Source: Catajapyx aquilonaris (taxonomy: Eukaryota). From it: a stretch of DNA of 47,128 nucleotides. How positions within the stretch are numbered: position 1 is the stretch's first letter; the number at the start of each line of letters is the position of its first letter. Position numbers and translations under genes: made by a program. The stretch covers positions 1-47,128 of the forward strand of contig KZ538808.1 in NCBI GenBank assembly GCA_000934665.2, in the 5' to 3' direction. The notes beneath the pieces were generated by a model, which had not been told where the DNA came from, made no database searches, and was given only the letters and a program-made list of their open reading frames with translations. Of this stretch, positions 1-47,128 are shown one piece after another.

Positions 1-1155
1 AGCTCAAGGGGGACTATATTAAAAAATGATTAGGAGGATTTCAATAAAGGTGTTCATTTTGATACTCAGGTAGATAAATTATTGAACCACCCTCGTATGT
101 GATGATGGTGATGATGGTAGTCGTGGTGGTGGTGTTACACTGAACACCTATCCCCATAATGCTTACATTAAGTCAAGGTGGGGTGGAGGGCCCATATTCA
201 AAGCTGAAAGATCCGCATATATGAAGAATGCTACTGAGATAATTTTGTGCTGCAGGTTCAGATAGCCACATTTAGAGCTTCTCTCACACTCCAGCATGTC
301 CCCCCAGACGATGGACCTGCACCGAACAGTTAGTTATGGTTTAAAGTATACTGCAAAAAATAATGATAATTATCCGAGCACAATAAACCGCAATTGTAGG
401 CATAAAACTACCCGCGTCCATATACAGCCCGCCGTAAGCGGCAGGCAGGGGNNGGGGTGAACATCTGTCGACAGCAGTGCCGCCTGGCGGCGTTCGATTT
501 TTTTGGGGGGCTGAGCTTTTCCATTGGAGGGATACCCGATCAGCATACTTGGTTAGTCCAGTGTCCAGGTACTATAACAATGGGTATAACAATGGGTATA
601 ACAAACGTGACGTCATGATATGGCTTCCCTCCTGGCGGTTTCCGTATTTCCAAACCTGCCTACTTGCAGTCCGACCGCAACATTTGCAGCCGCACGAAAA
701 CGGTGTTCTTTTTAGCTCGCGCCGCAACCATGGCGACGGAACGCAGGTAACTTGTTTACTGCAAGTACTTGCAGGCGGGCGTTCATTTTGCAGCCCTTAA
801 TATCCGTGGGCACGAGCGTTACCGCTGCGCCACTTCACCTCCCCACTGAGGGGGATATTATTTTGAGAAGGCGCTTCGTTATTATCACACTATCGTCACT
901 TTCCAGTATGAGTCAGGATGCATGGAGTTACTGAATGATCGGGAAGGAGTCCGGTACATGCTCTTGTCTGCCAATTTAATATAAGGTCCACATTGAATGT
1001 CATCCACTCCCAATCAATCGCTACCTGTAAACAGTGGCAACGACAGAAAGAGCGCTAAGCACTCTCCACATGGCGATGTCCGAACATGCGCAGTTGCCAG
1101 GTAACGCCAAAGTCGTTGTTTACACTTGTTATATGCTATTGTGCACGGCACTGTA

Positions 1156-1557
1156 CAGTACCCTGCATTAATGGCCATGCACAGACATCGCCATCTGGCC
1201 AGATTGAGCGGAACTAGGCGTCTGGTTGGCTGTGTCCAAAAATACTTTGATGATCAAGACTGCTTACAAGTCCGCTCTAGACGGCTCAAGATATCGCGGT
1301 GGATTAACAGGCATTCGCTCGGTCCGTGTAATAACTGGTTCACAACCTCAATACATTGATAGGAATCGCAATGGCCTTATAATTCATCCCACAGATATAT
1401 CTGTGATCCGCTGTGATCCATCTTTGTAGCAAGAGTTTGAATCTACCGCTATATCTTGAGCTGTCCAAGTATTTTGGACGCACCCCACAGGCGCCTATTT
1501 CCGCACGTTCTTGGACAGGTGGCGATGTCTGTGCATGGCCATTAATGCAGGGTACTG
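1156..1557. mobile_element. MITE, Tc1/mariner-pogo (Tigger-like) type
   Basis: About 45 bp TIRs CAGTACCCTGCATTAATGGCCATGCACAGACATCGCCA at both ends, flanked by TA. Confidence 0.8.
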
Positions 1558-1823
1558 TACATCGTACCCCTACCCCCTGCCCACATCACATCAAGCAGTG
1601 AAAATTAATATTCCAGCACTGAATATATCAACACGCTCGCCCCCTCCACGTAATTGGTCATTTAACGGCGGCCTGACCTCTACGCAGTATAAGAATCCCC
1701 ATCGGAAGGAGCATCGTCGTCGCATGGAATACTGCATCTATAAAAGAATGACCTGACATTTGACACATTTACAGTGCGGCCAACGCGCATCACAGATAAC
1801 TGTGCGAAATTGTAATGATACAC

Positions 1824-2149
1824 AAAGGACATGGCGCAAAATGTATGGGCCAGTGGCCTTCCGTTCGATTTGCCTGAAAATGGGATATGTTGTAGCCCAG
1901 ACTGTCCTGATCAATGTTGGATAGGAACATTTTAAGGTAGGACCTACATGGAGCATGCTAATGACCTCCGAAGGTAATATGGGGAGTATAGGAACTACTC
2001 CCCATATTATATTAGCACGCTCCCTGTAGGTCCTACCTCGAAATGTCCCTATCTAACATTGATCAGGACAGTCTGGGCTGCAACATATCCCATTTTCAGG
2101 CAAATCGAACGGAAGGCCACTGGCCCATACATTTTGTGTCATGTCCTTT
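1824..2149. repeat. Long near-perfect palindrome (foldback-like)
   Basis: Arm aaaggacatggcgcaaaatgtatgggccagtggcc... mirrors ...ggccactggcccatacattttgtgtcatgtccttt. Centre is taatatggggagta-taggaac-tactccccatatta. Confidence 0.9.
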
Positions 2150-3915
2150 CGAGTCTGAAAAATGCCCATGACCTTGCGCTTATTAGCCGACGAAGCCCAA
2201 ATAATCTGTCTCTCTTTCCCATTTAACCATCCGGACACATACGACTTCCCCCTCTGATCTGGTCTCCCTCCTTCGTATGCTCTCCCCANCAGTCTCGGCT
2301 CTCGATGCGCCTCTATTAGTGGCAGGGATTGTCACCAGCACGTCAAGTTTCTTCGGCTGCCGATGGACCCATCAACGTCGGACAATACATTTGGCGGCCA
2401 TAGTACCACTTAAATTTGCAACAGGAAACATTGCTGAGGGAGTTCAATTGACAAAGGGCCCAACTCCACTGATTGTGACCTTCAATAGACACTGACTTAT
2501 TGCTTTCTAGTAGATGAGATCTAGGTGCCAGTAGGTATGTATCATGGTGCTCTATTAGCATCATCAACCACAAAACTCGAAATGGAGCAATTACTCGTGT
2601 ATGCAGTACTTTGTCTCTCCTGAAAAATTTGACCTCGTGGAGTAGGGCCCCTTGGCAAATGACGTCTTCAATAAATTATATTGGAGGTGATGCCTTGAAG
2701 CCCTAAGTGTATTTATTTACTTATTTGTAGCACCCACCTGAGGCATTGGAGCCCTAAGTTTAATGCCACGAGTGCGAAAAACTTCAGGCCAGGTATAGAT
2801 CAGCCTTTGCAGCCAGAGTTTATTTTCAAAACTTTCAGAACATTGCAAAGTGAAATGGTAGAATTGAATCAGTTGTTACGAAAAGGGCTTCAAGTCCACT
2901 TTTGGCATTTTCGAGTTAACACTGCCATGTTGCTTCCTGAGTTTCAATGCATATGGTATATCGTGCTGAATGAAAACGGCATCAGTCAAAAAATGCCTCT
3001 GCACATGATAAAGCTTCACTAAAATAATACATAATAGTAAAAGGACAGATAGGACCATTTTTTATGAGAAGTTGGTTCGTGGCACTGAAGCTTTTTTCGT
3101 AACAATTGAATCAATTACTGTAATTTCCTAGCAGCCCCATGTTCCACGAATCGAGATGCTTCCACCTCCACCACTACTACTGGGAACAACACTCAGGCCA
3201 CAATTGAGCAAGGTTCCAGAAGGAGCACTATTACACGGATGAGAATAAGATTGCAGTTGTTCTGCACTTTGTAGTCGTGTCTACAGTTCAATGGTTCTGC
3301 ATACTGAATTACTGACCCCATATTGAAGTAATTAACTTACTTCCAGTCGGACCCTGAATATTTTCACATGTTCCAGTTATTCTTAGCTCCGTGGTTCAAG
3401 CTTTCTACCGTTACCTCACTTATTGCAACATGCCGGTGTGAAACGAGGTCGACCAGCATGCTGGTATAACCCGGGGATGTCCGGCATGCCGCAATAACGG
3501 AGGTAGAGTTCCATCATTTTGATCCTCGACACAAATTTTGGAATGCATCTGGTACTGTACTAAAATAATGTTAATATGGTGAAAAATGGGCAAGTACAGG
3601 TCTACAGGACTGTGAGAATATGCAAGTTCATCTGTTGCACAGAGCATAAGAATGTGACCAATCCCATATTCAGGCCCATGCCTGGAGTGGTGGCCCTTCA
3701 AATAATTTCATATCTATCTTTAATTGTCTTCTGAGAGGATTTGCTACCATGAATTCCACAAACGAATGTAAATAAAAACATTGTTTGGAGGTTAGAGCAC
3801 TATGTGAGTGATCAATTGAGTGGCATTTAAATTTTCGACATTTATCAGTTCTGCTTTTGTAGCAGCAATTGAGTCCTAATGTTCTCATTGGTTGTTTGTC
3901 ATTATTTATTTCAAT

Positions 3916-4244
3916 TATTATTATTATTTTCATTACCTCACTTAGGGAGCTACTTACTCCTTTGGGGGTGTGGATTACCACCATCGAGATTTGTTGGGGC
4001 GTGTTAAGAAGGATCTTATTAGTTTACTCTAAGGGTAGGTGGGAGGGGATGTGCAAAGTGCATGTGCGCTGTCGTTGAGTGGTCATTTTGTGAACCCCCC
4101 GGGTGGATTAGTCTTTAAGAAATTTCCACCCGAAATGAAGCCAGAGATGGCCCAACTCTGCACGGATAAAGGTGGGAACCTCGGGTGGGGATTGAACCTG
4201 GGACCTTCATATCCGTGGGCGCGTCGCCACTTCCATCTCCCCGG
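3916..4244 (-). mobile_element. tRNA-derived SINE (second family), full length
   Basis: 5' GGGGAG..., B box AGGTTCAATCCC, short (AAT)n tail, 11 bp TSD tttatttcaat at 3905-3915 and 4245-4255. Confidence 0.8.
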
Positions 4245-4359
4245 TTTATTTCAATATTTTAGAATTATAATTTTTTTCTCCTTTCTTATTGGGAAGATGT
4301 TAAGAAAATGCTATAGGAACTGACATTGCGTTACTCAATTCTTCTCGGGTCTCAGGAGG

Positions 4360-5295
4360 GTATTACAAACCTGATTGGCTGGCCTGGCATATGAGATCTT
4401 GAGTGAGGTCGTCCGGTATATCAATGCCCAGGTTATGAAGCATGTGCTGCAGCTCGCTGGCATTGACTCGTCCATCTCGGTTTTGATCTAGTAGCACGAA
4501 CGCTGTCCGAAGGTCTGGGGGGTTATGTACAATAGAATTAACCATCTATACTCTTACACAATACTGAACACTGGTCAAGTGATTCAAGAACACTTTACCC
4601 TTGATAATAATGGGTTTTCGTGTTCTTCATTGGCGGGCCGTCGAGAGCATTCAAATAATTCATGAAATTAATCAAAGTAATGATTCAGATATCACAGTGG
4701 GTATCTTGCTCAACTTCCTTCACACAACTACAGGTACATTGTAGGAAAGATACACCTTCAAAGTGATATTGGTATTAAGTTACACATTTTCACCTTGTGA
4801 CACTATAAAATTGTAACATTGCCCCCAAGATCCGTTAAAACACTGACCCTCAACATATTTCGAGACAAGATGTGGAAGGTGTCCGTCAGTAACCTAACGT
4901 TATACAAAATCAGACCCCGGCAAAAAGTTGCAAGTGGAAATAAAGAGAGAAAACTGGAGGGGTACATCGCGTATATGTCCTGGTACTTAGCACTTCTGCT
5001 CAATTCCGTGACGCACAGGTGTAACTATGTAAGCATAGAAATATGTAAGGAAGGAGCCCTTATTGACGTGTTGTTCATCGTGTAATAACTTTATCTCTTA
5101 ATCTAACCTTTAAAACATGAATCAAAATGAAAAACTGCTGACTGCCACCTTATATTTTCCCCAGCGCAGGCAAAAGCAAACTGAACTGGCCTGCTAATAG
5201 CCTTTCAATATATTTCTTGAAATTCTGATTTAATTTGGTGCCTTGAAATGTGGGGAATGCCAATTTCACAAATCTTATAAATCTTATGATGTAAA
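4360..5295. repeat. Local segmental duplication (direct) of 17044-18314
   Basis: Near-identical sequence from gtattacaaacctg to atcttatgatgtaaa. Differences are scattered SNPs, a shorter G-run, a 13 bp indel near 4978-4990, and absence of the SINE found at 17887-18212. Confidence 0.95.
4371..4514 (-). pseudogene. Duplicated copy of the E63-1-like EF-hand-1 exon (orphan exon or possible alternative 3' exon)
   Basis: 144 nt differing from 17055-17198 at only two positions that I could see (GCA>GCG synonymous; ATT>ACT, I>T). AG acceptor and GTTTGT donor retained. No copies of the other exons are visible nearby. Confidence 0.85.
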
Positions 5296-5297
5296 AA

Positions 5298-5406
5298 GCG
5301 GGGGAGGCGGAGTGGTGCTGCGGTAACGTATTCGCCCACGGATGTTAAGGTCCCGGGTTCGATCCCAGCCAGGGGACACTCCCTTCATCTCGTGCAGAGT
5401 TCAGGG
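5298..5406 (+). mobile_element. tRNA-derived SINE head related to the 3916-4244 element
   Basis: Shares GGGGAG, GCCCACGGAT..AAGGTCCC.GGTTC.ATCCC and CGTGCAGAGTT with the minus-strand copy; B box GGGTTCGATCCC. The 3' extent is uncertain and may run to about 5557. Confidence 0.7.
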
Positions 5407-5557
5407 AAAATAATGGCACCTCTATACATATAGTGATGTTTGCATAAAGTAATTTCTACATAACCAGTGCCAAGGAGCTCACATTACAAGTTTCTCTGAG
5501 TTGTTATTAAACCCCATGTACTACAGTAGAGTGCGTGCTTCCTACAATATAATAATA

Positions 5558-6767
5558 GGGTAAACCATACAGTTACGGGCCACCATACAGTAATGAGCCA
5601 CTTATATAGTAGTCTTATTTATATTAATGTATGTAGTGAAAGTAGTGATCATTTTCGCCCATGGGTGGCTGCACTGCATTGTTGGACGAACGTTGTATAC
5701 AATTGAAGAGCACAGGGGAAAAACGGGGAATGTCACACAAAAAAATGTCCATGAAAAATCGAAGAAATAGCTTTATTTCTTCACGTGTCTAAAGAATAAC
5801 AGGGATATCTTCACGTCATTATATGCAACTGTCACCCTTGTACCCATGGAAAGCCTCCAGGTATAAGTGTCACCTATGCTACTATTGTATTTTTCATCAG
5901 TCCAAAAAGAATTGTCCCAGTCATCCTGATGTGTGTGCTGCCCGCTCGACACACACCATGTAACTTACATGGTGTGTGTCGAGCGGCCAGCCCACACGTC
6001 AGGATGACTGGGACAGTTCTTTTTGAACTGTTGATACTGTGCACTTGGCAGGAACCCCAACGGAATTGGACATTCCCCGTTTTTCCCCTGTGCTCTTCAA
6101 TTTTTCCCTGGTTGGCCTTTCATCAAGGTCGCCAGAGCCTCTCGTCTCTGAGTCACTTCCATCAGAGGGTCACTTCACTAAGTAGTTGGTAAGGAGTAGC
6201 ACTGCAGCTAGTGCTAAGTTACAAGGGTTTTCGTCACTCCAGGTTGCCGATGTCAATTTGCATGGCTAGGGTAGACTCCATAGTTTCATATTTTGCATAT
6301 AATGATGAGTCAGTATAGATAGCATGAGTAGAAGGGGGTGGCCCATAACTGTGTGGATCAAAACCATCACTTTACAGTAATGGGCATACCCTACCCAAAA
6401 CTACTACCCAAGTCATCTGTTCTTAACGAAATTGAAAAACTGCCGAGACAGTAGGAAACAGTGCTAGGCAACACCCTGCGCCACGAAAGTGCGGCAAACA
6501 ACAATAGAGTCCCTACAATATTAGGTGGCCCATAACTGTCCCAAAGGCGGCCCATAACTGTACTTTTGTGACTTTTTTGGAAATCCTCATTACCAAAAAT
6601 GACAGTAAAGGAGAATTTCAAAATTACAGTTGCTCATTGAAATAGAACATTCTGAAGATTCAAAAAATATATATAATCAAACTCTAGATGTAATTACTGT
6701 GGGTCATGTTACGATGTGAATATATTTGAAAAATTTCTTAATTGGCCCATAATTGTATGGTTTACCC
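5558..6767. mobile_element. Non-autonomous TA-flanked DNA transposon with subterminal repeats (Tc1/mariner-pogo-like)
   Basis: TIR GGGTAAACCATACAGTTACGGGCCA versus TGGCCCATAATTGTATGGTTTACCC, TA on both sides. Internal GGYGGCCCATAACTGT copies at about 6337, 6524 and 6546. Confidence 0.8.
5701..6102. mobile_element. MITE nested in the 5558-6767 element, with internal hairpin
   Basis: Perfect 34 bp inverted termini aattgaagagcacaggggaaaaacggggaatgtc; internal palindrome at about 5898-6030. Confidence 0.8.
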
Positions 6768-9700
6768 TATAATATTCAAGTAATCTGAATAGTACCAGCA
6801 CAATCCATGTAGGCCTACTGGTTCGTAACATTATACTGTAAGAATTATTTTTGGAGTTATGCAGGGACACATTTGCGATTGATATTATTGTGTATATCTT
6901 GGAAAGTCAACAAAAATGTAGTCAATACCAATAATGATTATTTGATAAGAAATATGCTTTTACAAGACAGTTTTGGCATCTGCCCGATAAAATATCATCT
7001 TTTAAAATTGTGCCAATTTGCGACTATGTAAGAATTTTTAGAAATCTGCCCTTTTGAAATCTCCTTTAACCAGTGTATGAAATAGGTTGTCATCATAAAG
7101 TTTGTAAACAATTTGTAAAGGTTGGAGAGGCACATTTTGTTGGTGGCGCATTTAATTGATTTTGTATACGTAAGTATACGTAAGTATATAACTCATACTA
7201 TAGCTCGCCCCATATTTGACGGGGACTTGGCTGTTGACTTCCGTTGGGGAAAGATCGTTTTTGGAGAGACGTTTATCTCCGCTTCAAGATTGTTTCGAGA
7301 GTACTTCTCCCATCTGTTGTGTTGTTTGATTTGGCCGTGGATTTGACTGTATACAAGTTCCAGTGACAATATAAGGAGTGCATATTTAAAACACGCAAGT
7401 TTTTGTTCTTTTGAACTGAACTACACGATCCAGAAAGAAGTCTTCGTGAAGAATCCGACGTTTACGCAAGTAAGTCATATACAGAACAGCATCAGAACAG
7501 TTGCAGTGTATTGTTTACGTTCATATAAGTCAACCGGCTCTTATTGACAGAGCAGAATCTCAGAAAATGTCCTTTGCATGGTATGTGAAAGCAATAATGT
7601 CGATCCTCTTCCAGCACAGATCTTGGTCGTTCTGTGTGTGGTGTATTTGTGGATACCCCAGGGGAAAGAGTGAAACGTGGAAGGAGAACTGTAGTCTGAT
7701 AGAGTCGTCTGTTCAATTCCATTTTATCCTCAAATTGATTCAAATGCGCAGAACTAACCCCGCCAAGGTTGAACCCGACTTCCTAACTTATAAGTTATAC
7801 CATAAGAGGCATTAATGAAATCTAGCTTGCTGTAGTGTACCTTCCACTCGTCATCCTGGTTAGATTTTCACGGAACACGCCGTCACGCACTGTGCAGTGG
7901 TGAATTACGGACCGGATTTTGTAAGATAAAATGCAACTGAACGACCGTCTCCCTCCGCCAATTAAGGTGAAAGCTCACTCTTAATTTCCCAATGAGCGTT
8001 TAGATCGAACTTCCGATGGAATGGCTAGCCTCTTAAATACGCTCTTATATATCTATTTAATCAGCTCTGTCACAGCCTAAATACACGTGATTGTTTTTAT
8101 TTAAATTCGTATGTTGCAAGTAATGGAAGATGATTCCAAGAATGTGAGTGACAATCACTTTTACGGCATACAAAGCGTCGAAAAATGTTTCTTATAATAG
8201 CGGGTAAAGGCAATTCATTTGTATACAATATTAGCCTGTGTGCTCATGTTACGTACAATAACTTAGTATACAAGGAAGCACTGGAGCATACGTCCTTGTG
8301 ATTACGTGAGATTACGCGAGAGAATTAATGTAGCCTACTGTACTGTACTGATTAGCTCCATTGGGCCCTTACTTTTTTGAATGGTTTTATATCAAGGTAT
8401 CACCTGCCACACTAATGTGACGCCAGGTTGGCAGTGCACATATAGAAATGAGGAGTGACCTACACTATATGAGTACACCCCGACCAGATCCGGGCTTTCG
8501 GTGGTCGTAACCAGTGGAAGTAAGCACTTTTAGTGACCACCTGACTCTATACTCATTCAGTATTTGAATATTATTATAAGATTATGGACAACCCCCTCAC
8601 TATAGGTATTCAACCCGTCTGTTAATCCGGGCGGCGCAACCAGGACCCGTATGGCCGTATACTGGCCAAGTTCGCTAGCACTCTACTTGGTAGAGTGCGA
8701 AGGGATGACGTATGCCTCCGAAGCGGGCGGGCTGTAAGGCTACAGCTAGCCGCTCGAGTGTTTTGGTGGTATCGAGAGTGGCCAACAGGTCAACAAAATT
8801 AAACAAGGTACAAGGTGGCCAACAGGTTAAAGTTCCAGCATTACACTAATGACATTCTGTAGTATAAAATGTTACTCTGTGTATTGGGCATCTGACGATT
8901 TATTGACCCTATATTAGACCAAATATTGCTACCTACCCATAAAGTTTCAGTAGGGTGCGCCACATTATTAAGGTTAATTGCCAGCATTTTTATACAGAAC
9001 ACTGCAACAGAATCCCTGGTTTTCGATTTTGAGCAGTTCGTGACAGCTTGAAGATGTTCCGCGTTGCTAAATTTTTCTGGGCTTTCAAACTAACCGTCCA
9101 TTTCACATAATTAACAGTATTTGGCAATAAGATGCTTATTTTAAGCAGTTTTTTAAATTAGTACGTTCAGAGGATGTCACAAATATTAGAGGCCAATATT
9201 AGGTTAAATTTACTGAGCATCCTCTCAAGCTCCGACTTCCAATACTAGTTTCGAGAATGTGGGGATGATTTATTTAGAAAGCGGTTGCTGGTACTATCCG
9301 AGGCCACTGTTGAACCAATATTAATATCACATTAGACCTCCCAGAAGTGTTAACTACCGAACCTTCTTTCAATATTACAATGTATTAATTATATCAGTTA
9401 TAATTCCTGCAATTAACTATGAGAAAGTAACTGCTTGATCATAGTCTAAGCATATTTCCCAGAATAGAAGCAGGTTCATTACGGGGTACCTGTGAATCAA
9501 TACATAAATGAGTAGATTAGGCCTACTGATAAAAACTGTTAGCTGAAACGGATAGTGAGATACAGTACAACGTTCATGCGAAATATTTCCTATATACTCT
9601 GTCCATACTCTTTACGAAATCATCATTATTGAGGTGTATAGGCCTACTGTTGATTACCGAATAGTACCTGAGTGCACATAAATTAATAAAAGTACCTTAT

Positions 9701-12700
9701 ATATTTTTGAAGTTTATTTTAATTCAGAATAATGTATTTTACAATGTTGAACAGCCACTCTTCATAACATAGGTAATGAACAGAATAGCAGAAACCACAT
9801 TCAATAGTTCGCGGGATCCGTCTAGTATCTGCGTATAGTATTGCAGATACATACAGTATGAGGCCTGTTGAACCCACATAACTCAACCACAAAAACAGAA
9901 TCGACAGACTTTCATTTCTGATCGGGTACAACTTTATCATACATAAGCCCACTGCTATGGAAAGCTGTGTTGATTAACAGCATTACCGCTTAGGAAATAG
10001 TAACAGAGAGGTTGCTTATAAAAATTCTAAGCGAGGAAGACACTACAGCACAGATTTTGTACCGAACAGTACGACGTACGTTCGGCGTATTGTGTAGTGT
10101 AGGAAGCAACATGATCTTTAACATAAATATGCAGATTAGATCTGCAGATTTTGTAATAATATATCTAAATTAAATGTGCTGTTACAAATCCAGTTAGAAA
10201 ACTCCATAGAGATTTTAAAAGATGTATTCGTGGGATCACAGCGCTGTAGGTATTGGATATTTTTTAAACCATCGCCATTTATAACGATCAAAATAGAGAT
10301 TTATGAAGGGACCTAGAGCTCTTGGAGAACGTTTTTCAAAAAAAAATCATTTTTTTTTTGCAAATTCTCTTTATATCCATCATCGAAGTGTTGTGATTCC
10401 ACAGCTTATAGACATGTATCCTTTTTAGAAACCTGCATATTGCAGTGGAACAAAACGTGGAGTAAGTTTGAGATTAAATATTGTGATCAAGACGATCATA
10501 GTGAATGGGTATCACGATACCATACAGTCATGTCTTTCTTAACTCATGTATATCACAAAATAATTTCTGCACAAAACTAGTTCTTATATTTTATATGCCC
10601 GCCTTACGGAGGTGAAAACTACGTTACATTAATTTGTTATCAGGTCACATGTAACAAGTATTTTTTTAAACTTCTTACTGGGACTCTACTGACAACATCA
10701 TGGAAGCATGTATAGTAGTGTACACATTGTTATACTGTCAATATTATTTTTGGCGTTACACAACTTCTGAAGCGACAATAAATAACATGATCTGTTTTCA
10801 TACAATTAAGGACTGAGACCATACAAACAAAACTTTAATCGCCCCCTTTCTGTCCATCTGCGCACGCGCGTTTGGATTCAAGCACAGGCTTTTTCCATTA
10901 TGTCAGCTAGACGTGAAACGAATAGGGTAAGGTACTGTAGAATGCAGATCCCTCATGAGTCTTCTTGCGTTCAGGGTCCCAGGAGACGTTTCCTGAGCCA
11001 TATTGGGTCATGTATGCAGAGAAGCTTCTGAGGGACCTAACAGTTATGCATCACAATATTAGTAGCCTATGTATAATATAGGTCAATTTGCTAAATTTTA
11101 CTGTGAATTTTAATCGCGTTCCAATTATTGGGTGTTGGTAGAGTTGACGTTAGCATTTAAGGTTTATAGCGATAGGGGCTAAAACTTTCTCAGTAACGAC
11201 TACTTTATACGGCACCGCACGTAAGAATAAATGCTTTTCATGACTCACTTAACATAACTTCAATAGAGATAAAACCACAACCATATCCACATGCTACTGT
11301 CAGCCTCGAGGATGATTGAATCCCTGTGTGCAACCTGAATTGTTTGGAAGTGAGTTTTATATCTGCCTTTGAAGAATAACCTGACTTTGTGCATCTGACG
11401 ACTAACGCGAAACGCAAGAAGTGCACTACAGTCTAGATCATAATGCTACCGTAGATCTACTATAAATATACGGGTTGAGTAGTGACTCCCTCATAATAAT
11501 GGACACAAGTAGTAGGTTATGCCAGGGTTATGCTTTAACCCATTCCAACACAAAAATGGGCTACAGCATTATTATTTTTTTTACTAGTGAGGCTTTTTGA
11601 TGACGTGCGCTTTGTGACGCTCCTGTGGTGAATAATAAGGAATAGGGTTGACAGCTCATTCACCTTGGGAAATCACCAAAACTTAATTGCCTCGAGTTCC
11701 GTAAATACTCCTCACTGTCAAATATGATGTAAGCTTACTGCATTTTGGTCCATTATTAACGCAGTGGTCACTAATCACCCTCTATTAGTTTATTCATTTT
11801 GTGCGGTTGCTCCAGTGCCGCGCTATAGCTTTACTAATCTACATTACGCGATGGATCACATGCAACCATTACTTTGTCAGCCTTAATGCCTGTTTTCACT
11901 TTGGTATAGTTCTTATTTTCTATGAGGAAACATTTCCCACAAAATGTCACAAATGACGACATGTAACATAATTACGTAAAGACTAAAGGGTGGAAAGATG
12001 TACACTAACGACTTTTTAAACAGGTATAAAAGTAAGTTAAGCCTCTTTTCGAATCTATCTCCAAATACGATTTGTATAGAAAGAGTAATGAACATTCAAC
12101 AATGAACGCAATGAACAGTGAAAATAAGTCAAATTAACATTTTACAGTATACAGTGAGATAAATGAGCGAAATGGTTTATGCCATAAATTTAGATCACGG
12201 GGCATAAGTGCACTCTTTTCTAATAACACTCCTACCTTTTCGGTGCCGTCGCTGAAATAGAAATTGAGAAAATGTATAGACTCGCAGCGAGCAATCCGAC
12301 GTCAATTTTTGTAAAATGGACGCCAATCGCAACTTTGCTTGTGGTCACAGCGCAACTATAGGATCGCCGCCCATTTTGGCTGTCTCACAGAACGTTGGTC
12401 CATGATATGCACTGTGACCCTAGTCGTAACGAAATGCAAAGTCTCCAAGACGGAAGGAAAGCAGAAATCAAGTTTCCATTCCATTGAATTTGTCCACGGA
12501 TGTTATCAGATTGAAGAGAGGCGCTCGCCAAGAAGCTGACTTCGATGCGATTTTGGCCTCCTCAACACGATTCGGGGGGTTTTTTTTTCTGACACTCTCT
12601 CAGCCTGCTTCTTTCTGCTTTCTTCGGCTTTTCTTGTGCTGGCCAACAAAATTGTTCAGGAGACGGGAATGTTTCTTTTTATTCTTTTATATTCCCAGCG

Positions 12701-12750
12701 AGCAACGGTCTTGACTGATGCACAGGCCCCTTTCTTCATTTCCTGGAGCA

Positions 12751-12773
12751 CTATATCATCAGTCTGGCGAATT
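12751..12773 (-). CDS. Eip63F-1: E63-1-like terminal coding exon (EFARLMI*)
   Basis: Acceptor tttcttccgcAG then AA TTC GCC AGA CTG ATG ATA TAG. Completes the EF4 loop and helix (INYE-EF), as in E63-1/calmodulin C-termini. Confidence 0.88.
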
Positions 12774-15700
12774 CTGCGGAAGAATTTGGGACCAATTAGG
12801 CATTGAAAGCACTGGTATTTAGTTTCTGAAGGCAGTTCCATGATAATAAGACTTGTACGGTTTCATTCTTCTCAAAAGGGTGGGCTTGAACCTTTTTACT
12901 ATAGGCGAGATATCAAAAACATAATGGTACTGCATTTATAGCAATTTATCTACTTCGTAAATGTATAGATAGCGTATAAATGGCTAAAATTGTCAGGCAG
13001 CCAAACATTCAAATCCAGTTAGGCCACTTTTAAATGTTCGTCCTTAAATTATTGTTATGTATTAATATTCTCCAAGTTGGTATGTTATGTTGAAGCGCAT
13101 AGCTGAAAATATCGAAACTCGATTCGCTATATATTTCACAAATTGGTGTTTAAGAATCAAAATATAATTTATTTATTTGCTCAGGGTAACCAACTTTGCC
13201 GGAAATAGCTCAACGGACAAACTTCTTGAAATTGTTTTTAATAGTCGAATGATTTATGCAAGGAAGATTTTACGTGCAGAACTCCCACGTCACTTGCTGA
13301 CACACGTTACGACTTACGATACATTTGAAAATTGGATTTTTCTCCACGATCGGTACGATTTTCTGACCTTTTGAGACCGTCGCGTCGCGTTGTTGTTTTG
13401 CATTGCCATCGAAGGAATTGTTAAGGATGATTCTTATTCGCTTTCAGATTTGAAATGAGGTCTACTATTATACGAGGTAATGGTGCTCTTATTGGCGTTT
13501 CATTTGTTAATAACTCATTAATTGTTAATTGCACATTATACGGTCGACGTATTGGTAGATTTCAAGTATAGAATTAAGCACTCTACTCTGGTGAGCAATT
13601 ACCATGTTCTTGCCTTAATGAAATAGTCCATTTTACTGGGATGTTTAGCAGTTTGTGTTGGCTGACGTTACGCAGGATACGGGAGACATTACAGTCCATT
13701 AAAAATACTTGAAAATTTGCGAAGTTAAATTACCTGCACTCTACGAATTGCCAAAAGCCTACATTTAATCAACAGTAGAACAGCTGAACGTAATAAGCAT
13801 GGAGCTCATGCTGATGTATAATGAAATTTACATTAATGTATTAACGCGAACGCAGATTGAAACACTAACTCAAAATAATACGTTTCACTTGGTGTACATG
13901 ATAGTCATGATAATGAGCTAGCAAGCCAGGATTTTCTATATTTACTAGCATGTGCAAGTTCAAATCATTGCCTTCCATTATCCCGAAACAGGTTATTTGG
14001 ACTTGGTGGGTTTCACTTGCCCACGATATAGTCGAGGGAAAGTGTCGTGTACTTTTAGATGAATTTGATCGCTAGTGAGAAGGTTTCCATCTGGAGCCAG
14101 TCAAACAAATTAGGAAACAGGTCACGGACGCTATTGTGATAGTCAAATTGGTGCAGCCCAATAGGTGTTTCCTATTTGAACCGAAGATCGCCTGGGAAAA
14201 GAAACCCACCTTCGTAGTTGATTCGGCCGTCGTGGTCGATATCGGCCATGGCCAGCAGTTCGTTCAGCTCGGATTCAGTGACGCTCTCGCCAATCATCTC
14301 CATCGCCGTTCGCAGCTCATCCTGCCAAAGGTGGGGGAGAGGGGCAACAAGTGGTCCCATATGAGTTATACGTTACAGCAAATCAACCGAGAAATGAGTC
14401 CTCGCGCGAAACGCATTACACAAGGATGGAATCACATGGCAATCAGTACCAAGGGCATGAGAGGAAGGGAAATAATTTTACAAGTGCATGCACAGATGGA
14501 GTTTGATCACGGTTTGCACAAATTTACGCGAAAAATTTAAGTGCGTGTAAAATTAGTACTACATGTAGGTCGGACGGGGTGAATAAGACCACTTTTCAAG
14601 TTTTCATATTACATTTGTTGCATATATTATTTTCTCGAATACTTGTATGAACTATAGGAGTAACCATATTTACAGTACCTTTTTCTGATAGGATTGGACT
14701 TCCTCTACGACTGTGCACTAGAAACTATATAATTACGACATGAACCATATTAATCCAAGTACTATAAGTGTACATTAAACCGCGATCCTGAGCATCTCGT
14801 ATAATCGGATGCAGTTATGAACACCCCATGAAATGTGAGGCATTGAGGTAAGGCAGTGGGCCAATAAGCTTAGTTGAAATACGCCATGCATAACACAGCT
14901 ACACTGTAGGCTCTATAAAGGGCACTGCAGCTTTCCACTTTATACTTACAGGGTACATGACACCTGGGGTTACTTAACAATGACGTGTCCCTTAATTAAA
15001 TAACAGGATCAAGTCAATCACTAGTGTTGTTCATTATCGACATCCAATTATGTTGGTTGTGTTTTAAAGGGATTAGCAACCAGGCTTTACATGAGTTCAG
15101 CACAAATATTATCGGATTCCATGAATAACTCTATTATTCCAAAATATTTTCACTCGTAATTGCACCCCAGGCCAGATTAATATCCATTCTTAGGCCAACA
15201 GGTAGCCTACTATAAGCACAATATGATCTACTAGTCGGACCCTCTCTTACGAGAAATGTAGGTGAACGTGCTCCCGATAATAATGTGCCGAAATCATTAT
15301 AGCACACTACATTCAACAAATTATTACTCTAGATACAGTACACGATGATTTGCGTTATGTTCCCCTGGTTGTGTGGTAGAAATTTTCCAGCACCATGCAC
15401 ATAAATGCTGTAGACCTACATTATTATTGATAACTACATTGATGCGGGGTAATTTGAGAAAACCAGTCTTTCTATTCACCCTTTCCGACCATTCTATAAT
15501 AATTATGCAAGAACACCATTGTGCCACTTCGATAGCTCACATTTGACTCGACATTTAGTGTAATTTTGCGATATATTATAGGAGCATCTGTTTTTGTTGA
15601 GTACCTTGGTAATAAATCCGTTTCTGTCCTTGTCAAAGACGCGGAAGGCTGCGATGAGGTCCTTGCTCACGTCGTCACTGGAGTCTTGACTCAAGGCCTG

Positions 15701-17882
15701 GATTTTGGCCACCCACTGCAGGAATTCCGCCTCGTTGATAAGGCCGTTTCCTGCCAAAGAAATATCGTCACTTTCTCCTCATTTGTGGATCATTTGCTTA
15801 TATTTCATCCGGGTTCACGATGAAAAGAACACTAAATGATAAGGCAAGAGGCGTAGTTTAAAAGAGTATATGATTGTGACAACATCAAATTTTCACATCA
15901 GTATTTTTAATGATGCTTAGCAGTTTGAGCGATATTAGTCAACAACCCAATGAGTCTGTCTTCACTTGAAATTCTACTCAATTATTGACGTTGGCTTAGT
16001 ACAAATTTGCGGTGAGTAGGAATCTTGTCAGACGTAGATAGACACGCAGAAAGACGAACGATAAAGAGTGGCAAGCAACAAGGGCATAAAACACGTAACA
16101 GGACCAAAATGTTTTACGAGTAACGGTTAACGTGGCTCGTTATATGTTAGTCTACGTGTTTTTGTGGCCTGCCCCCAGACGACCTTTCAGTTTCAGTTTG
16201 TAACAATATAAATAGGAGTTTCATAATTATACTGATTGCGAGTTAGAGGCATTACCCACTGCATTGGTGTCGATGAGTCCATGTGAGAAGTGTTTTAAAT
16301 TCTTTTAATTCGTCAGGTCAGCTATTTAACAAATATGTGGCAAATATTCGGTGCATGTTCAGAAGCACGAGAAAAAGAACGCTAATACTCTTTAATGAAA
16401 ATTTCAGTCCAAAAAAATGTTAAAGACTGTTTAATCATAATTTTGTTTAAATAATTTCATCCAATAAATTAACACAGCCACATGATGGCGCATGCCTGTA
16501 GCTACTGGAGGGCACAAGCAACATTTCAATTGGAGTATTTTTCGAACCGTAGGCTATACTTTGATTTTGTAAGCCTATGTCAATCATTCTCGCCACAAAG
16601 CCTATTCTCTCGTCTCTTGGTCATGCCCTAAGCTCCCGTCGGAATGGTATTTGTGTCATGTAGTACCACAGCTAAAAATATGTGTAATCATGTGGATGTT
16701 GAGTTTTGTGGTAAATTATTGCAAAAATGCAAGACAGACTGGTGCAATACTTACTTTTGGAATGCGGTGATATAATAATTATATTATACTCTCTGACAAT
16801 AAGCGTTAGATTTAGCAACACAGTTGGCATTGCATCAGGGACAGTTTATATTAAATTGACTCATAGTTTGTATTGGTATTTATAAAATTTTGTGTACTAT
16901 GTCAGTAGTAAAAATAGTGCCATAGCTCCAATTTTAAAAAAATGATGCTGGAAAATTATATGGTGACTAAAGCAAGTGCAGGTGAATACCCGCAACAGTA
17001 TTCTTCAGCATATTGTAGAGTTCAAATAGCAGAGAAAAATAGCGTATTACAAACCTGATTGGCTGGCCTGGCATATGAGATCTTGAATGAGGTCGTCCGG
17101 TATATCAATGCCCAGGTTATGAAGCATGTGCTGCAGCTCGCTGGCATTGACTCGTCCATCTCGGTTTTGATCTAGTAGCACGAATGCTGTCCGAAGGTCT
17201 GGGGGGGGGGGGGTTATATACAATAGAATTAACCATCTATACTCTTACACAATACTGAACACTGGTCAAGTGATTCAAGAACACTTTACCCTTGATAATA
17301 ATGGGGTTTCGTGTTCTTCATTGGCTGGTCGTCGAGAGCATTCAAATAATTCATGCAATTAATCAAAGTAATGATTCAGATATCACAGTGGGTATCTTGC
17401 TCAACTTCCTTCACACAACTACAGGTACATTGTAGGAAAGATACACCTTCAAAGTGATATTGGTATTAAGTTACACATTTTCACCTTGTGACACTATGAA
17501 ATTGTAACATTGCCGCCAAGATCCGTTAAAACACTGACCCTCAACATATTTCGAGACAAGACGTGGAAGGTGTCCGTCAGTGACCTAACGTTATACAAAA
17601 CCAGGCCCCGGTGAAAAGTTGCAAGTGGAAATAAAGAGAGAAAACTGGAGGGGTACATCGCGTATATGCACTTCTGCTCAATTCCGTGACGCACAGGTGT
17701 AACTATGTAAGCATAGAAATATGTAAGGAAGGAGTCCTTATTGACGTGTTGTTCATCGTGTAATAAGTTTATCTCTTAATCTAATCTTTAAAACACGAAT
17801 CAAATTGAAAAACTGCTGACTGCCACCTTATTTTCCCCAGCGCATGCAAAAGCAAACTGAACTGGCCTGCTACTAGCCTTTC

Positions 17883-17958
<76 letters not shown>

Positions 17959-20596
17959 GATACCCCGTGATAGGCCCCTTGGGCCTCTTAGGGGATCATC
18001 TTTTGAATAACCGACTTTAATCATTTGCCTGTAATGTGATGGATTTTGATAGTGTGAGGAAACGGGAGAACCCCGAGAAAACCCATTCGAACACGGAGAG
18101 AACCCATCGAAACTCTATCCACATAAGTATCCTCCGTCCGACCCGGGGATCGAACTCGGGACCTTAGAGGTGGAAGGCTGCGGCGCTAACCACTCGGCCA
18201 CCGTGTTGCCCTCTACTAGCCTTTCAATATATTTCTTGAAATTCTGATTTAATTTGGTGCCTTGAAATGTGGGGAATGCCAATTTCACAAATCTTATAAA
18301 TCTTATGATGTAAATTTTTGACAAGTGAAAATCCCATGAAGTGCCATGTCATACGAAAAGGAGCAGCTTCATGAATAATATATTGCTGTACTAGATTAGG
18401 TAAGAAGTGTGTTCGCAGAGAAAATTAACAACGTTTGAATTCCTACGCAAATGAAATTACAATGTGCAACATGGCTACAACTTATTGTATAATAGCTTTT
18501 TTTTCATCGTGACACCTATGCAGTGCATGACTGTAAAACTATGTAAATATATTGCATAACATGCGCCCCGATTTAGCCTGTGTAAGCTATCTACCAGGGA
18601 TTCAAACCTTGTAGCATGTCTTAATGGGAACTATGCAGTGCATCCGACTAAGGTTATTCAGGTCCGGTACTGTACCGCTAAAGGCATACTGTCGACTTCC
18701 CTTATTAGGCCTATTGTTTGTAGGCAATAATGAACAAACCAATATTGATAACTATGGCTAAGGTTATTACCTGGACATAAGTGCATGATCTCAATGATTA
18801 CACATAGTACATGGACAAACTCAAAATAATATGCCTTATTACTCAAAGTGGCCTTTCAACAAAAAAAAAAAACGGTTCCTTCTTTTTATATTAATGAAGT
18901 GCTGAGTTGCACCACGCATGTAAAGATGTTCACCGCGGATTTTTAAAAATCATTTCTTGAAATAATTAACAATTAATAACAGTGAAAAACCTAAATGGCA
19001 TCATGAATCTGCTATATAATACCACCACGATATATTTGAACGTTTGAATTTCTGTAGCAAATTTAACTAGGCTACTTGTAGTCTAATAATTTTCAACATA
19101 TCAACATATTGATAATATAACCTGATATTTGGTTTTATGATAATGTCATTATTTAATTGTCCATGCACTTTTATGTAAACAAACCTATAACCAGCAGTGC
19201 CTTCATCTGAAAGTTGCAAGTCAATAGGAGACGACAGTCAAAAGCATCGCTTATAAATAGTTAGGAAAGCCACAAAAGGACTCTTCTCCCTAGATGTATT
19301 TTGTACGCTTTGTGGCCTACTCTGATTTGAAAACATTATTCACACCGAAGGAATACCGGCGACAAAACAAACCAAAAGTTGATTGACTGATCTTCAAAGG
19401 AAGCACGCTGTCTCTCACATGATCTGACATGTGGCACAATCTACGTATAACTTAAGAAGTTAATAGCCAAACTATAAAATCCACTGTCTAATTTTAGCCG
19501 GAACCGCAGTTGTATTTTTACACCCGTAAAATGTGTCACAGTTGGCAAGGGTTGGTTGGGCAAAGTGAAACGCCCGTGCTCTTCAGAGAGAGAGGGAGAG
19601 AGGGAGAGGGAGAGGGAGAGAGAAAATCCCGACCACTAAAGAGACGGGTGGGAAGTGGAGGGGATCTCTTCGACAAGTTTCGAAATCAGACTTGGCCTTG
19701 GTTCAACATCGTTACTGCGCAATCTATTCACACAAGTCACAATATTCAGGAACATTCTTTACCCTATACAATTTGCAACTTTTGGAACCTCTCTGTTGTA
19801 GTTTTTTTTTGTGCATAACTCTACAGCCTTCTCATTACGTCTGACTACGATTACACAATGCCTCTAGCCCTGCCAGCATATTCATCTGCTCATATCAGAT
19901 CGCGTCAGGTGCCCGTATGATAGGGGTGCGAAACATGTTATGTTGTTCTTGCTCGAAATGCACCCGACATACCAAAAGGAGACAGGAAAGGACGCAAAAA
20001 TATCACGGAAGTTTTGGTACACACTCTCTTTCTCTCTCACTCCCTCTAGGGCTTGTCACGGATATTTTTAACTGGCACTGAATCGCCCACAGTCAGTTGG
20101 CGGGTGGAGACCCCCCCCCCCTCTCCCTCTCCTCCCCAGTCCTCTGCTTGATCTGTAGATAATGTAAACCCATGTCAGGTTTTTTTGGCCACACACAAGT
20201 TGCAATCTGCCAGCCATTTCCAGAGATACTGACAAAGATGTCTGGCGAATGGCAACAAGTTACAAACCTGGGAGGGTGATTAGAGCAGATGCAACAGGAT
20301 AGTAGCTATAGGCGTTAAGATAGGCGACACCGATGCCGCGTAACGAGTGGCCTAAACCGTCCCAGTCCCTAGATTAAGGTGTCTGCATGAAGGTCTTGAT
20401 ATCGATTAAAAGTGAGGTTTGACGCACGTGTTTGGATCAGGTCCGTGGCAAAGTGGGAAAAACGCAAGGAGGAAGCAAGGACACGAACACCTTCAGTGAT
20501 CTGTTTGAAGAGTAATCCTATCTATTTGTCTAGCCTAGCCTTCGATGTATCTCTTCTTTGGAGGTTGCTCAAGTGTTGACATTTTTCCAATGTCGC

Positions 20597-20667
<71 letters not shown>

Positions 20668-23562
20668 AGTACAATTAACGTGAGTAGAGCAGTAATTTAC
20701 ACAGGCCTTAAGATTAAGAGCCTGCCCCTGTAATACATGCTGCGCGGTGTACAAAAGAGGCATATAGGTTATCTGACTGCCAGGATGAACCTTGGAACAC
20801 AGTAATGTCAAGGAAATTAATTTAGAATGAGTGTACCGCAGGTAGGCTAATACGCAGTGAGACCTGTCTAAGTAGCTTGCGAAATTGGGTACACACTATA
20901 CATGCACGCACTGTACTGATAGAAGTGCCTTTGTGGTTAGCGATGTGCAGCGATTTCAGAGGATTTTGCTAACCAATGCAGGTTTACTATACTGTACACT
21001 GCCCAGCCAAGTATAATACGTAGCTGGTGGGATTGATTTTTGCTGTCAGACTCTATGAATTGAGTATTGACACAGTATGTGAAAGTTTCGTATATTAAAT
21101 TCGACTGCATGTGTAAAACTCAGTGAGAATAACTTGCTGAGGCGTGACATTTCTTTAGTGTTAAGGGAATATAAATAGGAAATTAAAGCGAATAGTACTG
21201 TACATTATTTTGTACATGATGGTATTATGCCAATGTGTACGTCTAAAGTGTGGCAACGGTGGAATTTTGATGGATTGGTAACCCCTTGGCAAGGTTGGGT
21301 TCCTCATTTTGAAGGAACTACTGTAGATCCCACAATGTTAAGCAGGATTTTAATGACATGAAGAATAGAAGGGCACTTAATTTCACTGCCAAGTCTCCAG
21401 TTCAAGAGGGACGAGGTAGAGTGAAATTTTATTGTTTACCTTATCGACCATTTTAAATAGAAGAATCACGACAAGCGAATGTTGGTTGTTGCTTCCAAAG
21501 GGGGTTATTTTACTAGAAAATATGCTGGAGTAAATAACACAGAATTTTTGCCTCTGTATCCTCCTCATGTCTGGGTACTTGGGCAGTGACCACCTTATGT
21601 ATACGCAATATTATTATAAAATAAATTGCAAAATTTATATCCTTTAACTTAATCAAATCCCAACGGCTACTAGCTATCACATAATAAGAACAACATTCAA
21701 ATATTACAAACCCATGACTGAATTTCTTACCACAAATTATGTTATACATTCGAAATGGTGCTTAAATCAAACATTAGTCTTTAATAATAATAGTCCTATA
21801 ATAACTTTCAACCCTTCCCATCCTTACGCAAATACCGTATTCTAAACTAGATAGATTGATTTGTCGTAAATGTTGCAACTGCTCTTCTATGTACAGCATA
21901 GTGTAAAACAGTTTAATGCATTTTATTACCTCTTTCGGTTTATTTATATGCTAGCCCCCTTGTAAATTAATTTATATACGGTATTGCCCAATATTTCTGG
22001 CTCCAGGATGCTTTGGAATGAACGGTTTTTCACATGCAGTATTGTAAGTTACGATGTGTGTTTGTCAAAATTAGGCAGCTATGTGCATGGTTCAATGTAC
22101 AATACACTGATATGTGACAAGGAGCCAAGAGAAAATGTTTAGAAGAGGACTTTGGGAGGGGAGGGGGGAGTGAAGAAAAGAAACAGCACAAACAAAACTC
22201 GCATAACTAAGGACTTGCCAACTGGCCAAGATGACAACACCCAAAGAATTCTCACTTCTTCCGGATGGAGTTCATTGAGGTCAACAGCTAACGACCCCTG
22301 CTATAACAGAAACACAGCGCCCTGGCACCCAACAGGACAATTTAGACATTTTTGCGTTAAGAATTAGTGCAACTTATCTATTAATAGACCGAACAATCTA
22401 AGTGTACTGTACATCTGGCAAAATGTTGACACTGCATGCCATTTTGCTACCTAATATTACAAGCCTGGATTACAAGACTTGTAATATTAGGTTGCAAAAT
22501 GGCATGCAATGTTTAATGGTGAGGGGGGTCACTCGGGTGGCAGTGACCCTCCTGAATGCTCTCATTTAGTGGCTTAATTCTGAGCCGAAATCACCCTGCG
22601 TTCATTTGTTTACCTTGCTGCCACTGATTTGCTCACGTAACTAGTAATGGGTCCACCGAGCCTCTTGCCTTTTCGGAATTTTTATCGCGACACATGTCAC
22701 TTTGTTGATGCCATGTGGACTCATGCGGACACATTATATGCTCTATACCTCAACATATTAAATGGAGACAGTAGCTCTTTAACAATTATCCCAGCCCTTT
22801 ATGGCTCTACCAGGTTTGTTTACATCCTTCAACCCTTTATCCTGAGGCTTCTGTCTATTGTTTTTGGAACAACCTGAGTTGGCACACCTCCGAAAATGGT
22901 GTGTGGCATATAACTTATGTGTAGAATATTGTGATTCTGAATTTCTTCACCTGCCGTTACTTTTCCCCCCTGGGGTCTGATACAGTCCACCGTCACCGGT
23001 CTGATTCCCAAAATACAGTCTTGTCAATAACGAGGTTTTTTCAGCTTACGTGTCAAGGTTGCTTGAAAATATACCCATATCGTATTCTAAAAAGATGTCG
23101 AATTCTTGGGTGATTTTGCGACATTCCTAAAGGTGACAAAACAACTCAGATGGATAGGCTTCGAGGTTATTTCCAAGTTTGGGCGACCTTTCCCTTTTTA
23201 TATCTGGAAATAAGATCTAAATAACCCTGTAAAGCAAGGCGGGAGGGCAGCTCTAGCTAATTAATTAGGACCACACGCAACGATGGTCGGCTCCGAAATG
23301 CGCAATCTTCGAACTTATAAATGAGTTTATGCTTTTCCCCGCCTGAGCTTAATCAGGATGTATGTCCTGGCAAAAACTCGAGTGAGAAAATCTGAAGGAT
23401 AAAAATTCTTTGATCTATTCGTACGTGTGCGGGGAGAAAATTTCCTGCGGGTCGGTTGCGTGGCCTGAATAATATATTATTGACATGACCCGGTATCGTG
23501 AAGATTAGGCGCAATACTGAGTCCAATTATCAGATAACACTATACACATGCCACGTAGCGTT

Positions 23563-23627
<65 letters not shown>

Positions 23628-26600
23628 TAGGCACCAACTTGCCAAAATCGGGCAAACAATTACTCAAAAGTGCGAAAGTGGAGAGAGAGACTCTCTCCAC
23701 ACGGTGAAGTGCAGAAGTAAGCGAGTCGCCACCCAGGAGGTGGCGCCCGGAACGGCGGAAATGGTAATTCCGTGGAACGGCGCGGTCGGCTTTTTTTGCG
23801 GTTTTTTGAGCTTTACGCAGTCCCTCGGTACCGTTTCCAAAAAAAAGACAAAAAAGGTGGTTTGCAAATATAGAAAACACGGGCAAAATTTTGACACCAC
23901 TCCCAAAGTATTAGCTATGATGTGGAGAAGGAAGCAGCGAAGCGACTTCTTCACGCACATCGAACTAAAGATTAATCCTATAGTACTTTTGCCAATTATA
24001 CCGTAACCTTCAGACCAGCCCAACTTCTTACAACGCAATCCTGCCATCTAATCCATCGACTCAAATAGCGAGCATGAACTTGATCCGATACGTGGTTTTC
24101 CCAACATCCAGCCTTCTCATCAATTCCATTTAACTACGCCATATAATAAGGAACAGTATTAATAAATGCAATCAATTTTCTTTCTAACATAAACATGCCC
24201 AAGTATGGAACAAAACATTGCCATTCTTTGTAGGGTATACTTCTCATGTTTCCAGAAGCCAAAATATCAATCTGAGAATATCCGTGGCCCGCTTGGCCGT
24301 GGGTAAAGTGCCGGCTGACTCTTTCATTTTGCCACGGCTTTCCAGTTGAAAGGGGGTAGGGGGCGTATAAAAGACTAACATGCTGTTCAAAGGGTTCTGG
24401 CTGGCTGCTTGCAGCACTAAGTAGATTTTGGGGGGAGAGTGGCGCCTACGGAAGGAAGGCGGGAAAATGCAATCTTCAGGCAGTCACCCAAGCACTCTTC
24501 CTGCCTGGTGCGGGAGGTGACAAAGTTGCCAGGAAAAAAAGTCTGGAATGTATGGTGAGGGGGGGGGGGGGCTTCAGGTGACATATAGGAACAGTTTAAC
24601 GATCGATCTGCTGACCCTTTGTGCTTCTCTATGCAACCGGAAATGCCGGTGGTTGCTGGTATATACCCGTATTGTTGCCACAGATTGACTTACTGTGACA
24701 TGCTGTCGGATTGGATTGGTCAAAACATAGCTGATTTGGATCATGTAGTTGGATAAACTTAGCAAGCGATTTTGAAGATGAACAATGTGCATGCAGAAAG
24801 AGAGAGGAAACTTGCCTTTCAGCTCTCCTTCACTGAAATGCCTGCCAGTAGCAGCCTCCTGGAAGACAACAAAGTGCGATTAATCGTTCACCTAATTAAG
24901 AATTCCATTAATCACTCGTCATGTTACGTAACTTGCATTATACAGATTCGTAGAAGGTGTCATTAGTCTGCATTAGGGTATTTCCTCCCTGGGAAAAATT
25001 TATGCTATTCATTAATCTGGAATACGTACTCCAAAGTCTGGGATATAAAAGAAACCGCATCTCCTAGGCGACGCAACTAATGTAACGACAGAAGTTGGAC
25101 CTCTTTTCTCCAGTTCGCCACTTCTGGTGTAATCAGTCCCTCCCTTTGATAGATTACCGTACCTGCCGCTCAAGTAGCTCAGCATGAAGCTCGTTTCATG
25201 TCGACAATTTGAGAAATTGAACCATCTTTGCGCATGCAGGCCTCGACAAGCACTTCATTTGCTAAGATGATGTCGTAATTCTTATGTCGTTAGTTCCATA
25301 TATCAGTAACACGAATGAGGCTGTTTTGACCTTGCGACCTGCACAGGTCGCTTGAAACTTGTTTTTGCAGGATAACACAGAATTTCCGTTTATAGTGCAT
25401 CGTATAATACCACGTTGGAGCGAGCTTTCATGTCAAGTCACTAACATCTCCCAGCCATGCTAATTGGATCATATTCTTGAAGGTCATTTTTTAAGCCAGT
25501 GAGCGAGCTTGCTTTTAAATACACGTTAGAACCGGGAATTATGCGGTTGGTAATTAAAGTACTGTAATAATATCACGGAGAATGATGCACAACGGTATAG
25601 ATGCTATTTTACATGTGCTGTGGTATTAGAACAGGAAAGAGGTATGCAGCAGCTGGCGACGCAAACTCTTGCAGAAGCCTATATAAGCAATCAGGGTGTT
25701 CCTGAAATGGTTGAAACACTCATTTGTAGGAAATTATTATAATTGGAAAGGTAGTTATTTATTGCGATAAGAAGATGAATACAGATAATAGAGATACATG
25801 AAAATACTTTTTTTGTACTTTTCCTACACTATTGGCTACTATGTATACTTTCTGTAAATAATGATCTAAAATTGACCTGCTCGACGCCTGCTCCTCTTTC
25901 TGGGAAGTAAAGCTTCCGTCAGTAGAGAGCTCGATAGAGAGTGTGTCCAAACATGGAAGATTCAAAAGTTACTGAATAGGGTTCCAAAAAAAACAGTAGC
26001 AGAGTACTGTTGATGGAGTGGTGGCAACATATGCACATTTGTACGGTTTTCGGCGTTTTGCCAATAACGTGTTTTCTGGCTTTTGGTACATACTGAATAT
26101 TTGCAAACAGCCAGTGAGAACTGTGACTGTGCTGCAGCAAATTATAATTCTGGGAAAATGTAATGTCAAGTTCGGTACTGAAAACCAGTTCCTCTCTTCG
26201 TCGGCCGTATCCGGCAAGAAATTTGTACATATCTACTGTAGACCGAAAATTTATAAACAAAATTATCAATCATCATCATTATTATTAACAGAAGCCGCAG
26301 CTAGTACATTCTCATAATATAGTATACTTTTATGAAGCAAATGTGGAAATTATGAGTGCTGAATCAATTTTTGATTTCAAAAACGGAAGAGGTTCGATTG
26401 GTAGGTCCGCTGGTATAATAATGTCATAGTTATCTATTATGCAACTTAGCTACAATAAATGTAAAAGGGAAAACTCATTTTTATAAGCACTTTGTAACAC
26501 TGTTACGTGCTAATGTTAATATTAAAACATCACTATTTTATTACTAGAAAATTAAATTAACCACTTTAATCAATTATGACTAATAGCTTTTAAAAAAATT

Positions 26601-29600
26601 AATACAAGCCGTAGAATGCTGCGTGACATAGTCGTCAAGCACTGGCTTTCCACGATCTGTATAATGCACATTGAGCCTTCAATGAAATTCACAGTCACAA
26701 CTGTCCAGCGCCATATCTGCAGGTCTAATGCAAGCTAGTCGACAGTGCTCAAACCCTGGAAAACACACTTGGCAGACCATAGCAATCGCTAATCCATAAA
26801 CATCGCCAAAACTTTGAATCGAATTATTGTAAATCGCAGTTTTGTGAATCACGAATCAACAGAAGTAAGTGACTGCTCGTCGCTGTATTACGTTTGTCAG
26901 CTGATACCACTCTTGCTGATACCACTCTTGCTGATACGTAACCTTTGGAGGGCAAAAGGTTGCAGTGGATCCCTGTGGTATTCACCTGCGTTTTTTAAAA
27001 ATTACAACAATCACGCGACCAGATTATGGAGCTTCGCAAGTAGTCTCACCCCGTATAAATGTAACGGAATAGATGTAGGCAGGGGCGAATCCAGAAATTT
27101 TTTCTGGGGGGGGGGGGNNNNNNNNNNNNNNNNNNNNNNNNNNNNNNNNNNNNNNNNNNNNNNNNNNNNNNNNNNNNNNNNNNNNNNNNNNNNNNNNNNN
27201 NNNNNNNNNNNNNNNNNNNNNNNNNNNNNNNNNNNNNNNNNNNNNNNNNNNNNNNNNNNNNNNNNNNNNNNNTTTTTTCCCTTTTTTCCGTTTTTTCGCC
27301 CTCTGTGGGAGCTCTGGGGGGTAGGGGCACGTGTTCCCGTGCCCCCCCCCCCTAAATCCGCCACTGGATGTAGGCAACAGCTTTCATTCTTGAAGTTGAT
27401 GACAAAGTGTCAATTTGCTATCCTTTGTAATCACGGGCCTTCTACGGCCCATGCCTTCATCATATAGTATATATACTATATGATGAAGGCATGGGCCGTA
27501 TACACATAGAAGCATCTCTGCGTACAATAATCACTGGCGAAGCTAACCAAAAGCAACCAACATGAACTCATGTATGTGGCACACTGCAGTAGCACTGATG
27601 CACATGCTGATAAACGACCAATGTGATAATGAAAGAGTCATTTCAAGGTCGGGCTTTTCTCATAGCCGGGTGAATCGCATGCTATTATAGAGCAGTGGAT
27701 ATAGAGGGTATAATACAGTCGAGAGAAGGAATTGAATTTTTTTGCTGCTCTTGATTAGGGTATAATAAGCGTTGTGCCTCACCGCCGCCTAACAAATATT
27801 TTTATTTCATCTTTTTATATGAGAAACTGAGGGGTCTCGCGGGCACATAGGTTATGAACCCCTGTGATAAGGCGATTCACCCTGCAGGGAAATTCCGTCT
27901 TGGTTCCACCGTCTCCTCAGTGGTCCCATTCCCATCTCCCCCACCTCCCCCTCCGTTCAAAAGCTTGAAAAGGATTGGCCGCCACAAGTTTAATCATTCA
28001 TCTTCCGTCTGCTGCATTCTAAAGCACCGGAATGGGCATTTAGGCTATTATAGATCATGTTAAATGAGGAGTGAGCAATCTATATAATTACCCTTCTATT
28101 TATACTATGGCTTCGTAGACGGTTTCTCATGTTCTTACCCATATTTTTGTACCATGCGATAGGCTACTCCGCAAATCGATGTCATTCCTTCTTTCTTAGC
28201 ACTTAAGAAATCCCGTTGTCACCCATAATCCGACACGAAATGGCTACTCAGTGACGCCAATAAATGAACCGCCTTAGTCAATCACTCCGAGAAAATCCCT
28301 CGTCAGGTGGCCATGGTGACGTGAAAAATTGGCTCCCCACGTTCACACCCGGATTTTTTCGGAAGTTACATGAAGGATCAATGATCCGTCGATCGGAGCT
28401 CATTGTACTCAACAATTTCGCACCTTTCTACTCACAGTTGGCCAATCGACTTCACACACGTCTGCAGTGTAAACAGTCATCGTTATGAGTTTCCGGGGAC
28501 TGTGTCACATGTTTACCCAGAGGATCCCAAACAAAGCTGTTGGAGACATCTACGTAATCCCTTTGATGCCACTGTTTCAGTATTGACTTTTTTTGAACAG
28601 AAAAATGCAATTTTAAAAACATATGGAACGTGCAATTGAATTGAGCACACTTATAATTTCAGGCCTAAGCATCAATGAAGCGTAGTTGGCCTAGCCCTAA
28701 GTGAATGTGGGGGATAAATAAAGCCCAATGTCACGACTGTGCGAAGCTGGGTTCTAATTCGGACCTACGTGATTTATTGGCGGGTGGACAGATTCTAAGT
28801 AGTTCTCACCTCATTTATTTGCTGTACCTCTCTTGATCCAAATGTACTAGTACGTGTCGGACTCAGGACTAACGTTACGACTCGATTTATGGATAGAAAA
28901 ACCAGATGTCATCCCTGTTTATACAGTAGAACTGTTCCACTTGAATACTGACTTTCAAATCATGTTTTGCTCGGAACTTTTTACTTGACTGGACTGAATT
29001 CTCTCAGGCTAGGCGTAAAATATCGAAGAGCAGAAAGTTATGCTCATCAATATTTTACGCCTGATGGCTTCACTTGATGTCAAAACAGAAGCAGAAAATA
29101 ATCCATGTTTGCCAGTGTCAAACTAACCTATAATTACTATCTTCACTCGAAGTCGTCTAGGGAAATATTTTTTTTATATCCCATTAAAAGTTTATAACTA
29201 CTATACTCACGTACAGTACAAACCAAACTGCAGGTAATCAGCATTTTAAGTGGCGATAGTGACGTTGTAAAGCTGATGCGTCTAACCTTTTCAAACCTCA
29301 TTTCACGAAGAATTCTAAACCCTCGTACACTATTGAAATCCCTCCTGAAATCCCATACAATCGTAGGTATTGAAAGAAATCAACCTAAATGGGCATCCCG
29401 ATCTTGAAAAGGCCATTCCTTATTATCGTGTGGAACTTGCTGGTCCCATGAGGACTCATGCGCTCTTTACTGAAGGTCACGGTATCTGCATTCAATGGCT
29501 ACAACTATGACCTTTGAGTTGTGTGACTACACTCGCCCCAAATGGCAACAGCTGACTTCAAGGCCCCATCTTTTCCACTCATGAACGACATGCTGTATAA

Positions 29601-31019
29601 GGAGGCCACTTCCAGCAGCGGATTAGCCAGGGTCTGAACATGTTAAGGGGCTGATAGGATAGCCCCTGCTGCTAACTCGATTGTGTTTCATAAAGGAACA
29701 GACAGCGACAATATCCGGTGGGATTTGGTTGCCTTCGTTCATTTCAGGGCGGAGAAGGTGCGGAATATTGTGAAGGTCACGTTACATGGACTGTCTGCCA
29801 AAATTTAAGTCGTCAAAGGGGTGTAGATGGGGTGTGTGGCTTGCAGTTCACGTGTAATTTTTGTAGGCATGTAGCCAGGGTCGTGCCAAAGTCGACCGAT
29901 TTGTCGATGTATGCATATTTGTGGAGGATCCAATAAGAGGGTGTGAGAGGAAGATTGAGAGAGCGGTTGGGAAATGACCTCAATTTCTGTGTGAATCTAA
30001 TCATTCATAGAATACAGTACCTAAGATGACACATGGAATGATTGATACCAACTAATTTTGATGTAAAAATACACAGAAGATATTGTCTTCTGTAGAAATT
30101 GAAAAAAACATCGCGTGCGTCACGATCAAATCAGTTGCATGTCGATACCAAAATACGTATAAATGTGGATATGAAAAATCTCAGGGTATAGATGCGATAG
30201 TACTTTATACGCGCACTAGGTCAAGAAAAAGCAATTTCTCCTGGTCTCATTATTGACTTATACCATTTCCTGTTGCTTCCAAGCCTACTTCCTGGCAGAT
30301 TAATTGCTGCCTTCAAGGCAATCTACTAATAGGGTCTAATACTGTCTATATAGGTCTACACTGTCTTCCTGATTAAAACCGATGCGAAATTTTTATCCGT
30401 CTCATCAAGATTATAGTGGTCTGCCGCAAAATATTGACTGCAAGTTAGTTCCAGCATACTGTCTTGCTGGAAGTAATGCTTTGAAAATTAATAATTATTG
30501 CCGTATAATAACGGTACAGATTTTCATTATGGAAGAACAGTGTACAATAACCAATTTATCACTATTTTCATTAAAAATAACAAGTTCTACTGCATACGCT
30601 ACAGGCCACCTTGTAGGCCTACATATGCAAATCACTTCAGTTTATGAGGTATATAATCACTCCACGAAGTACCTGCAACAATACTTTCATTACATTACCG
30701 TCCAGCGCTCAGCTATTCGCAACAGGCCTGAACATTAATCGATTGATAATAATTATAGTGATCAATTTTAATTGCATAACTGTAGCCTTTTTCCTAACTA
30801 TAGGATAGTCAATAACCCATAGAAACTGAACAGTTAATCATCGCTTCAGTAAACATGGCTTGAGATGTAAAATCCGGAAAAATTAGCAAGCTTATGCAAC
30901 ACGGATTATGCTAATGAAACGCGCAGAATTTTGCTATGTACAGTACAGGAACATCTGCAACAGTGGATAAAAACAGGAGCTACCCTGCATCCCGAATAAG
31001 GTATTCTGAGGATGTAGCG

Positions 31020-31062
<43 letters not shown>

Positions 31063-32400
31063 NNNNNNNNNNNNNNNNNNNNNNNNNNNNNNNNNNNNNN
31101 NNNNNNNNNNNNNNNNNNNNNNNNNNNNNNNNNNNNNNNNNNNNNNNNNNNNNNNNNNNNNNNNNNNNNNNNNNNNNNNNNNNNNNNNNNNNNNNNNNNN
31201 NNNNNNNNNNNNNNNNNNNNNNNNNNNNNNNNNNNNNNNNNNNNNNNNNNNNNNNNNNNNNNNNNNNNNGGGGGGGGGGGACTAACTCCCGGCAAATTGC
31301 CCAGGATTTTCCCGCCTGAATAACAAGAGGAATACAGCAATTTGTTAACTGCAGGTTTTGCAGTGGATTGGGACAGCAACAATTTGTTCTCTTAGTTGGG
31401 CCATTTTTAAATAGTATCCTTCAGCTTGCTTTTTGTAATTCAGCCCAGATAAGAAGGCCGCAGGTGTATTTCTTCATAGAGAGCAACGAACGAAAGGATC
31501 CTTTGTGGAGCCAAGAATGTAACCCGGACGGACGCAAAAGGACCTGTCTCAAAATGCCAACTACCGCATGATACATATCCGCGCTGTTATCCCCTTCACC
31601 TCGCCACCTGCCCCATTTATCTGCACCACTGCGTTACATCGCTTGGAATTTGCTTGTCTACGCCAACTGCATTTACTACATGTCTACTTCTATTATTCTG
31701 GCATGACTTAAATTTGGAGTTGAATTACGTAAGAGGCGGCCCGAAGCGACCGCACGCGTTCAGTTCGCTACGTCAACATCACGTGTCTGGTGGGTGAAAC
31801 GATCGGATATATAACTTGGTGTGGCTTCCTGAGCTGAAAAGGCGATCAGTTCTATTAACTCCGTTGGTGCAAAGCGCTTATTCATCTCTACGGCAAACAT
31901 TCATTTTCCGGGTCCCAAGCGACGTGGAGGCCACATAACTTTGGTGTAACCTTGACATCTGCTAGTTGGTTCGCCGCTCCTGCCGCCATTATAATATCAG
32001 ACGTGGAGGTGAGGCTATCAAAGTCGACTTTACGTGATTCGGAGCCATTTGTCTGACGGTGTTGTCGTTTGTGCCCTACCATTTTCTACCGCGCAATCAG
32101 TGACTTTGCCACCTTTTCAAGTAACAAAACGCTGGATTCGGCAGTGAAAAAAAATTATCAGCATGTTAATGAGGTATCGACCGTGCCTTGCATTGTATGT
32201 ATTTAGTCTAACGGAATCTGCATTGCAAACTGCATTTACGTAAAACTGTTGTTGCGATCAACAGGTGCAGGCCTATATGAAATGTGCGGAGGTTGTCAAG
32301 ACAAAAAGGAGAATGCAAAATTGGATTGTTGTGAACTTACCATGCTGTTGCTGTGTTCATTCTGCACCTCATCTGATTTGGTGGGCTTTCCATGCGACAT
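12751..32400 (-). CDS. Eip63F-1: Calcium-binding protein E63-1-like (calmodulin-like, 4 EF-hands); whole spliced coding span, 6 coding exons, about 175 aa
   Basis: Joined exons translate to MSHGKPTKSDEVQNEHSNSM-EAATGRHFSEGELK-DLRTAFVLLDQNRDGRVNASELQHMLHNLGIDIPDDLIQDLICQASQS-GNGLINEAEFLQWVAKIQALSQDSSDDVSKDLIAAFRVFDKDRNGFITK-DELRTAMEMIGESVTESELNELLAMADIDHDGRINYE-EFARLMI*. Exon lengths 60+43+144+146+112+23=528 nt with all intron phases compatible. Motifs DLRTAF, SGNGLINEAEFLQWV, DLIAAFRVFD and TAMEMIGE match Drosophila E63-1 as I recall it (no search run). Confidence 0.9.
14210..14321 (-). CDS. Eip63F-1: E63-1-like exon encoding EF-hand 4
   Basis: Acceptor cctttggcAG, donor AAG|GTGGGT; 112 nt; DELRTAMEMIGE...DIDHDGRINYE. 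Confidence 0.95.
15605..15750 (-). CDS. Eip63F-1: E63-1-like exon encoding EF-hand 2 end and EF-hand 3
   Basis: Acceptor tttctttggcAG, donor AAG|GTACTC; 146 nt; GNGLINEAEFLQWV...FRVFDKDRNGFITK. Confidence 0.95.
17055..17198 (-). CDS. Eip63F-1: E63-1-like exon encoding EF-hand 1 and the start of EF-hand 2
   Basis: Acceptor (C)nAG, donor CAG|GTTTGT; 144 nt, phase 1/1; canonical loop DQNRDGRVNASE. Not in the ORF track. Confidence 0.95.
17887..18212 (-). mobile_element. tRNA-derived SINE with V-domain-like core and (TTA)n tail
   Basis: A box TGGCCGAGTGG, B box GAGTTCGATCC, core TGGGTTTTCTCGGGGTTCTCCCGTTTCCTCACAC. 17 bp TSD ctactagcctttcaata at 17870-17886 and 18213-18229. The empty site is present in the duplicate near 5194-5210. 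Confidence 0.92.
20597..20665. repeat. (AAT)n microsatellite
   Basis: Uninterrupted AAT run of about 23 units. Confidence 0.95.
22433..22508. repeat. Short palindrome
   Basis: tgcatgccattttgctacctaatattacaag ... cttgtaatattaggttgcaaaatggcatgca. Confidence 0.85.
23565..23626. repeat. (AAT)n microsatellite
   Basis: Uninterrupted AAT run of about 20 units. Confidence 0.95.
24816..24858 (-). CDS. Eip63F-1: E63-1-like small coding exon (EAATGRHFSEGELK) with GC donor
   Basis: Acceptor gttgtcttccAG; 43 nt; ends AAA G|GCAAGT. FSEGELK-D corresponds to the FTExEIK-D helix preceding EF1 in E63-1/calmodulin. The phase-1 end joins AC of the next exon to make GAC. Confidence 0.85.
27080..27366. mobile_element. 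hAT-family MITE spanning an assembly gap
   Basis: Termini CAGGGGCGAATCCAG / CTAAATCCGCCACTG with exact 8 bp TSD gatgtagg (27072-27079, 27367-27374); internal G/C runs. Confidence 0.85.
27443..27500. repeat. Perfect 58 bp spacer-less palindrome
   Basis: tacggcccatgccttcatcatatagtata|tatactatatgatgaaggcatgggccgta is its own reverse complement. Confidence 0.95.
31063..31269. other. Assembly gap between poly-T and poly-G runs
   Basis: Run of N. The other longer gaps are at 27118-27272 and 41551-41566. Confidence 0.95.
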
Positions 32401-32437
32401 TTGCCGATGGCCCTCAGGCGTGGCCCTAAAGGAAGAT
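32341..32437 (-). CDS. Eip63F-1: E63-1-like candidate first coding exon (ATG at 32400, MSHGKPTKSDEVQNEHSNSM); 5' part probably UTR
   Basis: Strong acceptor ccatttttctctgcAG (AG at 32438-32439) and consensus donor ATG|GTAAGT. The phase-0 end fits the next exon. There is no homology support for the peptide, and the last ATG of the exon could be the real start. Confidence 0.6.
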
Positions 32438-35400
32438 CTGCAGAGAAAAATGGAACCAGGCATCGATCGTGTGTTTTTTACACCCACCTTTGCTCTCCTA
32501 TCGATTCCACCCTTCAATCATTGCATTCCACTCAGGTCTCTTTTTTTCTTTCTTAACTACTACAAATATTCAAGCAATTGCCCCCTTGGTATTTCCTCAG
32601 ACAGGGATTCAACCAGGACTGTATTTTGAAGAAAACAACTTTGTACGGAAAAAAAACTTGTAATAAGACCTAGAGGCGAACACACTCAAAATAATATCCG
32701 TCCCAAGTCAATAACATCGCAATAGTCAATAGTGTCCTGGTGATGCTTCCGCCTCCATTCGCCTTTCCGGAGTGGTGTTCAGTTCCAGTCAACAAAGTAA
32801 ACACTGGTATGCGGTCCGAAACAAATCAAAGATTTATCTTTGCAAATGTCCAATATTGAGTTTGTACCATTGTCAAACTAATCCAACATGCACTAATAAT
32901 GAATATTGCGCAGATTATCACTGCCTTGAAATGAACATGTGTGTCTACGATTGTGGTCTTAAAATTGCAGTATTATTGTTCCATGTTAACAACAAGGACG
33001 ATCCGACTGAGGCTTAACCATCAGGAATACTGTATATTTTATCATTATAATTGGTGTAACACTACAACGTACTATACACAATGTTAGATTATTCGCTACT
33101 TTTTATGTAAGTACAGTAAATGGTGTCTGCGTAGCACAATCTGGCTGCTTGCAAAATAACCTCGTGATCAAATGTTACTAAAATTTCTGGTACCATAGGA
33201 CAAGCATTTTGGCGCGAGTTTAGATTTGTTTAGAGGGTATAGTAAAAATGGGGAGGATGACAAAGAGGACGTCATTTTGTCACTTGGTTTGCGCAGAGTT
33301 TTGCGTAATAGTGGAGACGATTTTCAAAATACACGCCGGTTTAAATTAAGACTGCGGGAGTTTTATTGCTCCTCGAAATGGCTCAAGGTCCGCGTTGTGT
33401 CTACAGAAATACTCCTAACTATTTCCAAACGGAATTCTCAACTTACAAATAAAGAATACAGATTTATTACATATGATAAAACTTGTGCGTGGGATTGGGA
33501 AAGTTCCTAAAAAAATACTAGTTAAGTTTGAAAAATGCCCCCAGACATGCTCATCTATACTCTCCATAAGTTACGAGCACAATATTTACAGCCGTGTGTC
33601 GCGTATTTAGACAGTAATTAGCCATTACCTGCACTTTGCGTGTTTGGCAGACACATCATTTCGTTGAATTAATCATGCGCCTGAATGTGTGTGACAATTT
33701 CAATTTGAGGGCCGTTTTATACCGCATTTTGACAAATGACGACACAGCAGTATGCAGACTGTAATCTCGCATTATTACTAGTAATCTGCCAATGATCTAG
33801 ACGCAGTTACTTTTTCGTAGAACACGGTAATAGAGTCTTATTATTTTTATTAGAGCTCAATTGGCAGGCCTGCTCTTTGTAACTTGGTGTGCAACATGAT
33901 TCAAGTAGATTGCTCCACTTTTCGACAAGCAATTTGCTGTTACAGTGTCTACAAAATGAGATATATTATAAATTCGCATTTCAAAATAAACCTGAAAGAT
34001 CATGGGTTTTTTTTTCATGGTGCATCAGATCCAAGAGTGTCGTCTTACGCAATGTGATAACACAAGGTGGTTTGCCAGTTACGCAAGCATACACACGGAA
34101 TCAATAAAACTTTTGGGGACCGTCCCATTTACAAGTGTAAAACCATTCTTTTTGGCTTTCAACTTCACACTGTGCATTATACAGTATTTATAAACTCGCC
34201 TTGGTTTATCAGCTTACTTTTGAAACAAAATTTTGGAAAAGGCGCAATTGCATGTCCTTGAAACATTTGTAGTACAAACGCGACGAAAACATTTATTTCG
34301 GAGAAACGGTTTACCCCTGAACAGTATGTACAGGGTGGTCCAATGATTCCCTCGACTGTGATGTAACATTCATGCTGTCAGGTATTCTCATGTCAATATA
34401 CCAAAAGGATTAAGGAAAAAGGGCGAAAGTGTGATATTCTTTGGGAATGGCCTCCTATGGCCTCTGCAGCAAAACCACAACAGTTGCATGTAAAAAAAAA
34501 AAGCTAATTCAGTTTGAGTCTTCCGGAAACACCTGCAAACACTTGACAATAATTCTCTAATAAAATAGGCTGTGTACATTGACAAAATAGTTGGAAATAT
34601 TATACTTTAGTAGTTTTACAAAATCAATAATTTAATATTATCCCGAGCTGCACGCACTAATAATGACATTTACTAACAAAAGGGACAGTGGGCCACTCCC
34701 CCATTAATATCATGACCAGCGATAGCATCAGCGATTTTGTACATCACGCCAACACCGTGAAGCGATATGCATGACCTTTGTCTTTAAATCAAGCGATCCG
34801 AATTTGGACATTGCTGAACCTATTCATTGTCAGCACTGATGTGTGTGTAACTGTGCTGCGGAGATAATATTGACTTGTGAATTTCCCAGAATAATAGTTT
34901 TAGTAATTCCGCAGTCTTGCAATATATTCCGCAGGGAAGCGGGATCTGGCCCATCTGATGGAAGGGTTCACAGGCATTGCTCGCATACATAGTCATTTTA
35001 CAGGTTACAAAAATATTGCGGCGCAGAGCGTCGCTGATGCGTTTCATTTGTGGCTATACCGTATATCGTCGAGCTACGCCTGACCGGAGAGGCGCAGTTC
35101 CACTCAGATTTCAGATTCAATTGTCAATTGAATTTTCCGTCATAATTGAAATCAAAGCGCCGTGGACTGCCCCCTATTATGGCCTTTCATCCTGTTCATC
35201 GCTTTCGCAGAACACTGCGACAGATTCGGCACTAGTTGGTGACCTTGAACCAAATCGCTGGTTTTTCTCCTAATTAATATGAGCCGAATCTGTCCGAGTG
35301 TCATGAGCGTAGGTGGTGATCAGCTGGATGAAAGAAAATGCAAAGACTCAACCTTGCATCTTCGTTTTATATTGTAGGATATTTAATAGAATACTTGTAT

Positions 35401-37213
35401 TATTAATGTACTTTAACTGTGATTCGCCCCTAGGAACGCGCTATACAGACAGGTTGAGTGTATCTGGCACACTTGAGAACTTTCTGGTAAGTGTACCTGA
35501 CAAGTTAGAGCTTTGTACGGCGAAACCTGAGCACTTCTGATACGTGCACCTGCATTTCCAAAAGAGCAGCGCATTTGAAGAAAAAATGCGGTACCTGTAC
35601 CTTTCCTATTACCGGCACGCAAATTTACAGGATTATCTTGTACAGTACATTGCCTGTTAAAACCTTCTACAACAACATATGTTTTGCCAAAATTATATAC
35701 AGTATAATTATGCATAATAAGTCATATTTGGGGCCTAGTGACCATAATAAGCCCTGTATATACTGTACAGTAAAATGCATTATTTTGATTGTGTCGTAAA
35801 TCAACCTTGCGTACTATACGATTGTGGTTTTATCATTATTTTTTAAATAAATACATCCGGACTATACTGTATGTACTGTACCTGTTCGAACTAATTCTCT
35901 AACGGCAGTGAAAATGTGAGTTTTCTGCAAAAAAAATTATTCTATGATTTTTCCGAAATACACTGATTCTATACCTGACCGAAACGCATTTCTCACGTAA
36001 ATTCTCGCTACAAGTCACTGTCTCATGTGACACCTGCTCCAACCTGACATTTGAGTAACTTCACTTCAACCACTTTCTGGCCCAAGTTGTCTTGTCACCT
36101 CGCATGTTCGTCTCTCCGAACCAAAATCGACCTCAAAACGGATTGTTCAATTCATCCGAAAACACAGACCACATCCATTTTTCAAACCCAAGTTCTCGCC
36201 TAGAACCCAAACCGTGTCTTAATCATGGAGCAGCAAGCGAACCCAAAATCCTTTTAATCCAGGCCGATCCAGGCTGTGAGAGTAAATGGAGGGTGTGTGA
36301 TGGGGCCTTGGAGTAATAGATGTAGGAGCTTGCTGAATCTATCCGGGGGTTTGCGCACATCAAACGTGGCTTGCTGCTTTATACAAGTACCTATATATCG
36401 AGGCGTGTCTTGGCAAGCAAAGTAGAAACCCCCTCGGGCGACAAAAACTGAACAAATATGCACACCTATAAGTCCCTATAATCGCCTGGCTATCAGTTGT
36501 AGAAGTTTTTTTTCAGCATTTTCTCATAATCATTCCATACAAATTTGCTGTAATATTGTGCGGGGGTGCGGCAAGAATGCAATATTCGAAGGATGCCGAA
36601 GTTTCTACATGTGGAATAGTCCGGTCAGTATTTTATCGAATTCTTGGCAAAACCGGTGTTACAGAAAATATTGGAAAGAAATATTATTAAAGCACTCTGA
36701 TTAGTGTCAAAAAAATTTATTTGCCACTATATCAATTGGTAATGCAGCAATCACTGTTATTCACAAACCACATTTCCGTACAAAAAAGGCAACTAAGAAA
36801 GCTTAGCTAAAAACATGACACACATCCATGGTGTTATGCAATAATAAGTCAACCTATATGAGAACAGTTTAGAGAAAAAGGGCTTTGAAGGTCATAGGCC
36901 TACCTGTGAAATTAATTCAGTGTTCTTTTAGGTCATTTGTGGCAGAAGTATGCAGATTTCATGAGCGTGATTTTAACTGAATGAAGTACTATCTTTTGGG
37001 TGTATGTTCCTGTAGGCTTAACTCAATTTTGACATTTTTTGTGGGTTGACCATTATTGCATATTCAAATTCAAATTATAACCATTATAAACAACAACATT
37101 AGTGAGAAAAACACAACAAGGCAAATCCCAAACACCATCTAACCATATTACCCAGCCTATTACCTATCCGTACTTTCATCCGCATGTGATGTAAAACCTG
37201 TTGTTAATACTTA

Positions 37214-37340
37214 TGCCTGGTTGCACCAACAAAATTACCGGTCCGATAGCTCCTAATGGACAGATAGGTAGACCTTTTAACATGTGCTATCGGTCCGTTA
37301 GGAGATATCGGACCGGTAATTTTGTTGGTGCAACCAGGCA
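37214..37340. mobile_element. PIF/Harbinger (Tourist-like) MITE, 127 bp
   Basis: About 50 bp TIRs TGCCTGGTTGCACCAACAAAATTACCGGTCCGATA; TTA TSD at 37211-37213 and 37341-37343. Confidence 0.85.
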
Positions 37341-37988
37341 TTAGAATGGTGGAATATCGGCAAGCTTCCATTTTGAAAACCTCTGTAGTAAGTTAGGAAC
37401 CTTGGCAGTTAGCCACTTGTTTTTTGTGGCGCCAAATAGTCGCTTTCCAGTAAAAGCCGCTGAAAGAATTATTGTTGCGGTATTGTTTTTTACTACGCTG
37501 CGGATGAGTTTACAACTAAACCAACTAGTGATTCTCAAGAGGTGTTTGGAAAGGCACGTCCCATTCACCTGGTCATATATTCCCATCAAAAAATTGCCTC
37601 CTGGACATTACTGCAGGAAGGAAAACAATCAAGCCAGGACTATATTCCAACCCGGTTTTTTTCTTTCTTTTCGAAACTGAATTTTTCTGAAAAATCTTAC
37701 AGTAATTCGGATATCAATTTGAAAGACATCCCTAACTTGGGCTAGTGACCTCCACACAAAAAATCGATAGACTTGCTCACACGCCCTATGACGTTTCCGG
37801 GTCATGGAACGTGCATAACTGAAGAGCGACAAAATTGATGTGGGAAAGCACCAGCATTACCTCTAATGAGTTTTGTCAACCAACATTTGTCTGAGAATTT
37901 CATCTACCGAGAGGCTCACATTCACAAACTACCAAAAACATTTGACAAGTTTTGGAGAAAAAAGGGTGTGTTTTTTTATGCTCATGTT

Positions 37989-38061
37989 CGTCTCTGCTGG
38001 GAATCGAACCCAGGTTACACACTCTAAGTGAGGGTGTGTTCTACCACTAAACTACAGAGAC
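37989..38061 (-). tRNA. tRNA-like sequence / probable pseudo-tRNA with non-canonical anticodon loop
   Basis: GTCTCTG TA GTTT AGTGGTA GAAC A CACCC TCACTTA GAGTG TGTAAC CTGGG TTCGATT CCCAG CAGAGAC G. Perfect 7 bp acceptor and 5 bp T stems, A/B boxes, T6 run about 25 nt downstream. Anticodon stem has a C-A mismatch, and the loop lacks U33 and R37. Confidence 0.55.
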
Positions 38062-40281
38062 TACAGGTGAGCGTGACACATGTCCCCTTTTCAAAGTTGT
38101 GAAATATACAGCTGTGCAAAGTTGCTCCGAGGCACTTGCAAAACATGTTTATGAACATTGCCGGGTATTTACGCTGGGATATAACCCTACACGCAGTTGA
38201 ACTTTTCGAGAGAGAGGAAATTACTTTATAGCCCATGCAACGCATGTCTGAGGTACTAGAGAGTGTATAGTATTATCTTACGTAATCCGATTCCGGCTCT
38301 ATAATATGCTCGAGTGGAACCAAAAGCAATCATCAGAAACCACTGTTTTGCATTGGCATTCCGCTACGAGGAAATAATCCGATGGTTCTGTCTTAGGATT
38401 TTCCTTTAGAAGGTCGAAGGTTGGCCGGAAGTGCCGCGTTTGGCAGGACGGCAACAATGACTATTTTCGAAAGGGAGTGTTTCCGGTATGGAAATGGTGG
38501 ATCCTATTCGGTGAAATCAAAAAGGAAATATAGTGGAGGGAAAAACTAATTTATATGCTTTTAGGGATCCCCACCTACCATTTCTATATTCGTATGATTC
38601 CTCTGCAGGAAAGCTCAACAGGTTGGATACGAATTTTGAGTCGGATATGGCTATAGGCTGGTTGGAGCTCACCTGGGAGTGTGTCATTACGTGGAATTAA
38701 TGAGGTCTTTTCACGACCGAATTGAATTAAATGTCTTTTTAAGCTTATGGTGCTGTATGGATATGGCGTGTTTTAGTTTTCCCACAGCAAAATCATCACA
38801 GTTAAATCCGGGATTATTAAACGAGTACATCGTAAGTCTATACGCCATATGGACGCAATTTGCTTACTGAATACCTGAATGTGTACGTATGCCAGGTTTT
38901 TCATAATTTTTACCTTTGAGCGAACGATTCAACCCTACAGTATTCATTTTCAAAGCATCCCCAATTTCATTATACACTATTGCGATTTTTTTCATATAAA
39001 AATAAAATTTCACCGAGCTTTCATATTGTTGTTCATGTACTGTACAGCGTGTGCACAGTATTTTTGAAAGTGAGATATGACCCCCCCCCCCCNTATTATT
39101 AGACGTAGAAATTGCAATTCATTCTACGCTACTTTCAGTTATTTTCCTCCTGTGGATGAGGGTCTCATTGAATGTAATCAGGATTAGTTACGTATACTCC
39201 TACTCTATTCCTGAAAATTGCCGAATAGAAAATAGCACATGTCAAAAAAAAACACCGTAACATTTGAACTCCCAAAAATATTGTGTACTGTACCGTAGAG
39301 TGCATACATATCATACACCGCACGCGCTTTTCGCCATGCAAACCAAGTGCACTGTAAAACTTGGAAAATCCATCCCGTCCTGCCTTTTTCTAACACTTAT
39401 GAATACTTCACTATGAACTTATGAATTCAATCTTTTTAACCATACTTTACATACTATTCAAGAGTGGCATATCATCTCTAAATGGAACCGGCTCTAAAAA
39501 AAATTGCTTGCACCAGACATACCTGAAAGCACATGCGGCTAATAAGACCACTTAAGTCCCGGTCCTGACAAAGACCGGGGATCCAGACGATTCGGTTTAT
39601 GAATCACAGACGATACGTGCTTTGAAGCCCGGAGCGGTAGCGTCTACTCCAGATCCGATGCCAAACTAGTGTGTGTATATGGGAAGGTAGGGGCTGCTGG
39701 CTCTGCTTGGCCCCGGGGCATTTTTCAAGCCTGCGCATGTCAACTGAGACTGCATGTGCTCCGTCCGCTGTTTCCTCCCTTGTCTTTCGGGCCCTTCTGT
39801 TCTCCCTGACCTTGTCTGTCTTGGCTCAGCATGGGAGTCTGACACAAGCTTGTGTATATCGCCCAATTTGATGCTTCTGCATAGTATAGGTCCCGTGGGC
39901 GCTGATGTATGGCCCGCGGGCTTAATGCCAAGGTCAGGAATGTGTCATGTTCTATTCAAATAATTATGCCTAATAATTATGAGGATGATGCATTATTTTT
40001 AAATGTGTGTAACATATTGATAGGAACACGATGGCTTATTATAATATCTGAATACGCAGTATTTTAACTGGGTGTACAGTAAAACAATGCGGTCACTGGT
40101 AGGGGTCAAGATCAAAATATCGAACGGAAGTGAAGCTGGCGGAAGTTATGGTAGAGGTGTTGTGTTTGCTGCTCAGTATACGTCTGGAGTCGCTGACGTG
40201 ATTTATTTCACGAGATATTATTTTTTTCGGAATGGAAATGTAGTGCCCACGGTGGTATAGTGCCCAGACAAGGCCACAGTA

Positions 40282-41105
40282 GTGGAGACCGGGGCACAGT
40301 GGATCACTTTTGCACATTTGAATTTTTATATACCTACCTGTTATACCTACACACCCAATATTATTTTTCAGGCATGGTGGAGATACTCCTTTGTAATATA
40401 AGTCACTACTATATTCACAGGCAGTGCCATCCTTTTGGCTTTAAAAAGAATTAGAAGCGACCCCCTGCAAATGGTCCACTGTACCCCGATAGGTGGGGCA
40501 CAGTGGTCCGGAAGTGATTGGGACCCCTAATTCACACAAGAAGTTTATTATCATTGCCTAACATTTTTTTACAGTTGTTCATTTTGAGGACTGTGTCAAA
40601 ATCACAGTTTTGCCCTTTTTTCTACCTAATTCACATTTTTAAAATAATTGTCTCACATTTTTTTACAGCTGTTCATTTCGGGACACCGTGTGCATTTCGG
40701 GGCACAGTGGTACATGGACCACTGTGCCCCGCAAACGACTGGACCACTGTGCCCCGGACAGCAGCAACTGACATAATGCTATGATTGTAACTTCGATTGC
40801 AAGTTAGGTTTACCAAACTTCCGATATTCATGGACAAAGGGCGGCACTATTCCACAAGATTTTTATATCAGGCTCATGCCCAACATCTACGCCTGAAGTG
40901 GCATTTAAACTGTGGGTTAGTAATTTACTTCACTTATCTTCAAATCGATTTCACTGGATATCTATCGATCGATCGATCGCTGGCCGTTGCCAGCCATGTT
41001 GGCAGGAGCATGGCAGTGACTTGTTTCACGAGGTACCAGATGAAAAAATTTTGGCGGCTTCTTCGATTTTTAAAATGGAAAGGTCCACTGTGCCCCAGTC
41101 TCCCC
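40282..41105. mobile_element. Non-autonomous TA-flanked DNA transposon with internal TIR-motif repeats
   Basis: Termini GTGGAGACCGGGGCACAGTGGA / TCCACTGTGCCCCAGTCTCCCC flanked by TA. GGGCACAGTGG is repeated in both orientations near 40473-40509 and 40699-40755. Confidence 0.8.
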
Positions 41106-41659
41106 TACATTGTTGTAAGGAGGTCGTGTTGATTTTTTTACTCAAGCTGAATAATGGACTTCACCGAAGTAGGCTACACTGGTTGTTTTATAAGGTAATG
41201 TGATTTATGAGTTTGTTTAATTTTATAAATAGTGTCAGTGATGATAATCACAACTAAGTACAGGAAAAGAATGCCCCAATTTGAAATCTCTATTATAACT
41301 CGAAACCTTGTAGATATTTAAGTTGCTGGTGAAATAGTCAGAAATGTCTAACGTTTTGGTCTTACCGTAGTTTGTTTCGATGTGTCGCTCGAAAAATGTA
41401 AATACGGTAATCGGTGTCTTGCCTAACCAGCTCAGGCATGTCTGGCGTTACCGTTGAAATTTTTCCAGTAGGTGATGGAGATGGCGAATCTTTTCACCAT
41501 TACCTCCACAAAAAAGTCAATTGGGGGTAATATCTGGGCTTCTGGGGGGGNNNNNNNNNNNNNNNNGGCTAGACATAGGGAAACTTCTCATTTAAGACTT
41601 GGCACACTGGGAGGAACAAATGAAACTTTCCTATACGGCAGGTTTGTTTCATAGATGAA

Positions 41660-41972
41660 GCGACTTTTTATGTGAATCATCAAGAACAATGTGTGTGGTG
41701 TAAATACCCATCATATGCAGGACCTACGGGATAAGGTTGCAACGGTAACTTCGGATATGATTGAGCGGGTTTGGCACGACACCGATTACCGCCTTTTGTA
41801 TCTGCCGAGCGACAAATGAAGTTCATACGGATCGAAACAAACTAAGGTGATACTAAGGAGACCAGAATATTTGATATGTCTTAGTATTTCAAAACTTAAA
41901 TCATTAATAAGTTATTATTATGTCTGCAAGTTTTCGAGTTATAGGGTTTTTTAAATGGGACATTCTTTTTCG
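41660..41972 (+). mobile_element. Decayed Tc1/mariner transposase C-terminal fragment and probable 3' end
   Basis: Frameshifted translation DF..IIKNNV...VATVTSDMIERVWHDTDYRL..ICRATNEVH resembles the DFFLWGYVK..VY...TPDMLERVW.E.DYRL..CR.TNG.H tail of mariner-type transposases (recalled, not searched). TIR-like end gggacattctttttcgtcatacagta. Confidence 0.6.
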
Positions 41973-42036
41973 TCATACAGTAAGTATATCTAAATGGATA
42001 GTAACTTATGCTGGAACTCAATCTATTATTTTTATA

Positions 42037-42598
42037 CAGGGTGTAAATGAATTCAACCGACAAACTTCTAGGGGTGATAGAGGGGACCAAGACAAACATT
42101 TTTGACATAGGAAACCGTGTCCGGAAACGCCATCTAGAGGGGGTTCATAGACGAGGAACGGGTGCGCTCAGACGCTTCACGCGAGAGGCGCAAGTCGAGC
42201 GGTCTGTTTTGTTGATAGATGGCGCTCGGATAGTAACCAACGATTCGATGTGCCACAACGTGGCAACAGCAGAGCCATCTAGCAACTAAAGTCCGCCTCC
42301 TAGGAGACTCGCGGATAGTCAACAGCGGTTCTGTTGTTGCCAGGTTTTGGCGTATCGTGTTGTTGTTTACTTACTACGACGCGATACGCCATAACCTGGC
42401 AACAACTGCGCGCCATCTATCAACAAAACAGTCCGCTTGACTTGCGCCTCTCTCGTGACGCGTCTGAGCGCACCCGTTCCTCTTCTATGAACCCCCTCTA
42501 GATGGCGTTTCCGGACACGGTTTCCTATGTCAAAAATGTTTGTCTTGGTCCCCTCTATCACCCCTAGAAGTTTGTCGGTTGAATTCATTTACACCCTG
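42037..42598. mobile_element. Tc1/mariner-type MITE with about 190 bp TIRs
   Basis: TA|CAGGGTGTAAATGAATTCAACCG... mirrored at ...TTCATTTACACCCTG|TA. Explains the twin ORFs 42047(+) and 42367(-). Confidence 0.92.
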
Positions 42599-45500
42599 TA
42601 TACATGTGAATATTTTGATGTACAGTACATGTAGGGTGTTCCAATAGAAATGTACTTAGTGGTTAGCGATTTTTGGCAGCAAGTTGCTTATTTTTCAGCA
42701 GTTACTTTGGAACACTTACTTTTTGGGGTTGGCGAAAATTCTACCTGCTAATAGCAGACGAGAAAGCTGTAGTGGCTACTGTGAAATGAATAATAAGCGA
42801 GAAATGCGAGAAGCTGTTAACGATTGGTCAAAAGCGAAATGCACCGTCACAAATCCACCAGTTGGGGGAGGGGGGGGGACGTATGTCGTATTTTCATCAT
42901 TAATAATACTCACTCGCTTAAAATATCATTGGTGCAAGCGCAGGAATATTTGTCTGCTAATGTTTGATAACCCCCAAAAGTAACTGCAGATTAAAATAAA
43001 CAGCTTTAGTATTACTCAGGGACGGAATTTCAATTATTGGAATATGTATGAAACACAAATGGTTTTTTCTTCTTCTTTGAGTGGAACCTTTTAGATCTCT
43101 CAGTGAAATCAGAGAAATTCCTTTTTTAGAAAAATTATCCAGTGCTCTTTCTGTTAAAGTAAAATCCAAAATATACTTCAGTTGATGATAAATTCCCGAC
43201 TGAAGACCGCCGATATCTTTCTATACGGCCGGTAATTGGTTGTAAAAGGAGGTTGGGAAGGCTCCACTGCTTCCATCTGCCAAAGTACAGAAACCTGTCA
43301 AGGTGTGCCCCTATAAGAAGTCAATCCTATACCATGGGCGTTGTCCTTCTCTGGAATATCTTTGAGAACAAGCTCAGATTTAGGTTAAAAATTAAATGTA
43401 AAGTATCTCGGCAAGAATATATCATTTAGCATGGTGGAACATGAAGTAAAGTGATGTTAATGGTACAGTACAATACCGTTGTTGACTGCAGCCCAATAAT
43501 TGCGTGATAAAAAAATAGTTAGACTATAACATTTTTCACGTTACAACAGCAATAACTGCATATGTGCATTTTTGAAAAATTCTAAGCAGCTAAAGAGTAA
43601 ATAAATAAATAAATAAATAACATAAATTGATCTTACTCAACAATACCGTACTGTGTGGTTATATAGGCAGTCAGTCAGGTCCAGTACTTGACTTTTAGTT
43701 TCTTACTCTAGTGTGCTACTCTAGTAGCCTATGTCAGAATCTGAGACAGCAATGCTGACCAGCATTAGCGTACCCTATGCATTACAAGATTTTCTGCATA
43801 GATATTGCAGACTGTAATAGCAACTTGATGAAAACAAACAAGTGAGTCAATCAATCCCAAAACATCCACTTGTGATGTCTGACTATGTACTGTACCTACA
43901 AGTACGGTACCTTATTTAATTATTTTCGTGATAAATAAATTACCGTACATAAGTAATGTTTGACATAACCTCGTTGATTCAATCTTTAAAAAACTGAAGT
44001 TGCGGATTATGGCAGGTCAGAACTACATAAATTACGTTTTAAACTCTAAACACTGTTTATTGAATTGTGGACTAAGCTATTAATATGATCTCAGTGTTTG
44101 ATGCCAAATATGCTCCCGTTTTGTGACAGTAGGCCCCTATAGTAGTTGTTATTGACCGAATATAACAACTGAGTTCTCCCCGGGTTCTCCAAGACCAATC
44201 CACTGTGCTCTCGTGCTGTCTTTATAGTCCAGGGCATTTGTCGATTTTTACCCAAAACCTGGACATTTAGAGTTACTAATTAAACGAAACTTGGGATATA
44301 TATGTTGAGTTGGCCACCCCTGAACAATATCTGAAAGTTCCCAAGTAATACAACCAAAATTCAAATGTTCACCCAACATGTTTCTAGAAAACCGAAATTT
44401 GGAACATATATGGTCGAATTTTGTCAATCTATAAGTGACATATTTTTAAAACCCGCTAGTGTCCATGAGCAAGGACGAGGTCAGAAATAAGGACTCTTCT
44501 ATTTTGATGCATCTGGTCCTATCATACCGTGACGAGAATGGTCAGTGCAGTAGCTACCTCGATGAAGAGTTTCCTCTTCTGCGCAGGGGCATATTTTATG
44601 CAGGGGCATACCGCGGAAATTGCATAGGCGGATAATGGGAGTGAGGCAGATATTTTTTTACCCCGGTTGGGAGGGGGCGGGGACGAAACAAAACATGGCG
44701 AACACAAGATAAATAACCCTTTCAATTAGTGCAAAATCGAAGGGAATAATTAAGGGAAATGAGTGACCCGCTTCCAGTGATGCATGAATGATTTTCTGAC
44801 GATTCGACATTTAGGGGATCGAAAATGATCGCTTTCACGAGTTATACTAATTACCTTGGGCGAGGGGGTTTTGAACAGTAAGGTAACAAACATGCCGCAG
44901 CCACATTTTATTTGGAGCTAAACAATGTACTGTACATATTAAAAAGAGTGGCTACTATGACGAGTTTTGTCGCAGGTTCTATAGGCAATGGAAGAAAGAG
45001 CCAAAGAGGTCTATGTTAGTATGTTTTTCTTGTACTTTTTTTGTGTTGTTGTATTGTGTATACTTCAGCTTCATAAATTTGTAAGCTTCAGAGAGTAATT
45101 CACAAAGAATAAGTACCCAAATTTAAATTTGAAAGATATTCTAAAGACTTATTATACAATATTATTTGTGGCATAGCATACAAGCGAAATGAAAAATGCA
45201 ACAGTTCAACCACGTTTGAATCTCTTTCGAGAAAATAACTGGCCAGGTCTATTATTACAGTATGTTTGCTTCTTATACTAATATGAAGATCCTGCTGCCA
45301 GCGTAGCGTAATCGTATGCCCAATATAAGCAAACGTCAATAAATTAAATATTAATAGTCATTTATCATTAAACCTACGTCAAATATGGAAACGCCCAGCG
45401 AAGCATTTTCTTCTCATCCACATCTGCACGGCACATTAGTACAGGCACGTCAAGTCGAGATAGGAAATCTCCGTAGATTGTCAATAAGCCTATTTACAAA

Positions 45501-45939
45501 ATAGTCCTAAATATTAAAAAGTGACAAAAGTGATAGTTTACAAAATTCATCAGAAGGAAATTTCGGCAGCAAAAGGGGGACTTGAAACTTGGAAGTGTGT
45601 GGTGGCTTGTCGTCACTCTCTAGGGTCATTAACATAGTGACTGTCGGCATTTTACACTCTCACTCCGGGACAGTTCACATAATTTACCTGTGAAGCGTGA
45701 CCAATTTATAATAAGCAGCTCGTCATATTTTTTGCATGAAAAAATAAGTTTCAGGTTGATGTTTTCATATTTTAATAAGCATGGTAGCCTACTTATGCTT
45801 TAAAATTCTAGATGACATGAACAATTGGTAAATTCTAACAGCACTGGGATCTTGTTGGGGGGGGGGGGGAGCCTGCGCACACCTTTATCTGATTAGTTGT
45901 ACGGTAGACTAGTGTTCTGGCACATACGAGTAAACCATT

Positions 45940-46449
45940 CTACATTGAGTTCATCTTTTTTTCGCAGATGGCTACTAGTTCAACGATGCCGTACTTCTCA
46001 GCAGCAATGAGGAGCTCGTTCCAAAAAGGTACGGTCCTTTTCCCATCATCAGGCACCTTACAGGTGTACAGGTATATCAGGAGATCCTGCAAGATATCCG
46101 CTCGAATATCTTGAAGGGTAGCCCGGCTGGTAATCCCTTCAATCATTTTTAAGCTAAACATTGCCGAGAATACGGGACTTTTGGCCCCCAAGATTGTCTT
46201 GTGTGTTAGGAATTCCTTCCCTTCTGCCACTAAAGTAACGTCGGCTTTGTTGCTGGAATCGAGGGGACCCTTCAAATTGATTGTTAGAGCGTCCACATCC
46301 GATTCAGTGTAAGTGGAAATTCCAGGATCCACCTCGCCGCACACTACGATGGTGAGAGTATCATAAGGCAGAAGATCTTTTCGGGAGAGGAGATCTTTCA
46401 TGGGTATGAAGGTGGGAAATCCGAATGGTGGGTCATCACTATCCATCAC
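45940..46449 (-). CDS. MATH-BTB (SPOP/roadkill/TDPOZ-like) protein, last exon: MATH C-terminus plus BTB domain
   Basis: FGFPTFIPMKDLL..LLPYDTLTI (MATH end); ADVTLVAEGKEFLTHKTILGAKSPVFSAMF...LLIYLYT...LLIAAEKYGIVELVAICE (BTB). Acceptor aattcctcccAG at 46450-46451. Confidence 0.9.
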   Translation of the reverse strand: MMDSDDPPFGFPTFIPMKDLLSRKDLLPYDTLTIVVCGEVDPGISTYTESDVDALTINLKGPLDSSNKADVTLVAEGKEFLTHKTILGAKSPVFSAMFSLKMIEGITSRATLQDIRADILQDLLIYLYTCKVPDDGKRTVPFWNELLIAAEKYGIVELVAICEKKMNSM

Positions 46450-46631
46450 CTGGGAGGAATTGAGATATACTTGTTACACTGATGGAAGTATAGTAATAAT
46501 AAATCCCATCATATTTGAATATCTTCACTAAAGGTACCGTACAGCTCTAAACCCCACCCCAACTCCAGCACCTGCTTTACAAATGAGTCTACATGAGCTT
46601 GGATTGTCCCATCCAGAATCAGTAGACCTAC

Positions 46632-46949
46632 CTTTATTTCAACTGTCCTCTTGAAATCATTCTTGATTATGCTTTTAAGGACAAAGTTGCAGTTGTATAT
46701 CAACTGGGTGTTGCTTTCGTCGTTTTTAATGAGGTGAAGGTAAATCCCTAGGTAACCATCATTACTGCCGCTAAGGTCCAACAGCAGACTCCAGATACCA
46801 TGCTGAGTAATAAATAATCCGGATTGTCGTGTAGTTGAATTTTGGAGCAGGGGAACTTGACTGAACTTTGTCACAATCCACTCGAAATAAAACGACTCCA
46901 TGTTTCTGTCAATTCTTAGCCCCTGCTGTACAATACAGCTCTTCAAATA
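46632..46949 (-). CDS. MATH-BTB protein, upstream exon encoding most of the MATH domain (ATG at 46901, or continues from exons beyond the window)
   Basis: FYFEWIVTKFS...WSLLL...GYLGIYLHL is typical of MATH strands. Donor AAG|GTAGGT at 46631 joins in phase 0 to VMDSDDPPFGF across a 182 bp intron. An acceptor cttttcAG at 46950-46951 leaves the frame open upstream of the ATG. Confidence 0.8.
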
Positions 46950-47128
46950 CTGAAAAGTACATCGAATTTTTTATTGTGCTAATTACGTTTAGATTTGAAT
47001 AAGTTTTCCCATTATACAGTATAAAGCCCATTGTGATGAATATCAACATGGGGTATGGTTTTTCGTCCTCCTGCTACGACCATATTAGCAGCCTGCTTCT
47101 CCTTGTCATGATTCTCCCGTAAACTTTC

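What the first reader, a model, noticed from the sequence alone, without database searches (positions are those of the whole stretch)
4360..4516. Orphan duplicate of the EF-hand-1 exon downstream of the gene, in phase to create a five-EF-hand isoform
Seen: a 144 nt copy of exon 17055-17198 lies on the same strand about 8.2 kb past the normal stop (12751), with AG/GT sites intact and two substitutions. The penultimate exon (14210-14321) ends in phase 1 with G and the copy begins AC. Inference: skipping the terminal exon would give ...DGRINYE-DLRTAFVLLDQNRDGRVNASEL...QASQS. That changes EF4 loop position 12 from E to D, supplies a replacement exit helix and adds a fifth EF-hand. Read-through of the copy's donor ends at GGT TTG TAA (4363). 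This may be an exon-shuffling event caught early, or a dead copy.
Basis: partly seen in the sequence, partly recalled or inferred. Interest (0 to 1): 0.75.

Follow-up and report, generated by a model that had tools for sequence, protein, structure and literature searches.

The report
Leftover exon copy behind calcium-binding gene
A roughly 1-kb piece of an arthropod calcium-binding gene (mostly intron, plus one exon) was copied to a spot 8 kb behind the gene; the copy is real but looks like ordinary decaying duplicate DNA, and the spliced RNA seen uses the original exon and the normal gene end.

Summary
A 144-nt copy (4514-4371) of the EF-hand-1 exon of an E63-1-type gene lies 8.2 kb behind the stop. 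AG/GT are intact, it has two substitutions, and it is in phase.

It is not a lone exon. It ends a 935-bp genomic copy (4361-5295) that is about 780 bp intron. The copy stops at the TA target of a DNA-transposon end and starts at a broken SINE. A third, exon-less copy lies on contig C4742.

DNA runs (one sample) carry the copy's alleles at paralog-like depth, so it is not a second haplotype. Exon divergence (2/144) is indistinguishable from intron divergence (20/766; p=0.56). The one amino-acid change hits a position that is I/V/L in 120 of 120 homologues. A drifting copy this young stays intact 45-78% of the time. The spliced RNA contig over this exon carries the host allele and ends in the normal last exon.

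A fifth EF-hand would sit 8 residues after EF4 (24-30 elsewhere in the protein) and would replace Glu12.

Verdict: probably an unused partial duplication. A rare read-through isoform is not excluded. The scan noted similar exon duplicates elsewhere in this genome, none near this locus.

The parts
4371..4514 (-). Copy of the EF-hand-1 exon (144 nt, phase 1-1), 2 substitutions: 4501 synonymous, 4403 Ile to Thr
   Evidence: Pfam EF-hand_1 and EF-hand_7 above cut-off
4361..5295 (-). Whole duplicated block: about 780 bp of host intron 2, the exon, and 10 nt of host intron 3
   Evidence: intron part 20 substitutions in 766 aligned bases plus 3 indels
4363..4370 (-). Copied donor site; read-through gives two codons and TAA
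3672..4360 (-). Left part (about 350 of about 900 bp) of a non-autonomous DNA transposon with terminal inverted repeats and TA target. Its end abuts the block at the TA 4362-4361. It is interrupted by a SINE-like insert (about 4244-3928) and broken off at 3672. AATAAA at 4250 and 3910.
   Evidence: 459 candidates in the genome, 40 scored; TA before the end in 17 of 19 copies, TA on both sides in 6 of the 8 with both ends found; AATAAA
5296..5306 (-). 11 nt shared with the C4742 copy but absent from the host intron; 6 of them are the first bases of the SINE-like repeat
5301..5406 (+). First 106 nt of a high-copy SINE-like repeat (a full copy is about 330 nt plus an ATT tail), cut at its 3' side; marks the upstream edge of the block
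   Evidence: 96% to the copy in L021; loose ends of many contigs at 5301; the label SINE is from recalled features, not from a library search
17055..17198 (-). Parent exon (coding exon 3, EF-hand 1) of the E63-1-type host gene
   Evidence: its allele is in RNA contig 26
17887..18229 (-). 343-nt insertion in the host intron (SINE-like element with ATT tail plus 17-nt target duplication) that both copies lack, so it is younger than the duplication or polymorphic
32341..32437 (-). Host coding exon 1 (holds the ATG)
   Evidence: read by eye; joined product is 155 of 175 identical to P0002
24816..24858 (-). Host coding exon 2 (43 nt, GC donor)
15605..15750 (-). Host coding exon 4
   Evidence: RNA contig 26
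14210..14321 (-). Host penultimate exon; ends in phase 1 inside EF4 loop position 12
   Evidence: RNA contig 26
9811..12773 (-). Normal last exon: 23 coding nt (stop at 12751), then RNA cover reaching at least 9811 (a 3' UTR of about 3 kb, inferred)
   Evidence: RNA contigs 26, 29 and 28 of run X5 cover 12773-12041, 12000-10350 and 10359-9811

Best explanation
This is an unused partial gene duplication made at the DNA level. A stretch of the E63-1-type gene that began in intron 2 was copied in direct orientation 12.7 kb downstream, either as a 1-kb templated patch or as the start of a longer tandem copy. Its downstream edge was set by a TA-targeting DNA transposon, which either inserted and was followed by a deletion, or caused an adjacent deletion. 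That cut fell 10 nt past the donor, so one whole exon survived by accident. The copy has no promoter, lies about 5 kb beyond the RNA-covered 3' UTR, and is drifting. Shown: the block, its edges, its divergence, its presence in DNA data, and normal splicing of the host. Inferred: the order of events, the role of the transposon, and that the exon is not used.
For: (1) About 780 of the 935 copied bases are intron. (2) The downstream edge is exactly TA plus the terminal repeat of a family with 459 candidate copies; 17 of 19 copies examined have TA at that place. The upstream edge is a cut SINE-like repeat. (3) The same intron piece was copied a third time, without the exon, onto the 3' end of a zinc-finger gene. 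Three paralogs of that gene continue with other sequence at exactly that base. (4) Exon 2/144 against intron 20/766 substitutions, Fisher p=0.56. (5) The one amino-acid change is to Thr at a site that is I in 107, V in 11 and L in 2 of 120 homologues. (6) A neutrally drifting copy keeps AG, GT and an open frame in 45-78% of 20,000 simulations per setting. (7) Run X5 is spliced RNA. Its 1412-nt contig carries the host letter at 4403 and joins exon 3, exon 4, the penultimate exon and the normal last exon at 12773. (8) 117 of 120 homologues end 6 residues after EF4 position 12, and each of the 120 has the EF1 entry motif once.
Against: Splice dinucleotides, frame and phase are intact. The copy's acceptor has as many pyrimidines (11 of 17) as the real last exon's acceptor, and AATAAA signals lie at 4250 and 3910. 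Exon divergence (1.4%) is numerically below intron divergence (2.6%), and 144 bases give almost no power to detect constraint. In the three-way intron alignment the copy has fewer private changes (5) than the host (13). One of 120 homologues (P0112) has Asp at position 12 followed by an unrelated 20-residue tail, so this donor probably can be joined to another last exon elsewhere. The RNA evidence is one run, as contigs, which drop rare forms. No contig listed bridges either edge of the block (6151 pieces were not shown), so its place rests on the assembly.
Confidence: 0.82

Rival explanations
1. Minor alternative last exon. Polymerase sometimes reads past the normal poly(A) site, the donor at 14210 splices to 4514, the copied donor is read through to TAA 4363, and a transposon-derived AATAAA ends the message. 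The 218-aa product would have Asp at EF4 position 12, the EF1 entry helix standing in as EF4's exit helix, and an extra loop-helix tail.
For: Open frame and matching phase; acceptor and AATAAA present. C-terminal swaps through alternative poly(A) use are a known route (PMC8373072, passages). One homologue shows an alternative tail with Asp at this same junction.
Against: The RNA contig across these exons follows the normal path with the host allele. Glu12 is kept in 119 of 120 homologues. Loop 4 and loop 5 would be 8 residues apart against 24, 30 and 24 for the others. In true penta-EF-hand proteins the shared helix is described as very long (PMC4649501, passages). One 8-residue helix cannot bury the same hydrophobic face in two EF-hands (inference). 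No constraint is seen on the copy.
Confidence: 0.12
2. The block is real DNA but misplaced by the assembler between two high-copy repeats, so it does not lie behind the gene; or it is present on only one chromosome.
For: Both edges touch repeats of very high depth, and no listed contig bridges them. In run X1 the depth ratio (1.12) is near the 1.00 expected for a heterozygous copy. Runs X1-X3 are one sample and may be the source of the assembly.
Against: The window has no N gap between 2290 and 27117. X2 and X3 give 1.46 and 1.28, nearer the 1.50 of a homozygous paralog. The best other matches of the two flanks are at most 95-96% identical, so the flanking repeat copies can be told apart.
Confidence: 0.05
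3. The block is the second haplotype of the host exon region, wrongly assembled as a separate locus.
For: The assembly does hold alternative haplotypes as separate pieces: C19379 is a 269-bp second version of the host exon region.
Against: The haplotype slot is already filled by C19379 (267 of 269 identical to the host). Host and copy differ by 2.6% plus a 343-nt insertion, against 4-5 other letters over 7.6 kb nearby. Expected depth is 0.75 times single copy; observed 1.12, 1.46 and 1.28. The two have unrelated flanks on both sides.
Confidence: 0.01

Closest known systems
Duplicated and decaying (pseudogenic) exons near genes, Morais and Harrison 2009 (PMC2718932; abstract and section 8 read)
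   Same: A copy of a gene's own exon lying 3' of its parent and beyond the gene's 3' end. The paper counts 118 such cases in human and 84 in mouse, and finds pseudogenic exons at 0.4-1.0% of genes, with ion-binding genes over-represented in human.
   Different: Their set is defined by frameshifts or premature stops, in mammals. This copy has neither inside the exon, so it would be an earlier, not yet disabled stage.
Tandem exon duplication-derived C-terminal substitutions, Martinez-Gomez et al. 2021 (PMC8373072; passages read)
   Same: A duplicated coding exon behind the normal end could be used through alternative poly(A) choice (77 of 236 human events are C-terminal).
   Different: There the duplicated exon is homologous to the one it replaces and is mostly ancient and conserved. 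Here an internal exon would replace an unrelated 23-nt last exon, the copy is young, and no use was seen.
Calcium-binding protein E63-1 / Eip63F-1 of insects (host gene; names as given by the sources)
   Same: The host product is 175 aa with four EF-hand loops, 155 of 175 identical to P0002. P0002 is 72% identical to named E63-1 proteins of Schistocerca and Anabrus. Nearest solved structures are calmodulins.
   Different: None of the 120 listed homologues (of 348 found) repeats the EF1 entry motif.
Penta-EF-hand proteins (sorcin, ALG-2/PDCD6; PMC4649501 and PMC2927601, passages read)
   Same: The hypothetical isoform would have five EF-hand loops, with one helix shared between EF4 and EF5.
   Different: Penta-EF-hand proteins have eight helices, two very long shared helices (EF2/EF3 and EF4/EF5), and dimerise through EF5. 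Here EF2 and EF3 are 30 residues apart as in calmodulin-type proteins, and the EF4/EF5 stretch is only 8 residues.
COE/EBF helix duplication in vertebrates (PMC2394523; abstract only)
   Same: A duplicated exon added a repeated helix to a protein, which shows what a successful outcome of such an event looks like.
   Different: That copy is tandem, internal, ancient and always included.

Membership tests
Partial gene duplication at the DNA level | Copy includes intron sequence and lacks part of the gene (promoter, other exons) | tested here: met
   About 780 bp intron plus one exon; no other part of the gene is repeated in the window at E<1e-5, and the protein search of the genome shows no second copy of the other exons it detected
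Partial gene duplication at the DNA level | A second locus, not an allele or an assembly duplicate | tested here: met
   205-nt contig with the copy's letters in 3 of 3 DNA runs (one sample); depth 1.12-1.46 against 0.75 for a haplotype. Position next to the gene not bridged independently.
Pseudogenic exon (Morais and Harrison definition) | Frameshift or premature stop inside the duplicated exon | tested here: not met
   The 144-nt frame is open
Pseudogenic exon (Morais and Harrison definition) | Substitution pattern of decaying sequence | tested here: inconclusive
   1 synonymous and 1 non-synonymous change; not different from intron, p=0.56; power very low
Tandem-duplication-derived alternative last exon | Both exons are spliced to the same upstream exon in transcripts | tested here: inconclusive
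   The normal join is seen in one RNA run; contigs cannot show absence of a rare form
Tandem-duplication-derived alternative last exon | The alternative exon is homologous to the exon it replaces | tested here: not met
   The copy derives from internal exon 3, not from the 23-nt last coding exon
Penta-EF-hand family | Very long helix shared by EF4 and EF5 | tested here: not met
   8 residues between loops 4 and 5 in the hypothetical product
Penta-EF-hand family | Helix shared by EF2 and EF3 (eight helices in all) | tested here: not met
   30 residues between loops 2 and 3, room for two helices and a linker (helix count inferred)
Penta-EF-hand family | Dimerisation through paired EF5 | not testable with these tools
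   The hypothetical spliced product was not folded
E63-1 / Eip63F-1 family (host gene) | Closest named relatives are E63-1 proteins over most of the length; four EF-hand loops; short tail after EF4 | tested here: met
   orthology by tree or synteny not tested
Tc1/mariner-type non-autonomous element (downstream edge) | Terminal inverted repeats and TA target duplication (feature recalled) | tested here: met
   Both ends found in 8 of 19 copies, TA on both sides in 6 of those 8; no transposase partner was sought
Helitron or Pack-type captured fragment | Fragment enclosed by the two ends of one element, with a target signature | tested here: not met
   No enclosing terminal repeats or target duplication in 2800-7200; the only inverted pair around the block is two SINE-like copies at 75%; the block has 3 copies only

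The most novel reading that the evidence does not exclude
In some tissue or moult stage the gene skips its last exon and splices to the copy, with a poly(A) signal supplied by transposon DNA. This would give a functional E63-1 isoform with a weakened EF4 site and an extra EF-hand on a shared helix: a calmodulin-type protein caught taking a first step towards a five-EF-hand, possibly dimerising, architecture.
Probability: 0.04. Interest if true: 0.65.

Novelty: new member of a known kind. Interest (0 to 1): 0.17.

Why it matters
As it stands it matters little. It is a tidy example of the raw material for exon shuffling: a young, still intact exon copy with datable edges, in a locus whose intron was copied twice. 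If the isoform were shown, it would be a rare living intermediate in how EF-hand proteins gain an odd fifth hand, and the two copy-specific letters make it testable with one RT-PCR.

Tried and rejected
No RNA holder was listed for 3500-6500; run X5 was of unknown kind and proved to be spliced RNA only when laid.

No X5 joint from 14210 to 4514 is among the 15 joints listed; 5 more were not shown and 5 X5 joints at repeats were dropped. Contig 26 alone accounts for the X5 depth in the bins over the copied exon (2.60) and the penultimate exon (1.97 and 0.38). X5 has no cover in the bins 4841-5287 and 6182-9757. Contigs drop rare forms, so these blanks are not counted as evidence of absence.

The idea that the intron block is itself a common mobile element was rejected: 3 places in the genome and DNA depth only 2-3 times single copy.

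Helitron or Pack-type capture was rejected for want of enclosing ends. RNA-mediated copying was rejected because intron sequence is kept and there is no poly(A) at the edge.

C4742 as the source of the block was rejected: three paralogs of its zinc-finger gene continue with other sequence at the junction base.

No continuation of the block was found beyond either flanking repeat. The host's flank above 18314 and the C4742 flank below its copy each matched only themselves.

A search for longer proteins with the exon found one hit among 6 candidates, a four-EF-hand protein; this is a weak search.

Two literature searches on E63-1 (15 titles each, listings only) showed no title on a duplicated exon in this gene; I make no wider claim that it is unpublished. 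No earlier finding of the scan lay near this place. One search was in the wrong frame and is not used; exon edges were off by 1-3 nt for three exons and were corrected. The hypothetical 218-aa product was not folded, so the structural argument rests on residue spacing alone.

Full report
OBSERVATION. The window is the whole contig G000:C1544 of a 285.6-Mb assembly in 20,583 contigs. On the minus strand lies a gene with six coding exons: 32437-32341, 24858-24816, 17198-17055, 15750-15605, 14321-14210 and 12773-12751. Joined, they give 175 aa with four EF-hand loops, 155 of 175 identical to database protein P0002. P0002's closest named relatives are insect calcium-binding protein E63-1 at up to 72% identity, so the organism is very probably an arthropod. 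It has two substitutions, at 4501 (synonymous) and 4403 (Ile to Thr). Splicing 14210 to 4514 would give an open 218-aa product with Asp at EF4 position 12. All of this is confirmed.

ANATOMY. The copied unit is not the exon but a 935-bp genomic block, 4361-5295, matching 17046-18314. About 780 bp of it is intron 2, and it ends 10 nt into intron 3. The host version carries a 343-nt insertion with a 17-nt target duplication and a 13-nt deletion; the copy keeps the older state at both. The intron parts differ at 20 of 766 aligned bases, with three indels. The downstream edge is exactly a TA followed by the end of a repeat with 459 candidate copies. In 17 of 19 copies examined the same end is preceded by TA. 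In 8 of 19 the other end was found, six of them 882-897 bases on, and 6 of those 8 have TA on both sides. I read this as a Tc1/mariner-type non-autonomous element (label from recalled features). The window's copy breaks off at 3672. The upstream edge is the first 106 nt of a SINE-like repeat whose full copy is about 330 nt plus an ATT tail. No element encloses the block.

A THIRD COPY. The intron part alone, ending 20 nt before the acceptor, also lies at G000:C4742:1705-2696. It is joined to the 3' end of a C2H2 zinc-finger gene. Three paralogs of that gene match up to base 1704 and then continue with other sequence, so C4742 received the piece. It shares with the downstream copy 11 nt that the host lacks, 6 of them the start of the SINE-like repeat. 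Over 732 ungapped columns there are 13 host-only, 5 copy-only and 24 C4742-only differences and 1 column where all differ; some of the 24 lie in one poorly aligned tract. The simplest reading, which is inference, is that the ancestral intron carried that repeat, was copied twice, and has since changed in the host. I could not settle the order.

IS IT REAL DNA? Three DNA runs of one sample, possibly the source of the assembly, each hold a 205-nt contig at 4360-4564 with no difference from the copy. It ends exactly where host and copy part. Of its 175 words, 87 are shared with the host. The expected depth is therefore 1.50 times single copy for a paralog, 1.00 for a copy on one chromosome and 0.75 for two haplotypes of one locus. 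Observed: 1.12, 1.46 and 1.28 against the length-weighted mean of five nearby contigs. Contig depth is a rough measure. A true second haplotype of the host exon exists separately as C19379, 267 of 269 identical. The haplotype reading is thus disfavoured. No listed contig bridges either edge (6151 pieces were not shown), so the position rests on the assembly, which has no N gap between 2290 and 27117.

IS IT USED? I laid 4 of the 5 listed runs on 3500-16900, which leaves out the host exon. Run X5 proved to be spliced RNA. Its contig 26 (1412 nt, depth 9.45) lies on the copied exon with two other letters, including the host letter at 4403. It then runs through 15749-15604, 14320-14210 and 12773-12041: the normal four-EF-hand message. 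Two more contigs carry RNA cover on to 9811, about 5.3 kb short of the copy's acceptor. This shows the normal form. It cannot exclude a rare one, and the blanks are listed under tried and rejected.

IS IT UNDER SELECTION? Exon 2/144 against intron 20/766 gives p=0.56, with little power. The changed residue is I, V or L in 120 of 120 homologues held (the best 120 of 348 found), so the change arose in the copy and is non-conservative. A simulation of neutral change at 0.8-2.5% substitutions plus indels leaves AG, GT and the frame intact in 78-45% of trials. Three of the gene's five coding introns are phase 1.

WOULD THE PRODUCT MAKE SENSE? Glu at EF4 position 12 is kept in 119 of 120 homologues, and 117 of 120 end 6 residues later. 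The loops of the hypothetical product are 24, 30, 24 and 8 residues apart. Penta-EF-hand proteins do share a helix between EF4 and EF5, but it is described as very long, and they also share one between EF2 and EF3 and pair through EF5 (PMC4649501 and PMC2927601, passages). An 8-residue helix could plausibly stand in as EF4's exit helix, but it cannot also serve as the entry helix of an unpaired fifth hand with the same face. That is inference; the product was not folded.

The acceptor is no poorer in pyrimidines than the real last acceptor (11 of 17 each), and AATAAA lies 113 nt after the stop. One homologue, P0112, has Asp at position 12 and an unrelated 20-residue tail, which looks like an alternative last exon at the same donor in another species. 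C-terminal swaps by alternative poly(A) use are documented (PMC8373072, passages). A low-level isoform therefore stays possible, at about 12%, and a functional one at about 4%.

COMPARISON AND NOVELTY. Copies of a gene's own exon beyond its 3' end are a described class. Morais and Harrison list 118 disabled cases in human (PMC2718932, abstract and section 8). This one is not yet disabled, so it is not a member by their definition but looks like an earlier stage. It is not a tandem-duplication-derived last exon in the usual sense, since it is not homologous to the exon it would replace. It fails the penta-EF-hand tests that could be run. Earlier notes of this scan report other duplicated exons in the same genome (unchecked) and none near this locus. 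No supplements were read, and none is likely to bear on this locus.

VERDICT. A real, young, partial duplication trimmed by repeats, most likely unused (0.82). New member of a known kind; interest 0.17.

Noticed in passing
G000:C4742:1705-2696 (L010): Third copy of the host intron piece, joined at a sharp junction to the 3' end of one member of a small C2H2 zinc-finger gene family (4 matches in the genome); it has its own insert at about 2284-2493.
   Followed up: yes
G000:C19379:1-269 (L003): A 269-bp contig that is a second haplotype of the host exon region (267 of 269 identical).
   Followed up: yes
   Followed up: partly
window 12750-9811, - strand: RNA cover suggests a 3' UTR of about 3 kb, running past AATAAA hexamers at 12683 and 11794.
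   Followed up: partly
window 46473-45940, - strand: Open frame of 177 aa with a BTB/POZ domain (E=6.8e-19), preceded by a 153-aa frame (46970-46509) with no Pfam hit; possibly one split or broken gene upstream of the EF-hand gene.
   Followed up: partly
protein P0112: An E63-1 homologue from an unnamed source with Asp at EF4 position 12 and an unrelated 20-residue tail; probably an alternative last exon at the same donor in another species.
   Followed up: partly
window 5552-6773: Another DNA-transposon-like element with 31-nt terminal inverted repeats, holding a nested insert at about 5701-6102.
   Followed up: partly
L010 7571-8962 +: A second, longer zinc-finger-like open frame (463 aa) on C4742, judged by eye.
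   Followed up: no
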